A stretch of DNA of 64,000 bases from Leptospiraceae bacterium UBA2033 (GCA_002333425.1 DDBL01000133.1:5740-69739), one strand, 5' to 3'. Positions 1 through 64,000 are shown, numbered from the stretch's first letter. Numbers and translations: made by a program. Notes: a model not told the origin generated them from the letters alone.

Positions 1-2
1 TC

Positions 3-269
3 ACTTATCGTGCAGCTCGTATGTCTGATGCAAATGATCCTAACCTAGCAAAATACTCTGCAATCGCTAAAGCATTCACCTCTGAAGGTGCAATGAAATG
101 TGCGTTAGACGCAGTGCAAATCTATGGTGGGTATGGTTATACCAAAGAATATCCAGTTGAAAAACTAATGCGTGATGCTAAGATTCTTTGTATCTTTGAA
201 GGAACAACTCAAATCCAAAAGAACGAAATCGCAGCTTACGTAACGAAAGAAGCAGCTTCCGGAAAATAA
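3..269 (+). CDS. Acyl-CoA dehydrogenase, C-terminal fragment (5' end outside window)
   Basis: The frame is open from the window edge. The C-terminal ACAD-like sequence is [34 protein letters not shown]. Confidence 0.85.
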
Positions 270-279
270 ATATTTCTTT

Positions 280-356
280 GGGGCGTTGCGGCGCATTGTC
301 GTCGTAGGGGTTGAATATATTCAACCCCTACGTTTTTGTAAACAGCCGCCGCGCTC
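280..356 (+). repeat. GC-clamped extended hairpin element, copy 1
   Basis: Layout is GGGGCG..GCGGCG, then the hairpin GTAGGGGTTGAA/TTCAACCCCTAC (304-331), then CCGCCGCGCTC. It starts 11 nt after the upstream stop codon. The same architecture occurs at 13001-13079 (inverted) and 36232-36312. Confidence 0.7.
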
Positions 357-964
357 TCATTCTGGTCATGTTTTTTCAAGAAGATAAAAAAACATGACCC
401 CATTCGATCGCTAACGCGAGCTTTCTCGAATACAGCGAACAGATAAACGATTATCATTTTTCCTTGGGAATTGCTCCAATCACTTGCGTTAGAACCCAAA
501 CCTATTTTTGATTCTCTCTTAGGCAAAAAACAATTTTCTATACAAACTAATAGCAAGCTAATCGGTATTAACCATTTCATTCATTCAAAGTATGTTAATA
601 TTTTTCTGAGTAAACAAATTTTTAAGAGATTGGTTTACTTTTAAATGGTTTATTAGAAGGACTCAGTGATTGTCAATAAGCGGAGACTCGCACTGATCTT
701 CGCATTTGTTCACACTAGAAAATTCTGGCAATATCCGTGGCGACGTATTGAATTACTCTTGGGTAATATTAAAAATACACATACCCCATTTCTACCTATA
801 TTAAACATTCTTAAACATATCGGAAATTAGCCGAGCGGGTCAGTCTAAACTTTAGTAATATGTCAAGATGTCCGATTTGAGGTCAAAACGATCTCTGCTA
901 GTATTGTATTTTATCTTGCAATTATTTGCTAAACTAGAAAACTAACATTCACGGGAGAATTTTA

Positions 965-2902
965 ATGATTAATAAGAATCTCAAACAGGTAGGTTTTATC
1001 CTCCTGATTATTTTACTTGTCCTCTATGGTCTTTACAAAGGTGAGAGACCAGAAAATAGGGTAGAGGAAATTTCCTATTCTGACTTTTTAAATATGATCG
1101 AGCCAGCAGATGGCATTAAGCCCATTGGAAAAATTGTAATCAATCCAGAGGGTAAGAACAAAAAACTCATTACTGTAGATAAAGAGGTAATTGAAGGATG
1201 GTTTGAGGATGCAAAGGACAAACGTATCAAACCGTTTAAGACAATTGTTGCTCCATTAACTGTTGATGTTCTTGGAAAACTTCGTAAGTCTAATCTAACT
1301 TTTATCGCAAAATCAAACGAAGAAAATCGTTTTTTAAATGCAATCACAGCTATCATTCCATGGCTTCTCATCATTGGAGTTGTTTGGTTTATCATGATGA
1401 AACAAATTCAATCGACTGGTAACAAGGCATTTAGCTTTGGAAAAAGTAAAGCTAAGATGAATATGGACCCCAAAGTTAAGGTTACATTCGCTGATGTAGC
1501 TGGTTGTGATGAGGCTAAGACTGAGTTGTCTGAGATGATTGATTTTTTAAAAGATCCTAAAAAGTTCCAAGCAATTGGGGCTAGAATTCCAACTGGAGTT
1601 TTATTAGTAGGTCCTCCTGGAACAGGTAAAACGTTATTAGCCAGAGCTGTTGCTGGTGAGTCAGGTGTTCCATTTTTTAGCATTTCTGGTTCTGATTTCG
1701 TAGAAATGTTCGTGGGGGTTGGTGCTTCTCGTGTTCGGGATTTATTTGAACAAGGCAAAAAAAATGCTCCTTGTATTATTTTCATTGATGAGATTGATGC
1801 AGTTGGTCGTCTTCGTGGTGCTGGTCTTGGTGGTGGACACGATGAAAGAGAACAAACTCTCAATCAAATGTTAGTCGAAATGGATGGTTTTGAGGCTAAC
1901 GAAGGTGTAATCGTAATCGCAGCTACAAACAGAGCTGATGTTCTTGATCCTGCTTTACTTCGTCCAGGTCGTTTTGATAGACAGGTAATTGTGGATTTGC
2001 CGGATGTAAAAGGCAGAGAAGCAATTCTAAACGTACACACCAAAAAAGTTCCTCTTACCAGTGATATTTCTCTGAATTCTATCGCTCGTGGAACCCCAGG
2101 ATTTACAGGAGCGGATCTTGCAAATTTAATCAATGAGGCAGCGCTTCTTGCAGCTCGTAAAAACAAAAAACGAGTTACACAGGAAGAATTAGAAGATGCT
2201 CGTGATAAAGTAATGATGGGACCAGAGCGAAAATCTTTTTTCATCACTGACAAAGAAAAAGAAGTTATCGCTTACCATGAAGCAGGTCATGCGATTCTTG
2301 CAACCCTTCTTCCTTACACAGAGCCTGTGCACAAAGTCACTATTATCCCCCGTGGAAGAGCATTGGGGTTAACACAGTCTTTGCCGGCAGAAGAAAAACA
2401 CATTCATCCAAAAAAATATTGGTTAGATCAAATTGTAATGGCTATGGGTGGATTTATTGCTGAAGAGCTACAATTTGGAAATACTTCCACAGGTTCAAGT
2501 AACGACATCCAACATGCAACAAACATCGCTCGTAAAATGGTTTGTGAATGGGGAATGTCTGAAAAACTAGGAACAGTAAATTACAACGGGGCTAATGATC
2601 AAGTATTCGTTGGACGCGATATGGGTCATGCGTCTAATAAGTATTATTCTGAACAATTTGCCGCGCTGATTGATGAGGAAGTTCGCTCTATTGTGCAAAC
2701 AAGCCTGAATAAAGGAAGAGAACTTTGTAAGAAAAATTACAAAAAGTTGGAGCAAATCGCTAAGGCACTTCTTGTGCAGGAGATTATTACTCATGATGAA
2801 TTGATGGCGATTGTCTCCCCTTCTAATCCTAAGGGGGCTAATAGCGAAAAGCCATCTAAATCTACAAAATCTAATGGAGAATTAAATCCAGCTTTAACCT
2901 AA
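965..2902 (+). CDS. ftsH: ATP-dependent zinc metalloprotease FtsH
   Basis: 645 aa with an N-terminal TM pair, Walker A GPPGTGKT, Walker B IIFIDEID and the zinc site HEAGH. An RBS GGGAGA precedes the ATG. Confidence 0.97.
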
Positions 2903-2904
2903 TT

Positions 2905-4350
2905 ATGGCAAAGGGTAATCCACAAAGATTTTCAAGTGATATCTTAATTACTACTCAGTTGCATATCAGCTCGATTGAAAACATTCGGGCTGTGCTTTTT
3001 GGTTCTAATTTGTCTGCGGAAGCCAAAGAGATCATTGATAGTCAAAAAGAAGATATCCAAATCCAACTAGACGAAATCCAATCGACTTATTCTAAATTCA
3101 TTCAGCGACTTGCGGGTAAGGCGATGAAGGATGAGGTCGAAAAACAAGCATCTGAGTTGTTTCCAGACGAAGATGTTCAACCCCAAGAAATTGAATTTGT
3201 AAAACTAAAGATTATATATGAGAATTTATCTTCTTTTTTAAGGGGAGTTGAGACAGCTTGGAATAATATAATTGGAATGTCTAAAGTTTTTGCTACATAC
3301 CCAATCACAAAACCACTTTATGAAAAAATAGAAAGAGAAAATTTAAGTCTTATCAATATATTAAATGATGATACTCGTGCGTTATTAAAGTTAATTGAAA
3401 CTACTTTTGATTGTCATATAGTTGGTTCATCTAAATCTGACAAACGGCTAATGGTGAGTAATCTCATATTTGATGATGGAAAAGATTATTCCTTTCAAAG
3501 TTTATTCAAAAACTTACAACCATTAGCTGCTGCTCCCGTACAGTCTGTTCCCAAACTTTCGGAAAGACTCGGTATGTCTAAAAATAAAGTTCCATCTCAA
3601 GAGACAGACTATTATTATACGACTATTAAAGGAACTAAGGAATGGAATCGAAATGATGCTTACATTCTATATGTTAAAAAAGATGATCTGAAAGAAGAAG
3701 AAAAGAAGTTTTATAGTTCGAGTTTTGTAATTTTAAATCCATCAGAAAATGTTCACATTAATTTAGCTGCCGCTCTCGTTCGTAAAAACATGGGGCATTC
3801 TGCAGCACCAAAATACAATAAGATGTTGCAGACTTTACTTGATTTTGCTGTGACTAATTTATTTTCAAAAGACTTTGTGGATCTTTGTGATGATACATAT
3901 ACATTTCTCTATCACATCGGTCCGATTGTAATTTATAACATCATCCAAGAAGATTTGGTCAGAAGAGATTTTGGATATTGTCATTATGTAGAAAATAATA
4001 AGATAATAAAATTCTTACCTGAGTGTATTATTAAAAAACATATTATAGATTTTTGGGCTGATAAGTTTTTTGATTTAAAATCATCAAGTGTGGATGCTTA
4101 TATTAATTACTCTAAAGGAGTATCTAATATTAGAGAATCCTATAAAAATTTCTTTGAATACGCAGCATCAACTCGTAAGAGAATTACAAATGATCCATTG
4201 ACTATTGAAGAATACATGAGAGAAAATGTTGGAAAGTTTTTTGGTCATAGAAGAGCGCAGGTTTATAGACGTTTTGTACCTGATAATGTATTTGGACTTA
4301 TGCCTGAAATTAATTCTACAGAGTTAGCAAACAAATTCAAGTCTCGTTAA
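2905..4350 (+). CDS. Hypothetical protein (481 aa)
   Basis: A long ORF starting 2 nt after the ftsH stop with coding-like composition. I recognise no motif. Confidence 0.6.
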   Translation: MAKGNPQRFSSDILITTQLHISSIENIRAVLFGSNLSAEAKEIIDSQKEDIQIQLDEIQSTYSKFIQRLAGKAMKDEVEKQASELFPDEDVQPQEIEFVKLKIIYENLSSFLRGVETAWNNIIGMSKVFATYPITKPLYEKIERENLSLINILNDDTRALLKLIETTFDCHIVGSSKSDKRLMVSNLIFDDGKDYSFQSLFKNLQPLAAAPVQSVPKLSERLGMSKNKVPSQETDYYYTTIKGTKEWNRNDAYILYVKKDDLKEEEKKFYSSSFVILNPSENVHINLAAALVRKNMGHSAAPKYNKMLQTLLDFAVTNLFSKDFVDLCDDTYTFLYHIGPIVIYNIIQEDLVRRDFGYCHYVENNKIIKFLPECIIKKHIIDFWADKFFDLKSSSVDAYINYSKGVSNIRESYKNFFEYAASTRKRITNDPLTIEEYMRENVGKFFGHRRAQVYRRFVPDNVFGLMPEINSTELANKFKSR

Positions 4351-4351
4351 T

Positions 4352-4900
4352 ATGCCTACCATCTTTTCTCATGGCATTGCTGCATTATCCGCAGCGAGTA
4401 TTTTTAAAACTAAATTTGATAAATCGAAGTTTTACTTACTTGTATTATTTTGTTCTTTGATTCCTGATGCTGATGTAATTGCTTTTCCGTTAGGTATTCC
4501 GTATGCACATTGGTTGGGGCATAGAGGGATTACCCACTCGATTTTATTTTCAGTTCTATTTCCTATACCAATTTTATTTATTTTTTATCGTTTTGTTCCA
4601 GTGTTTACACTTCGTTACCTGCTATTATGGTTTGTGTTTTTTTTATCTACGTTATCTCATGCGCTTTTGGATGCACTTACGAATGGAGGACTTGGAGTTT
4701 GTTTGTATTGTCCTTTTAATGTCGATCGATTTTTCTTTGACTTTAGACCAATTCAAGTTTCTCCTATTGGTAAACGATTTTTTTCAGAAGCAGGTCTTCG
4801 TGTTTTACAATCTGAATTTGTTTGGATTTGGATTCCTTCTATTATATTTTTTGGTGTATCAAATTTTCTCAAACTAATACTGGATCAAAGAAGAAAGTAA
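4352..4900 (+). CDS. Membrane-bound metal-dependent hydrolase, YdjM/YbcI (DUF457) family
   Basis: 182 aa and multi-TM. It has N-terminal FSHG, PDADV and GHRGITHS motifs typical of DUF457. It starts 1 nt after the upstream stop. Confidence 0.7.
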   Translation: MPTIFSHGIAALSAASIFKTKFDKSKFYLLVLFCSLIPDADVIAFPLGIPYAHWLGHRGITHSILFSVLFPIPILFIFYRFVPVFTLRYLLLWFVFFLSTLSHALLDALTNGGLGVCLYCPFNVDRFFFDFRPIQVSPIGKRFFSEAGLRVLQSEFVWIWIPSIIFFGVSNFLKLILDQRRK

Positions 4901-4928
4901 TCATATCATTTCTCAAAAAGAATTGCGT

Positions 4929-4949
4929 CTTACATCGAGTTCACGTTAA
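4929..4949. repeat. Solo terminal-repeat copy of the MITE-like element at 43715-43928
   Basis: CTTACATCGAGTTCACGTTAA is 21/21 identical to the reverse complement of 43715-43735. It lies between two convergent stop codons. Confidence 0.75.
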
Positions 4950-4974
4950 ATAAAGTTATAGATAAGTTGTAATT

Positions 4975-6252
4975 CTAGAACGAAGCCTGGAAACGAAAGT
5001 TAAATAATGAATTTGTTCCCATTTGAGGACCATTTAAGTGTTGGTAAATTGGTTTTCCAATTTCAAACCCAGCTTTCATTTTTTCAGAAAAAGAGGGAAA
5101 ATAGAAGTTAACCCCTCCTAATAAATCTATCCTTCTTCCTCCTTGTCGATTTGGATCATTTTGTGGATCCATCGTTGGGTCTAGGTTTGGATCGGCTCCT
5201 GATATATTGTCCCATTTAGAGGACGTTATGCGCAATGTAGGAGCAAGCCAATTAAGTAAAAGATAAGAAGTCCACAGTGAAAATTCATAACGATTTCCGA
5301 ATCGATACCCATTGTCATTTTTACCATTTCGAAGTGTAACTTGAACAAAACTACCTAGTGAAAATTTTTCTTTTTTGAATATATAGCTAATTGCTGGAAT
5401 TGTATTATAGGTTCCTGTTCCCATTTGCATATTGTAGGGTGATTTTACTTTTCCCATCAGAGGCATTGTATTTTTTTCATCAATAGATCCTGTTGGTATT
5501 GTAATTCCTAACTGAACATTGATAGTATGGGATTCTTTTTCTAATAATTTATGAGCGAGTGTGAGTCCTATATCTCCAATTCCTTGTGTTCTCATAAATG
5601 ATTTTTCTAAATTTCCTGAGATCATCTGCATACTATTATTCATATAAGGTAGCATAATCATGATTGCTGTTTTGTCTGATATATTTTTCATGAGGCTAAT
5701 CATTGTCATCTCCATCTTCATCGCTACAGGCATAGACATATACCGATAGGAATTTGGATTGAGAGAGGCTACGTAGTATGAAGGTAAAGGATCTGGTGTC
5801 GTTGAAGTATTGGTCGTTGTTCCTGAGTGATCATGAATAGCCCCTGTCCCTAACTGGCTGGATGGAATTGAGCCTATTGTAGGATTATATTCAATACCCG
5901 CTAGATATTTATTTGGATCTTCTACGTTATTTCCATTGTAAAGAGAACGCATATCCATTTGCATATACATATAATCTACCATCCAATCATTCGAATTGTG
6001 TATATGGGGAAGCATTAGCCCAGCCGGGGTCATCATTGGCTCCGAATGTATATGCGGATTACTTGGCGTAACTGCTTTCTCCTTTGTGGTTTTTGTTTCT
6101 TCTAATTGTTTGACCGTAGATTTTGATTCGTCTTGGTGTTGCGGATATTTGTGGTTATGCCCTTCATGGCTTTGTCCCAGTAAAGAAAAACACGAAAGTA
6201 TGAGAATGTAACCCAAGTATATTATGGTTCGATACATTTTTTTTTGTAACAT
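4975..6252 (-). CDS. Outer-membrane beta-barrel protein with His/Met-rich N-terminal region
   Basis: Has a signal peptide; start chosen at MLQKKMYRT (6252). The mature N-terminus is HEGHNHKYPQHQ...HIHSEPMMTPAGLMLPHIHN...MYMQMDM. The body alternates in beta-strand fashion and ends with C-terminal ...FRFQASF. Confidence 0.65.
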   Translation of the reverse strand: MLQKKMYRTIIYLGYILILSCFSLLGQSHEGHNHKYPQHQDESKSTVKQLEETKTTKEKAVTPSNPHIHSEPMMTPAGLMLPHIHNSNDWMVDYMYMQMDMRSLYNGNNVEDPNKYLAGIEYNPTIGSIPSSQLGTGAIHDHSGTTTNTSTTPDPLPSYYVASLNPNSYRYMSMPVAMKMEMTMISLMKNISDKTAIMIMLPYMNNSMQMISGNLEKSFMRTQGIGDIGLTLAHKLLEKESHTINVQLGITIPTGSIDEKNTMPLMGKVKSPYNMQMGTGTYNTIPAISYIFKKEKFSLGSFVQVTLRNGKNDNGYRFGNRYEFSLWTSYLLLNWLAPTLRITSSKWDNISGADPNLDPTMDPQNDPNRQGGRRIDLLGGVNFYFPSFSEKMKAGFEIGKPIYQHLNGPQMGTNSLFNFRFQASF

Positions 6253-6263
6253 AATTTTTTCCT

Positions 6264-6692
6264 TTATTGATTTGAACCACCGGCAATCCAACAATAGACT
6301 GCTTCATTGATTTGCCGATTGGAATTGCCTGCCATTGCGCCTGTTGTAATTGCAGTATACATTCTGCTAGAACAAGGATTTCCAGGATTTGTAAATGCCT
6401 TAGTTGAATTATAGTCTGTTATATCCAAACCAGATTGTTGTGTGGCTCTAGTATGACAGCCTGACGTTGCGCAACTAACGTTTGTTCCTGCGGCGGCTAA
6501 CTTACTAAAACTAGGAGAGGTTGTACAGTTAAAGCTAGAAGTGCAAGAAGAGGAAGGGATAGAGGAAGATGGTGTCGTTGCTTTTCCTGTATGGTTTAAA
6601 ACTGCTAATGCCAGAGCTTGTTTGTTTGTATTATCATTTGTTTCGTTGCAGTTTACGGCTAATGCAAGTAAAATGGGAATTAGTATTTTCAT
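6264..6692 (-). CDS. Lipoprotein with putative c-type-cytochrome-like (PSCyt-like) domain, CX4CH motif
   Basis: True start MKILIPILLALAVNC at 6692 with RBS GGAGA. It contains the motif SCATSGCH and a C-terminus INEAVYCWIAGG resembling planctomycete-type cytochrome domains. The ORF-track N-terminus (6693-6863) runs through a repeat element. Confidence 0.5.
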   Translation of the reverse strand: MKILIPILLALAVNCNETNDNTNKQALALAVLNHTGKATTPSSSIPSSSCTSSFNCTTSPSFSKLAAAGTNVSCATSGCHTRATQQSGLDITDYNSTKAFTNPGNPCSSRMYTAITTGAMAGNSNRQINEAVYCWIAGGSNQ

Positions 6693-6728
6693 GTCTATTT
6701 CTCCTGATGGACTAAATTTACATATATA

Positions 6729-6804
6729 TGCCACGGAGGCACTGAGTCGCAGAGGGTTGAAATATATATTTATCAAACTCTCCGTGCCTTTGTGCCTCTG
6801 TGGC
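6729..6804. repeat. Inverted pair of TTGCCAC + triple-octamer elements
   Basis: The left arm is TGCCACGGAGGCACTGAGTCGCAGAG (6729-6754). The right arm is CTCCGTGCCTTTGTGCCTCTGTGGCA (6779-6804, reverse orientation). The pair is intergenic inside the minus-strand operon. Confidence 0.8.
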
Positions 6805-6816
6805 AAAATTAATGGT

Positions 6817-8169
6817 TTAATGGGAATGATTGGATGCAGATCCCAGTGTATGAAAGAAAACATTACTAAAACTTCCTTTCAATTCTAGTCTTTGTGTTAC
6901 TGCATTTGTTTCAGAATCTACAGTATACAAAATTCCATCTCCAGCAGGAACGAATATATGCATCATGGAGTCATGATTTACAGATGCAAGATGTCTATGT
7001 CCTGTTTTTGCATCTCCTACTGTGACTTGAGCTAGGAGTGTAAGACTTGGAAGGTTAGACGAATCATAAACTAAAAGTACATTTTGTTTTAAATTGGTAA
7101 CTTGATTGCCTGAACCTGAAAGTGCTGATGCGACATACAAGCGTTTACCGTCAGAGCTAAACATCATATGATCGGGGCTAAGGTCTGTTACATCTATAGT
7201 TGAAAACACATGAGTAGATGCATTTAAAATAGTTACTTTTCCTACAACATGGTTTGTGTCACTTGTTGTGTCTTTTCCTGGAATTGCAATGTATTGTCCA
7301 TTGGGAGATGCTGTTGACGGACCAGATTTTCCAGTAGCAATAGTTTCCATTGTTAGACTTGATGGGTTAACAGCGATTACACTTCCGGCAGATTGTGCGG
7401 ATATATATACTTTGCCAGAGACTGAAGAGTAACTAAAACCATGTGGTCCCGCTCCTGTTCCTAAATTTAGTGTGCTAATTACAGTCAGATAATTACTGCT
7501 AGTTGGTTCATTGTCAATTATAGAAATCGAATTGTCTGTGATATTACTAACAAACGCTCTCTTAGGACTTGTTGTAAAAATTGCTTTGTGATGTCCCTTA
7601 CCAACACATAGATGTTTGATTAAGCTTGCAGTATCTGCATCTGCTGCTCCTTTTACTCCATCTTGAATGACCGTAACAGAGGATACTCCAAGTGTATTAC
7701 ACGCATAATTAACATTATCCACACCTGCATTTCCATCATTCATTGTCCAAATTTTCCCATCTGGATCTTGGTAGACATGGACTGGACGACTTCCTGTGTC
7801 AATGTACTTCGCAAGTTTTGCTCCTGATGTTGCAATATTGATGACTGCAACTTTGTTTGAGTTTGTTAGGTTGGCGAAAATATGATCGTTCGTTGTAGCC
7901 TTAGAATCTCCAGGGTTTGAGTCTAACACAACGTTGCTTATAAAAGTATTTGCACCGGAGTTATGGGCGATAACGCTTAGATAGGGCATCGTTGTGTCTA
8001 GATTCGGAACAAACAGGTAGGAAGAATTACTGATTGTTTTGGGAATTAAACCTGCCAGACCAAGGATTGTTTGGTTGTTATTATTTGTATTTTTTTTCTC
8101 AGATCCTGTAAAGGTAAGGCTACAGGATATACTTTGTAGAATGAGCAGTGCTATTAATATTGGTTTCAT
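6817..8169 (-). CDS. Beta-propeller (YVTN/lactonase-like repeat) lipoprotein
   Basis: Start MKPILIALLILQSISC at 8169 with RBS GAGGAG. Periodic ~40-aa repeats are rich in G/S/T/V (e.g. ...GKIWTMNDGN..., ...GKVYISAQSAG..., ...GKRLYVASALSG...). The C-terminus is SNHSH. Confidence 0.6.
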   Translation of the reverse strand: MKPILIALLILQSISCSLTFTGSEKKNTNNNNQTILGLAGLIPKTISNSSYLFVPNLDTTMPYLSVIAHNSGANTFISNVVLDSNPGDSKATTNDHIFANLTNSNKVAVINIATSGAKLAKYIDTGSRPVHVYQDPDGKIWTMNDGNAGVDNVNYACNTLGVSSVTVIQDGVKGAADADTASLIKHLCVGKGHHKAIFTTSPKRAFVSNITDNSISIIDNEPTSSNYLTVISTLNLGTGAGPHGFSYSSVSGKVYISAQSAGSVIAVNPSSLTMETIATGKSGPSTASPNGQYIAIPGKDTTSDTNHVVGKVTILNASTHVFSTIDVTDLSPDHMMFSSDGKRLYVASALSGSGNQVTNLKQNVLLVYDSSNLPSLTLLAQVTVGDAKTGHRHLASVNHDSMMHIFVPAGDGILYTVDSETNAVTQRLELKGSFSNVFFHTLGSASNHSH

Positions 8170-8210
8170 AAAAATCTCCTCAGATTTCAATGGCTAATTT
8201 TATTTAGCCG

Positions 8211-8252
8211 TATTTTGTGGCAAATTTGAATTTGCCTTGTAATCGGTGTTAT
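8211..8252 (-). promoter_or_regulatory. Conserved 42-nt promoter/operator block, copy A
   Basis: The minus-strand sequence is ATAACACCGA-TTACAA-GGCAAATTcaAATTTGCCa-CAAAAT-A. That gives a -35 at 8242-8237, a 19-nt spacer containing an 8-bp dyad, and a -10 at 8217-8212. It is 41/42 identical to 12949-12990, and similarity ends right after the -10. Confidence 0.55.
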
Positions 8253-8265
8253 TTTTTGATGTGAG

Positions 8266-8658
8266 CTAACTGAATCGAGGAGGTTTAATTAGTGTTAGCT
8301 GGTAACCTTTAAGATTTGAAATTAAATTTGAAATTGGAAAAATATGTTGGGTTAGTTGAATTGTAAAGTTTGAAAAATTGTAAGATGGCAGAGTGAAAGT
8401 TTGCTTTAACAAATTAGAGAGTTCGTTTGGATTTTTAGTTTTCTTACAAGAGCAGATATGAACTGCCTTGTTTATGTCATGACAATCTGATTTTGCATAA
8501 GACTTAAAATGGGCTTCTTTTTTTGAATTGTGGTTACAGATACATACTTGCCTAACTTTTCGCATAAAACAAAGTCCTGAATCATAAATCAAACTTTGTG
8601 ATAGAACGGCAGAAATAATAATACAAGTAAAAACTGATTTTTTAATCACTTTCTGCAT
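8266..8658 (-). CDS. Small membrane-anchored Cys/His-rich protein, paralog A (130 aa)
   Basis: Start taken at MQKVIKKS by alignment with paralog B. It has a hydrophobic N-terminus and motifs CICNH, DCHD and HICSC. It shares 97/130 identical residues with 13083-13475 (hand count). Confidence 0.7.
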   Translation of the reverse strand: MQKVIKKSVFTCIIISAVLSQSLIYDSGLCFMRKVRQVCICNHNSKKEAHFKSYAKSDCHDINKAVHICSCKKTKNPNELSNLLKQTFTLPSYNFSNFTIQLTQHIFPISNLISNLKGYQLTLIKPPRFS

Positions 8659-8805
8659 GATAGATATATTTTTTACTTTAGAGTTTGTCAAGTAAGATTC
8701 GGTTTCCTAAATATTTAATTTTTAAAAATTCGTCATAGCAAATATTTCTAAACTTGATTTAAGTCAAGGATAATAATTATTATTCTCATTTTGTATCCTA
8801 TAAAT

Positions 8806-9741
8806 TTACAAATTAAAAATAAACGCAATATTAATTGAAGATTCATAAGGACGAAAATCTCTGCCACGATACAACGGATTACGGTAAGAAACCGTAAGCA
8901 TATATTTTTCACTAAATCTATAATTTACACCAAGGGTAACTTCTCTAAAAATTAATGGAACTTTATCTCCGCTTGATCTTTCTTTTTGTATTCCATTAAA
9001 AGGAGTCCTATAAGTATAACCAGAAAAAATTGAAATATGATTATTGATTATATAGGAAATAAAACCTGCGGCGTTTGTCGTTTTTTTTAGCTGGATGTTG
9101 TCTATTTGGTTGTAGGTAAATTTTTGTTCTTGTCTTAGTATATATGGAACTTCGTCGTTTGTATTGTTCGTATCACCTGTATAGCGGCTAATAGGCATTT
9201 CACCTCCTATTCTACCTACTACAGAAATCCTTTTCCATAAATAGCCAAATGCTAAATTACCTTGCGCTGTATAATAATTACTTTCTATGAATTTTTGATT
9301 TACTCCACTTGTAGGAAATCCTATTCGCCCTTCTGCAAAGAAAAAATAGTTATTCTCTGCTTGTGTTTTATAAAAAGGAAACAACTTTGAGCCAATATAA
9401 GGTTTACCGTAACGTGCAAAATCAGAACGTTCCTTTTGGTCATAATAGATATAGCTAAAATTTGCGTTTACAGTAAATAAACCTTGCATAAAAATACTTT
9501 CACCGTAAATCGTTGTGTTGTTTATATTTCTATTTTCTTGTGATCCGCGATTGTAGTCATTACTTAAAATAAAATACGTTGGCGGAAATTTACCAGTATC
9601 CTCCCCCTGACCCAAAAAGCGAACATTGAACTGAGTTGTATCAAGTCCAGAACCTGTATGATGTGCATTAAGATAAATAGATGTTAAGAGATAATACAAA
9701 GTAGCCGCTAGAATCTTCTTTTTAAAATTCATTTTCTGCAT
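8806..9741 (-). CDS. Outer-membrane beta-barrel protein
   Basis: Has a signal peptide ending ...YLNA followed by HHTGSG. Strands alternate aromatic and polar residues. The C-terminal region LGVNYRFSEKY... resembles GGVNFYFPSFSEKM of the 4975-6252 barrel. Confidence 0.6.
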   Translation of the reverse strand: MQKMNFKKKILAATLYYLLTSIYLNAHHTGSGLDTTQFNVRFLGQGEDTGKFPPTYFILSNDYNRGSQENRNINNTTIYGESIFMQGLFTVNANFSYIYYDQKERSDFARYGKPYIGSKLFPFYKTQAENNYFFFAEGRIGFPTSGVNQKFIESNYYTAQGNLAFGYLWKRISVVGRIGGEMPISRYTGDTNNTNDEVPYILRQEQKFTYNQIDNIQLKKTTNAAGFISYIINNHISIFSGYTYRTPFNGIQKERSSGDKVPLIFREVTLGVNYRFSEKYMLTVSYRNPLYRGRDFRPYESSINIAFIFNL

Positions 9742-10643
9742 CCGTGTTCTTTTATTGTTGTGTTTAGATTCCAGTTCTTTAGTATTTCATTGTAAATACC
9801 TGAATTTTCTGAAGAACTAATGATTGGGTTACTTTCGGTTAAATCGGTTATTGCCCGTAAGATTTTTGTATTATCGATTATTGTATAACTATTCGTAGTA
9901 GTATCTTTCCATAATTCAGAATATTTTAGAGCCATTTTCAAGTTTAGATTTTGATTGAGTCCTAGATTGGTTGTACAAAGTCTTGTGAATGGTATATCTA
10001 TTTTCGAAAATTGAAGTGTAAAGTTTTTTGTTTTATTATCTCCACTTATTGTTCCAGAAAAATGAACTGAATTAAAATGAAATGTAACTTTTTGCAATAT
10101 TCCCTGTGGTAAATCCGAAAGAACAAAATTTTCTGATATATTATAATAACCAAACTCATCTGATCCATTAGCGTTTAGGAATGAAGACGTTGAATAGCCA
10201 TTAGCCGTCGTAAATACTTTAATTGTTGCTGACGCGGAGCTAGAAGATCCGCTATCAGCTTCATGTAGCATAACTTGGTTAGTCGCATCAGATGAATTAA
10301 TGCTGGAACTAGTTGTAGATATATATAATTCTACTTTATCAAAACTTATTTGAGAAGAATTATTTAATGTTACTGTATAGATATCCGAAGCCACTGCACT
10401 GTTTAACTGAAAAGATTTTAAACTCTCATCTCCTTGGTCATCATAGAATAAAATCTGTAAACTTGCATTTGTTTTTATAGATTCCCGAAGAAGTGAAAGT
10501 CTGTTTATAATTATTTTTTTCTCGGTAAGACTGTTTCCTTCAGAGCCAAATGTGCAGTAACTGCTACTTAGAAGCAATAGCAAAGAACAACTAATAGTTC
10601 TTTGCCATACTTTTATATGATATAAATTAAATTTTAGTTTCAT
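9729..10643 (-). CDS. Lipoprotein, unknown function (Ser-rich)
   Basis: Lipobox LLSSSYC. There is an ATGA overlap with the upstream MbnH-like gene and an overlap with the downstream barrel gene. Confidence 0.6.
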   Translation of the reverse strand: MKLKFNLYHIKVWQRTISCSLLLLLSSSYCTFGSEGNSLTEKKIIINRLSLLRESIKTNASLQILFYDDQGDESLKSFQLNSAVASDIYTVTLNNSSQISFDKVELYISTTSSSINSSDATNQVMLHEADSGSSSSASATIKVFTTANGYSTSSFLNANGSDEFGYYNISENFVLSDLPQGILQKVTFHFNSVHFSGTISGDNKTKNFTLQFSKIDIPFTRLCTTNLGLNQNLNLKMALKYSELWKDTTTNSYTIIDNTKILRAITDLTESNPIISSSENSGIYNEILKNWNLNTTIKEHGCRK

Positions 10644-11839
10644 TGAAATGGATTACTAAATTTAGGATTAGAAATAAACTCATCATCAGTCAGAGCTTTT
10701 AAAAAATTTATCAAATCTGTTCTTTCTTGTGGCGTTAAGGTAAAAGCACGTATTTGCGGATCTTTGTTCTTATGTGATAAGCCACCGGATGCATAATGAT
10801 CGATAACCTTTCCAAGTGCTTCGGTGGAACAATTTTCAATGTCACTAGGACTTGCAGTCGTACAAGTAAAGCTTCCATCGTGCATGTAAGGATATGTCAA
10901 TGCGATGTTTCTAAGGGATGGTGGTTTAAACTTTCCAATATCAGTCTGTAAAAGGGTAACTTCATAAAGTCCTTTTTTGTTGTCAGGTAAACTAGCATAA
11001 GTCGTATCTGAAATAATTCCGTTACTGGAATAAGAAACTTCCTCAAACACAGTTCCTGCATGAGTCATCGAATTAGTATAGTTGATTCCTCCATGACAAT
11101 GAAAACACTCAGCCGTTTCTCCATTAAAAACTGCAAGCCCTCGGATAGCAGATGAGGATAAGGCGGACTTATCTCCATAATTCAAGTATTTGTCTACTTT
11201 TGATTTGCCGCTAATTAAACTTCTTTGAAAACTAGATAGCGCAAAACGAACATTTTGCTCTGTTATATTTTCAATTCCACCTCCGAACGCACTTTGGAAT
11301 AATGTTCTATAGCGACTATCGGACTTTAGGCGATTTAGGTAATCATCATTACTAAGTCCAAGTTCAATTGGACTTGTTCCAAACATAGGACCACGTGCTT
11401 GAATTTCTAAAGAAGTCATTTTGTCATTTGACCAGGTTAAACGCGTATTATACGCAACGTTTGCAAGATTCTGAGAGTTTCTGGGATGAACTTCAGCGGT
11501 AGATCCAATACCAAATGGTTTTCTATCAGTAAATGCAAATTCCTGAAGATGACAACTGGAACAGGATTGAGTTTGATTTTGCGACAAGTTTTTATCATAG
11601 AATAAAAAACGTCCCAAAGTAACTTTTTCTTCAGACATTGGATTTTCTCTCGGAACACTTGGTATTGGAAAATCATTGGGCAAATTCCAATTATATCCAA
11701 TTTGAGATCGTCCAGAAAATTGAGCAATAAAGGCTGATTGAAGTAGTTGCGAATTATTCTTATTATCCTTATTCGCTTTGTCAAAACTTGTTCCACAATA
11801 GATTGTAGACAAGAGCAGTAGTATAATGAATGATTTCAT
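10640..11839 (-). CDS. Di-haem cytochrome c peroxidase/MauG family enzyme, MbnH-like
   Basis: Start MKSFIILLLLSTIYC at 11839 with RBS GGAGGAAG. Two CxxCH motifs (CSSCH, CFHCH) are present, plus FKPPSLRNIALTYPYMHDGSF, which is typical of the CCP/MauG family. Confidence 0.85.
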   Translation of the reverse strand: MKSFIILLLLSTIYCGTSFDKANKDNKNNSQLLQSAFIAQFSGRSQIGYNWNLPNDFPIPSVPRENPMSEEKVTLGRFLFYDKNLSQNQTQSCSSCHLQEFAFTDRKPFGIGSTAEVHPRNSQNLANVAYNTRLTWSNDKMTSLEIQARGPMFGTSPIELGLSNDDYLNRLKSDSRYRTLFQSAFGGGIENITEQNVRFALSSFQRSLISGKSKVDKYLNYGDKSALSSSAIRGLAVFNGETAECFHCHGGINYTNSMTHAGTVFEEVSYSSNGIISDTTYASLPDNKKGLYEVTLLQTDIGKFKPPSLRNIALTYPYMHDGSFTCTTASPSDIENCSTEALGKVIDHYASGGLSHKNKDPQIRAFTLTPQERTDLINFLKALTDDEFISNPKFSNPFQ

Positions 11840-11969
11840 TTTCTTCCTCCAGAGAAGTAGATGCAAAAAGAAAAGTAGGATTTGAAATTGTTTGGCTCAC
11901 CTTGTTATAAAATTTAACAAAGTGAGTCAAACAAGGAACACTACTTAAATCTGTTTTAGATGTATCGTA

Positions 11970-12905
11970 TTACCGAATACTGAATGCTGATTGCGTTGTT
12001 GTTGCCCCGGTTGAAGGCACGATACCGATGTTAGAGATTATCGGCTGACAAGCAGTAGTCGCATTCCCAGTCATACAAATATTAATTCCTGTGCTAGAGG
12101 CATCTGAGCCACTAAAAAGAGCATTCAAGTCAAGAGTGATTACATCCCTTGTTGCATTAAATCCAGTTGCTTTTGTTAAAGAAATTGTAGGACGATTTGG
12201 TAAACCACATTCATTTATTGGTCCGGTAGTATTGCCTGAACAAGAACCACTTCCGAGGTGAAATTGATTTTTACTTGTTGCAGTAAATTCTATTTTTGCA
12301 AATTTATAACCACTATTCCATGCCCAATACATAGCAATATTATTTAGTGGAGAAGTTGCAGTAGATGTTGATAAATGATTTAAGTAAAATGGAACTCCGA
12401 TTTTAAATTCTACACCCACATAGTTACCAACTGCAGAAGTTCCGATAATGGATTTGTTTGTTTCAGTAGTTCCCCCACTACAACCGTTAGTCGCATCTTC
12501 AAAGTCAAGAAGTGCTACGCCTGAGTAACTTCCAAACGAGTTGGAACCAGCGCCTAATTGCCATTTTCCGTCGGTAGTGATTAAAAAATCTGACTTTGTT
12601 CCATCAGTTGATATTAATTTTACATCATGAACATAGAATCGTAAATCATTTAGAGTTGCACCTGTTGTTCCTGCGATAGTTCCAGAAAGAGTTCCGGCAC
12701 AAGAAACGTTAGTGTTTCCAGACACAACATTAAAATTGATTGTAGATACAGAAGTTGGAGAAGACGAATTGATTTGATTGGACACAAGTGCGATAGCCGC
12801 CTGTTGAGTCGGGTTTTTGTCTGTGTCTTTTTTTCCTGTAATTGTATCACAGGAATTAATTAGTGTAGATAAAAATAGAATTGTTAAAATGATAAAATGT
12901 TTCAT
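11970..12905 (-). CDS. MbnP-like 'metallo-mystery pair' four-Cys/WxW lipoprotein
   Basis: Lipobox TLINSC and a WxW motif (YWAWNSGYKF). It has several conserved-looking Cys residues (VSCAG, NGCSGG, GSCSGN, NECG). It sits immediately upstream of the di-haem MbnH-like gene. Confidence 0.7.
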   Translation of the reverse strand: MKHFIILTILFLSTLINSCDTITGKKDTDKNPTQQAAIALVSNQINSSSPTSVSTINFNVVSGNTNVSCAGTLSGTIAGTTGATLNDLRFYVHDVKLISTDGTKSDFLITTDGKWQLGAGSNSFGSYSGVALLDFEDATNGCSGGTTETNKSIIGTSAVGNYVGVEFKIGVPFYLNHLSTSTATSPLNNIAMYWAWNSGYKFAKIEFTATSKNQFHLGSGSCSGNTTGPINECGLPNRPTISLTKATGFNATRDVITLDLNALFSGSDASSTGINICMTGNATTACQPIISNIGIVPSTGATTTQSAFSIR

Positions 12906-12948
12906 AAAATATCCTTGTAAAGTATGAGTAATACTGTTTACTCTATAT

Positions 12949-12990
12949 TATTTTGTGGCAAATATGAATTTGCCTTGTAATCGGTGTTAT
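12949..12990 (-). promoter_or_regulatory. Conserved 42-nt promoter/operator block, copy B
   Basis: 41/42 identical to 8211-8252. The -35 TTACAA is at 12980-12975, the dyad GGCAAAT/ATTTGCC lies in a 19-nt spacer, and the -10 CAAAAT is at 12955-12950. Confidence 0.55.
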
Positions 12991-13000
12991 CTTTCTATAC

Positions 13001-13079
13001 GAGCGCGGGCGGCGGTTTTACGATGTAGAGACAGGTTTGAAACCTGTCTCTACGACGATGATGTCGCCGCATCGCCCAG
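13001..13079 (-). repeat. GC-clamped extended hairpin element, copy 2
   Basis: Layout is GAGCGCGGGCGGCGG, then the hairpin GTAGAGACAGGTTtgaAACCTGTCTCTAC, then CGCCGCATCGCCC. It begins 4 nt after the stop of the minus-strand gene 13083-13475, in the same relative orientation as copies 1 and 3. Confidence 0.7.
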
Positions 13080-13082
13080 AAT

Positions 13083-13475
13083 TTAAGAAAACTTAGGAGG
13101 TTTAATGAGTGTTAGCTGATAGCCTTTATGGTTAGAAATAGAATTTGAAATTGGAAATATATAATGCGTTAGTTGAATGGAAAGAACAGAGAGCGTATTT
13201 GTTGTGATGAAAAAAGTTTGTTTGATTAGATTAGAGAGTTCGTTTGGATTTTTTGTTTTTTTACAAGAGCAAACGTGAACTGTTTTTTTTATATCATGGC
13301 AATCTGATTTTACAGAAGATCTGGAATGGATTTCTTTTTTTGAGTTGTGGTTACAGGTGCATATCTGCCTGACCTTACGCATAAAACAAAGTCCAGAATC
13401 ATAAATCAAACTTTGTGAAAGGACAGCAAAGATAATAATAAAACTCAAAATAGATTTTTGAATCACGCTTTGCAT
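13083..13475 (-). CDS. Small membrane-anchored Cys/His-rich protein, paralog B (130 aa)
   Basis: MQSVIQKS... with a hydrophobic N-terminus and motifs CTCNH, DCHD and HVCSC. The C-terminus GYQLTLIKPPKFS is conserved with paralog A. Confidence 0.75.
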   Translation of the reverse strand: MQSVIQKSILSFIIIFAVLSQSLIYDSGLCFMRKVRQICTCNHNSKKEIHSRSSVKSDCHDIKKTVHVCSCKKTKNPNELSNLIKQTFFITTNTLSVLSIQLTHYIFPISNSISNHKGYQLTLIKPPKFS

Positions 13476-13669
13476 GTTAACTACGGTCTAATTCTAAACA
13501 TTCTGCTTGTCAAGGAACATTTTACTGTAACCTCATCGCCCTGCGTGATATATATCATATTAGGTTCATGATCTAGATCAATGTGCAAATATTATGAGTA
13601 GGCAAAATCTATTTTTTTTACTGAAATGAATTGCAGGGAAACGATAAATTTGTACATTGCTAAATTAGT

Positions 13670-14275
13670 ATGAAACAAATATTGCTTGTTCCTAATCTTT
13701 TAACTTTGTCTCGGATGATTCTTATTTTTCCCTCGATCTATTTTTTAGAAAAGTCTGAGTTTTTAATTGCTGCTATTCTGGTGGCTATTTTACTTTTAAC
13801 AGATTTTTTCGATGGGTTTTTCGCTCGTAAGTTAAATCAAACTTCCTATTTGGGAGCAATCCTTGATCCAGTTGCAGATAAAATGGTTGTCATTCTTTTT
13901 TTTACTCATTTGATTTTGGTGAATTCTACTTCTCCGCTTTACTATGGCTTAGTTTTGACACGTGATATTTTACAGCTTTCTGTTATTCCGATTTTACTTC
14001 TTTGGAAAAAAATTGAGTTTAAAGTGAAACCAAGTCGGATTGCAAAACTAGGTACGGCTTTGAATTTTATTATTCTCGCTTTATATGAAATGAACTTTGT
14101 AGTTGCAAAAACTCCTGAGTGGTATGCGCGGTTTCTGGATGAATTGCAGACTTTGAATGTGTTTACTTTATTTCCTTTGCTTCTCATTTCCGCTTGTATT
14201 GAAGTTTACATCTTGTTTACCTTTATCCCTAGATTCATTCAGATTTATAAAGGGACTCATGATACATTTGAATAG
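13670..14275 (+). CDS. pgsA: CDP-alcohol phosphatidyltransferase (PgsA-like)
   Basis: Carries the signature DG-x2-AR-x8-G-x3-D-x3-D as DFFDGFFARKLNQTSYLGAILDPVADK. It is multi-TM. Confidence 0.8.
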   Translation: MKQILLVPNLLTLSRMILIFPSIYFLEKSEFLIAAILVAILLLTDFFDGFFARKLNQTSYLGAILDPVADKMVVILFFTHLILVNSTSPLYYGLVLTRDILQLSVIPILLLWKKIEFKVKPSRIAKLGTALNFIILALYEMNFVVAKTPEWYARFLDELQTLNVFTLFPLLLISACIEVYILFTFIPRFIQIYKGTHDTFE

Positions 14276-14314
14276 TTTTTTATTTTATCTCTCTATTATA
14301 TAAAAGGAAAAAGT

Positions 14315-15730
14315 ATGGATATTGTAATTTTTATTATTGTGCTTCTTGGATTTATTTATGTTGGTTTACGGGAAACAAAAAAAGTAAAGGACGATAACTC
14401 CTACTTACTCGCGAATCGTAAGACTGGCTTATTTGCATTAGTCGCTACTCTTGTGATGACTGAGTTTAATACTTCTACATTACTCGGATTTTCCGCTGCT
14501 GGTTATTCAGTTGGTATCTGGGGACTAACGCTTCCATTTGTATTTTTATTCGGTCTAGGTTTTTATACGTTTACTGTTGCCAAAAAATGGAAGAAGTTAA
14601 ATGGGATGAGTGTAGCTGAATTATTTTCTCTTCGTTATGGTAGTACAGTGGGGATAACAGCCAGTTTGTTTTTGATTTTTGCTATGATTGGGTTTAGTGC
14701 GACCTATGTTAAGTCTGTCACTGTAATCTTTCAGCCATTTTTACCGGATGTAAATTCTTATATAGTCAGTGCTCTTCTGGTAGGGGTTGTGCTTCTCATG
14801 ACTCTTCGTGGTGGATTGGTTTCTGTTATTTCTACCGATATTATGGGATTTATTGGAACTATTTTTATCGTTCCTTTACTGTTTTACTTTTCCTATTCTC
14901 AAAAGAATTTAGGTTTAGAGGAAATTATTCGTGTATTTCCACCTGAAAGTTCTAATGCACTTCCTATTCGGTACATCGTTTCTCTTGTAATACTTACAAT
15001 GTTTACTTATATAGCAGCACCTTGGTACGGACAAAAGATATTTGCCGCAGCTTCTGAAAAAACGGCTTTTATTGCAGTTGGAATTTCGAGTGTTATTGTA
15101 TTTATCCTTTACGCCTTTCCTATATTAGCCGTTGCTTATCTCAGACTTAATGGTGTAACGGGGATTAACCCCGAGGAAGGAATTCCTTATATTATCAAAT
15201 CCTATTTCCCAGTAGGTCTTAGGGCTATTGCGTTTGCTGTGTTATTCGCTGCTGCTGCTACAACTCTTTCTGGAATTTGGAGTGCATTAACTACAATGCT
15301 CGTGGGTGATTTCTTATTATCCGCTAAGAACCCAAAACTAGGAAAAGATTATATAGGAAGTATGAAAATATTTTTTGGATTTGCTTTTGTATCGTGGCTT
15401 TTGGGAAATATATTTGTAGATAAAATTTTAAATAAACTCATCCTTGCGAATATTCCAATTGCTGCTCTTTCGTTTGCTCTTCTTGCTGGATTTTTTTGGA
15501 AGAGAGCATCTAGGCGAGGGGCGATATTAAGTATTGTTCTTGGACTTATTTGGGGTCTTGGTTGTTACTTGTATTTGGGGGAGGATGGTGGTTATACATG
15601 GTTTTGGGCAGCTTATGGAATCCCGTTAATTTTTGTGAGTGGTATAATTGGATCTTTCTTGTTTCCTCAGTCAGAGGAAGAAAAGAAGGCACTCGAAAAA
15701 TTTAATCTTAGAATGAAAGATGAGTCCTGA
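14315..15730 (+). CDS. Sodium:solute symporter family transporter
   Basis: 471 aa with about 13 predicted TM helices and SSF-like spacing. The call rests on overall resemblance only. Confidence 0.65.
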   Translation: MDIVIFIIVLLGFIYVGLRETKKVKDDNSYLLANRKTGLFALVATLVMTEFNTSTLLGFSAAGYSVGIWGLTLPFVFLFGLGFYTFTVAKKWKKLNGMSVAELFSLRYGSTVGITASLFLIFAMIGFSATYVKSVTVIFQPFLPDVNSYIVSALLVGVVLLMTLRGGLVSVISTDIMGFIGTIFIVPLLFYFSYSQKNLGLEEIIRVFPPESSNALPIRYIVSLVILTMFTYIAAPWYGQKIFAAASEKTAFIAVGISSVIVFILYAFPILAVAYLRLNGVTGINPEEGIPYIIKSYFPVGLRAIAFAVLFAAAATTLSGIWSALTTMLVGDFLLSAKNPKLGKDYIGSMKIFFGFAFVSWLLGNIFVDKILNKLILANIPIAALSFALLAGFFWKRASRRGAILSIVLGLIWGLGCYLYLGEDGGYTWFWAAYGIPLIFVSGIIGSFLFPQSEEEKKALEKFNLRMKDES

Positions 15731-15732
15731 TC

Positions 15733-16503
15733 ATGAATTTTCAAACTGCAATTTTACTTTTTATTTCTTTTTTATTTACTACTCTCGGGGGATTCATCGC
15801 GTTATCCGGTAGGACTTCGGACGAACGAAATCTCGGGATTGGTTGTGTTGGTCTTTTTGGTGCTTCCTTCTTTACATTTGCCTATTTTGCTTGGAGAAAA
15901 AAGAATTTTGAAAAGCAAATGTTAAAAGAGGTAAATTCTATTTCTATATTGGGTAATAAAAAATTCCATATTGATAAAAATAAAGTCTATATTATATCCA
16001 TATTATTATTTTGTTTGGGCGGATTCCTTGCTTATTTTGTAAGACTGAATTTAGTTTTTACTATTTTGACAAGTCTTATGGGGCTAACGGGGCTTATCCT
16101 TTTTTTGGGGATATTATTCGGATTTTTTGCTAGAGAATATTTGGTTTTTGAGTTTGATGGGATTCGAATGGGTTTTAAAAATTACTCTTATATTATTCGA
16201 TGGGATAATATTATGAAAGTTTCTACTGAGGAATGGCATAACAATATGGCAGTCTTCATAAACTTAATTAACCCGGAGGATATTACACGTTATCTCTACG
16301 TGAGTAAAGGTCGAAGAGATAAAACTGTCAAAAAAATTTATTCTAAGATTGGATGGAATCTAAGTATGACAAATTCGCATCTATTGATTTTACCTGAAAG
16401 ATTTGGACTAGATGTTGGGTATTTTTTTAAAGCCTTAGAGAGTTATTTGCATTATCCAGAAAAGAGACAGGAATTGAAACAAACTAAAAAAATTGGATCA
16501 TGA
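15733..16503 (+). CDS. Hypothetical membrane protein
   Basis: 256 aa with about 4 TM segments followed by a soluble C-terminal domain. It is tightly packed between flanking genes. Confidence 0.55.
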   Translation: MNFQTAILLFISFLFTTLGGFIALSGRTSDERNLGIGCVGLFGASFFTFAYFAWRKKNFEKQMLKEVNSISILGNKKFHIDKNKVYIISILLFCLGGFLAYFVRLNLVFTILTSLMGLTGLILFLGILFGFFAREYLVFEFDGIRMGFKNYSYIIRWDNIMKVSTEEWHNNMAVFINLINPEDITRYLYVSKGRRDKTVKKIYSKIGWNLSMTNSHLLILPERFGLDVGYFFKALESYLHYPEKRQELKQTKKIGS

Positions 16504-16509
16504 GGTTTG

Positions 16510-17970
16510 ATGGATTCATTTAACAATTTATTACTAGCCATTTCTATACTACTCGTTCTGAGTATTCTTGCAAGTAAAGTGACTGGTAGATTAGGAGTTC
16601 CTACTCTTTTAATTTTCTTAGGAATTGGGATGCTTGCTGGTTCTGATGGAATTGGCGGAATTTATTTTGATGACGCTGCCATTACGCAAAATGTTGGTAT
16701 AATCGCTCTTATCTATATATTATTTTCTGGTGGATTGGATACAAATTGGAACAAAGTAAAACCTATATTTTGGCAGGGATTTTCGTTAGCTACTTTGGGA
16801 GTATTTATAACTGCGATTGTTGTAGGTATTTTTGTTCATAAAATTTTGAATTTTACTTTGTTTGAAGGAATTTTAGTCGGATCAATTGTAGCTTCCACAG
16901 ATGCTGCTGCGGTTTTTTCGATTATGCGCTCTCAAAAAGTGCAGCTCAGTGGACAAATTCGAGAGACGATAGAATTGGAATCTGGTAGTAATGATCCTAT
17001 GTCGGTGTTTTTGACTATCGCACTTCTCAGGCTTGTCAAAGAGCCTGATGCAGGTATGATGGATTTAATTATTTTATTTGTTCAGCAAATGGGACTTGGT
17101 GGGGTAGGGGGATTTTTATTTGGAAAAGTTTCCATTTTTTTGATTAATAAAATTAAGTTACAATACGAAGGACTATATCCAGTTTTGACAATTACGATTG
17201 CTTTACTTAGTTATAGTTTAACTTCTTATATTGGCGGTAATGGGTTTCTCGCTGTTTACCTCACCGGTCTTATTTTATCAGATAAGGATTTTATTCATAA
17301 GAAAAGTTTGATTAGGTTACACGATGGCGTGAGTTGGCTTATGCAGATAATTATGTTTTTGCTCTTGGGTCTACTTGTATTTCCAAAACAACTATTAAGT
17401 GTAGTTTGGATTGGAATTGTACTTTCTGTAATTCTTATTTTTATCGCAAGACCTCTTAGCGTTTACATAAGTTTAGCCTTTGCAAAATTAAATTTTAAAG
17501 AAAAAGCAATGATTTCTTGGGTTGGACTTAGAGGATCTGTTCCGATTATTCTCGCAACATTTCCCAAACAAGCTGGAATTGAGAAAGCTGATTTAATTTT
17601 TAATTTGGTTTTTTTTATTGTGATTACTTCGATTTTATTCCAAGGAACACTTCTTCCTGCTGTTGCAAAATTTTTTAAAGTCATCGAAAAAGATTCTAAC
17701 CAACAACCGAAAATTATTCCCTTTCAACCAGAAGAAATTGGCAAAACGGATAATGATTTAGTAACTGTTACACTTTCTAAAGAATCTAAACTAATTGGAA
17801 AGCAGATTGTAGAAGTAGGGCTTCCTGAAGGTGCTCTGATTGTACTTCTCACTAGAGGAGAAGAGTATGTAGTTCCTCGGGGCGCAACTCAACTCATGGA
17901 AAATGATATTATCCTTATTTTAGCTGGTCGAAAGTTACTTCCCAAAATCCACGAAATCATGAAAGTCTGA
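16510..17970 (+). CDS. nhaP2: K+(Na+)/H+ antiporter, CPA1/NhaP2-type, with C-terminal TrkA-C domain
   Basis: N-terminus LAGSDGIGGIYFDD...LFSGGLDT. The C-terminal region VTLSKESKLIGKQIVEVGLPEGALIVLLTRGEE is TrkA-C-like. ATG 16510 is preferred over TTG 16507 because of GAGG spacing. Confidence 0.85.
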   Translation: MDSFNNLLLAISILLVLSILASKVTGRLGVPTLLIFLGIGMLAGSDGIGGIYFDDAAITQNVGIIALIYILFSGGLDTNWNKVKPIFWQGFSLATLGVFITAIVVGIFVHKILNFTLFEGILVGSIVASTDAAAVFSIMRSQKVQLSGQIRETIELESGSNDPMSVFLTIALLRLVKEPDAGMMDLIILFVQQMGLGGVGGFLFGKVSIFLINKIKLQYEGLYPVLTITIALLSYSLTSYIGGNGFLAVYLTGLILSDKDFIHKKSLIRLHDGVSWLMQIIMFLLLGLLVFPKQLLSVVWIGIVLSVILIFIARPLSVYISLAFAKLNFKEKAMISWVGLRGSVPIILATFPKQAGIEKADLIFNLVFFIVITSILFQGTLLPAVAKFFKVIEKDSNQQPKIIPFQPEEIGKTDNDLVTVTLSKESKLIGKQIVEVGLPEGALIVLLTRGEEYVVPRGATQLMENDIILILAGRKLLPKIHEIMKV

Positions 17971-18067
17971 TTGGTATTCGGATAATATTTTTAGATAAAT
18001 AAAAAAATACTTTCACATTCAAACCTGTGTTTTCCTATATTCATAGAACAATAGGAGAAATTTATAT

Positions 18068-19474
18068 ATGAACAGAGAAAAACTTTTTGGACTAAACCCA
18101 AATTACTTCACAGTAGGTTATGCACATCTAATTAAAACAGCAATTTTTTTGCGTTATGGGATTAATCCAGATCAAAAGATTTCTCTTTCGACAAAACCAT
18201 CTCCCATTTTTAAAGACTTAGAAATTTTTCAAAAAGGTGTAGGAACTCAAGTAAAAGACGATGGAGTTCTAGTTGGAACTATTCGTATGGGATATGGTCA
18301 TCATCGAATGGCATATGCACTTTATTCTTGGGTTCTCGCAAAAAAGTTAAAACCATATTTGCATGATTTGCTTGGAATTGAGTCAAACGAAGCTGTTGCG
18401 ATTAAAGAAATCGATGGGCTTTACAGTCAAATGAGTCGAGTTTCTTCTGAGTGGGGCGGACCGATTGAATGGGCTTGGGGTCAGCTCACTGCACAAGGAA
18501 ATATTGGTTCGTTGTATCTATCAAGTTTACTTGCGGAAAGTTATGCGAATATGATGTCTGATCTTTCTCGTGAGTTACCGTATATTTCTACTTATCCGCT
18601 CAATGGACAAATTGCAGTAGAGGCTGGTTTTAAAAATGTTGTTCATTTGATTTGTGATAATTTTCCACAATATTACTTACTTGTTCCTGGTGCTTTGAAT
18701 TTAGTTCAGAGTCCAGCTTCCTATCATAAGTTTATTGATATGGGAGTTCCAAAAGAGAATTTGCATATTGCTGGACATTGGGTGTCCGAGCCTCTGGTGA
18801 CTAACGTTATGGTTGATTCAATTGCACGTATTGAGAGAATTCAAAAACAAAAACCTAAACGCCTTTTACTTCCGATCGGCGGAGCAGGTGCACAGAAAAA
18901 TTATACGATTAGTTTTATTGATAATATCAAAAATAAACTAAAGAATGGAGAGTTACATTTATTTATCAATACGGGTGATCATCTTGGTATGTTTGAGATT
19001 CTAAAGACTGAAATTGAAAGAATGGGTTTGAATTATCATATAGTAAGTAATTGGGATAGTCTTTTGGAATTTTGTAAAACTCATAGTTTTGATTCGGTGG
19101 ATGAGTCAAAACTGAAACCAGTTACTTTATTTTCTTATCAAAATTATTACGAAGCGTTTACTACGACTGATTATTTGATTCGTGTATCGGATATTTTGGT
19201 TACCAAACCATCCGAGTTGGCGTTTTATCCAATTCCTAAGTTATTTATTCGTAGAGTGGGAGATCATGAAGCTGCTTCTGCTTTTCGTTCGATGGAAATT
19301 GGAGAAGGAACAACCGAATGTAGAGAGCCAGAGCACGCATTTGAAATGGTAAAACTTCTAACCGAACAAAATCAAATTTTACAACGTATGAATGAATGCG
19401 TTATTCGCAATGCTAAGTATGGAATCTACGATGGCGCAAAAAATGCAGTTGAAATTGCGATGAAGACAACTTAA
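18068..19474 (+). CDS. Hypothetical protein, possibly GT-B glycosyltransferase (MGDG-synthase-like)
   Basis: The G-rich N-terminal motif GTIRMGYGHHRMAYAL and a later LLLPIGGAGAQ resemble the MurG/MGDG synthase layout. The resemblance is weak. Confidence 0.35.
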   Translation: MNREKLFGLNPNYFTVGYAHLIKTAIFLRYGINPDQKISLSTKPSPIFKDLEIFQKGVGTQVKDDGVLVGTIRMGYGHHRMAYALYSWVLAKKLKPYLHDLLGIESNEAVAIKEIDGLYSQMSRVSSEWGGPIEWAWGQLTAQGNIGSLYLSSLLAESYANMMSDLSRELPYISTYPLNGQIAVEAGFKNVVHLICDNFPQYYLLVPGALNLVQSPASYHKFIDMGVPKENLHIAGHWVSEPLVTNVMVDSIARIERIQKQKPKRLLLPIGGAGAQKNYTISFIDNIKNKLKNGELHLFINTGDHLGMFEILKTEIERMGLNYHIVSNWDSLLEFCKTHSFDSVDESKLKPVTLFSYQNYYEAFTTTDYLIRVSDILVTKPSELAFYPIPKLFIRRVGDHEAASAFRSMEIGEGTTECREPEHAFEMVKLLTEQNQILQRMNECVIRNAKYGIYDGAKNAVEIAMKTT

Positions 19475-19534
19475 AGATTACCACCGATGAACACCGATAA
19501 AAGATTGGATATTTTCAAGATTGTCGGTGTTCAT
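19474..19534. repeat. ATTACCAC + CACCGAT-word element plus 11-bp-stem hairpin
   Basis: The element is AAGATTACCACCGATGAACACCGATAA. The hairpin arms are ATGAACACCGA (19487-19497) and TCGGTGTTCAT (19524-19534). It lies between convergent stops. Related copies are at 49643-49678 and 54401-54437. Confidence 0.65.
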
Positions 19535-20832
19535 ATCCTTGTTGCTTCGTAAATTAATTTTATTTCTCTGACGGCAAATCTAAAGTATCCGAAGAAATGA
19601 TCTTCGATTTGATCCTTTTTGGATTTACGATTTCCGAAAATGTAAAGGTTGTCCTTGGCGCGGCTAAGGGCAACATACAAAATTCTTCGTTCTTCTTCTA
19701 TAGTTTCCTTACTTTCATTTAGTTTTAGATTCCAACCAGAATGTAAATCCACATAAACGCTACCAAACTCTAATCCTTTCGAAGCATGGATAGTCATGAT
19801 ATGTGTTTCTGGGATTCCTAATTTTGTTAAGAATTGGATTCGTAGATTTGATCTGCATAGAACTATTATATCAGGATTAGTTATAATTTGATTTTGAATT
19901 GAGAAACAGAGTGATTCTAAAGTTTGTTCCTCTGACAAACAAATTCGAAAAACATTTGCATTCCCTTTTCGAAATGCGTGCACTTTTTTTTGAATGTTTT
20001 TTTTATTTTTCGATATAGGAAGTGCAGAAGTTTTAATTATTGCGGGTAACGAGCGGTAATTGGTAGTGAGGAAGTGAATAGAGCAGGGCGAAAAGAAGTC
20101 TTTGAATTTCAAAAATGGTTCTGTGCTAGCTCCTCTAAATCCGTAGATTGCCTGCCAGTCATCACCAACTACACAGAGTTTTTCGGGGTTTAACAATCTT
20201 AGCCACTCTAATTGTTCTAAGTCTGTATCTTGAAACTCATCTACTATCACTCGTTTGACTTCTTTACGAGCTTCTAAAGCCCACATTTTTTGAACTCTAA
20301 GTCCGTCTAGGTAGATTTCAACTAAATCATCGAAATCTAGTTTGCCATTTTCTTTTTTATACAGCGCATAATATTCATTTATCTGAGTAGCAAGATGTGG
20401 AAAGTATTTTTGTAGAAAATTTCCAGTGGAAGAGAGTAAAAATTCGTAAGGTATTCCGCCAATTTTGAATCGCTCTCGTTTAAAATACTCTTTGAAAATT
20501 TTTTCTTTTTCTGTTGGTTCAATGATTTTGACTTCTATTCCTTGAAAATCAGGATTGTATTTTTGTAAAATGTAGAGGCAATAGGCATGAAATGTTTGAA
20601 TTCGAATCTGCTGTGATTTCACTTTTTTTTCCAATCGTTCCTTGATTTCCGCCACTGCCTTTCTGGAAAAAGTAATCACTAGAATCTCGGATTGGTTTTC
20701 CTCTTTTTTTTGAATTATCTGTTCAAGGAGTGCTATCATTGTACTTGTTTTACCGGAACCCGCCGCCGCAATCACTTGTTTGAAATTCGTTTCGTCATTT
20801 AGAATTGACTGTTGTTCTTTGCTGTAATTCAT
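19531..20832 (-). CDS. UvrD/Rep-family DNA helicase, compact (433 aa)
   Basis: Start MNYSKEQQ at 20832 with RBS GAGGG. Motifs are AAAGSGKTS, VDEFQDTD, GDDWQAIYGFRGAS, TIHASKGLEF and LYVALSRAK. Confidence 0.85.
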   Translation of the reverse strand: MNYSKEQQSILNDETNFKQVIAAAGSGKTSTMIALLEQIIQKKEENQSEILVITFSRKAVAEIKERLEKKVKSQQIRIQTFHAYCLYILQKYNPDFQGIEVKIIEPTEKEKIFKEYFKRERFKIGGIPYEFLLSSTGNFLQKYFPHLATQINEYYALYKKENGKLDFDDLVEIYLDGLRVQKMWALEARKEVKRVIVDEFQDTDLEQLEWLRLLNPEKLCVVGDDWQAIYGFRGASTEPFLKFKDFFSPCSIHFLTTNYRSLPAIIKTSALPISKNKKNIQKKVHAFRKGNANVFRICLSEEQTLESLCFSIQNQIITNPDIIVLCRSNLRIQFLTKLGIPETHIMTIHASKGLEFGSVYVDLHSGWNLKLNESKETIEEERRILYVALSRAKDNLYIFGNRKSKKDQIEDHFFGYFRFAVREIKLIYEATRI

Positions 20833-21145
20833 CTTTACCCTCAAGTTTGTATTTGAAAGTAGGTGGTAGCTAGTCAGCTTCAATTCTTGATTGTAAAGTA
20901 TTGAGCTTTAGATTGTAATTTACTTTCAATTAGAATAGGTAAGAAAAAGTCGTGTGGGCGCATTTTTTTTAGAGGAAATTACGTATTTGAGCTGATTTTT
21001 TATTTTTTTTTTTCAAAAAAATCTCTAATTTGTCCTAGTTGTAAACTATACTTATTTTTGTAAGCAGGAAGAGAATTTGTGAAATTTCCTAGTAAATTAA
21101 TGGAAATTACATAAAAATCTTGACAAATACTTGTCGTATGTTAAG

Positions 21146-21158
21146 TATGCTATACAAA
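21146..21158. promoter_or_regulatory. Candidate LexA (SOS) box
   Basis: TATGCTATACAAA matches the Leptospira palindrome TTTG-N5-CAAA (recalled from the literature) at 12/13 positions. It overlaps the -10 of a consensus TTGACA promoter (21120-21125). Confidence 0.4.
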
Positions 21159-21226
21159 TATTAAGTTTAATTTTTAGTTGACATAATTACTGTTTATGTC
21201 GTCTAATAAATGAAACGGAGGAAACC

Positions 21227-21442
21227 ATGATAATTAGATCTTTGGAACATCCAGTTTACTATCGCAGGAAAAAAGGCGGTCTTTCAGGTGCTGAACTGAA
21301 ACCAAAGCCAGTTCAAGATAGATACAGCAAAACCTTTGAGGAATACCTTGCTGAGGCTTTTCAAGGTGAAGTTGTTCAGAATGGTGCTTGGTTCTCCAAT
21401 CAACTTTCTGATCTCACTAAACGCAACTTGAGAAGAATCTGA
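21227..21442 (+). CDS. Hypothetical small protein (71 aa)
   Basis: Strong RBS GGAGGA 5 nt upstream. A TTGACA promoter lies at 21178-21183. Its stop overlaps a possible CTG start of radC. Confidence 0.5.
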   Translation: MIIRSLEHPVYYRRKKGGLSGAELKPKPVQDRYSKTFEEYLAEAFQGEVVQNGAWFSNQLSDLTKRNLRRI

Positions 21443-21513
21443 GTCTCACTTTTTCTAAGGGACTCAATTCCAAGACCGATCCTCGCTCTATTGCTCTCAG
21501 AAGTCCTGAAAAG

Positions 21514-22125
21514 ATGCAGGACTGGGAGCTAATTGCAGTTTTGTTTGGGAGTGGAGGCAGGGGGCGTGATGTTGAGACTCTCTCTAAAGAGTTATTGGTT
21601 CAATTTTCAGGAATTTTGGGTTTGATCAATGCCCCAGCTTCTTTGCTAGAAAAGCAAAAAGGGATTGGAAAAGCCAAAATTGCGACATTATTCGCTTTGC
21701 GGGAGCTTTGTCATAGAGTTAAGCTCAAGAATTTGTTTCTTAACCCAGTTCTGAAATTAGAATCATTAATTGAACTTTTACATTTAAAACTAATCAAAGA
21801 AGTCCGCGAGTGTTTTTATCTGATTACATTGGACTCAGACAAAAGTTTGATTAATTTTGAATTACTTGCTCGTGGGAGTTTAGATGAAGTCGGGGTTCAC
21901 TCGAGGGAAATCGTTAAACAAATACTAGATGAAGCTGCTAAATATGTAATCATAGCACATAATCATCCGCGTCAGTCGTGTGAGCCAAGTAGTTCAGATT
22001 ATCTACTATTTTATCAACTTCAAAATTTACTTTCTCAATTAGATGTAATTCTTTTAGATCATTTAGTAATTGGGAAGGAAGGTGTTTTTTCTTGTTCAGA
22101 TAAAAAAATCCTTTTGAAATCTTAA
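21514..22125 (+). CDS. radC: RadC-like JAB/MPN domain protein
   Basis: Contains the JAMM motif HNHPRQSCEPSSSD and an HhH-like GIGKAKIATLFALREL. The homologous frame is open upstream to 21421, so the N-terminus may be longer. Confidence 0.8.
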   Translation: MQDWELIAVLFGSGGRGRDVETLSKELLVQFSGILGLINAPASLLEKQKGIGKAKIATLFALRELCHRVKLKNLFLNPVLKLESLIELLHLKLIKEVRECFYLITLDSDKSLINFELLARGSLDEVGVHSREIVKQILDEAAKYVIIAHNHPRQSCEPSSSDYLLFYQLQNLLSQLDVILLDHLVIGKEGVFSCSDKKILLKS

Positions 22126-22179
22126 AAAATCTTTCATTGATAAAGAGCCAAGTCTTTAAAATATAGTGTTAACGACGTT

Positions 22180-22947
22180 ATGGTATTAGCTTTTAAAAAC
22201 CTACAAATTCTTTGGATATTAGTAAAGAGAGATTATGCGCTTCAATTTGCTGGCAGTGTACTCGGGGTTTTTTGGATGCTTGTGCAGAGTTTGAGTTTAA
22301 TTTTTATCTATACATTTGTGTTTTTTATCTTAAATAAATCCACGAATATTCCTAATTCAAAATTAGATTATCCTAGTTATATTTTTGCAGGACTTTTATT
22401 TTGGATTCCTTTGCAAGAGATGTTGGTTCGTGGTGTTAGTATTTTAACTGATAATAGGCAATTAATCAAACGTTCCAGTTTAGGCGCGAATCTATTTTTA
22501 TGGATACCTTTTTTACAGATGTTACTTCATAGTTTTGTAATTTCAATTCCTGTATTTGTAGTTTTGTTTTGGAAGGGTAGCTTAAATTGGCATATTTTTT
22601 ATTTTTCCTACTTAGTAATTTTTTTCACAGGTTTATATTTGATGCTTATTTTAGAGTATCTTGCGCGTATAAACATTTTGTTAAAAGATATATCTCCTAT
22701 CATGCGGCTTCTGTCACAGATTTTATTTTGGACACTTCCTATTTTATATTTTCCATCTGGAGTTTTAGGTGAGGTTAATCTATATAATCCTTTTGTTATT
22801 CCTTTAGATATTTTTCGATGGATCGTATTAAAGGAATATTCGATTCAATTTTCTTTTTTTGTTTTTTTAGTTCCTCTTTCACTTTTTACTTTTATTTTTA
22901 TTTTGACTCGCTTCAAATTAGATGAAGTGGTATTGGATCATCTGTGA
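22180..22947 (+). CDS. ABC-2 type transporter permease (Wzm/TagG-like)
   Basis: 255 aa with 6 TM segments. There is a GTGA overlap with the downstream ATPase. Confidence 0.75.
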   Translation: MVLAFKNLQILWILVKRDYALQFAGSVLGVFWMLVQSLSLIFIYTFVFFILNKSTNIPNSKLDYPSYIFAGLLFWIPLQEMLVRGVSILTDNRQLIKRSSLGANLFLWIPFLQMLLHSFVISIPVFVVLFWKGSLNWHIFYFSYLVIFFTGLYLMLILEYLARINILLKDISPIMRLLSQILFWTLPILYFPSGVLGEVNLYNPFVIPLDIFRWIVLKEYSIQFSFFVFLVPLSLFTFIFILTRFKLDEVVLDHL

Positions 22948-24134
22948 TTCGACTTCAAAATCTTACTAAAAAATATGTCGGGTTTAAATCTCCTTTTGAG
23001 AGAATTTTAACTGCCATAAGTTTCGGGCTAATACCCGGTAGCCGTTCTTTTACTGCGTTGAATGGAATTAATCTCATTGTAAATCCAGGTGAAATTCTAG
23101 GTATCATTGGAAGAAATGGGGCAGGTAAATCAACTCTCTTAAAAGTTTTATCCGGAGTTTCTAAATTTCAATCAGGAGTTCTAGAAAGAAAAGGTTCTAT
23201 ACGCTCTATTTTGGAATTAGGGGTAGGGTTTAACTCAGAGTTATCAGGTTATGAAAATGTGTATTACAATGGTTTAGTTTGGGGTTATTCGGTTACCGAA
23301 ATTGAGGATTTAACAAATTCTATATTTGAGTTTTCGGGTTTAAATGATTTTCGAGGAGTTCCTCTGAAAAATTATTCAACCGGCATGATGATGCGTCTTG
23401 GTTTTGCCCTAGCTACCGCAAATCGTCCCGATATACTTTTAGTTGATGAGGCACTTGCTGTGGGAGATGCAAGTTTTCAGCAAAAGTCACTTTCTCGTTT
23501 TCAGAAATTTAAAGAAGAAGGTTCCGCAATCGTAATTGTGAGTCATGATTTGAATCTTTTACAAATGATTTCGGATAGAATGATCGTAATGGAAAAAGGT
23601 AAAATCGAATATGACGGATTACCTGCGTTAGCTCTTAAAAAATACATTCAGATTTTAGCAGAAAATTCTTTTTTAGAATCTTCTCATGATAAGAATATTG
23701 ATTCGGAGTTTATTGATTTTTATGCAGTTAGTTTGTCCAGTTTTGGTATTGCAAAAGCGATTTTTGGAATAGGGGAAGTAGTTACTCTTCATTTTTCGAT
23801 TAAGTTTAAAGCGGCTATTCCTGATTTGACTATTGGATTTCATATTGATGATGCAAAAGGTTTAAGAGTCTTTGGCACAAATTCGCATCATCTAAAAAAA
23901 GCGATTAAAGATTTAAAAGCTGGGTCGACTATTAGTTTTAAATTTAATTTCCCCTTAAATATTTCACATGGAAAGTATAATCTTGGTTTTGCGCTACACG
24001 AAGGGGATAACCATACTACGAATTGTTATCTCTGGAAAGATGATATTCTTGATTTTGAAGTAGAAAGATTAGGTGTTCCTAAGTTTGATGGACCTAGTTT
24101 TTTGCCTGTCGATTGTGAGTGGGAGATTGAGTAG
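22944..24134 (+). CDS. ABC transporter ATP-binding protein (Wzt/TagH-like) with C-terminal extension
   Basis: Has Walker A GRNGAGKST, signature YSTGMMMRL and Walker B ILLVDEAL. An additional C-terminal domain of about 150 aa is present. Confidence 0.85.
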   Translation: MIRLQNLTKKYVGFKSPFERILTAISFGLIPGSRSFTALNGINLIVNPGEILGIIGRNGAGKSTLLKVLSGVSKFQSGVLERKGSIRSILELGVGFNSELSGYENVYYNGLVWGYSVTEIEDLTNSIFEFSGLNDFRGVPLKNYSTGMMMRLGFALATANRPDILLVDEALAVGDASFQQKSLSRFQKFKEEGSAIVIVSHDLNLLQMISDRMIVMEKGKIEYDGLPALALKKYIQILAENSFLESSHDKNIDSEFIDFYAVSLSSFGIAKAIFGIGEVVTLHFSIKFKAAIPDLTIGFHIDDAKGLRVFGTNSHHLKKAIKDLKAGSTISFKFNFPLNISHGKYNLGFALHEGDNHTTNCYLWKDDILDFEVERLGVPKFDGPSFLPVDCEWEIE

Positions 24135-24145
24135 TAAAGAAACAG

Positions 24146-24188
24146 CATTATCGTAAGGACTTGATTAATCAAGTTCCTTACGATAATG
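24146..24188. terminator. Hairpin between convergent genes (possible bidirectional terminator)
   Basis: CATTATCGTAAGGAcTTGATtaatCAAGTtCCTTACGATAATG is a near-perfect long stem. No clear U-tract follows. Confidence 0.5.
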
Positions 24189-24199
24189 AGCGAAGATGG

Positions 24200-26956
24200 T
24201 TATATTGTGTAGCGGCTAATTTCGAGAACTTTGAAGTTCATATGACTTCCTTCAAAGTCAACAGACGCAGTATCACCGATTTTTTTGCCTAGAAGTGCTT
24301 TGCCCATTGGAGATTGGTAACTGATGATGTTTTTCTCTGTATCAGCATCCCAAGCACCTAAGATGGAGTAGGTATCTTCTTCTCCGTTATTTTCGTTTTT
24401 CAGTTTTACTGTACAGCCAATGTTGATCTTGTCTGTTTTGACATCAGTAATATCTAGAATACGAGCACTTTTGAGTTCAGTTTCCAGCTTTTTGATTTGG
24501 GCTTGTAGTTGAACTTGTTTTTCCATCGCTGCTTTGTATTCTGCGTTCTCTCGTAAGTCACCTTTTTCTTGCGCTTCCCCAATGTCTCTTGAGTTTTCAG
24601 CCATCTCAACGTTTACAAGGTGTTCAAACTCTTCTTTCTTTGCATTAAATCCCATTCTAGTAACAAGGATTACGTTGCTAGGAATAGAATACGTGTCATC
24701 CACTGAATCATCGTCTGAATTTGTATAATTGTCATCCCAAGAGAATCCTGGTTTAAGCGTATTGATTAGGTTTAGAAGTTTGTCTTTTTCACCATCTGTC
24801 ACGTAAGGAACTTCTTTAAACAGTGCATAGATTTTTCGGATAAAGTCTGCATCACTAGATTTTATAACTTCAGAAACAACTTCATTTTCGTTTCCAAATA
24901 AAATATCCATTGCTGCATTTTTGAGTTTGGTTCCTTTTTCTTCAATCTTGGCGAGAGGTTTGAGTAATCGGAAAGTTCTAAGAACTAAGTCTTGTCTCGA
25001 AACGTTTAACCAAGAGTAATCCCATGAACCGGCTAATATAGATTTTGCGACCCATAAAAATACTTCAGGATTTTCCTTTGATTTATTGATAGTTGTTTCA
25101 ATAAATAAATTTAACTCTGAGTGTTTTCCCTCTGAAACCAAAACAGTGAATGCATACTTATTGATTTTGACTGGAACTTCAAAAAGAATTCCCATAAGAA
25201 CATTGATATAATCTGAATGGTATTTTCTTATTAAATTTACATAATTTTTCTTAACGTCCACATTTGTAAGTTGTTTTGAAAAATTCAGAAGTTCTTCTTT
25301 AGATAATCCTTGAATAAGTTTTTGAATATCGTCTGGTTTTTGATGTCTTGGTAAATCATCAGATGGAATGATATTCGATGCAATTTCCAAATAAAGATAC
25401 GCGACCAATTTGCGGAAAACATCTTTAGCCTCTTCTTCTTCATAATAGAAGTGATTGAAAGACTCTACTGCTCCATCTGCTTCTTCGTAGACCTCCAAAG
25501 CTTCTAAAGCAATGTCTAATTTTTTATTAATATCAGTTACAGCTCCGAATTTATCAGAAAGTTCTTCTGTTAAAGAAATTGGCTTTTGGCGATAAATGAT
25601 CTCATCTTTTTTCTTTGGATTAAATCCAATACGTGGATCTTTTTTGAGGAGGATTTTAGCTTTATTCCACCACTTTGACCAATCATCTGATTTACTGAGA
25701 AATTTAGTTGTGATCTCGCCTTTGATGTCTCCCAGGGTCATAATATTTTCATGAGAAGTTAATAGCTCAACAAAGAAAGTAGGAATATCATTTGCAAATA
25801 GATCAACTATTTGTTGTTTGTTTTCGTATAGTTTTACCCAAATATGATCTTGTTTGAGTGGCTTTAAACTAGTAATTGCCATTTGAATAGAAAGTTTATG
25901 TTCTTTTTTGTCTAAAAAATCTACTACAATGGAATCACTTGAGCTACTAATTGATTTGATTTGACCAACACCCCAATTGCGATGCATTACGTAATTGTTT
26001 GTATCGAATACAATATTTCTCTCAAAATTTGTAATACATGCTTTGATAGATTTTTTACTATTTCCTAACTCGGACATTTTTAAAAATTCTTCAAGAAGGG
26101 AATGGTTGGCATATTTCGATTTATAAGATCTAATTAAGTCATTTCTTGCTTTTTGTGAAAGTGGCTCATGGTCTAGAATTTTTTTGAGAAGCAATATAGT
26201 TTTATCATAATCCTCTAATTGTTTGTAAGTTTCCATTAAAGGATAAAACAGAATTACAATTCTAGATTTTTCACGAGCAGATAGCAGGATTCTTTCGATT
26301 TTCTCGAAGAAAGGCAAATCTTCAAAATTGTGCTGAATTAGAATTGACCAAATTTCTTCCAGTTGTCCGTATTCTTTTGATCTTGCAAATGATTCTGCAG
26401 CTTGTTTGAGGAAAATAATCGCCTTATCTCTATCTTCATCTAAGATAGACAGAGCATATTTTTTAGCGATTTCAGGATTTTTTCGGTCATGTTTTGCTAG
26501 TTTTTCTAATACAAGTTTGAGTTCTTTGTTTTTGTTGAGTTTTTCAAGAGCTTCAGCTTTAAATTTTAAAGCAAGTCTTTGTTCTCCAAATTGTAGAATA
26601 TGATCAGTTATATATTCAATGATAGTCCATTTTCCATGAATTCTGAATTGTTCCAGAAGAGACTTTAGATGGTTTGAGTCTTCAATCTTGTTTTGAATTA
26701 AAGAGATAAAGCCAGTTAAATACCTAGCTGAAATACTTTCTGGATGATCCTTTAGATGGTCCTCTACTTTTTGGTTGGCTTCATCTAGCTTGTTTATTGA
26801 CTTATAGTGATTAATTAAGTCGTCAAGGATTTTGAATTTTGTAACCGGTACAGAAGATGCATCTACGCGAACATAGATTTCTTCGTTAAAAAGATTTGTG
26901 AGCTTATCTAGATCACTGCTTGATTTTTCGTTCGTAATGACTGTTTCTTGGGACAT
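24200..26956 (-). CDS. greA: Transcription elongation factor GreA with large N-terminal extension (spirochaete type)
   Basis: The C-terminal ~150 aa form a canonical GreA (GDLRENAEYKAAMEKQ...; ISYQSPMGKALLGKKIGD). A unique region of about 760 aa precedes it. Confidence 0.85.
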   Translation of the reverse strand: MSQETVITNEKSSSDLDKLTNLFNEEIYVRVDASSVPVTKFKILDDLINHYKSINKLDEANQKVEDHLKDHPESISARYLTGFISLIQNKIEDSNHLKSLLEQFRIHGKWTIIEYITDHILQFGEQRLALKFKAEALEKLNKNKELKLVLEKLAKHDRKNPEIAKKYALSILDEDRDKAIIFLKQAAESFARSKEYGQLEEIWSILIQHNFEDLPFFEKIERILLSAREKSRIVILFYPLMETYKQLEDYDKTILLLKKILDHEPLSQKARNDLIRSYKSKYANHSLLEEFLKMSELGNSKKSIKACITNFERNIVFDTNNYVMHRNWGVGQIKSISSSSDSIVVDFLDKKEHKLSIQMAITSLKPLKQDHIWVKLYENKQQIVDLFANDIPTFFVELLTSHENIMTLGDIKGEITTKFLSKSDDWSKWWNKAKILLKKDPRIGFNPKKKDEIIYRQKPISLTEELSDKFGAVTDINKKLDIALEALEVYEEADGAVESFNHFYYEEEEAKDVFRKLVAYLYLEIASNIIPSDDLPRHQKPDDIQKLIQGLSKEELLNFSKQLTNVDVKKNYVNLIRKYHSDYINVLMGILFEVPVKINKYAFTVLVSEGKHSELNLFIETTINKSKENPEVFLWVAKSILAGSWDYSWLNVSRQDLVLRTFRLLKPLAKIEEKGTKLKNAAMDILFGNENEVVSEVIKSSDADFIRKIYALFKEVPYVTDGEKDKLLNLINTLKPGFSWDDNYTNSDDDSVDDTYSIPSNVILVTRMGFNAKKEEFEHLVNVEMAENSRDIGEAQEKGDLRENAEYKAAMEKQVQLQAQIKKLETELKSARILDITDVKTDKINIGCTVKLKNENNGEEDTYSILGAWDADTEKNIISYQSPMGKALLGKKIGDTASVDFEGSHMNFKVLEISRYTI

Positions 26957-27140
26957 GAAACCACTCCAAAAGCAATTAAAGATTTATTTCTATTTGTTAT
27001 TTTAGTAAAAGAAGACGTTAAATTCTAATATTTTAGGGTTAGGAAATAAGTAAACTATAAAATATCGAATGAAATCTGGATTAGCATAAAAGGGATTGAA
27101 TTTTGCAATATTGTATTGAAAGTTTGAAATTCGAATAGGC

Positions 27141-27171
27141 AAAAAAAATCCCCACCAAAATAGGTGAGGAT
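27141..27171 (-). terminator. Rho-independent terminator of flaA1
   Basis: The minus-strand RNA folds as AUCCUCACC-uauuuu-GGUGGGGAU followed by U7. It lies 27 nt after the stop. Confidence 0.8.
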
Positions 27172-27197
27172 TTTCCAATCTGAGGAAGCTTTAAGCT

Positions 27198-28208
27198 TTA
27201 AGGCTTCTTTTCGGCAGCAGGAGCAGATTTTGCGCCACCAGTTGCACCACCACAATCTTTAGTTGGTTTGCCACCTTTAGCTTTTGCTTCTACTTCTTCT
27301 ACTCTTTGTTTGTTAGAACAATCTTCTTGGTCAAAGTCAATGTTCGCTCCATCAAAGTGAACATCAAATGTGTCTGCTAAAATTTTGAGTTCATCAAAGA
27401 AAAGATAGGTAACATCGCCACCAGTTTTAGGTGTAGATTTTAATTTGAATTGTTTGAAAACAAGACTTTTTGTTGCAGGATATGCTTCTACAAATTGAGG
27501 AATGTTAGCAGGAATTACTGCTGTAAGTGGTCTCCAGCCTACAAAATTCACTGAACCGAATTTTAATACGTGTGTATCGCCCTTGTAGTCTTCAAACCAA
27601 CCCTCTAGAATATAGTCAATTCCTCTTCCTAGAACCCAAACAGACATAGATTTCGTAACACCTGGTAACTCTACACCATAAATAGGTTGCATAGTTACAT
27701 TGTTTAAATCTCTTTTAGAAGGATCTTTTTTAGCTTCTTCGCTTGAGAATGCGTTATCATTGATAAACATTCTTGGACGATTGATTAAAAATTCTGGAGT
27801 TCTAGGAGGTCTGATAGTTACTTCATTATTTCCTGGAAATGTAAAATGAAATTTGAGAGCTAAGATTTGGGCATTATCTTTGTCTTTGCTCATATCAAGA
27901 TATTTTACATCTCTTGGATATCCTTTTAGTAATTTAACCTGTCTCATAGATTGAGAAGATGGCGGTAAATCCTTTTTGTATGGTTTTTTACCATAGCTAT
28001 CTGGTAATTCCGAATCTTTGTCTGTAAAAACTTCCCATTCAGTTTTGTCCCAAGTCTCAAGTGTAATGGATTTCAACTCAGCTGAGCCAAGGTCATTTCC
28101 ATTAGTTGTCTTTAAACCTTTTTTTTCTGCATAGGCAATTCCAGAAAATGCAATTACGATTGCAATTAAACCTGAAAGCATACCTACTAATTTCTTTTTG
28201 TTATTCAT
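27198..28208 (-). CDS. flaA1: Flagellar filament outer layer (sheath) protein FlaA1
   Basis: Start MNNKKK at 28208 with RBS GAGGGA and a signal peptide. Contains SVWVLGRGIDYILEGWFEDYKGDTHVLKFGSVNFVGWRPL, which is FlaA-like. It is downstream of flaA2, as recalled for L. interrogans. Confidence 0.75.
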   Translation of the reverse strand: MNNKKKLVGMLSGLIAIVIAFSGIAYAEKKGLKTTNGNDLGSAELKSITLETWDKTEWEVFTDKDSELPDSYGKKPYKKDLPPSSQSMRQVKLLKGYPRDVKYLDMSKDKDNAQILALKFHFTFPGNNEVTIRPPRTPEFLINRPRMFINDNAFSSEEAKKDPSKRDLNNVTMQPIYGVELPGVTKSMSVWVLGRGIDYILEGWFEDYKGDTHVLKFGSVNFVGWRPLTAVIPANIPQFVEAYPATKSLVFKQFKLKSTPKTGGDVTYLFFDELKILADTFDVHFDGANIDFDQEDCSNKQRVEEVEAKAKGGKPTKDCGGATGGAKSAPAAEKKP

Positions 28209-28236
28209 ATATTCCCTCATACCAAGTAAATAAATT

Positions 28237-29019
28237 CTACCAATTATCCTTGATTTCAAAACCAGGATAAATCATATCATACTTATCAGATCTTACTTCT
28301 AAATCATCTACATAGAAATAAAAATCTCCCGCTACTTCATGCACATCACTTGCAACAAACAAAGATACAAAGTGGATGTTTTTATCTAACAATGAATATC
28401 TTGTGCTTTGCGGAACATATCCTGGGATTGGAGCAGTTAGTTTTCTCCAACCGTAAAAATCTAATCTACCAAGTCTTATGTTGTGAGTATTACCTTTATA
28501 ATCTCTAAATTTTGCAAAGAGAGTATGTTTGAATTTTCTTCCAAGAACCCAAACTGAAATTTGTCTTGCTTTACCTTTTATGATGTACTCATGAGGTGGA
28601 GAAAGCTCAACTCTATCAAAACCCTTTTCTGCAAAGTATGTCTTAACGCCTAAGATGTGGTTTGCACCAATTCTATCTTTTTGGTCTTCGGCAACAGGCA
28701 CATATTCGCCTTTTTCGTTCTTCTTGTCGGGAACTGATTTTTCATCAAACACGTCTTTAATGATACCTCTTTGTATCATTTTCAGAACTTTCGTTTGACC
28801 AAGTGGAGTAGTAGATTTAGCTTTCCAGTCTTCCGATTCTTCGAAATCTTCAAGCGTAACCCTTTCCAAAGGCTCCATTGCTGCACCACCACCATTGCCA
28901 CCAGAAGACGACGCTGGCGCTGCCGGAGCTGCTGCTGTAGTTGTCTTTGCCTGTGCATAAAGTGACGGTAATCCTAGCACGACCATCAACACCATCATAA
29001 CAATATTTTTAAACTTCAT
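28237..29019 (-). CDS. flaA2: Flagellar filament outer layer (sheath) protein FlaA2
   Basis: Start MKFKNIV at 29019 with RBS AGGAAGGAG and a signal peptide. Contains SVWVLGRKFKHTLFAKFRDYKGNTHNIRLGRLDFYGWRKL. Confidence 0.75.
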   Translation of the reverse strand: MKFKNIVMMVLMVVLGLPSLYAQAKTTTAAAPAAPASSSGGNGGGAAMEPLERVTLEDFEESEDWKAKSTTPLGQTKVLKMIQRGIIKDVFDEKSVPDKKNEKGEYVPVAEDQKDRIGANHILGVKTYFAEKGFDRVELSPPHEYIIKGKARQISVWVLGRKFKHTLFAKFRDYKGNTHNIRLGRLDFYGWRKLTAPIPGYVPQSTRYSLLDKNIHFVSLFVASDVHEVAGDFYFYVDDLEVRSDKYDMIYPGFEIKDNW

Positions 29020-29086
29020 TCGAAACTCTCCTTCCTCATTTGTACGGAATAATTTAGTGCTTAAAAAGTCCATAGTCATCTATATC

Positions 29087-29299
29087 TTACTCTTTGTCAT
29101 TGGCAATTAAAGATTGAAATTTTGAAAGAATTTCTATCAATTTATCAACTCCTTCTGCCGGAACAAAGATAGAAGATTTTTTGCTATTTGACCATTCGGA
29201 AACTTTCAGATAATATCCCGCTTGATTCTTTTTCAAATCAACTAGAAAAGTTTTGTTTTGGGTCACAATCTTCTCAGTTTGGATTTCAGGATCTATCAT
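29087..29299 (-). CDS. PUR-alpha-like ssDNA/RNA-binding protein (DUF3276-like)
   Basis: A small basic protein. TFLVDLKKNQAGYYLKVSEW...SIFVPAEGV resembles a single PUR repeat. The start at MIDPEI is chosen, though the ORF extends to 29338. Confidence 0.5.
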   Translation of the reverse strand: MIDPEIQTEKIVTQNKTFLVDLKKNQAGYYLKVSEWSNSKKSSIFVPAEGVDKLIEILSKFQSLIANDKE

Positions 29300-29561
29300 T
29301 CGTTTCTTATTCTCCCAAATTGATATACTTGCTATCACTTTCTAAATCAAATTTAAGAAACAAAAAAATTTAGAAAGAAATATTTGTAAACACCTAAGCA
29401 AAATTACTAAAGTATTTAATCCCTAAAACTAAAAAGTCATCCAAAAGATTCCTTATTTAATTAAAGTGATATTTACAAGTTTATCTCTATTCTTATCGGA
29501 AATACAAGTTTAAAACTTAGTACAGGGAAGTAAATAAACTTGTATGCTTTAAAAAAAAGGT

Positions 29562-30533
29562 TTAGTTCTTAGATTTCTTCTGAATTGCTTTTTCTACAAG
29601 AGAAACTATATTTTCAGATCGCATTCCGAAATAATCTAAAAGCTCACTCCAAGTACCAGACTTTCCGAATACATCTTGCATGCCCAGTTTTAGAACTGGA
29701 ACCGGAAACTCTTCTCCTAATAATTCGCTAACAGCGGAGCCTAATCCACCTATAACGTTATGCTCTTCGCATGTAACAACAGCACCACAGATTCTGGCGT
29801 GTTTTAAAATCAACTCTTTGTCAATTGGCTTAATAGTTGCTATATTGATTAAAGTAACTGAGATTCCTTTTGTTTTTAATGTTTCTATCGCTTTTAAAGA
29901 CTCTCCGACAAGAAGTCCACAAGCTACAATTAGAACATCTTTACCCTCGGTTAATAATTCCCCTTTTCCAATTTCAAAAGAATAATTTTCTCTTTGAATT
30001 AGAGGAATGGGAGGACGACCAACGCGCACATAAACAGGTCCCTTATACTCAGCAATTTTTTTTATGACTAACATTGTCTCGTTGTAGTCCGATGGACAAA
30101 TTACAGTCATACCAGGAATGACCCGCATAATAGCAAAGTCCTCAATGATCTGGTGAGATGCTCCATCCTCTCCTAGTGTGATTCCTCCATGAGACGCTAC
30201 CAGCTTAACATTCAGATTCGGATAGGCTACACTGTTACGAACTATTTCCCAGGCACGACCTGCCAAAAACATCGCGAAAGAAGAAGCAAAAGGAATCAAG
30301 CCAGAAAGTGCCATACCTGCTGCATGACCTACTAGATTTTGTTCTGCTACTCCCATGTTAAAAAATCTATCTGGGAATTTTTTCTTAAAGACATTTGTTT
30401 TTGTTGAGCCGGATAAATCAGCGTCCAAAACAACCACTCTGGGATTTTCAGATCCCAAGAGTGCGAGTGCCTCCCCGTAGGCATCTCGTGTTGCTTTTAA
30501 TTCAGAGTTTGTATTAGTAGTTACAGCACCCAT
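29562..30533 (-). CDS. Transketolase, C-terminal subunit (pyrimidine-binding + C-terminal domains)
   Basis: 323 aa with ...[19 protein letters not shown]...[16 protein letters not shown]... Its start overlaps the metK stop (TAATG). Confidence 0.85.
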
Positions 30534-31693
30534 TAGCCTTTAAGTGCCTCAGCTTTATCGGTTTTTTCCCAAGTAAATGTTTCACCTGTTCTACCGAAGT
30601 GACCGTAACTTGCAGTTTCAGAATACGTTCTGCCTTTTTCAAGAAGTTTCAGTGTTTCGATAATTCCTCTTGGTGTGAGTTTGAAATTTGCCTTTACTCG
30701 TTTAACGATGTCAGCATCAGGAATTTTTCCTGTTCCAAATGTGTCCACTAATACAGAAACAGGCTCTGCGACTCCAATAGCATAAGCAAGTTGCACTTCG
30801 CATTTTCTTGCAAGTCCTGCAGCTACTACGTTTTTCGCAATGTAACGACCCATGTAAGCTGCTGATCTATCTACTTTAGAAGGATCTTTTCCTGAGAAAG
30901 CTCCACCGCCATGTCTTCCATACCCACCGTAAGTATCTACGATGATTTTTCTTCCAGTTAAACCAGTATCACCGTGTGGTCCACCAATGATAAAAATTCC
31001 AGTCGGGTTAATGAAGTATTTTGTTTTTTTCAAGAGATTGGCAGGGATTACTTTTTTGATACATTCTTCAATAACAGCTTCTTTGATTTGTTTGTGTTTT
31101 GCTTCTGGTGTGTGTTGGGTAGAAATAACTACAGTGTCTACTGCAACTGGTTTTCCATTTTCATAGATAACGGTTACTTGTGATTTTGCGTCAGGGCGAA
31201 GAAATTTTAATTTTTTACCATGGCGTAAATCGGCGAGTTTTTTCATGAGTGCATGGGAGTATTGGATTGGCATAGGCATTAATTCTTTGGTCTCATCAAT
31301 CGCAAAACCAAACATCAAACCTTGGTCACCAGCACCTTGTTCTTTAAATAAACCCTGTCCCTCTGTCACACCTTGTGAAATATCTGGACTTTGTTTGTGG
31401 ATATGAGTTTGAACTACTGCAAACTCAGCGTCAAATCCCATAGCTATATCGTTATAACCGATTTTGTTGATTACGCTTCTTGCAATTTCTTGGGCATCAA
31501 TCTTTCCGGCACTTGTAATTTCGCCAGCAACTACTACTAAATTGGTAGTTACGAGAGTTTCACAAGCAACTCTCGATTTTGGATCCTGAGCTAAAAAGGC
31601 ATCTAGAATAGCATCAGAAATTTGATCACATACTTTATCTGGGTGGCCCTCAGAAACGGACTCGGAGGTAAATATAAAATCATTCAAAGACAT
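30533..31693 (-). CDS. metK: S-adenosylmethionine synthase
   Basis: Contains [30 protein letters not shown] and DTYGG. Confidence 0.97.
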
Positions 31694-31919
31694 TGGTTAT
31701 TTTTCCTGTAGTGTTATTATTTTTCTAACCCAAAAATTATAAAACGAGTAATCTTTATCTTCTAAATTATGGGCTATAGACTACAAATTGTTTGATATTT
31801 GTTTCGTCAATGAGGTTTATTGCCATACCGTTTCCACGCTTACCCTTACGAACTGACGTTTTTTAAATAAATTGCATAAGTTTTCTCAAAAAATAATTTC
31901 AATTAAACTGATAAAAAAA

Positions 31920-33452
31920 ATGATTTCATCAGCAATGCCAAATCTAAATTTTTCCACCTACAACCAAACTCGAATCCGCGAAACAAATCAAAAACCAATT
32001 TTAGAAAATAAAACTTATGTTCTCTACTGGATGCAAGCCTACAGGAGATTTGAATCGAACCATGCACTTGATTACGCGATACATCTTTCGCAAAATTTAG
32101 GGAAAGAACTGGTAGTCTACGAAGGATTACGAAGTGATTATAAATGGAACTCTAAACGAATTCACAAATTTATATTAGAAGGAATATGCGATAACCGCCA
32201 TACTTCTGAAAAATTAGGAATCAATTACTGGGCATATGTGGAAACTCCTGATAATCCGTCAAAAGGACTTTTGAAAAAAGTTTGCGAGAAAGCCTGTGTT
32301 GTGGTTACGGATGATTTTCCAACTTTCATTATTCCTGAACATATTGAAAAATTATCAGAGAAAATAGATTGTAAACTAGTTGCCGTTGATTCCAATTCCA
32401 TTATTCCAATTGCGCTTTACGGAGAACACGCATCTGCCGCTCGTGTATTACGTCCTCGTATTCATAAACTATTTGCTGAAAGTTATATTCATCGCGCAAA
32501 AGAAAAGATTTCTAAGAAAGATTTGTTTCCAGTGGATAAACCATCTAAGCCCCCGTTTAAAGAATTCAAAGCCGAAAAATCAGAAATCGACAAAGTTCTA
32601 TCTAAAATTTCTTTTGCAAATGAAATTGAGCCAGTTTCTGATATGATAGGAGGAACCAAGGAAGCGTTAAGGAAGTTAGATTATTTTATTGAAAACAATT
32701 TGAATCTTTATGGAGATAATCGCTCTAATCCGCACTCACCCAAACTCACTCCTGCAAGTGGCATGTCGCCTTATTTACATTTTGGACATATCAGTGTGGA
32801 AACCATTGTTACTCGATGTCTAAATGCAAACTCGAAAGAAATCTGGGCACCTGATAAATTAAATATGGACGCAAAAGGAGACAAAGATTTATTTTTCGGA
32901 AAAAATCTAAGTCTCAATTCCTACTTTGATGAACTTCTGACTTGGCGCGACATAGGATATTTACTTTTCTGGCGCAAAAAAGAATTTCACAAAGATTTGT
33001 CTATACTTCCCGACTGGATTCAAAAAATTCTGACAAAACATTCTAAGGATAAACGGGAGTATCTTTACACCAAAAAAGAATTTGAAGCGGCAAAGACCCA
33101 TGATCCGCTTTGGAACGCTGCGCAAAAGGAGTTAGTCATTACCGGCAGAATGCATAATTATATGCGAATGCTCTGGGGAAAAAAAGTAATCGAGTGGTCT
33201 AAGACTTACAAAGAAGCTTTTGAAATATTGGAAGAGTTTAATAACAAGTATGCGTATGATGGACGAAATCCAAATTCCTATACTGGAATTCTCTGGTGTT
33301 TTGGTTTATTTGACAGACCTTGGTTTCCTGAGCGAAATGTTCATGGAAATTTACGCTACATGTCTTCAGACTCTACAAAAAAGAAATTTAAGATGAGCGA
33401 ATACTTAGAGTATGTCGCAAAATTAGAAAATAAACAAGAAAGTTTGTTTTAG
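31920..33452 (+). CDS. phr: Deoxyribodipyrimidine photolyase, class II
   Basis: Contains SGMSPYLHFGHIS, RMLWGKKVIEWS and YDGRNPNSYTGILWCFG. ATG 31920 is preferred over the TTG at 31872. Confidence 0.8.
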   Translation: MISSAMPNLNFSTYNQTRIRETNQKPILENKTYVLYWMQAYRRFESNHALDYAIHLSQNLGKELVVYEGLRSDYKWNSKRIHKFILEGICDNRHTSEKLGINYWAYVETPDNPSKGLLKKVCEKACVVVTDDFPTFIIPEHIEKLSEKIDCKLVAVDSNSIIPIALYGEHASAARVLRPRIHKLFAESYIHRAKEKISKKDLFPVDKPSKPPFKEFKAEKSEIDKVLSKISFANEIEPVSDMIGGTKEALRKLDYFIENNLNLYGDNRSNPHSPKLTPASGMSPYLHFGHISVETIVTRCLNANSKEIWAPDKLNMDAKGDKDLFFGKNLSLNSYFDELLTWRDIGYLLFWRKKEFHKDLSILPDWIQKILTKHSKDKREYLYTKKEFEAAKTHDPLWNAAQKELVITGRMHNYMRMLWGKKVIEWSKTYKEAFEILEEFNNKYAYDGRNPNSYTGILWCFGLFDRPWFPERNVHGNLRYMSSDSTKKKFKMSEYLEYVAKLENKQESLF

Positions 33453-35107
33453 GTTTTTGAGAAAATGGAAGGCATTTGTTTGGGCGGAATTGTAATTGTG
33501 AATGTACTTCCCTTTCCGACTTCGCTTGTCAGGTTGATAGAAAATCCGTGCAAATCTAAAATACTTTTTACAATTGATAATCCAAGTCCGGTTCCTTTGG
33601 TTTTAATTGTAAAGTTATTTCGAATTTGTTCGAATGGTTCAAAAACACGTCCAAGCTCTGAATCTGGAATTCCAATTCCAGTATCCCAACAAGTTAAAAT
33701 TGTATTATCCGCTTGTTTAAAAATTTTAAATCCAACTTTTTTTCCTGCAGGAGTAAATTTTAAAGCGTTACTAATTAAATTAATTAATACTTGTTTGATT
33801 CTTGTTCTGTCTGCAAAAATGGAAAACTTATTTGCCTTGTTGATTTCTAAGTCAATGGTTATACCTTTTTCATTCGCAATTGCTTCTTGTGCATTAACAA
33901 CTTCTTCCATGAGTTGACCAAGATCAAAATCTTCTTTTTCAATTACAACTCTTCCTACTTCTATTTTAGAAAAATCCAAAATCGTATTCACTAAGGCTAA
34001 TAAGTGATTACCGCTTTCATAAATATAGGAAATAAATTTACTTTGTTTTTCGTTTAATTTACCAATTTGTTCCATTTCAAGCAACTGACAGTAACCCAAA
34101 ATTGAGTTAAGTGGTGTGTTAAATTCGTGTGTAATATTTGCTAAAAATTGAGATTTAGATTTGTTTGCTTGTTCTGCTTGGTCAAATGCTGTAAGTAGTT
34201 TTTGATTTACTTTTTCTATTTCTTCGGCGTACAAACGTAATTTATCTGCGGCTATTTTTCGATTGGTGATGTCATTTCTAATACCCTGAAATAAAAATGG
34301 AAGTTTGTCTTTGTAAATTATTGTAATATCTTCTTCCAACCAAATTAACTCTCCATCTTTTCGAAAAAACCTATACTCAATTAAAAAACTTTTTTTACCA
34401 GAAGGTGGAAAATTAAATTTGTTTATTGTTATATCTTTATCCTCGGGGTGAATACGGCTTATCCACAATTCATAGTTAAATTCTTCTTGAGAAAAGTGAG
34501 TAATTTTCGCAATTTGCGGACTATGAAACAAAAACTCTCGGTTGTTATCCGTTGTCATAATATAAATTGCACCGGACATATGTTCTATCAGATTCTTATA
34601 TTTAATTTCTTCAAAAAGAAGGTTTTTTTCAAGTTCTAAAGTTTTTTCTTCTAAGAATTTATCATTGTAAAAAGATCCTAATGCTTCTTCTACAGAGGAT
34701 AATAACTCTTCATTGCTCCATGGCTTTGTAATATAACGATAGAGATTAGCATTATTAACCGCATTGGTTATGCTTGTAGTTGAGGCTTGACCTGTTAAAA
34801 GAATTTTTCTTGTTTCTGGATTTGTTTTATGAATTTGAATCAGTAGATCATCACCACTCATCGTTGGCATCAACCGATCACAAATCACAACAGGAATATC
34901 TATGTTTTCTGCATTACAGTTTTTTACAATTTCAAGAGCTGACTCAGCAGAATCTACTGCCTCGATTAGAAAATTTTTACCGTATTTTTTTTTGAGCTGT
35001 TGACCTAGAGATGATAAAATAATCAATTCATCATCAACGCACAGTATTACCGGTTTCCCGCTCACACTGGATAATTTAAGTTTATTTACTAAATCTAGAG
35101 ATAACAT
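33449..35107 (-). CDS. Hybrid sensor histidine kinase (REC-PAS-HisKA-HATPase)
   Basis: The REC domain shows ILCVDDE...ICDRLMPTMSG. The H-box is ITHEFNTPLN and the G-boxes are DTGIGI and GTGLGLSI. The start is uncertain (35107 or 35167). Confidence 0.85.
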   Translation of the reverse strand: MLSLDLVNKLKLSSVSGKPVILCVDDELIILSSLGQQLKKKYGKNFLIEAVDSAESALEIVKNCNAENIDIPVVICDRLMPTMSGDDLLIQIHKTNPETRKILLTGQASTTSITNAVNNANLYRYITKPWSNEELLSSVEEALGSFYNDKFLEEKTLELEKNLLFEEIKYKNLIEHMSGAIYIMTTDNNREFLFHSPQIAKITHFSQEEFNYELWISRIHPEDKDITINKFNFPPSGKKSFLIEYRFFRKDGELIWLEEDITIIYKDKLPFLFQGIRNDITNRKIAADKLRLYAEEIEKVNQKLLTAFDQAEQANKSKSQFLANITHEFNTPLNSILGYCQLLEMEQIGKLNEKQSKFISYIYESGNHLLALVNTILDFSKIEVGRVVIEKEDFDLGQLMEEVVNAQEAIANEKGITIDLEINKANKFSIFADRTRIKQVLINLISNALKFTPAGKKVGFKIFKQADNTILTCWDTGIGIPDSELGRVFEPFEQIRNNFTIKTKGTGLGLSIVKSILDLHGFSINLTSEVGKGSTFTITIPPKQMPSIFSKT

Positions 35108-35168
35108 ATAGCTGCCTTTACTTTGATAACTTTTATTTCGGATTGTCAGAGTGCAAGTCTTTACCAAA

Positions 35169-36230
35169 ATGACTCGTATGAAAGAGAGAATAATTTATAT
35201 TCGAGGACTAGGAGTGATTGGCTGGCCTCTAGCTGGACTATTACTTTCTTTAAAAAATTTACTTCCTGATTTAAAAATTACGATTGAGCCATATAAAATC
35301 AGCACGGAAAATATTTATCATATAGAACATCTTTCGCGTTTGGGAGCAATTCTTGTAGAAACTGAGGAAAATAGGGTGTCTCGTTGGACTCAGTTTCCTT
35401 TAGTAGTTTCCGAATTTCAAATTAGAAAATCTTGTGAAATTGTTTTAGATTGTTCTCCTTCTGGAGTTGCGGAAAAAAGAATTACTGAATATACAAAAGA
35501 AAATTATCCAAATTGTAAGGCATTCATCGCACAAGGAAGCGAACACAAATTCGGCAAACAGCTATTATTCCCTGATAATACAAGCATTATTGAAAATACG
35601 CAGGATAGATACTTCCATATAAGCACTTGTAATACACATACATTATCCGCAATCCTCAGAATATTTAATTCTATTCCTGTAAAAATTTCTAATGTGGATT
35701 TTGTGATTATCCGCCGCGATGCAGATATGGCAAAAAATGATCCTCATGTGACAGGACCACTTTTTCAATTTCCTGAAGGAATTCATGGAACTCACCATGC
35801 AAGACTTTTAAATGAACTCTATGCAACGGTAAATCGATCTTATGCGGTTACATCGAGTGCGATGACGGTTAACTCTCCTTATATGCATATCACTCGATTT
35901 CGTTTGGAATTAGAAAACGAAATTTCCCGAGAAGAAATTTTAAAATCTATCAACAATGATCCGTTACTTTCCCTTACAAGTCAAATTTCATCTAATATAA
36001 TTTTTTCCTCCGGTCGAGAGCGTGGAGAGTTTGGACGAATTTATTCCCATGCAGTCTTTGTGGCTCCAAGTCTTGAGGTTAATGGTAATATTGTGCGTGG
36101 GATTGCTGCAACGCCAGGGGACTCGAATGTTTTGATTTCTACGATTTACTCTACGCTTAAAATTTTAGGTCATGAGAGGATAAATGATGTTATGCTCGAT
36201 TTATATAAAAAGGTATTGAAGAATATTTAA
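35169..36230 (+). CDS. Type II (archaeal-type) GAPDH-like NAD(P)-dependent dehydrogenase
   Basis: Shows VLDCSPSGV, IAQGSEHK, the catalytic-like ISTCNTH, VIIRRDAD, GTHHA and SPYMHITRF in the order expected for type II GAPDH. The N-terminal dinucleotide loop is atypical (GLGVIGWP). Confidence 0.5.
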   Translation: MTRMKERIIYIRGLGVIGWPLAGLLLSLKNLLPDLKITIEPYKISTENIYHIEHLSRLGAILVETEENRVSRWTQFPLVVSEFQIRKSCEIVLDCSPSGVAEKRITEYTKENYPNCKAFIAQGSEHKFGKQLLFPDNTSIIENTQDRYFHISTCNTHTLSAILRIFNSIPVKISNVDFVIIRRDADMAKNDPHVTGPLFQFPEGIHGTHHARLLNELYATVNRSYAVTSSAMTVNSPYMHITRFRLELENEISREEILKSINNDPLLSLTSQISSNIIFSSGRERGEFGRIYSHAVFVAPSLEVNGNIVRGIAATPGDSNVLISTIYSTLKILGHERINDVMLDLYKKVLKNI

Positions 36231-36231
36231 T

Positions 36232-36312
36232 GGGGCGATTCGGCGAACTCTATTGTAATAAAGACGCACAGCCATGCGTCTCTACAGCATTCCACAAAAC
36301 GCCGACCGCGCT
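36232..36312 (+). repeat. GC-clamped extended hairpin element, copy 3 (degenerate)
   Basis: Layout is GGGGCGATTCGGCG, then the hairpin AGACGCA/TGCGTCT, then CGCCGACCGCGCT. It begins 2 nt after the upstream stop. Confidence 0.6.
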
Positions 36313-36493
36313 TTTGTTCCAATGCCGGATTTTTCGGATTTGGAACACCTTATCATTTTAATGTGAAACTCTTTACAACTAACGGCATTTCCACGACAAT
36401 CGCTATCGCTACGAGTAGAAATATTTTGCTGTTGACGATTAAATTGGAATAGAAAAAATAAAACTTAAATCACACCCTTGTTAAAATAATTTT

Positions 36494-36794
36494 ATGAAAA
36501 TAAGACCACTAAAAAAAAACTGAACTGAAAGATCTAAGTTCAAGTCATGCAGATGAGGTAAACTCCGTATACTTAACATTACTGCTTTCTGATTTTCAAT
36601 TTGATCCAGAGGAAGTAACCTCTAAGTTAAAAATACTTCCAACGGACTCATTTTCTAAATCAGAAAATCAAATGCTAGATACTAAACGAAAGAGATTTGA
36701 AAATAATTTCTGGGAGTATGAAGAAAAACATTTTAATATTTATTGCCTTTATGATGAAAAAATGAAAACTAATAAAATTCCTCTTAACTCCTAA
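36494..36794 (+). pseudogene. DUF4279-like gene disrupted by +1 frameshift in an A9 tract
   Basis: ATG 36494 reads MKIRPLKKN then a stop. Removing one A from the run at 36511-36519 restores a 99-aa ORF, ...VYLTLLLSDFQFDPEEVTSKLKILPTDSF... The span length is 301 nt, i.e. 3n+1. Confidence 0.5.
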
Positions 36795-36848
36795 AAACAT
36801 AGACTTCGTTCATTGTGTAAAATAAATCATTGAGAATCCTTTTTATTC

Positions 36849-36877
36849 TTGACATGTATCCAATATATGGCTACAGT
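36849..36877 (+). promoter_or_regulatory. Sigma70-type promoter of the toxin-antitoxin operon
   Basis: TTGACA (36849-36854), a 17-nt spacer and TACAGT (36872-36877). The ATG lies only 5 nt downstream, so the transcript is near-leaderless. Confidence 0.55.
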
Positions 36878-36882
36878 AATTT

Positions 36883-37146
36883 ATGCCTTTTAAGGTCATT
36901 GTCAAAAAAGAAAAGAAGGTATTTGAAAAACTACCTTTGCATATCAGGAAAGCTTTGTTGATTCTGATTGACGAATTAATTGAAGAGGGACCAATTCAAG
37001 CTGAATGGTATAATTTTAGCGAATTGGGTAAAGACAAATACCATTGTCACCTAGCAAGAAGCTGGGTTGCATGTTGGGAAAACAAAAAAGATTCACTTTT
37101 AATCGAGGTTTACTATGCAGGCAGTCGTGAAAGCGCACCATATTGA
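36883..37146 (+). CDS. RelE/ParE-superfamily type II toxin (HigB-like gene order)
   Basis: 87 aa. The C-terminus ...YHCHLARSWVACWENKKDSLLIEVYYAGSRESAPY fits the RelE-fold pattern. It overlaps the downstream HTH gene. Confidence 0.6.
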   Translation: MPFKVIVKKEKKVFEKLPLHIRKALLILIDELIEEGPIQAEWYNFSELGKDKYHCHLARSWVACWENKKDSLLIEVYYAGSRESAPY

Positions 37147-37486
37147 AATAAAGGCTAAGGGTAATATTCCGCCAAAGGTTATAAAATTCTTTAAAGATAC
37201 TTATGGTTCTGAGTTTATAATTATTAGTGATTCCGATAAATCAGAATTTATAGATATTACTGAATCAGAAGGTTATAAAAAAATTAAAAAAGCAATAACA
37301 CCCGGCGATTATTTAAGAACATATAGGGATAATGCACAGTTGTCGCAAGCTAAATTAGGGAATATGCTAGAAGGTTTTTCTAGACAAAATATTTCCGAAA
37401 TGGAAAAAGGAAAAAGAGGAATTAGTAAAGAAACCGCTAAGAAACTTGCAAAGATTTTCAATAAACCAGTAGAAAAGTTTTTATAG
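37115..37486 (+). CDS. XRE-family HTH antitoxin (HigA-like)
   Basis: The C-terminal region is an HTH_XRE: LSQAKLGNMLEGFSRQNISEMEKGKRGISKETAKKLAKIF. Confidence 0.7.
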   Translation: MQAVVKAHHIEIKAKGNIPPKVIKFFKDTYGSEFIIISDSDKSEFIDITESEGYKKIKKAITPGDYLRTYRDNAQLSQAKLGNMLEGFSRQNISEMEKGKRGISKETAKKLAKIFNKPVEKFL

Positions 37487-37492
37487 TAAAAG

Positions 37493-37537
37493 TAGAGACA
37501 CGCTAACGCTGTTTGAAACAGCGCCAGCGTGTCTCTA
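37493..37537. terminator. 45-nt near-perfect hairpin (core of the GC-clamped hairpin family)
   Basis: TAGAGACACGCTaaCGCTGTTTgAAACAGCGccAGCGTGTCTCTA, 7 nt after the antitoxin stop. It shares the TAGAGACA...GTTTGAAAC...TGTCTCTA core with copy 2. Confidence 0.6.
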
Positions 37538-37673
37538 TAATGAGAAAAAATATTCCGCAATCTTCATCCCGTTATACTTAGTTACAACAGAGGAGTATTT
37601 TAAAAATTTGCGTTAGTATGTAAATATTCTAAAAAAAACCGCACTTGGAGAAAATTTTTGAACTAGTATAAGT

Positions 37674-38630
37674 ATGAGAATTCAATTCTTATGCATATAC
37701 TTATTATGTAATACTACATCCATTGCCGAAGAAATTTCTAAGAATTATTTACTCGATCATTATCGTTTTCGAGAGTATTCTTATGGAGTAGGGCTGTCCA
37801 AAGAAACTCAGTATCACCGCGCAATATTTGGATGGATAAATTTTGGAAAAGAGTTTTTTCCAAATTTAGATTTTAGTTTTAATTTATACGGAGCTAATTC
37901 ACAAAAAAAAGTCAAGGAAGTCGCACCACTTGTTGATGGATTTTATTTTTCTAAACAAGAACTGCAAAATCAGAATATACTTACATTTTCTCCTGGTATC
38001 CGATACAAATATTTATCTTTTTATTCAAATCTAGAATCAATTTACTCGACCAATAAAACTCTATCGTTCGGGATAAATATTTATTCTGAGAAAAGCCTAT
38101 TTTTATTTTATAAAGAAAATTCTAAAGAGAATATTCGTTCTTATACTCTCTCTATTTTAAGTGGTCGATCTCCCGCGATTGGTCTTGCGGTAACTAAGGA
38201 GTATTCACCAGAAAAAGTAGAATGGATTGGAAGTATTAGTTTTAGTTTTCAGTTAGAATTATTCCAAGCGGGTATTTCTCATTTTGCGCAAAATACAAAA
38301 GAGGAAAACTCATTTTTCGTATCTAAGATTCTTCGAGAAAATTCTAATTCCTTATTTGAAAAAGAAATCAATCCTTATGAAGAAATTTTAGATAAAGAAT
38401 CAAAAACGAATCCACAAGAAACGAAACAACTTGTAAAAAAAGAAAGAATCATTTATCCAATTTCAATTGAAGAACTACTAAAATTTAGAATTCCACTTGT
38501 AGTCGCCATTCGAATCGCAAGAGCAAGTAAATCTAAAGAAGAGTATTTAGAACTGCTATCGAAACTGTCTCCAGACATTGTAAAAAAGTGTAACAAAATC
38601 CAATTTGATAAATCTAGGGCTAAACGATGA
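37674..38630 (+). CDS. Hypothetical exported protein (318 aa)
   Basis: Has a signal-like N-terminus and a beta-rich body. The C-terminal ~70 aa are helical and basic. It overlaps the next gene (ATGA). Confidence 0.5.
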   Translation: MRIQFLCIYLLCNTTSIAEEISKNYLLDHYRFREYSYGVGLSKETQYHRAIFGWINFGKEFFPNLDFSFNLYGANSQKKVKEVAPLVDGFYFSKQELQNQNILTFSPGIRYKYLSFYSNLESIYSTNKTLSFGINIYSEKSLFLFYKENSKENIRSYTLSILSGRSPAIGLAVTKEYSPEKVEWIGSISFSFQLELFQAGISHFAQNTKEENSFFVSKILRENSNSLFEKEINPYEEILDKESKTNPQETKQLVKKERIIYPISIEELLKFRIPLVVAIRIARASKSKEEYLELLSKLSPDIVKKCNKIQFDKSRAKR

Positions 38631-39919
38631 TAGCCGTTCACTGGATAATCTTCCTTTTACTTTTATTTTGGACTGGATTTAGTGAAGCCAAAGAGGTTAC
38701 TCCTAAGTTTGCGCTTTATGGAACTGCTGAGTATTTTGAAAGTAGGTTTGTCAGAGAAAATCAAAAATCCAAGACAAATGCTCTCTTAAATACAGAATAC
38801 AAAAATTTCCAAATTGGAATTGAAAGACGTGGAGAAAAAGAATTAGGATCTCTCGAATTCAAAAATGATTTATTTTATATTTCTCTAGGGCATAGATACA
38901 AACCAATTCCAGGCTTTTATATTTTACGCGATGAAAAATACTATTCGGCATTTCAAAATCCTAAACTTGGAGTAATTCCGCAACCTCTAAAAAAATCTAT
39001 TTGGTTAGGAATATTTCCAACTAAATGGTCTGGTGGAATTTTTATGGGAGAGAATCTTTCTGAAAATAAACCTTCCCTTTACATAAAATCACCCTCGGAT
39101 GTTTTCGCCTATACCTATAGTCCAGAAACTAAAATTCATTTTTTTGCAATGAACTTGAGAGGTTTCAAACCTAATTCAAAATCGGAAGCGGAGTATACTG
39201 CTAATTCGCAAATGATGGGCACAAGGGAAAACTATTTTGGCTACTTAAATCTAAGGGCTTTATTTCCAAAGAGAGGTATTGAAGCAGAGTTTTCGACATA
39301 TAGAGAGAACAATGGAATGTTATTTGCGACTAACCAAGATAATCTTAGAGGAACCGATAATGAAAAATCTTTTTCATTTAAAATATCACGTTATCATTAC
39401 GATAGACTAGAAGCATTTCAAAATATTACCGAGGAGAAGAATGAACGGATAATTGGCGTTAACTCTTCCATCTTTACAGGAATCAAAGGCGCGATTTGTA
39501 TTTCAGGAAGAAGTTATCAAAATCAGATATTAGATTCAGAGAAAGATATATCCTTGTTAGCCACTCAAGCAGTTGGTGTTTCTTATGAATACCGTCTGAA
39601 AGATACTGAATTTATGCTAAGACTTGAAAAAAGGAAAAACCAAGATCAAGTGGGAGAATTAAAATTTACCATTCGCCCAATTCCTGAGTGGAAGTTTGAA
39701 ATTTCCTCGATTCTCCAAAAAGACTCCAATCAATTTCGTTCTCTCTACGAACAATGGAGTGACGGTGAGAATATCAATACTATTCTTACTGACAGAGCTG
39801 CTGTTTTTAAACTAAAAGTTATTGGTAGTTTTTTAGTATTTAACGTGAGTGGTTCTCGTAGAATCAATGGTGCCGGTGAAATCTATTTTGCTAATATTCA
39901 ATTCAAACAGGAGTTTTAA
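38627..39919 (+). CDS. Hypothetical outer-membrane beta-barrel-like protein (430 aa)
   Basis: Signal peptide ...GFSEA, an alternating aromatic pattern, and C-terminal ...IQFKQEF. Confidence 0.5.
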   Translation: MIAVHWIIFLLLLFWTGFSEAKEVTPKFALYGTAEYFESRFVRENQKSKTNALLNTEYKNFQIGIERRGEKELGSLEFKNDLFYISLGHRYKPIPGFYILRDEKYYSAFQNPKLGVIPQPLKKSIWLGIFPTKWSGGIFMGENLSENKPSLYIKSPSDVFAYTYSPETKIHFFAMNLRGFKPNSKSEAEYTANSQMMGTRENYFGYLNLRALFPKRGIEAEFSTYRENNGMLFATNQDNLRGTDNEKSFSFKISRYHYDRLEAFQNITEEKNERIIGVNSSIFTGIKGAICISGRSYQNQILDSEKDISLLATQAVGVSYEYRLKDTEFMLRLEKRKNQDQVGELKFTIRPIPEWKFEISSILQKDSNQFRSLYEQWSDGENINTILTDRAAVFKLKVIGSFLVFNVSGSRRINGAGEIYFANIQFKQEF

Positions 39920-39921
39920 AA

Positions 39922-40422
39922 ATGATAACTTTTCAAAATTCTAAATCTTTTACAATTGATAATCTCAGAGATAAAGATAAATCTGTTTCAACCTTACTCG
40001 TTCCCGCTCACCTAATCGAATCTCTAAAACAAAAACAAAAAGATCTCGGGAAAAATATGACTGGCTATCTCAGATTTCTCCTTAAATCATACAAAACTTT
40101 TACTCACTCCGGTATGCTACCTGCTCCTCGAAAAATTAAGACCGAATTCCAAGAAGAAGGTCTTGATTTGAAAAGGGTTTCCTTTCGTCCTCATAATGTG
40201 GACTGGATTGAACTAGGAGAACTGGCTCTTGCATTTGGCAAATCTCGCTGTTGGGTATTTACTTTTTTGTTCGAGCTTGATCTTACTGGATTTTGGGAAA
40301 TTCTCTATTATACAGGATTGATTAATGCAGTTCCTACAAAAAATAATTTACTTCTAAAAGTTTCACTATCCATACGGCAAGTTTCACAGGACTTTGCACG
40401 CGGGTATCACGTTAGAGTTTAG
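39922..40422 (+). CDS. DUF1564-like Leptospira-specific protein (possible RHH-type DNA binder)
   Basis: TLLVPAHLIESLKQKQKDLGKNMTGYLRFLLKSY resembles the DUF1564 N-terminus. This call is from memory only. Confidence 0.4.
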   Translation: MITFQNSKSFTIDNLRDKDKSVSTLLVPAHLIESLKQKQKDLGKNMTGYLRFLLKSYKTFTHSGMLPAPRKIKTEFQEEGLDLKRVSFRPHNVDWIELGELALAFGKSRCWVFTFLFELDLTGFWEILYYTGLINAVPTKNNLLLKVSLSIRQVSQDFARGYHVRV

Positions 40423-40516
40423 CAAAAAACGAAACAAGTCAGAATTAGGTCAAAGTGAAACAACAAAAATAAAAAGGTTTGGGAAAAATATGCCAATCGG
40501 TTAATCAAAATTAGTC

Positions 40517-41122
40517 TCAAATCGTGAGTCTAGACTTAATAGCCTTGCCCAGAGTATATTGGTCAGCATACTCAAGAGTGCTACCCACAGTAACACCATG
40601 AGCAATACGAGTGAGTTTAATGCCTGTTGATCTCAGGAGATTGAATAAATAAGAAGCAGTTGCATCTCCCTCGAGAGTGGGATTCGTCGCAAGTAAAACT
40701 TCTTCGACAGGTTCGTCTTTTAATCTCTCTAATAATTCTTTGATACGAAGATTTTCAGGACCTATTCCGTCTAACGGTGAGATGACTCCATTTAGAACAT
40801 GGTATTTGCCTTTAAACTCTCCTGTATTTTCAATGAAGAAAATATCTTCGGGAAGTTCGACTACGCAGAGAATGTTTTTTAGGCGATTATCATCGGAGCA
40901 GATTTCACAGATTTCGAATTCAGTGATTCCGGCACATTTTTTACAAAATTTTAAATTGGATTTTACGGACTCAATGCTTTCAATGAAATTCGAAAAGGTT
41001 GTAGCATCCATCCGTAAAATATGAAAACCGAGACGATAGGCGCTCTTCTTCCCAATGCCGGGAAGAGAGCTAAGTGTAGAAACTAACTTTTTGAAAAGAA
41101 GATCAGTCACCCGATCCACCAA
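40517..41122 (-). CDS. recR: Recombination protein RecR
   Basis: Hh[13 protein letters not shown], zinc finger [16 protein letters not shown] and a Toprim domain. Confidence 0.95.
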
Positions 41123-41453
41123 AAAGTTTGCTTAGTTCGTTTGGATCAAATCCACCGGTTACATTTTTCATTTCATGAGTCATTGCGTCTTTTGATTTTT
41201 TGAGAGCTTCGTTGGTTGCTGATATTACTAAGTCTTCTAACATTTTCATATCATCGCCTTCAAATAGATTCTTATTAATCTTGATATTCGTAATTACACC
41301 ATCACCACTAGCAGTAACGTCGACCATTCCTGCTCCTGCTGATGCGGTTACGCGGATAACAGAAATTCTTTTTTGAATTGCTGCCATCTGATTTTTCATA
41401 TCTTTCATTTTGCCGAGAGTTTCGGCCATTTTATCTAGCTTTTTACCAAACAT
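41103..41453 (-). CDS. ybaB: Nucleoid-associated protein YbaB/EbfC
   Basis: 116 aa with [14 protein letters not shown]...[13 protein letters not shown]...I. It sits in the conserved dnaX-ybaB-recR order. Confidence 0.9.
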
Positions 41454-41474
41454 AAGTTTTCTCCTATTTAGTTT

Positions 41475-42842
41475 TTAAATTTCTGGTAACTTAGAAGAAT
41501 CTACTTCCGTTCCCAAAAATTTATCTTTTAGTATGGATTCCATATCAATATCTTCTGGTTCTTCTTCTATTTCCGGTTTATCGGAAGTAACCGCGTGTAA
41601 TGGTTTTGTTACAACAGTTTGTTCTGCTTGTCGTGTTGCTGCAGATGCGATAAATTTTTCTCCTTCTTTTTGTAGGAGTTGTTGTAAATCGTGAATTTTT
41701 TCTAAGACACCTGCAACGGACGGTCTGTTTAAATCAAATATTAATTTTCTAATAGAAATTTCTATAAATATTTTCATTTCAAATGAGTTTCTAAGTTTTA
41801 GATACATCAATTTTTCATAGATGGTATATATTTTTTCAGAGAGTAAGGTTAATATTTCTGAGTTGTATGGTTCGAGTTCTTTTGTGATTTTTTGAATATC
41901 TTCTATTGGATAATTTAGAGAATCCCGGTCAGCTAAATTTTCTTTGATGAGAATTAGAGCATGAGTAAATTCCACAAAGTCCCAAGCAAATTTATGAAGG
42001 TCAGCTCCTTCATTGTAAACTTTTTCGATTGTCTGAAAAGATTTGTGAAATGTCTTCTCGCCTAGAATACTTTTGAATAATTCAATTTGAACGTCTACAC
42101 CTTGGTAGCCGATCATTTTGCCTATGAGTTTACCAGTGATATGCCCGTCAGTGAATGTAACTGCTTGTTCTAAAAAGGAAAGTGTATCTCTTACAGAACC
42201 ATCACCTTTTTTTGCGACCCAAAAAATTCCATCTGAGTCATAATCAATATTTTCGATTTTGCAAAGATGTTCTACATAAGATTGTAAATTAGGAAGAGGA
42301 ACTTTTTTAAATACAAAGTCCTGGCATCTAGAAAGAATCGTTTCTGGAATTTTGTGGTATTCGGTTGTGGCTAATATGAATACTACGTGATGGGGTGGTT
42401 CTTCTAAAGTTTTTAATAATGCGTTAAACGACTGATCGGTGAGCATATGAACCTCATCGATGATGTAAATTTTGTAACGCCCACCCATCGGAGAAAATTT
42501 TACATTTTCCCTAAGGTCACGAATATTATCGATCCCGCGATTACTTGCCGCGTCAATTTCCAATACATCATTGGAGTTGCCTTTCATAATTTCAGTGCAG
42601 GATTTGCATTTATTACAAGGCTCGTTGTCTTCGGGAGATTCACAATTTAACCGTTTGGCGAGAAGCCTTGCGATGGTAGTTTTTCCAACACCTCTTGGAC
42701 CGAAGAAAATATAGGCATGACCGACTCGGTTGTTCTTGAGAGCATTCATGAGTGCACCGATAGCAAGTTTTTGCTCAACTACTTCTTTAAATAGCTGAGG
42801 TCGGTATTTTCGGGCGAATACTAGGTGGCTTTCTTCTGACAT
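41475..42842 (-). CDS. dnaX: DNA polymerase III subunit gamma/tau
   Basis: Start MSEESHLVFARKYRP at 42842. Has Walker A GPRGVGKTT, a Zn module CNKCKSC, and the DEVH and SRC motifs. The ORF-track N-terminus overlaps a tRNA and is rejected. Confidence 0.92.
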   Translation of the reverse strand: MSEESHLVFARKYRPQLFKEVVEQKLAIGALMNALKNNRVGHAYIFFGPRGVGKTTIARLLAKRLNCESPEDNEPCNKCKSCTEIMKGNSNDVLEIDAASNRGIDNIRDLRENVKFSPMGGRYKIYIIDEVHMLTDQSFNALLKTLEEPPHHVVFILATTEYHKIPETILSRCQDFVFKKVPLPNLQSYVEHLCKIENIDYDSDGIFWVAKKGDGSVRDTLSFLEQAVTFTDGHITGKLIGKMIGYQGVDVQIELFKSILGEKTFHKSFQTIEKVYNEGADLHKFAWDFVEFTHALILIKENLADRDSLNYPIEDIQKITKELEPYNSEILTLLSEKIYTIYEKLMYLKLRNSFEMKIFIEISIRKLIFDLNRPSVAGVLEKIHDLQQLLQKEGEKFIASAATRQAEQTVVTKPLHAVTSDKPEIEEEPEDIDMESILKDKFLGTEVDSSKLPEI

Positions 42843-42854
42843 GGCAGTAAAAAA

Positions 42855-42939
<85 letters not shown>

Positions 42940-43013
42940 TTAGTTGGAAATTCCAATAAATTAGATTAGCCTAATAAATCGAGCGAAAAAAGTTTTAAAT
43001 TCTAATTGACTTA

Positions 43014-43042
43014 ATACGTATTATATTTATTATCATACGTAT
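43014..43042 (+). promoter_or_regulatory. Putative operator: two ATACGTAT palindromes 21 bp apart
   Basis: ATACGTAT occurs at 43014-43021 and 43035-43042. The second copy overlaps the antitoxin start codon. A -35-like TTGACT lies at 43006-43011. Confidence 0.45.
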
Positions 43043-43292
43043 GATAGATACAAAATTAACTTTAAAATTAGATAAAGGCATTATAAATCGAGCGAAGGAA
43101 TATGCTTCGGAAACAAACCAGAGTTTATCTCGCTTGGTTGAGGAATATTTTCTAGAGCTTACATCTTCCAAGAAGTTTAAGCAGAATTTATCCCCTCGTG
43201 TTCGAAAGGTAAGCGGAGTTTTAAAAGGAAAGTCTATTGACTATAAAGATTCCGTAAGTAACTACTTGATCGAAAAACATTTAGATAAATGA
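43041..43292 (+). CDS. Antitoxin (RHH-like/DUF6364-like) of PIN toxin
   Basis: 83 aa with KLTLKLDKGIINRAKEYASETNQSLSRLVEEYF. There is an ATGA overlap with the PIN gene. Confidence 0.6.
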   Translation: MIDTKLTLKLDKGIINRAKEYASETNQSLSRLVEEYFLELTSSKKFKQNLSPRVRKVSGVLKGKSIDYKDSVSNYLIEKHLDK

Positions 43293-43714
43293 GTAAACCA
43301 AAACTATTTCTAGATTCCGATATTATTCTAGATGTGCTTTTAGAAAGAGAAGAATTTTATGAAGCCTCCGCAAGACTTTTGGACTTAGGTGATTCTAAAA
43401 AGATTCATCTGTATACTTCTTCCTTGGTAGCGGCAAATATCTATTATATTCTCAGAAAAGAATTGAAGAGCAATAAAAAAGCTTTGGAATGTCTAAAAGA
43501 CCTCATTGATATAATCAAGATATTACCCGTCGATGAAGAAACAATGAGAGCAGCCATGAAAACTGGTTTTTCTGATTTCGAAGATTCCATTCAATACATA
43601 GTCGCTAAAAATAATGCGTTAGATTATTTAGTAAGCAGAAACAAAAAAGACTTTAAGAAAGCAGATATGAAAGTTTTGAGTGCTGCAGAAATGTTAGAGA
43701 AGTTGGAATTTTAA
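43289..43714 (+). CDS. vapC: PIN-domain toxin (VapC-like)
   Basis: 141 aa. The N-terminus LFLDSDIILDVL carries the first acidic residue, and later EDSIQY and a further D follow. Confidence 0.75.
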   Translation: MSKPKLFLDSDIILDVLLEREEFYEASARLLDLGDSKKIHLYTSSLVAANIYYILRKELKSNKKALECLKDLIDIIKILPVDEETMRAAMKTGFSDFEDSIQYIVAKNNALDYLVSRNKKDFKKADMKVLSAAEMLEKLEF

Positions 43715-43928
43715 TTAACGTGAACTCGATGTAAGAAATTTCACGAATTACGGCAGTGGTTTATTGTGTCATTCCCATGCGAAGGCACTGTCGCGAATAC
43801 TTGGAGCGAAGGGTGGACTTTCAATCGGGAATCTGTAGTTCTAAGCAGGATTTTATAATACTTGAGATCCCCGATAAGGGATTTCGGGGATGACAATGAG
43901 TAATCTTCTTATATGGAGTTCACGTTAA
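43715..43928. mobile_element. 214-bp MITE-like element with perfect 13-bp terminal inverted repeats
   Basis: TTAACGTGAACTC (43715-43727) pairs with GAGTTCACGTTAA (43916-43928). Internal hairpins include ATCCCCGA-taagggatt-TCGGGGAT. No ORF is present. It exactly fills the gap between two convergent stop codons. Confidence 0.6.
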
Positions 43929-44363
43929 CTATCCCCTTCTTTCCTTAAAAAAATCTTTCACAATAGATTCAATTTCTTCTGAATGTAGTAGAGTCAATTT
44001 CGGAAAATGATTTTTTGAGTAAATGGATTCAAAACTAATCGATGTTATCCCCTCTGTTTTTGTTGCTTCTAAGAAATAAACTACTTCTGTAATTCTAGAT
44101 TGGATGATTGCACCCGCACACATTATACATGGCTCAATACTAGTTAGCAAAATACAGCCGTTTAAAAATTTTGAATTAATTTTTTTTTGCGCCGCCTCTA
44201 TACATAAAATTTCACTGTGAAGGTGAGTTATAGAATTTATTTCCACTTGGTTAAATTTCTCTTCGAGCAAAATTCCATCTTGGTATATTTGAGAAAAAGA
44301 TGGAATTTCATTTGGATATTGTTTTGCGAGAAATAGGAATTTCTCTAAAAAAAGTTCAATCAT
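43929..44363 (-). CDS. tadA: CMP/dCMP-type zinc deaminase (TadA-like tRNA adenosine deaminase)
   Basis: Contains HSE...EPCIMCAGAI (an H[AS]E / PCxxC signature). Length is 144 aa. Confidence 0.65.
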   Translation of the reverse strand: MIELFLEKFLFLAKQYPNEIPSFSQIYQDGILLEEKFNQVEINSITHLHSEILCIEAAQKKINSKFLNGCILLTSIEPCIMCAGAIIQSRITEVVYFLEATKTEGITSISFESIYSKNHFPKLTLLHSEEIESIVKDFFKERRG

Positions 44364-46492
44364 CTTTCTTCAAAGGATTCGACTCCTTCCCAGTCAAAAG
44401 GAACTCCATTTTTCTCGTAATATAAGGAACGTTTTAGATAGAGTTGTGCTGCCTTATCGTACGGATTTATCTCTGCGATTTCTTTAAAGCAGCTAACAGC
44501 CAAATGAAAATCTTGCGTTAAATAAAGACTAACCCCTGTTTCAAATTGAGTTTTCGTTGCTTTAAATAATTCCAAAGCAGTTTCTGATTGACCATCTAGA
44601 ATTTCGACAACGGTTAAGTTTTTTGTTTTTCCTTTTACTTTTACTCTATCTAAAATTCTATACATATATTTGTCAGCATCTTCCAATGAAAAAAGAGTTT
44701 CGATACTCATCAGGATGGAAGCTCCATAAATTTTAGTTAATCCTTCAATTCTTGATGCCAGGTTCACTGCATCAGAAATTACGGTTCCTTCCATTCTGTC
44801 TTCTGTTCCAATAGTTCCAAGCATCAACATCCCAGTATGAAGCCCGATTCCAATTTGAATAGGGATATAATTTTTCTCAATTCTCTTTTGGTTGTAAATT
44901 CTAATTTCTTTTTGCATTTCGATTGCAGATTCAATTGCATCGTCTGGACTTATGGGGAAAAGTGCCATTAGCCCATCTCCTATATATTTATCAATAAATC
45001 CGTTATGAGATTGAACGCATGGATTCATTCGTTTCAAATAAGCATTTAAAAAATTAAAGTTTTGCTCTGGACTCATTGTTTCTGATAATTCTGTAAATGC
45101 TCTTATATCAGAAAAAAGAATTGTCATTTCTCTTTGAATTTGGTTTCCGAGTTTAACATCAAGTATACTTTCTTTTTTGAGATATAAAATTAATTCATAA
45201 GGAACAAATCGCGCATAAGCAAAATTAGTTCGTTTTAAATCTCCTGATAATTGTTCGATTCTTTTAAATGCAGAGGAAAATTTTAACAGTAGCGCATAAG
45301 ATTGAGTAATTGCCATGATCGCAATTCCATAAGGGATAAGAAATACATTCGTGTGAATAATTTCATTAATCGCTAACAGATCATGAATGTTCGTGAGTAT
45401 AATCGCAACTGTGCTAACAAGAATAGACTTAGCGTAATCTCTTTTGTTTAAAACAGCTCTTAGAATATAGTAGGGTACAATTGCTAGGGCGATAATCAAA
45501 ACAGGTTGCAAAATTGGCACCGTATAGGTAAAATATTTAGGTTTTAATAAAAGACTAAAACTAGAAACAATCGCGATGACGTAATATATGGAGAAAACTT
45601 TTTTGTTAATTTCTTTGGGAAAGAGATAATTTAAAAACTGAATCCCTAATGCAGGAATCCAAAAGAATACAAAATATTCTAAACGAAGATAAATATCATA
45701 ATTATCAAAAATAGGGTAATTTGTTATTAGCTTCTCGCCGGTAGTTATAATTCTAAAAAAAAGAACTAGAAAAAACATAGAAAACAAAATAGAGGATTTG
45801 TCATTTCGACTGAGTTGATAAAATGCTAAGTGATAAACAAAAATAAAAAATAAAAGTCCAGCCAAAAAGGAATCCGTTTCTCTTGCCGACTTTTCTAGTT
45901 GACTAACTTGAGAATAAGTTCCCAAAAAAATACTATGCCATACTCCGCCTTTCCTATGATGGAAATTAGAAATTTGCATTACTATTTCCATATCTAACAT
46001 TTTTAGATCTGGTGTGTAACCAATTGCAGGTACAGTATGGGGAATCGATTTTTCCTCTGAAGTCCCTACTTCTCCTGAGCCAAGTGTTTCACTTCCATTT
46101 ACGAAAATTTTAAAAGCAGTAGCTTGTTGTTGGGATCTGATGGCTAAAGCAGGAGAATTTTCAGGAAGCAAAATTTTCAGCCGATAGGTTGCAAATCCAT
46201 TTCCAGATAGCGGCTTACCATCAATAACCGTATTATTCCACGTGTTAGGAAGTTGGAGGTAAGTTTTATTAAGGAAGATTGAATTAATTTCTTCTAGAGA
46301 GTATAATTTTTCCCAATAAAATTCCCATTCGCCATCTAGTTTTATTGGACCATTTTTGGCAAAGTCCCAATTTCTTAAATCTAGGATTCCTTTTTGTGCC
46401 TTAAAATTTCCTATCGACTTTTCAAAAATTATATAGTTACAAGAATCTAATAAGAAAAAAAGAGATATAATAAAAATTCTGTAACACATCAT
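44360..46492 (-). CDS. Class III adenylate/guanylate cyclase with 7TMR-DISM-type sensor
   Basis: Has an N-terminal exported domain, 7 TM segments and a cyclase core ILFSDIRAFTELSE...FIDKYIGDGLMALF...GTVISDAVNLASR. Confidence 0.85.
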   Translation of the reverse strand: MMCYRIFIISLFFLLDSCNYIIFEKSIGNFKAQKGILDLRNWDFAKNGPIKLDGEWEFYWEKLYSLEEINSIFLNKTYLQLPNTWNNTVIDGKPLSGNGFATYRLKILLPENSPALAIRSQQQATAFKIFVNGSETLGSGEVGTSEEKSIPHTVPAIGYTPDLKMLDMEIVMQISNFHHRKGGVWHSIFLGTYSQVSQLEKSARETDSFLAGLLFFIFVYHLAFYQLSRNDKSSILFSMFFLVLFFRIITTGEKLITNYPIFDNYDIYLRLEYFVFFWIPALGIQFLNYLFPKEINKKVFSIYYVIAIVSSFSLLLKPKYFTYTVPILQPVLIIALAIVPYYILRAVLNKRDYAKSILVSTVAIILTNIHDLLAINEIIHTNVFLIPYGIAIMAITQSYALLLKFSSAFKRIEQLSGDLKRTNFAYARFVPYELILYLKKESILDVKLGNQIQREMTILFSDIRAFTELSETMSPEQNFNFLNAYLKRMNPCVQSHNGFIDKYIGDGLMALFPISPDDAIESAIEMQKEIRIYNQKRIEKNYIPIQIGIGLHTGMLMLGTIGTEDRMEGTVISDAVNLASRIEGLTKIYGASILMSIETLFSLEDADKYMYRILDRVKVKGKTKNLTVVEILDGQSETALELFKATKTQFETGVSLYLTQDFHLAVSCFKEIAEINPYDKAAQLYLKRSLYYEKNGVPFDWEGVESFEER

Positions 46493-46581
46493 CGTAAGAG
46501 AGCATAAAAGAATTTTTTTTTCAATATATATTTATTTCTAACAAATCTATTTTGAAAAAAAAATAATTTCATGCAGTAGAC

Positions 46582-47778
46582 TTATGTTTGTGTTTCATCA
46601 TCGTCAGTATCTGTTTCATCAGGAACTGTATTGTTCTCTTGGGTTTCTGGTTTAATTTCTTTTTTTTCTTCTTCTTTTTCTGAATAATTACTTTCTTCTT
46701 TTAAAAGTTGAATACATTCCTTGGCGTATTTCTTAGCTCTTTCTGTTACAGTACTTGGTTCGTATTTGTCGACTATCGCATTAAATACCACTGCTGCACG
46801 GTCATATTTTTTGGTAGCAAATAAAGCCATTCCTTTTGTGAATAATGCATAATGGTCGAGAGAACCCGGTTCGTTAATTAAAACTTCTTCTGCAAAATGA
46901 ATCGCTTGCGGATAACGTCCTAATTTTAAGTTACATTCTCCCATATAGTAGAGTATTTTTTCTCTTTGTTTGCCATCGCGTGTTCTTTTTAAAAGTTTAG
47001 TAAAAGCAGTTAACGCTTTTTCAAATTGATTTTTGTTATATAGTATTTTGATTTTATCAAAGGCGGCTGACTTTTCTTCATTTACTGCTACTTTAGGCTC
47101 TACATGGTCTAAAGCTGAAACCTCTTCTGAATAATTTTCAAATATATCGTAAGACGCGAAATCTTTTCCGAGTTTTCTCAGTGCCCTTGTCCAGCCAATT
47201 CTTGCTTGTACGTTATTTGGATATTCTTGAACTGCTAAAAAGTAATTTTTACTTGCGTTCTCGTATTTAGATTTTCGCATAAAAAAATCTGCAATTGAAA
47301 GTAGAGCTTTTGAACGTAATTTATTGTCTCTGCTTGTTTGAAGAACTGAGTTTAGATGGATTTTTCCTTCCTCTTCTTGGTTTAAGAGTAGAAGAAGATT
47401 TCCTAGCGCATAACTAAGATTTTCCCTTTCTTCCTTTGAGAGATTAGGCATTTGATTTAGTTCTTTGTAAATGTCTAATGCTCTTAGTCTATCTTTGTTT
47501 TTTTGTAGAGCACCTGCGTGACCGAAAGATACTCTGAATCTGAAAATATCTGGAACAGTTTTGGAAGTAAGCTCAGTAAATAAAAGAAGTGCTTTTTGAG
47601 AACTTTTTTTACTAGACTGACTTAATAGTTCTTCTGCTATTTTGAGTCTTTCTTCAAACGGGTAAGCATTATTCTCCACCGTTTTTTCTTCTGCGTGGTT
47701 TACGATAACGTAAACTCCAGTTAATACTCCCGCAGCAACAAATATAAATCCGACTAAAATTAAAATTAATCTACTCAT
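46582..47778 (-). CDS. TPR-repeat protein with N-terminal membrane anchor
   Basis: Has one N-terminal TM segment, multiple 34-aa TPR-like repeats and an acidic tail. It overlaps the upstream gene. Confidence 0.65.
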   Translation of the reverse strand: MSRLILILVGFIFVAAGVLTGVYVIVNHAEEKTVENNAYPFEERLKIAEELLSQSSKKSSQKALLLFTELTSKTVPDIFRFRVSFGHAGALQKNKDRLRALDIYKELNQMPNLSKEERENLSYALGNLLLLLNQEEEGKIHLNSVLQTSRDNKLRSKALLSIADFFMRKSKYENASKNYFLAVQEYPNNVQARIGWTRALRKLGKDFASYDIFENYSEEVSALDHVEPKVAVNEEKSAAFDKIKILYNKNQFEKALTAFTKLLKRTRDGKQREKILYYMGECNLKLGRYPQAIHFAEEVLINEPGSLDHYALFTKGMALFATKKYDRAAVVFNAIVDKYEPSTVTERAKKYAKECIQLLKEESNYSEKEEEKKEIKPETQENNTVPDETDTDDDETQT

Positions 47779-49454
47779 CTACTTCCCCGATTTTCTAAAC
47801 ATCTTTTTACGTAAAAATCCACACGTTCTTTATCATAGTTCATCTGTACTTCTTCTTTGAGTAATATCTTTAATGCTAAATTGTATTCCCCTAGATTGTA
47901 ATGAGATAACGCAGCGAAAAATAGCGATTTGCCTCTGATAGAATCATCTGTTACTCTATCAGCTAGAGACTTGAATTTGACTAGAGCTTCTCTAAACTTT
48001 TCTTTTTTATAATACTGTGACATGATAACATCAAAATCAGGATTGAGTTCCTCTACAATTGGAGCTGGCTTTGGTGTTGGAACTGGTTTTTCTTCTGATT
48101 TGATTTCTTCTTTTTTCTTTTTCTTCTTTTCTTTTTTCTTTTTTTCTGGTTCTATTTCTTCTTTTTTTTCATCTTCGACTTTTTCTGCTTCAATTTTTAC
48201 AAACGATTGTCCTTCTTTTAGGATTAAATTTTCTTCTCCATCTTCTGTTTTAGTGGTTACAGCGTAATACACTGTTTTTGATCTGTCTGTATTGGGATGA
48301 AGAAATGATTGTCTCGGATGGTTTACTGTTCCAACTTTTTTTGCATTTTCATTAAGTTTGCCATTAGCCTCATTTATGATTGGAGTTTCGGATTGATAGA
48401 TATTATATGTGACAGAGCCATTTCCAGGTTCTTCCAGCAAAGTCCAAGTTAGTGCAACTCCTATTTTTTTGGTTTCGGCAGTTAGGTTTTTGATTGTTAT
48501 TGAATTAGTAGCAACTGGGACTTTTTTTTCTTCTACAACTGCAATTTCTTCACTGGGAAGAGCTTCTTTTTTGTTGTTACTTTTTACAAAGTAAAATTTG
48601 CGAAATGACTTATTATCCTCTAATGGAATTTTTTCTTTATCTCCAATTGTAACGGTTACTCCATAGTAGACGTTCTGTGTGGATGTTAGACCTGTGTCTA
48701 GAAAAGTTGTTTCGGGATGAATTACTTCTCCTATCTTAGTGGCTTTTTCCATTAGCCCAATATTGAACATTGGCTCTACGGAACGATAAATAGAATATTT
48801 AGGGTTGTTGGTTTCTGCATCATGTGGTGCAATCCAGTTAAGCTGAATTACATTCTCAACATTTTTAATTCTGAGATTGCTTATTGAGTCTATTTCTAAA
48901 TTTTTATTTACAGGGGTTGTTTCTTGCGATTTGGCTTCAACGGGTGCATTGGCTTTCGTAGGAACTGTAGCTGGAATAATTGTATAATTCAAACCTGGAA
49001 AAAGTTTCACATTTTTCTTTTTTACTTGCGAGACTAGTACGATCGCATAATAGTAGTCGCCGGGTCTAAGATTTACATCTCTAAAGGAATTGAAAATATG
49101 AACTTTATCGCTTTTGTATTTTCCTAAAGAATCTGAAATACCTAACTTTTCCATTGTATCAATTACTTCAGTTGACCTAGCAATTACGACATCTCCCTCA
49201 TCTACGGGTGGTGTCCAAGTTAGTTCGATAGAAATAGAATCTGCGCTAAGAGTTGCTTTTAGATCCGATACAACGTCTTTATCTACTTTTTTTTTCTCAG
49301 TAGTCTCTATTTCATTTACTTTTTTGGCTGGTTCTTGCGAAAAAATACCAAAGTTGCAAAAGTAAAGGAGTGTAAAAAAAAGAATTTTGCAGAATGTTAA
49401 TTTGGAAAAATTCTTTTTTGAAATTGATTGGTTGATCGCGGTTAGATATTTCAT
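47775..49454 (-). CDS. Exported protein with three FN3-like repeats, Lys/Glu-rich linker and C-terminal TPR
   Basis: Three ~95-aa repeats are present (...LTWTPP..., ...LNWIAP..., ...LTWTLL...YYAVT). A linker KKEEIEPEKKKKEKKKKKKEEIK follows, then TPR-like helices. Confidence 0.6.
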   Translation of the reverse strand: MKYLTAINQSISKKNFSKLTFCKILFFTLLYFCNFGIFSQEPAKKVNEIETTEKKKVDKDVVSDLKATLSADSISIELTWTPPVDEGDVVIARSTEVIDTMEKLGISDSLGKYKSDKVHIFNSFRDVNLRPGDYYYAIVLVSQVKKKNVKLFPGLNYTIIPATVPTKANAPVEAKSQETTPVNKNLEIDSISNLRIKNVENVIQLNWIAPHDAETNNPKYSIYRSVEPMFNIGLMEKATKIGEVIHPETTFLDTGLTSTQNVYYGVTVTIGDKEKIPLEDNKSFRKFYFVKSNNKKEALPSEEIAVVEEKKVPVATNSITIKNLTAETKKIGVALTWTLLEEPGNGSVTYNIYQSETPIINEANGKLNENAKKVGTVNHPRQSFLHPNTDRSKTVYYAVTTKTEDGEENLILKEGQSFVKIEAEKVEDEKKEEIEPEKKKKEKKKKKKEEIKSEEKPVPTPKPAPIVEELNPDFDVIMSQYYKKEKFREALVKFKSLADRVTDDSIRGKSLFFAALSHYNLGEYNLALKILLKEEVQMNYDKERVDFYVKRCLENRGSR

Positions 49455-49642
49455 AGTTTTACCATTTTACGAATAAAAGAACACAAAAATAGAGGGAAAG
49501 GAAATAAATTTCAACCATAATTAAAAAAAACCGTAATTACAAAACAGAAATATTTCTTTTTTATTCTTAAAATACTCTGTTTACAACCTTGCATTTATTA
49601 TCGACATCTAATAGTTCATATTATACAACATGCAAAACTAAT

Positions 49643-49678
49643 TTATCGGTGCTTTCGGTGTAATCGTTGGTAATCTTT
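49643..49678 (-). repeat. ATTACCAA + CACCGA-word element (reverse orientation)
   Basis: The reverse complement reads AAAGATTACCAACGATTACACCGAAAGCACCGATAA. It is related to 19474-19500. Confidence 0.6.
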
Positions 49679-49755
49679 GATTTTAAAAAAGTTGTAGAAT
49701 TTATTCGTTGCTATGAAGTATTGAGAGTCGATTAGACATAATAGGGAAATAAAGT

Positions 49756-50391
49756 ATGATTAGCCAGGAAATAGATTATTATGAAGATATGAAATACCAA
49801 GATTTTCTTTTGTCATTTAGACGAAAGATTATTTGTCCGCCAGAAAAAATCATGTACTACTTAGAAATTAAAGATGCAATGAACGTAGCAGATTTTGGGA
49901 TGGGGAAAGGTTTTTTTATTCCTTACTTAAAAAAGAAAATGGATAAAGAAGCCCATCTCTGGGGAATTGATTATCAACAAGAAATTTTGGATTTGGTTCT
50001 TAGACGAAAAGTCGAGGAGGATATTCAGAATTTTACAGCCGTTCATATTGATAAAACAGAGCATCCTTTACTTCCGAATTGGATTCCTTTGCCTGACGTG
50101 ATTTTTACGGCTATGTGTCTTTCTACTTTTCCTGACCCGGGATTTGCCATGGACGGTCTTATTAGGTCGATGAAACCAGAAGGTAGACTTTTTGTGATTG
50201 ATTGGGCTAAGGTGGAGTTTCCGGAAGGTCCCGCAATCAAGGATAAAATTTCTTTTGATAAAATGAAGTATCTCGCAGAATACCATAAACTGAAAATTGT
50301 AAATGCATTTACAGTAAATGAATTTGTCTATGGAATGGAAATTGTAGCTGGTCCTGAATTTAAAACCCAGTTCTATGACTACAGGGAGTAG
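49756..50391 (+). CDS. Class I SAM-dependent methyltransferase
   Basis: Motif I VADFGMGKGFF and a post-I acidic residue. Length is 211 aa. Confidence 0.65.
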   Translation: MISQEIDYYEDMKYQDFLLSFRRKIICPPEKIMYYLEIKDAMNVADFGMGKGFFIPYLKKKMDKEAHLWGIDYQQEILDLVLRRKVEEDIQNFTAVHIDKTEHPLLPNWIPLPDVIFTAMCLSTFPDPGFAMDGLIRSMKPEGRLFVIDWAKVEFPEGPAIKDKISFDKMKYLAEYHKLKIVNAFTVNEFVYGMEIVAGPEFKTQFYDYRE

Positions 50392-50394
50392 AGT

Positions 50395-50787
50395 ATGAAA
50401 GAAAATAAAATTCTCGAACTATTGAAAAAAAAAGACTGCACTATTGCGATTGTCGGCGCTACGAATGATTCTAGCAAATATGGAAATATCATTTATAGAG
50501 ATTTAAAAAATAAAAATATTAAGGTTTACGGCATTAATCCCAAGGCAACAACGATAGATGGGGATAAGGCGTATCATGCGCTAGGTGATTTAGGATTTAT
50601 TCCTGATATCATTGACATGGTTGTTCCACCCAAAATAGGACTCGAGACTATTAAGGCGGCTGTGGCTAATGGCTACGATAACTTTTGGTTACAACCCGGA
50701 GCTGAAAGTGAAGAAATAATTGAATACCTAGAGAAAAATCAAAAAAATTATCTTGCTTATGCTTGTGTAATGGTAGAGAGCAGGTAA
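50395..50787 (+). CDS. CoA-binding domain protein (YccU/YneT-like)
   Basis: IAIVGATNDSSKYGNIIYRDL...VYGINPK...DMVVPP. Confidence 0.75.
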   Translation: MKENKILELLKKKDCTIAIVGATNDSSKYGNIIYRDLKNKNIKVYGINPKATTIDGDKAYHALGDLGFIPDIIDMVVPPKIGLETIKAAVANGYDNFWLQPGAESEEIIEYLEKNQKNYLAYACVMVESR

Positions 50788-50797
50788 GGGTAAACTT

Positions 50798-52456
50798 ATG
50801 AATAACTTTACAGAATCAATCTTAAAAGATTTGGAAAACAAAGAAAATGGATCTTTCCAAATTAAAAATGAAAATAACCATGCTGTATTATCCGTTTACA
50901 AAGCCGGCAAAAATGGAAAACCTGTAACTAGGCAAGATGTATTTCAGAGATTGAAACTGTTTAATATTGAAGGTTATGATAGAGCACAAGTCGAAGTTAT
51001 TGTTGCAAATGCAGACGGGAAAGACCATCCAATTGCAGCTTGGACAGGTGGAAATCCAGTTGATTCAAAGTTAGACATAGAAATTTCTCCTGATAAAATG
51101 GAGGCTTATATCATTATTTACCCCGCATTACATGGTGGAAATACTTTAAAAAAAGAAGATGTAATTCAGTCTTTAAAATCAAATGGAGTTTTTTTCGGAT
51201 TAAAAGAAGATGTAATTTCTCATTTACTGGACAATCAGAAATTTTTTATCAAAACGTTAGTTGCCCAAGGTATAAAACCAACCCCTACAATCAATGGTTA
51301 TATAAAAGTTTTATTTGAACCCCATAACAAACCAAATCTACATGAAGACGAAAAAGGTAGAGTAGACTTTAAAGATATTCAAGTTATTAAAAATACCAAA
51401 AAAGGCGAAATTTTAGCAGAAAAAATAGAACCAAAACTTGGAACTGCTGGCAAAAATGTTTTTAGTGAGGAAGTTCCTATCGACAAACCAATAGAAGGAA
51501 ATTGGAAAACAGGGGCTAATTGTGAGTTGTCGGAAGATTCTAAAAAGTTAAAAGCATCTATTGCCGGAAGACCCATTTTAGAAAGAGATGGAACAATTCG
51601 TGTGGATGAAGTTTGTTACTTAGAGAATGTAGATTATTCAACGGGTAATGTTGATTTTCCGGGAACGATTATTGTGGACGGAACTGTTGCGGATAACTTT
51701 ACTCTTCGCACAAAAGGTTCCCTTATCATTAAAAAAAGTGTAGGGCGAGTTTTTCTCTATGCGGATAGAGATATTGTTTTATCCGGTGGGGTGATGGGGC
51801 GAAATGGTGGAGTTATCGAATCTAAAGCAGATGTATATGCTCGTTTTGTAGAGCAGGGAAATATTAAGGCAGGAAAAAGTATTTTCATCGAAGAGGCATC
51901 CATGCATTCAGAGTTAGTTGCAGGGGATTCTATCACTATCAAAGGTGGAAGAGGAGAGCTTATCGGCGGAGAGGCAATTGCAGGAAAAATGATTTCTGTT
52001 AGTAAACTAGGCGCAGTTGTGGAAACTCGAACTGAGTTAATTGTTGGTTTGCCTCCAGAAATTTTAGAAGAGCTTCGCAAAATGAAAGAAGAAATTTTCT
52101 CTCAGGAAGAAATTTTAAAAAAAGTAAAACAGAGTATGTCAAAACTCATAGACCCGAAAAAAGAAAACACTCCTGATGAGAAACAAATGCTCATTAAACT
52201 CTACGAAGTCGAAAAAAAATATACCGACCTACTTGCAAATACTAAAACTCAATACGAAACGTTAGTTGTTAGTTATGAGCCCGCAGGATCTGCCTACGTG
52301 GAAGTGGAAAAAAGTCTTTTTCCAAAAGTAGCTATTAATTTAGGAAAAGGAAAAATTTATAATTCAGAGCTTAAAACTTATAACGGAAGATGTTTTATCT
52401 ACAATAACGAAGATGGAATTCCTACTAGAACTACGGTTCCACCTAAAAAAATATAA
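50798..52456 (+). CDS. FapA (DUF342) family protein
   Basis: A beta-helical repeat region GNVDFPGTIIVDGTVADNFTLRTKGSLII... is followed by a coiled-coil tail, as in FapA/DUF342. Confidence 0.65.
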   Translation: MNNFTESILKDLENKENGSFQIKNENNHAVLSVYKAGKNGKPVTRQDVFQRLKLFNIEGYDRAQVEVIVANADGKDHPIAAWTGGNPVDSKLDIEISPDKMEAYIIIYPALHGGNTLKKEDVIQSLKSNGVFFGLKEDVISHLLDNQKFFIKTLVAQGIKPTPTINGYIKVLFEPHNKPNLHEDEKGRVDFKDIQVIKNTKKGEILAEKIEPKLGTAGKNVFSEEVPIDKPIEGNWKTGANCELSEDSKKLKASIAGRPILERDGTIRVDEVCYLENVDYSTGNVDFPGTIIVDGTVADNFTLRTKGSLIIKKSVGRVFLYADRDIVLSGGVMGRNGGVIESKADVYARFVEQGNIKAGKSIFIEEASMHSELVAGDSITIKGGRGELIGGEAIAGKMISVSKLGAVVETRTELIVGLPPEILEELRKMKEEIFSQEEILKKVKQSMSKLIDPKKENTPDEKQMLIKLYEVEKKYTDLLANTKTQYETLVVSYEPAGSAYVEVEKSLFPKVAINLGKGKIYNSELKTYNGRCFIYNNEDGIPTRTTVPPKKI

Positions 52457-52482
52457 ATTTTGTGTAACTACTCAGTGTGGTT

Positions 52483-52761
52483 TGCCACAGAGGCACAAAG
52501 ACACTGAGAATTTTGGATTTTATGCGGACTCTGGAATTTGTACTTCGCCTTTAAGAAGAGGGGTTGTGTAAAAGCATTGCCACGGAGGCACAGAGTCGCA
52601 GAGAAATGCGGTTTCTTGGCATTCTGCGCTCAAAAATTTATGCTTTTACACAAACCCTCTATTATAGTAAAATAATAACTAAGACTAAATTACTGAAATT
52701 GGCAGTATTTTATTAAATAAACTCTCTTTGATTTTCTCCGTGCCTCAGCGCCTCTGTGGCA
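52483..52761. repeat. Cluster of TTGCCAC + triple-octamer elements (2 forward, 1 reverse) with an embedded 21-bp inverted repeat
   Basis: The units are 52483-52508 TGCCACAGAGGCACAAAGACACTGAG, 52578-52603 TGCCACGGAGGCACAGAGTCGCAGAG and 52736-52761 (reverse). The inverted repeat is AGAGGGGTTGTGTAAAAGCAT (52557-52577) paired with ATGCTTTTACACAAACCCTCT (52640-52660). Confidence 0.8.
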
Positions 52762-52805
52762 ATAACTTATGTTGTGTAGTTACAATTTTATTATTACAAC
52801 TTACT

Positions 52806-54266
52806 TCAAAAACATTTTTTACAAACTAACGAAGTTGGAAGCGCATAAATCCAAGTTTCCTCTCCCGATGTTTGGTAGGTTTGTTTTTGGTCTTCTGTAA
52901 GTGTAATAGTAAGAATTGGATAAATTGGGATTTCATTTTCTGTAGATGGGATTTCTGGGAAGATAATTTGATTAAGCGGCTTAGAATTATTATCCGCATT
53001 TGACTGTAAATGAAAGGTGAAACTTATATCTTTTCCTTTGGTAAATGGAACTCCCGTGCTAAGTAGGAATGGTCTGTAAAAATCAAAGTCAGATTCTTCT
53101 AAAAAGTTTACTCCAACTGGCGAGTCTTCTTTTTTGACAGCTAACATTTGGTCTCTTATTTGATTTCGGATATATGCCAATTGTTTTAGTTCATTCTCAA
53201 ATTCTGTGTTAAAACTTATCCAATGTTCCATCAAAATAGAAAAAGAATCTTCGTCTAGGTCAACGCTAAATTGAGTTAAAAAATACATTGCTAAAAAAGT
53301 TTCTTCCCTATTTAAACTTTTTATATCATTTAAGATATTTTTATAAAAGTTAGCAAGTCGTTCATCGTTTAAAATTCCAATCGGAAATGGAGAGGTTGGG
53401 TTTAGGGCAAGTCTGGATTTTATTTCATCTGGAATTTTGTCCAAAGCAAGTAAATGAGAATTAGCCTCCGCAAACGCAATAGAATAAAAAACGCCACTGC
53501 CATAATAATCAGCAAAAATTTCCTCTGGACTTTGCCATAATTCTTGTTTGGAGAGATAATAAACTAATCCACGCCGGACAAATTCTTCCTGTAGATTTTT
53601 TTGTTCAGGTGATTCGCCTAATCCAAGTTTGCCCCAAATCGAATGGGGACGAATTCCTTCTGCTAGAGCGGTTAATGTGGATTCATCGCTCCGTAATATT
53701 TTTCCATCCTTGGATAGTAGAAAATCTTCGTAAATACCTTTTTGTATTTTGCTGCATATTGATTGGTTTGTGCGAAAACATTCTTGGTATTCTTGGATGA
53801 TTTGGGCAGAACGAATATGGGGTCTTTGAAGAGAAAATAAGAATGTCACAAATAGGAGAGAAGAAAAAAAAGCTGGCACAGTCAGTAACAGTCGAAAGAA
53901 CTTTTTCTCTTTAGAAAAATCTAGAAATAGTAAAAAGGAAATTACTAAAATTGGAAGAATAAGTAATAAACTTAGTTTAGACCAAAATTCATTTCCTGCG
54001 ATGAGATCTTGTTTTTTTAAACTACGGATGTATATAGGAAGAGCAAAACCAATGAAACTAAGGAGTATACTTTCCAAATGTTCGTCTATAAAAGAATTTA
54101 CCTTTTCGGTTGGGATTTCTTCAATGAGAGCATCTTTCTTTTTAGATAATTCTCGCTTCATTTCTTGAAATATTTCATTTTCTTTATCACTGGCAGCTAC
54201 TGTTTTTGTTGCACCTGGTTTTATGATGGGAGGAGAACTTGATTTTTTAGATGAATTATTCGGCAT
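52806..54266 (-). CDS. Hypothetical membrane protein (486 aa)
   Basis: Has a basic N-terminus, about 4 TM segments and a large C-terminal domain. I recognise no motif. Confidence 0.55.
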   Translation of the reverse strand: MPNNSSKKSSSPPIIKPGATKTVAASDKENEIFQEMKRELSKKKDALIEEIPTEKVNSFIDEHLESILLSFIGFALPIYIRSLKKQDLIAGNEFWSKLSLLLILPILVISFLLFLDFSKEKKFFRLLLTVPAFFSSLLFVTFLFSLQRPHIRSAQIIQEYQECFRTNQSICSKIQKGIYEDFLLSKDGKILRSDESTLTALAEGIRPHSIWGKLGLGESPEQKNLQEEFVRRGLVYYLSKQELWQSPEEIFADYYGSGVFYSIAFAEANSHLLALDKIPDEIKSRLALNPTSPFPIGILNDERLANFYKNILNDIKSLNREETFLAMYFLTQFSVDLDEDSFSILMEHWISFNTEFENELKQLAYIRNQIRDQMLAVKKEDSPVGVNFLEESDFDFYRPFLLSTGVPFTKGKDISFTFHLQSNADNNSKPLNQIIFPEIPSTENEIPIYPILTITLTEDQKQTYQTSGEETWIYALPTSLVCKKCF

Positions 54267-54400
54267 AGTATCTTACTCACTTTGAAAACTCTCTTTAATT
54301 CTGTCAAGTTAAGGATTTTTCACCACATTATGTTGCGCCCCAAGAAGCAACATTGAGTTTAAACACTGATTAACACGGATGGTTTTAATAAATCAATATT

Positions 54401-54437
54401 TTATGCGTGTCCATAGCGTTAGCGTGTGGTAATCTTT
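54401..54437 (-). repeat. ATTACCAC + CACGC-word element (reverse orientation)
   Basis: The reverse complement reads AAAGATTACCACACGCTAACGCTATGGACACGCATAA. Confidence 0.55.
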
Positions 54438-54478
54438 AAATTTTACATTGACTATTGTAACTTTTTTTACAAAAAATC

Positions 54479-54507
54479 TTGACATAACATATATTAACTA
54501 TTAGATT
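54479..54507 (+). promoter_or_regulatory. Sigma70-type promoter of lexA
   Basis: TTGACA (54479-54484), a 17-nt spacer and TAGATT (54502-54507). ATG 54515 lies 7 nt after the -10. Confidence 0.55.
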
Positions 54508-54514
54508 GTATAGT

Positions 54515-55123
54515 ATGAAAGAATTGACAGACAAACAAGAACTTGTATTAAAATTTATAACCGGTGTTATTAAAGACAAAGGTGTTCCCCCAACTATCCG
54601 TGAGATTGGGGACGAATTTCAAATTACTGCTAAGGGTGCGTACGATCATCTCAAGGCTATCGAAAAAAAAGGTTATCTCAAAACTTCCAAGAACCAATCT
54701 AGAGCCATTGAACTTCTTCGCCATAGTGCAGAGGATGGGCTTCCTGTTCGTGTAATGAGTATTCCCTTGATAGGTAGGGTTGCGGCAGGTCTTCCTATTT
54801 TTGCCGAGGAAAATATTGAAGATTATATCCCCGTTCCAGATCGTATGTCCAAGAAAGGCACCATTTTCGCTTTGAAAGTTGTGGGTGAATCCATGATTGG
54901 AGATGGGATTAATGACGGTGACATTGCCATCATTCAAAAGAAGGAAGTTGCACGAAATGGGGAAATTGTAGTTGCTCTTATCGAAGGGGAGGCTACTCTC
55001 AAAACTTACTTCAAAGACTCTGACATGGTTCGTTTAGAGCCAAGTAATAGCAAATTCAAAACTATCAAAACCAAGAAAGCCAGTATCATTGGCAAATTGA
55101 TTGGTTTATATCGATTTTACTAA
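54515..55123 (+). CDS. lexA: LexA repressor
   Basis: Has an N-terminal wHTH MKELTDKQELVLKFI...PTIREIG. The cleavage region is VAAGLP and the S24 peptidase residues are GESM...K. ATG 54515 is preferred over the TTG at 54506, which lies inside the -10. Confidence 0.92.
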   Translation: MKELTDKQELVLKFITGVIKDKGVPPTIREIGDEFQITAKGAYDHLKAIEKKGYLKTSKNQSRAIELLRHSAEDGLPVRVMSIPLIGRVAAGLPIFAEENIEDYIPVPDRMSKKGTIFALKVVGESMIGDGINDGDIAIIQKKEVARNGEIVVALIEGEATLKTYFKDSDMVRLEPSNSKFKTIKTKKASIIGKLIGLYRFY

Positions 55124-55204
55124 GAAGTGTCTTATTTTTTACAATCTTAGTTTGCTCGTGAATTCCTATTGACAAAAAAAGGAAACTCGCATTTTCATAA
55201 ATCA

Positions 55205-55495
55205 ATGAAGAGTTTCCTTTTTCTTTTTTTATTAGCATTCACTCTTTTTTATTCCTGCGCCCCTAAGAAAGAGCAAGTTTCCGATGTGGATTTGAAACGT
55301 TTAATTGATAGAATCGCAGTGATTCGAATGAGTCAAAATTTAGATTTCAATCCCACTGATAGTAAAGCCCTCAAGACGGACTACCAGATATTTAAAGAAG
55401 TTTGTGAGATATTTCGTCTAGACCCTACACTTGCATTAGAAAAAATGAAATCTCAAAATCCCGAATTATACAAACACATAATGGCAAAACGATGA
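55205..55495 (+). CDS. Small lipoprotein, unknown function
   Basis: Start MKSFLFLFLLAFTLFYSC (lipobox). There is an ATGA overlap with ctpA. Confidence 0.55.
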   Translation: MKSFLFLFLLAFTLFYSCAPKKEQVSDVDLKRLIDRIAVIRMSQNLDFNPTDSKALKTDYQIFKEVCEIFRLDPTLALEKMKSQNPELYKHIMAKR

Positions 55496-56886
55496 AAAAC
55501 AAAGAACGTTATATATGGATTAGCCTCGTCGCAATTTTAAGTTGCTCTTTATTTCAACCAATAGAGCGTGTGAAAGCAATTTCTACAGATGGAGAAAAAT
55601 ACCTACAAATCCTACATGAAGTAGTTGCTTTCATTGAAACAGATTATGTAGAATCTGTGGAAGAAAAGAATTTATATGTAGGTGCTATCAAGGGATTGAT
55701 TGCAAGTCTGGGTGATCCTCATTCTAGGTTTATGGGTGAAGATGAGTTTAGGCATTTGCAGGAAGAAACTCGCGGTAGTTTTGGTGGCGTAGGTTTGGAA
55801 GTCACTCATTCGGAAGGATCTATTTTGGTGATTTCTCCTTATGATGATACTCCTGCTATGAAAGCGGGAATTCAACCCCAAGATAGAATTTTAGAAATTG
55901 CTGGCAAAAGCACAGAAAAAATGTCAATCGAAGATGCTGTCAAACTCATGCGTGGTGCTCCTGGTACAAACGTTACAATAAAGGTAAAAAGAAAATCGGC
56001 AAAGGATCCTTTTTTTACGACCTTGACTCGTGAGTTAATTAAAATTCAATATTTAAAATCTGCTTTTTTGGAAAATGAAAAATTAGGTTATATTCGGTTA
56101 ACCCAATTTATGGGAAGAGAAAACAATACCGGCGGTGAATTTAAACGAATTGTACAAGAGTTTGCTTCAAAGGAGGCTCAGGGGATAATCATAGATTTGC
56201 GCTCTAATCCTGGGGGATTACTGGACTTAGCCATTGAACTTTCGGATATATTTTTGAAACCTGACTTGGATATTGTATCGGTCAAAGGTAGAGGTGAGAA
56301 GTTAATCCGAGTATATAAATCTGTGGATAATCAAGGTAAGATTCTTGACATTCCATTGGTTGTTCTACTCAATGCAGGCTCTGCTAGTGCATCTGAAATT
56401 TTAGCTGGTGCATTGCAGGATAATAAACGTGCGATTATCATTGGAAATCAATCGTTCGGAAAAGGCTCTGTGCAAAATATTTACACACTTCCACATAAGA
56501 CTGGTATTGCACTAACCATTCAGAAATACTATACTCCAAGTGGAGTTTCGATTCACAAAAAAGGAATTACTCCTGATGTAGTAGTAAATCAAATCACACC
56601 GGATAATGACGATAAGGCGCTACTAGAAAAATTGACTAAGACAACTATATTGCAGACTTTCATCAAAGAAAATCCAGGTTATAGTGAGAAAAATGTAAAG
56701 TTATTTCAAGATTTACTCGCGAAAAAGGGATATAAGATGAATAAAACAATCTCTCGTTTTCTTCTAAAAAAAGAAAATGCAATCGGAGAAAAAAGTCCTG
56801 TGTATGATAGAGAGTTTGACCCACAATTAAATAAGGCGATTGAACTACTTCTCAATCCTCCAAATCCTAAACCCATTTCAATGTAA
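55492..56886 (+). CDS. ctpA: Carboxy-terminal processing protease (S41) with PDZ domain
   Basis: Contains GGVGLEV, a PDZ domain, DLRSNPGGLLD and GSASASEILAGAL. Confidence 0.9.
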   Translation: MKNKERYIWISLVAILSCSLFQPIERVKAISTDGEKYLQILHEVVAFIETDYVESVEEKNLYVGAIKGLIASLGDPHSRFMGEDEFRHLQEETRGSFGGVGLEVTHSEGSILVISPYDDTPAMKAGIQPQDRILEIAGKSTEKMSIEDAVKLMRGAPGTNVTIKVKRKSAKDPFFTTLTRELIKIQYLKSAFLENEKLGYIRLTQFMGRENNTGGEFKRIVQEFASKEAQGIIIDLRSNPGGLLDLAIELSDIFLKPDLDIVSVKGRGEKLIRVYKSVDNQGKILDIPLVVLLNAGSASASEILAGALQDNKRAIIIGNQSFGKGSVQNIYTLPHKTGIALTIQKYYTPSGVSIHKKGITPDVVVNQITPDNDDKALLEKLTKTTILQTFIKENPGYSEKNVKLFQDLLAKKGYKMNKTISRFLLKKENAIGEKSPVYDREFDPQLNKAIELLLNPPNPKPISM

Positions 56887-57897
56887 ATGTTTGGACTTGG
56901 AATTGAATCTAGTTGTGATGAGACTTCTATTGGAATTGTAGAAGATGGAAAACACTTACGTTGTCTAAAGTTATTTAGTCAAATCGAAACTCATGCCGAG
57001 TTTCGAGGCGTAGTTCCTGAAATTGCTTCCCGTGCTCACTTAGAAAAAATAAATTTACTCTTAGAAGAAGCACTAGATGAATCAGGTCTTTCTTTTAGCG
57101 ACTTATCGTATATAGCCGTAACTACTAGACCGGGGCTTTTGGGTTCGTTAATGATTGGAGCACAATTGGCTAGGTGTATTTCGTTTGTTTGCAAAATTCC
57201 AATTGTCACAGTTGATCACCTAGAAGCGCACCTAAGCACTGTTTACCTCGAGAATAAATTTCCATCATTTCCTTACCTTGGTGTTTTACTTTCCGGCGGG
57301 AACTCTTCTATTTTTATTGTAGAAGATTACGGCAAAATGAAATTAATCGGAGATACGTCCGATGATGCTCTGGGTGAGGCTTTTGATAAAGTCTCTGCTT
57401 TATTACAGCTTCCTTACCCGGGCGGACCTGCTGTGGAGAAAAGAGCATTACAGTATGTGTCGCAAGATGGGGATAATAGTCCTTTTCCTGAGTTGTTAAA
57501 AGATTTTCCATCAGATAAAATTCAATTTTCATACAGTGGAATTAAGACTAGTGTAATGTATTATATCAAAAAACATTCCCTCACTGAAGAAAAAATTAAC
57601 GAAATTTGTTATCATTTTCAAAATACAGCATTTCAACTCGTAGAAAAAAATGTCCTAAAGGCAGTAAAGCTTACAGGTATCAAGACGATTGTTGCAAGTG
57701 GGGGAGTGCTTGCCAATGAGACTCTTCGAAATCGTTTTCAAAAAATTGCAGATAAAAAAAATCTACAAGTCTATTACCCTGAGAAAAAAATTCTGTGTAC
57801 GGATAACGGTGCTATGGTCGCTGTGCTTGGTTATTACCTATTTCAAAAAGGCAAAGTGGATACTTTAGATTTTAAAGTAAGCCCAAATCGCTATTGA
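56887..57897 (+). CDS. tsaD: tRNA N6-adenosine threonylcarbamoyltransferase
   Basis: Contains GIESSCDETS, VDHLEAH and GGVLAN. Confidence 0.95.
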   Translation: MFGLGIESSCDETSIGIVEDGKHLRCLKLFSQIETHAEFRGVVPEIASRAHLEKINLLLEEALDESGLSFSDLSYIAVTTRPGLLGSLMIGAQLARCISFVCKIPIVTVDHLEAHLSTVYLENKFPSFPYLGVLLSGGNSSIFIVEDYGKMKLIGDTSDDALGEAFDKVSALLQLPYPGGPAVEKRALQYVSQDGDNSPFPELLKDFPSDKIQFSYSGIKTSVMYYIKKHSLTEEKINEICYHFQNTAFQLVEKNVLKAVKLTGIKTIVASGGVLANETLRNRFQKIADKKNLQVYYPEKKILCTDNGAMVAVLGYYLFQKGKVDTLDFKVSPNRY

Positions 57898-57969
57898 AAA
57901 ATGAATTTACATTGAATGGATTAGAATTATTCTTTACCGTGAAATTTTGATTGGAAAAAAAGGAGAATT

Positions 57970-58740
57970 ATGAAATTAAAACTAAACTGGGTGCCTAATG
58001 CACTTTCCCTTGGAAATCTTACATTAGGCTTTGTTTCCATATTAATAGCATCTGAGGCTACAAACTCGAATCCGAATAGCTCACAGGTGTTTTTGTTATC
58101 GGGAATTTTTATTATTTTGGCGGCTTTGTTCGATGGGTTTGATGGGATGGCTGCTAGGGCTTTAAATGCTACCTCCGACTTAGGGGCTGAGTTAGATACA
58201 TTGGCTGACTTGACTACCTTCGGAATAGCTCCGGGTTATCTTACCTACAAGATGATTTTAGAGAATTTTAAGTTTGATTTTTTTGGGACAGGAGAGCTTT
58301 TTCCTTATGGAATGTTAGTTGCTTCTATTTTCCCTATCTGTGCCGCCTATCGTTTGGCAAGGTTTACTGTGTCTCATGATCCTTCTTCCTTTACAGGACT
58401 ACCATCTCCGATTGCTGGTGTGATTGTTGGACTTTTTCCAGTTGCATTTCCTGCTAATACTTTTTCTACTTTTTTTACAATTCCTGCTTTTGTGATAGTT
58501 GCTTTACTTATGGTGTCTACCATTCGTTATTCCAAACCACAAGTTGCTATTAGGGGAAAGTTCACCCGAGGAAGAATTTTGATTATCTTAATTGGGTTTG
58601 GAGTTTTATTTTTCTTTTTAGGACTTCGTAAAGCTCCATTTGTAATGTATGGTCTTTTAGTATTCTATGTATCCTCTGGAATTATAAGTTTGATCATTCA
58701 ATTCATTCAAGATTTTTTTCCTGATGCAGAGGAAAAGTAA
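57970..58740 (+). CDS. pssA: CDP-diacylglycerol--serine O-phosphatidyltransferase
   Basis: Has the CDP-alcohol signature DGFDGMAARALNATSDLGAELDTLADL and is multi-TM. Confidence 0.8.
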   Translation: MKLKLNWVPNALSLGNLTLGFVSILIASEATNSNPNSSQVFLLSGIFIILAALFDGFDGMAARALNATSDLGAELDTLADLTTFGIAPGYLTYKMILENFKFDFFGTGELFPYGMLVASIFPICAAYRLARFTVSHDPSSFTGLPSPIAGVIVGLFPVAFPANTFSTFFTIPAFVIVALLMVSTIRYSKPQVAIRGKFTRGRILIILIGFGVLFFFLGLRKAPFVMYGLLVFYVSSGIISLIIQFIQDFFPDAEEK

Positions 58741-58748
58741 TATTAGCC

Positions 58749-59195
58749 TTAATCTTTTTTTTGAATTCTAAATCGAACTGTTCTATTTTTAGGGTCAAAT
58801 TTATCTTTTCCTAAGTGTTGATTTGGCTCTGGATCAGCAATTGCCTTTAATTTGGTTTCTTCTATTCCATTTTCAAAGAGCAGTTGTTTAATCGAATTTG
58901 CTCTTCCTTGTGATATAAGTTTCCTATTTTCAGGAAGTTCTGTTGCATCCATTTTCCCGCGAATTTCGATATAGTAATCACTTCCTAAACTTTGGCTAAT
59001 CTCTCTTATCTGCTCACAGTATTTTTTACACCACTCTTTAAAATAGATTGGATTAACTTCATTTTGCCCTGCATAAAATCCTGAGAAGAATTCTGTTTCA
59101 GGATAATTGATTTGTTCTAGTTTTTGATTTTGTAGATAAATACAGTCAGAGAAAAAAAATAAAGACAACAAACTTCCAGCTAAGTAGGAGTGCAA
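58749..59195 (-). CDS. Putative lipoprotein with weak OmpA-like C-terminal domain
   Basis: The ORF runs to 59465, but residues 1-90 cross a repeat element. A TTG at 59195 would give (M)HSYLAGSLLSLFFFSDC. The C-terminus is ...SQGRANSIKQLL...NRTVRFRI. The start is uncertain. Confidence 0.4.
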   Translation of the reverse strand: MHSYLAGSLLSLFFFSDCIYLQNQKLEQINYPETEFFSGFYAGQNEVNPIYFKEWCKKYCEQIREISQSLGSDYYIEIRGKMDATELPENRKLISQGRANSIKQLLFENGIEETKLKAIADPEPNQHLGKDKFDPKNRTVRFRIQKKD

Positions 59196-59250
59196 AGATT
59201 TTGTGAATAATGAGCAATCTTGTGACTGTGCAAAAACAAAGAAAATATCT

Positions 59251-59337
59251 CTCACAGAGGGCACGGAGTTCACAGAGAGTATTGATTTCGCCGGCGCTAT
59301 TGACTCTTCTCTCTGTGCTCTCAGTGTGCTCTGTGAG
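59251..59337. repeat. Inverted pair of triple-octamer elements
   Basis: CTCACAGAGGGCACGGAGTTCACAGAGAG (59251-59279) pairs with CTCTCTGTGCTCTCAGTGTGCTCTGTGAG (59309-59337). ATGCTTTTACACA follows, as at 52640. Confidence 0.75.
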
Positions 59338-59439
59338 AAAATCATGCTTTTACACAGTCCCAAGCTCAAGAATGAAATGTTTTTTTTTAATACAATCGTA
59401 ATACTGCTTAGTCTTAGATTCATACTCTCTCCTCTTTTT

Positions 59440-60972
59440 TTAGAATTTATACTCTGCACTGACAAAAGCCTCTCTGATATAACTTCCCATTCGACTATCG
59501 TTTAATGCTTTTAGACCGTCGCCTGGCTGAAAATAACCAGAACGAAATAATAACTGAAAGTCGCTCAAAACATTCCAGCGAATATTTAAGTTGTATTCTT
59601 TTCCCAAGAAATTGGAAGTATTTTTACCGTATAAAAAATTAAAGTCGCGATTAATGCTCATTGTAGGTGCTTTGTTTGCATAAAGATGATAATACCCTAG
59701 TGTCAATTCAACCGGTCCCCAAACGATTATATTAGTAAATGCGCCTACTTCATATAAACCGCTCATTGTATTTGCGGTAAATAATGCGTATCCTCCAGTA
59801 AAGTCTAATGCAATATTTGAAATGGTAAAGTCAGAAAAAAGACCACGATACCCACTTCCTTTATAACTAGCTGGTACACCGTTTTTACTATAACCTGGTC
59901 TACCAGTTGTCCCAATTCCGATTAAGTTGAATTTGATTTGTGGATTATAGATATAGGAAAATTGTAAGTCCCAGAGTCCGCCGCTTATATTATAGTTTTT
60001 CCTTTCTTGGTAAATTTCATTTTCAGATAAATCTCTTTGTGTTCTAAGTGCTTTTACATTTCCGTGGTTGTAAATTCCATGAGCAATTATATTAAATGTT
60101 CCTAGATTCCATTCATTATAAACTCCATACCAAAATAGATTACCCGTTTCTCTAAACAAATCTGTTTGATCATTATCTGTTTGTGAGTAATTGTAAAGTT
60201 CTAATTTATAATTCGCCATTGGTAAAAATTTGGCTTTCAAAAAAACAACATTTACATTTTGTCTTTTCTCATTAAATCCATTTCCATCTAGATCAGCAGC
60301 AGTTCTTTCCCTTGTACGAATCCAACCACCTTCTAGAGTAAGTTTGTAGCTAGGAATTCCTTTTGTGAGAACAGCACCACTTCCAATTGCAAATACTAAT
60401 CGACCGAGGGCAGAAGAAAAAAACTGAATTCCATACCTGGAAGTAAAATCATATTCCTTTAACTTAAAATTGATGTACAAAAAGTTTGTTCGTAGGTTAA
60501 CGGGTGTTTGCTGTCCGAGTTCTCCACCTGTTCCACTTCCTAGAACTGCAGGATTGTTTCTGTCTGCATTAGAAATAGATTTTCCTCCAAAAGTCATATC
60601 CCCAATTTGAACACCCGCTAAACCATCAAAATACTTTGATGTGTAAAACTCTAAATTTAGTAATACTCTTGAATCAAAGTAATTTAGATTTTCTTTTTGT
60701 GGTGATAGAGTGCTTTGTTTGCCTGCCAATCTAGAGTTTAGCTCATTAGTAAGGAGTTCATTGTTTGCAGTATTTTGATTTGCAAATTCTAATTCTGGAT
60801 TGTAGATAGGATAGGTAGGAGTTTTGCGGATAAGCGGTGTATCCCTACCAAGTGCAAATCCACGAAATCGCATAGACCCAGTCATATTAAATTTGGTCTG
60901 CTGTTCTGCATCCTGTGAGTAAATAGAATAGATATTTAAGTTAATTAGAATTAGGATGAAAATAACTTTCAT
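59440..60972 (-). CDS. Outer-membrane beta-barrel protein (porin-like)
   Basis: Has a signal peptide, 510 aa of alternating strands and C-terminal ...SAEYKF. Confidence 0.6.
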   Translation of the reverse strand: MKVIFILILINLNIYSIYSQDAEQQTKFNMTGSMRFRGFALGRDTPLIRKTPTYPIYNPELEFANQNTANNELLTNELNSRLAGKQSTLSPQKENLNYFDSRVLLNLEFYTSKYFDGLAGVQIGDMTFGGKSISNADRNNPAVLGSGTGGELGQQTPVNLRTNFLYINFKLKEYDFTSRYGIQFFSSALGRLVFAIGSGAVLTKGIPSYKLTLEGGWIRTRERTAADLDGNGFNEKRQNVNVVFLKAKFLPMANYKLELYNYSQTDNDQTDLFRETGNLFWYGVYNEWNLGTFNIIAHGIYNHGNVKALRTQRDLSENEIYQERKNYNISGGLWDLQFSYIYNPQIKFNLIGIGTTGRPGYSKNGVPASYKGSGYRGLFSDFTISNIALDFTGGYALFTANTMSGLYEVGAFTNIIVWGPVELTLGYYHLYANKAPTMSINRDFNFLYGKNTSNFLGKEYNLNIRWNVLSDFQLLFRSGYFQPGDGLKALNDSRMGSYIREAFVSAEYKF

Positions 60973-60975
60973 GCA

Positions 60976-61815
60976 TTAAGGAACCCATGCACTATTATTA
61001 AAGTATTTTTCTTTTAAGCGATTTATTTCGCCTGTCCTCTTCATTTCTCTAATAAAAAAATTTGCTTCTACCATTAGCTCAATGTCATATTTTTTCATGG
61101 TGATACTTAAATGTTTTTCAATCACTGGATTTACTACAGGTTGCATTCTAACTTTTAAGGAAGGGTTTCGTTGGATTAGCCCCTCAAGATATAAATTGTC
61201 AGCTACATAACAATTGATTTGATTTTCATTTAATGCGTTTAATGTGGCTTCATCTGTAGGATAAGCTTTAATAGTTACTCTTGGGAAATTCTCTTTTACA
61301 AATTCCAAATTTGACGTATTATCTTTTACTCCAATCACTAATCCAGAAAGAGATTTTAAATCAAATAAGTTTCGAAAGATTTTATTGGTAACAACTTGTC
61401 CTTCAGACTCTGCGGGTAATATTGATTTGTTTACGAGCGCCCCAGGAGATGTTGAATAATAGGGGTCGCTAAATCCGAGAGATTTGCCCCTAGGTAGGCT
61501 AGATGAATTTCCAAACGAAATATCTACTCTACCAGATTTGATTGCTTTCGCATGGTCGGCAAATGTAAGAAGTGGAACTACTTCTTTTAGTGTTACTCCT
61601 AAATAATCTGCAAAAGCTTGTGCAAGTTCCACTTCAAAACCTGGGAATCCTGGCTTTGGATTTTGAATATAGTAGGGTTCGTAATCTCCACCAACGGAAA
61701 TAACGATTTCTTTTTTCTTTAGAATTTTATGTAATTGAGAATTTTCATTTGCAAAAATTCCAATCGAAACAAAAAAAAAGAGACTAGTTAAAATATAAAT
61801 TTTCCAATTTCTCAT
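60976..61815 (-). CDS. ABC-type amino-acid substrate-binding protein (SBP family 3-like)
   Basis: 279 aa with a signal peptide. Contains ...GGDYEPYY...GFEVELAQAFADYLGV...D..FG... Confidence 0.7.
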   Translation of the reverse strand: MRNWKIYILTSLFFFVSIGIFANENSQLHKILKKKEIVISVGGDYEPYYIQNPKPGFPGFEVELAQAFADYLGVTLKEVVPLLTFADHAKAIKSGRVDISFGNSSSLPRGKSLGFSDPYYSTSPGALVNKSILPAESEGQVVTNKIFRNLFDLKSLSGLVIGVKDNTSNLEFVKENFPRVTIKAYPTDEATLNALNENQINCYVADNLYLEGLIQRNPSLKVRMQPVVNPVIEKHLSITMKKYDIELMVEANFFIREMKRTGEINRLKEKYFNNSAWVP

Positions 61816-61829
61816 AATTAGTAAATAAA

Positions 61830-62882
61830 TTATAGATTAATTGTTTTGTCTATAATATTATGATTTTTCAAAATGACTGTGTTCATTGTTAAAAGCAAAA
61901 ATAAACAGGTAATGAATACAACTACGCCTACAGTCGATAAAAAAATAAAGAGTAGATTTTTCATGAATCTGTATTGTAAAAAAGATATACTAACAAGAAT
62001 ATTTTTGGTGGTTGATAAATTCTCTTCCTTTCCAATTTTATAATAGTTACGAATATAAAAAATGGAAAGTAGGATAATCATAATAAAAAGTAAAATTCCA
62101 AACTCAGAAGTATAATGTTTTTGTAAGGAGAATAATGGAATATAAACTAGGTTGCCAATTAGAATTCCGGAAAAGATTATATAAACAAAATGACTTGCAA
62201 TTTTTATAAAAGAGGATTCTTTTTTTGTCTCAACTCCAATTCCTTTAATTGCGGGTCTTGCATTGTTTTCTTCATCGTTGTAAGAAGCTAGTAAAAGTGT
62301 ATTAAATTTAAAATCAATAGACTCATCTTTTTTAAATAATTGAGTTAGTGAGTAAATCACAGAAATTAATACTGATAAATGAAAAAACAAAAGTGGAACA
62401 CCGGCAAATGGTACATATACTGCTATTAACATGGATCTAAGTAAATATCCAAATACAATGAAAAACGATATCGATAATAAAACTCTCGCGATAAAAACAG
62501 AAAACCAAGCCTGATTTAGAACGGAGATCATGGTAGATAAACACAAGCCAATTATGAATACATTGACAAATAGAGAAATCTTATGCCCTATTAAAAGGCT
62601 TTCAATTTTCTCTATAGTCTTTTCTAATTTTCCGTCAGAGGGAGTAAAATTGTCATTAACCTCTTCTAAGATTGAGTTCAGAAAAAATATTTTAAATAAA
62701 ATTCCTTTTTTCATCTCGAAGGTTGCAGGTTTCGCAACTGGCTCTTCTTCTGGCAAACCAATTTCGATTTGCTGTTGACTTGTTGGTTCAAATTCAATGG
62801 TGAAATTTAAGAGGATACTCTCTAAAGAAAATAGAAGAATCAATACAGAGATGAATAGAATAATTTTTTTTGTCTTATGCAT
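61830..62882 (-). CDS. Hypothetical polytopic membrane protein
   Basis: 350 aa with about 7 TM segments. I recognise no motif. Confidence 0.55.
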   Translation of the reverse strand: MHKTKKIILFISVLILLFSLESILLNFTIEFEPTSQQQIEIGLPEEEPVAKPATFEMKKGILFKIFFLNSILEEVNDNFTPSDGKLEKTIEKIESLLIGHKISLFVNVFIIGLCLSTMISVLNQAWFSVFIARVLLSISFFIVFGYLLRSMLIAVYVPFAGVPLLFFHLSVLISVIYSLTQLFKKDESIDFKFNTLLLASYNDEENNARPAIKGIGVETKKESSFIKIASHFVYIIFSGILIGNLVYIPLFSLQKHYTSEFGILLFIMIILLSIFYIRNYYKIGKEENLSTTKNILVSISFLQYRFMKNLLFIFLSTVGVVVFITCLFLLLTMNTVILKNHNIIDKTINL

Positions 62883-62884
62883 AC

Positions 62885-63835
62885 TTATAAAAATACATAT
62901 GCTACGATCCAGGCTACAATTAATAGACCTATGAGCGAAGCAACCCCTATCGTATTTAAGTTAAAATTAAATTGTCTGGGCGGTTTGTTTTCTAAAATTT
63001 CAGAATCATTTTTCTTTTTGATTGTGGTTGCTAAAGTTTCAAAGCCAGCTAATTTTACTTTTACAGTAGTTTCTGCTTCTTTGTAGCGACCAAATATTCC
63101 ATCTGTGATTTTTACAATTGTATCCACTTCTTTGGGATTTTTTTTAATATCAATAATCGTCGCAGGTACTGGTCGAATGATTCCTGCTTCATCTTTTAGC
63201 GAAAGTAGGTTAATTACGTTATTGGAAATTTCGTCGTCTGTAGCAAACTTCACCATGATTCTATCACCAATTCTAAGTTCATCTACCCGAGTCCCAGTTA
63301 CAGGAGAAAGAACATATGTAAATTTAGAAATGAGAGAACCGGGTGGAATAAGACCATCTTCGTATTCTTTTTCTTTAGGTTTTTCGGTTAAATCTTCTTT
63401 AACTGCTGTGCCATCTAACTCTTCTCGTTCGATGGAATGAAAAATAGTATTAATTAAATAGTCTCCCTTGCCAAGGACTTTGGAGAGATTCTGCTTTAAT
63501 AGCTCATTTAGTTTTTCGGAATTTTCATATTCCAAATAGTATAACATTTCTACTAGATAACTTTCAGAGCTAAAGGAATTTTTGAAAGAATTGACAAGTG
63601 TAAGAGTAGCACTTTGTACGTGATTGCCCTCAAACATAAATTTTTGAATACGATTTACAACGTCTTTGTATGTATAATCTGAATTGATATTAATTAACTC
63701 TGGACTATGTGATACAAGTGTTTCAAATCTTTCGATATTATTTTTTTGTTTGTTAGCCACAGCTGCAAAAACTACGAAAGTTCTTTGGATGCTATCTCGG
63801 GCTACAAATTTGATAAAGTATAAATCGCTAGACAT
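62885..63835 (-). CDS. Hypothetical protein with C-terminal TM anchor
   Basis: 316 aa with a single C-terminal TM segment (GVASLIGLLIVAWIVAYVFL). It lies 2 nt upstream of the next gene. Confidence 0.55.
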   Translation of the reverse strand: MSSDLYFIKFVARDSIQRTFVVFAAVANKQKNNIERFETLVSHSPELININSDYTYKDVVNRIQKFMFEGNHVQSATLTLVNSFKNSFSSESYLVEMLYYLEYENSEKLNELLKQNLSKVLGKGDYLINTIFHSIEREELDGTAVKEDLTEKPKEKEYEDGLIPPGSLISKFTYVLSPVTGTRVDELRIGDRIMVKFATDDEISNNVINLLSLKDEAGIIRPVPATIIDIKKNPKEVDTIVKITDGIFGRYKEAETTVKVKLAGFETLATTIKKKNDSEILENKPPRQFNFNLNTIGVASLIGLLIVAWIVAYVFL

Positions 63836-63948
63836 ATTTATTGTTTAAAACAGGATTTATAACAAATAAACCAATTCCTATCTAAATGGCAACTAATATT
63901 ATTAAGTTTGCAAATTCACTCCTAGATACCAACATGGCTTAGGAATTT

Positions 63949-63974
63949 TGCCACAGAGACACAGAGGCACCGAG
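63949..63974 (+). repeat. TTGCCAC + triple-octamer element (single, forward)
   Basis: TGCCACAGAGACACAGAGGCACCGAG. Confidence 0.75.
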
Positions 63975-64000
63975 GTTTAATTTAATTGGTAATTTGGTCA

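Follow-up and report, generated by a model that had tools for sequence, protein, structure and literature searches.

What are the short inverted repeats that recur between genes in this stretch of a Leptospiraceae genome, and which gene do they belong with? Hairpin repeats that are dispersed through genomes are, as a rule, confined to one lineage and served by a tyrosine (RAYT) or DDE transposase. The window analyzed here, the whole 64-kb stretch (64,000 nt) of DNA from Leptospiraceae bacterium UBA2033, had received a first-pass annotation from its sequence, in which an intergenic repeat was described as REP/BIME-like and possibly a protein-binding array or a structured RNA. We compared the repeat with close relatives, with metagenome loci and with genomes across bacteria. 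The copies in the window are very probably gene-less members of a family of arms that bracket genes for a small protein, GxxExxY.

Results

Repeat arms and hairpins in the window

Scanning the window for arms, defined as at least two words of the form C[AG]C-N-[AG]AG at a spacing of 7–12 nt, returned eight three-word arms, starting at 6732 (+), 6780 (−), 52486 (+), 52581 (+), 52736 (−), 59253 (+), 59311 (−) and 63952 (+), and one weak two-word match. Block-shuffled versions of the window held 0.19 arms on average and two at most, and a stricter 14-mer pattern, TGCCACRGAGGCAC, matched seven times against 0.18 expected. These are the eight copies that the first-pass annotation had listed, each within a few bases of its position there. 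The anatomy is also the one it had read: a TTGCCAC head followed by three CACRGAG words at 8-nt spacing, giving an arm length of 29–30 nt for the three copies in the gap downstream of fapA. A profile built from the GxxExxY-adjacent arms of unrelated metagenome contigs recovered the same eight arms (E-values 1.5e-6 to 1.3e-3) and no others below E 1, the next match having an E-value of 1.9.

All copies are intergenic, as had been described, and they are laid out as two hairpins (6727–6808 and 59251–59337), a nested cluster (52459–52800) and a half element (63946–63974). A single arm consists of three direct words without a palindrome, and complementarity exists only between paired arms. The pairs are convergent with their heads outward (6732+ with 6780−, 59253+ with 59311−, and 52486+ or 52581+ with 52736−) and form long hairpin stems on folding, with z-scores between −6 and −8 for both strands; the arm at 63952+ stands alone in the window. 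With the arms, folds and intergenic sites all found, and gene callers seen to read through the hairpins (see below), the initial description of the repeat proved correct.

The first hairpin comprises a 5′ arm at 6727–6754 (+; head TATGCCAC followed by CACGGAG-G-CACTGAG-T-CGCAGAG; profile E 1.8e-4) and a 3′ arm at 6779–6808 (−; profile E 3e-6) around a 25-nt loop, with a fold z-score of −7.8. Its 3′ arm lies 11 nt past the stop of an upstream minus-strand gene (6817–8190), and the hairpin sits upstream of a lipoprotein gene (6264–6692). The hairpin near 59.3 kb (fold z −6.2) has a variant 5′ arm with 9-nt spacing and the head CTCAC (59251–59278, +; profile E 1.2e-3) and a 3′ arm at 59310–59337 (−; profile E 1.3e-3), directly outside which lies a module, ATGCTTTTACACAGT (59344–59358, −), that resembles one found in the fapA gap. 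The lone arm at 63946–63974 (+) has the best profile E-value in the window (1.5e-6); its partner, if any, would lie past the window end.

A nested element in the fapA gap

The nested cluster takes up 342 nt (52459–52800) of the 349-nt gap between fapA (50798–52456; Pfam FapA_N and FapA) and a convergent gene of 486 aa (52806–54266). The whole gap folds into a nested hairpin (z −7.5), in which an outer short inverted repeat and a stem formed by two arms, A and C, surround an inner hairpin closed by a second module. The outer repeat (TGTAACTACTCA, 52463–52474, +) pairs with 52773–52784 (−) and lengthens the A:C stem. Arm C (52734–52763, −; profile E 2.3e-5) is complementary at 83% to arm A (TTTGCCACAGAGGCACAAAGACACTGAGAA, 52481–52510, +; profile E 6.6e-6) and at 81% to arm B (TTGCCACGGAGGCACAGAGTCGCAGAGAAA, 52577–52606, +; profile E 3.6e-5). 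Arm B is extended outward by the second module, M2 (AGAGGGGTTGTGTAAAAGCAT, 52557–52577, +), which forms with M2′ (ATGCTTTTACACAAACCCTCT, 52640–52660, −) a 21-nt inverted repeat of 95% complementarity that closes the inner hairpin (52557–52660; fold z −7.7). Inside it, a one-word remnant of arm B's lost partner, TTCTGCGCTC (52622–52631, −), pairs with GAGTCGCAGAG in the predicted fold of 52550–52668.

The second module had been annotated as a frequent companion of the arms. It occurs three times in the window as GTTGTGTAAAAGCAT (52563+, 52640− and 59344−) and its inverted repeat in the gap is clear, whereas as a loose 15-mer it has no significance by itself in the window. The further statement that the gap is made almost entirely of these modules was too strong, as arms and second modules cover only ~130 of its 349 nt.

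The head TTGCCA at 52482–52511 resembles a sigma-70 −35 box (5/6 bases) that reads into the element, and a promoter scan paired it with GAGAAT 18 nt downstream (9/12 matches), probably by chance. The host is an uncultured member of the Leptospiraceae; its FapA is 82% identical to a protein from a Leptospiraceae MAG and about 49% identical to Leptospira proteins, and sequence of the window is present in wastewater and sludge metagenomes.

Differences between close relatives

The JGI contig Ga0502764_0000305 (L224) matches the window at 90–95% nucleotide identity over 8 kb, with the same gene order. This relative has 16 nt in place of the 342-nt block, which is the presence/absence polymorphism that the first-pass annotation had advised looking for; being missing there, the block can be treated as one insertion-like unit. 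Where the window has 57 nt (49628–49684), the counterpart in the relative is 338 nt long and includes an entire hairpin of the CACGAAG type plus a further arm, and where the window has 135 nt with a possible variant hairpin (54308–54442), the relative has 37 nt. All three indels in the 8-kb comparison thus fall at stretches with hairpins or word arrays in one or other of the two genomes, two of them clearly and the third with some uncertainty. At each of these sites sequence was replaced without a clean insertion, and, the flanks being replaced, no insertion junction could be defined.

Two of these sites carry words that depart from the arm consensus. The stretch at 54308–54442, upstream of the 486-aa gene, has a head of the form TCACCAC...GTGGTAA and CACTGAT/CACGGAT-like words, folds weakly (z −1.8) and is matched by 37 unrelated nt in the relative; it may represent a diverged sub-family of the same hairpins. 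Arrays of CACCGAT/CACCGAG at ~10-nt spacing, which may be another word variant, occur at 49628–49684 in the window, where they appear as ATCGGTG...TCGGTG on the + strand and fall outside the arm definition, and at 4590–4620 and 5030–5065 in a more distant relative, L227. In L227 (5869–6541) and L225 (5502–6061), whose FapA proteins are 82–89% identical, a different set of genes follows fapA, either a HigB-like toxin and its HTH partner or a pair resembling Gp49. This spot is a variable region.

Arms bracket GxxExxY genes

In other genomes, arms that stand 350–600 nt apart enclose one ORF of ~125 aa, which matches TIGR04256 “GxxExxY protein” (1e-44) and PF13366 (PDDEXK_3; 2e-42). For a bias-free test, we picked 80 metagenome loci by the GxxExxY protein alone, in a search seeded with a 5-sequence protein alignment, and counted as testable the 67 genes flanked on both sides by 150 nt or more. 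A + arm upstream and a − arm downstream were present at 44 of the 67, one arm at 19 and neither at 4, which leaves 63 of 67 with at least one arm; the background in the same 80 loci was 0.12 arms per kb. Two of the four armless genes show variant words, such as CTCAGAG. A search for a RAYT or other cognate gene had been recommended at the outset: the arms do flank a gene, and it is this one, with no RAYT or other Y1 transposase seen between arms at the loci with arm-flanked ORFs.

The full unit, of ~440–550 bp, consists of a 5′ arm (head TTnGCCAC plus words), one ORF and an inverted 3′ arm. Three words per arm are the mode (93 of 126 arms; range 2–4), and 8 nt is the commonest spacing, with 9–11 nt in sub-families. 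A full cassette was found in the same wastewater study on a Leptospiraceae contig (L232), where genes for an acyltransferase and a protein of the PNP_UDP_1 family flank it. Its arms are 92–96% identical to those of the window, and most of arm A (52478–52504) matches its 5′ arm at 96% over 27 nt. The 64-kb window has no GxxExxY ORF, and its copies are therefore gene-less members of the family. Their loops show no similarity to one another, and a search of them for gene remnants gave only borderline matches of 10–13 nt, which we did not use as evidence.

Gene-less units were also found at L125 (1893–2800), where tandem empty units with a period of ~219 nt each retain the first codons of the nuclease gene. 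Because the 5′ end of the gene is kept, these are internal-deletion derivatives. Tandemly duplicated empty units, with a period of ~146 nt, also occur at L127 (48–900).

One might then regard the window copies as the inert remains of decayed cassettes that neither act nor serve a function themselves. The existence of deletion derivatives and the unrelated loops of the window copies would fit such decay. The arms of empty hairpins, however, stay near the consensus (E down to 1e-6), contigs from community DNA stack at the arms to 100–150-fold over single-copy depth and break there, and near-identical M2-plus-arm-B copies exist at other loci, all of which makes this explanation very improbable. 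Logan contigs of the DNA runs had low coverage and broke at the repeat, and no strain polymorphism was readable there.

A predicted minimal nuclease

Among 28 diverse GxxExxY sequences, D71, E81, K83, Q95 and Y99 are invariant, and we take these residues to be the D...ExK triad and QxxxY motif of RecB/Cas4-type nucleases. An AlphaFold (AF2) model of the protein has a pLDDT of 93 and the order H-H-E-E-E-H-E. We found no solved structure related to it by sequence, and the nearest folds identified by Foldseek, Cas4 SSO0001, lambda exonuclease and Bax1, are weak matches (E 4e-3, TM 0.5). By these features, GxxExxY is a minimal PD-(D/E)XK nuclease of the RecB/Cas4 type with its catalytic residues intact, and from its conserved residues the predicted nuclease looks active. 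With at least 7996 relatives, out of 8000 candidates searched, the family to which the arms are tied is among the largest of uncharacterized small proteins, and a 2012 survey of the PD-(D/E)XK superfamily listed it with unknown function.

Spread of the arms across bacteria

A scan with the pattern TGCCACRGAGGCACNRAG over one genome per species (596 Gb) returned at least 115 stretches. By our own estimate several hundred single matches are possible by chance in 596 Gb, and most of the listed stretches have a second arm nearby in inverted orientation. The matches listed include Verrucomicrobiota, Acidobacteriota, Planctomycetota, Bacteroidota, Pseudomonadota (Beta- and Gammaproteobacteria), relatives of Geobacter, Chloroflexota, Spirochaetota, Calditrichia, Nitrospirae and others, and the arms are thus spread over at least ten phyla. 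Convergent pairs numbered 67 among the matches listed, with loops of 1–256 nt, in loci of 31–72% GC. Across all loci, + then − neighbors (158) were found far more often than − then + neighbors (26). Leptospiraceae, Verrucomicrobia and Acidobacteria share the ~30-nt end sequence nearly without change; an arm from Verrucomicrobiia (L039) differs from arm A of the window at one base in 27. Some contigs from viral collections also carry arm pairs.

Loop lengths are bimodal, at 0–150 nt and 350–600 nt, the short loops being empty hairpins. Other cargo consisted mostly of spurious high-GC ORFs and a few real genes, namely a VapBC-like pair and a two-gene unit (L131), each probably bracketed by two separate hairpins. 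The elements are delimited as TTnGCCAC...GTGGCnAA. Among 154 elements, no direct repeat of at least 3 nt at a fixed offset exceeded shuffled pairings, and the sole strong signal in this test for target-site duplication was the palindromic GC of the head. Some elements occupy orthologous positions in several related MAGs (L058, L121, L136), and many copies are therefore stably inherited.

At L137 (3726–7857), an empty hairpin (4971–5056) stands inside a dense array of ~18 tRNA genes, directly after one of them. A MAG labeled Heliobacteriaceae (L031, L054) has several hairpins at loci of 58–59% GC.

These results bear on the REP/BIME proposal of the first-pass annotation, in which a RAYT (Y1 transposase) would mobilize the repeats. 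Its descriptive half stands: the repeats are dispersed, intergenic and hairpin-forming, they occur in mosaic clusters and they vary between strains. The family identity does not, since single arms are direct word arrays without palindromes or a GTAG-type head, the arm sequence is common to many phyla, and the flanked gene, at 63 of 67 testable loci, is the PD-(D/E)XK gene and no RAYT. We therefore regard mobilization by a RAYT as scarcely credible.

The words, rather than a continuous helix, are constrained

Across 56 elements, the two arms covary: 103 doubly changed cells were counted against 42 in shuffles, and none of 500 shuffles reached the observed value. Word sub-families (CGCAGAG, CGCGGAG, CACGAAG, CGCGAAG and CTCAGAG) have the matching inverse on the opposite arm. 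Between words, the spacer base has no pairing partner in 22–25 of the 56 elements (about 40–45%) and word position 4 in 8–18 of 56. As the words covary while the spacer base is often unpaired, the constraint lies on the words and does not extend to a continuous helix.

This pattern can be set against the possibility that the arms act in RNA, as a long double-stranded stem over the ORF or short loop that serves as an RNase III substrate or regulates translation. The model for such a function is the intervening sequences of 23S rRNA. In Leptospira and other bacteria, ORF-bearing intervening sequences form a terminal-inverted-repeat stem around an ORF of ~120 aa and are tolerated in a transcribed region; their ORF family encodes a four-helix-bundle protein, not GxxExxY. 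The arms resemble them in placing an inverted-repeat stem around a small ORF in a transcribed region: metatranscriptome contigs show arms transcribed together with adjacent genes, and the predicted stems measure 25–30 bp. Cassette genes are co-directional with their neighbors in 38 of 45 cases upstream and 43 of 50 downstream, and are for this reason probably read from host promoters. In the L232 cassette, moreover, a GGAGG provided by the last word stands 5 nt ahead of the start codon. We considered the arm as a constant Shine–Dalgarno site and rejected it as a general feature, since the gap between arm and start codon ranges from 0 to over 30 nt; in many cassettes the start is preceded by a separate purine-rich stretch.

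Several results speak against selection on an RNA stem. In 56 gene-bearing cassettes, sense-strand mismatches between arms showed no excess of the G-U type (52) over the A-C type (54), and spacer bases lack compensation. None of 40 cassette loci lies inside an rRNA gene. No Rfam family matched the arms in the window at gathering thresholds, at the locus up to E 10 or at 58 other loci. An RNA function of this kind is accordingly quite unlikely. Because the covariation sits on the words, with neither a G-U bias nor an Rfam match, the sequence pattern speaks for a protein that recognizes the words in DNA more than for an RNA helix under selection. Of the two functions first suggested for the repeat, a protein-binding array therefore fits the conserved words and often unpaired spacer, and a structured RNA is unsupported.

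The Rfam matches that did occur in the window and the 58 other loci were only tRNAs, one Acido-Lenti-1 and one group II intron. In the window, a tRNA gene (42856–42939, −) was the sole match at gathering thresholds. The intron domain (RF00029, 58.8 bits) lies at 2359–2447 of L144, 1.9 kb from a GxxExxY cassette.

Arm subtype and protein vary together. Mean protein identity was 0.579 within and 0.542 between arm subtypes, a difference reached in none of 1000 permutations. Subtype is independent of host GC, the CACnGAG class alone spanning 31–70% GC. Since subtype tracks protein similarity and not host composition, gene and arms travel as one unit.

Transcript boundaries and the order of events

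The hairpins could also have come first. They would then be host-useful or neutral intergenic hairpins, comparable to REP/BIME repeats as sites for transcript ends, mRNA stability or protein binding, and a homing-type GxxExxY nuclease would have invaded their loops, making the empty hairpins its targets and not its derivatives. Empty hairpins are indeed commoner than gene-bearing units and far outnumber them, and the ORF sits exactly in the loop, with the 3′ arm usually starting 1–4 nt past the stop codon. The left flanks are mildly A-rich and the right flanks T-rich, the latter only mildly (36–40%) and from 6 nt after the stem.

Assembled RNA is also consistent with boundaries at the arms. 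At the first hairpin, the RNA contig of the upstream gene stops where the first arm meets the loop and that of the downstream gene starts at 6711, while a DNA contig of the same study (run X1) spans 6200–6806, through the + arm and loop and into the − arm. For the 486-aa gene, three runs have RNA contigs that stop at 52735–52748, whereas a DNA contig continues to 52670. The 59.3-kb hairpin carries no evidence on RNA ends, because both RNA and DNA contigs break at its arms. These contig ends come from an assembler and are a weak proxy for RNA ends; at two of the three sites they hint at transcript boundaries without establishing them. No consensus intrinsic terminator was found in 52300–52950, the block included.

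The placement of elements within operons points the other way. In a Geobacteraceae MAG (L077, 678–5746), arms lie in the nuoCD|nuoE, nuoE|nuoF and nuoF|nuoG gaps, the last of which holds a full cassette; a strong terminator inside the nuo operon would be harmful. The empty units of L125 keep a piece of the gene and are hence deletion derivatives, and arm subtype follows the protein clade. Taken with these observations, an origin of the hairpins ahead of the nuclease is unlikely.

Discussion

The explanation that we prefer, and consider rather likely as a whole, is that the hairpins are non-autonomous derivatives of a selfish nuclease cassette whose words serve as protein-recognition sites. The full cassette consists of a 5′ arm, the GxxExxY ORF and an inverted 3′ arm, and the empty hairpin of the same arms around a loop of 1–150 nt, with at least some empty hairpins derived from gene-bearing units by internal deletion. 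In this model, the nuclease encoded by a cassette would recognize the word arrays, and the breaks that it makes would cause cassettes to be copied or moved and, in trans, empty hairpins as well. The relation of cassette to hairpin would then be a nuclease-driven counterpart of REPIN/RAYT or MITE/IS. Within the host, the elements lie between genes, mostly inside co-directional gene strings, are transcribed in neighboring mRNAs and may incidentally shape transcript ends. For the mechanism taken separately, with nuclease recognition of the arrays, spread as selfish DNA and non-autonomous empty hairpins, we see at best an even chance. The data show the anatomy, the association of gene and arms, the spread across phyla, the place of the window copies in the family and their presence or absence in relatives; the binding or cutting of arms by the nuclease and the mode of movement are things we infer. 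More tentative still, and in our view somewhat doubtful, is its broadest form: an undescribed, pan-bacterial selfish element in which the GxxExxY nuclease recognizes CACRGAG arrays and propagates a ~500-bp cassette and a far greater number of gene-less hairpins of 60–300 bp, spread by horizontal transfer across at least ten phyla, with ends of ~30 nt nearly constant in hosts of 31–72% GC.

Several observations weigh against the selfish cassette. The window has hairpins and no GxxExxY gene, no target-site duplication emerged from the 154 elements, and the polymorphic sites are replaced and not cleanly inserted. PD-(D/E)XK nucleases are not known to act as transposases by themselves, and the structural matches to GxxExxY are weak. 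Elements at orthologous sites in related MAGs indicate stable inheritance of many copies, and a conserved host factor could instead explain conservation of the arms across phyla.

Comparison with known systems places the arm family outside both REPIN/RAYT and MITE/IS, because its arms are non-palindromic, it lacks a Y1 or DDE enzyme, no target duplication was found and it is not lineage-specific. REPIN/REP-BIME repeats are short intergenic inverted doublets, many per genome and species-specific, with a repeat-flanked RAYT gene. The present family shares with them intergenic inverted doublets, hairpins, mosaics, strain variability and a single cognate gene flanked by the repeats. It differs in that this gene encodes a PD-(D/E)XK nuclease, whereas RAYT is a Y1 HUH enzyme; in its arm of tandem heptamer words, where a REP unit is a small palindrome with a GTAG-type head; and in occurring in at least ten phyla, while REPs are species- or genus-specific. 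Like MITEs and their parent IS, the family is small, ends in inverted repeats and has gene-less derivatives, formed by internal deletion (L125), that outnumber the autonomous form. Unlike them, it shows no detected target-site duplication, its parent has no DDE, serine or tyrosine transposase, and the whole autonomous unit measures only ~450–550 bp. Free-standing homing endonuclease genes, including those of PD-(D/E)XK type, are similar in being small nuclease ORFs between conserved genes and co-oriented with them, and the cassette gene, too, apparently has no promoter of its own. Homing genes, however, lack bracketing inverted word arrays and abundant gene-less hairpins, whereas cassette sites are many and unrelated.

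Our literature search, which covered the arm words, GxxExxY, the family accessions and the 23S rRNA intervening-sequence proteins, found no account of the arms or of GxxExxY gene context; the TIGR04256 curators' notes may hold one. If the nuclease acts on the arms, this would give a function to the GxxExxY/PF13366 family, introduce a new kind of enzyme among mobile elements that scatter hairpins through genomes and provide a very small, sequence-programmed DNA-recognition module.

The hairpins also have practical consequences. They break metagenome assemblies, account for intergenic indels between close relatives and cause false N-terminal ORF extensions in public annotations. Such read-through had been noted in the first-pass annotation and is present at two hairpins of the window. 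The lipoprotein gene at 6264–6692 encodes 142 aa, and public collections mostly hold a 199-aa form that runs through the first hairpin; the ORF at 58749–59423 is called through the 59.3-kb hairpin. The 199-aa call (6264–6863, against the likely 142-aa form) and a public 224-aa OmpA-like call of a second lipoprotein-like gene through the hairpin at 58749–59465 look like false N-terminal extensions. The RNA contig that starts at 6711 begins 19 nt before the ATG at 6692.
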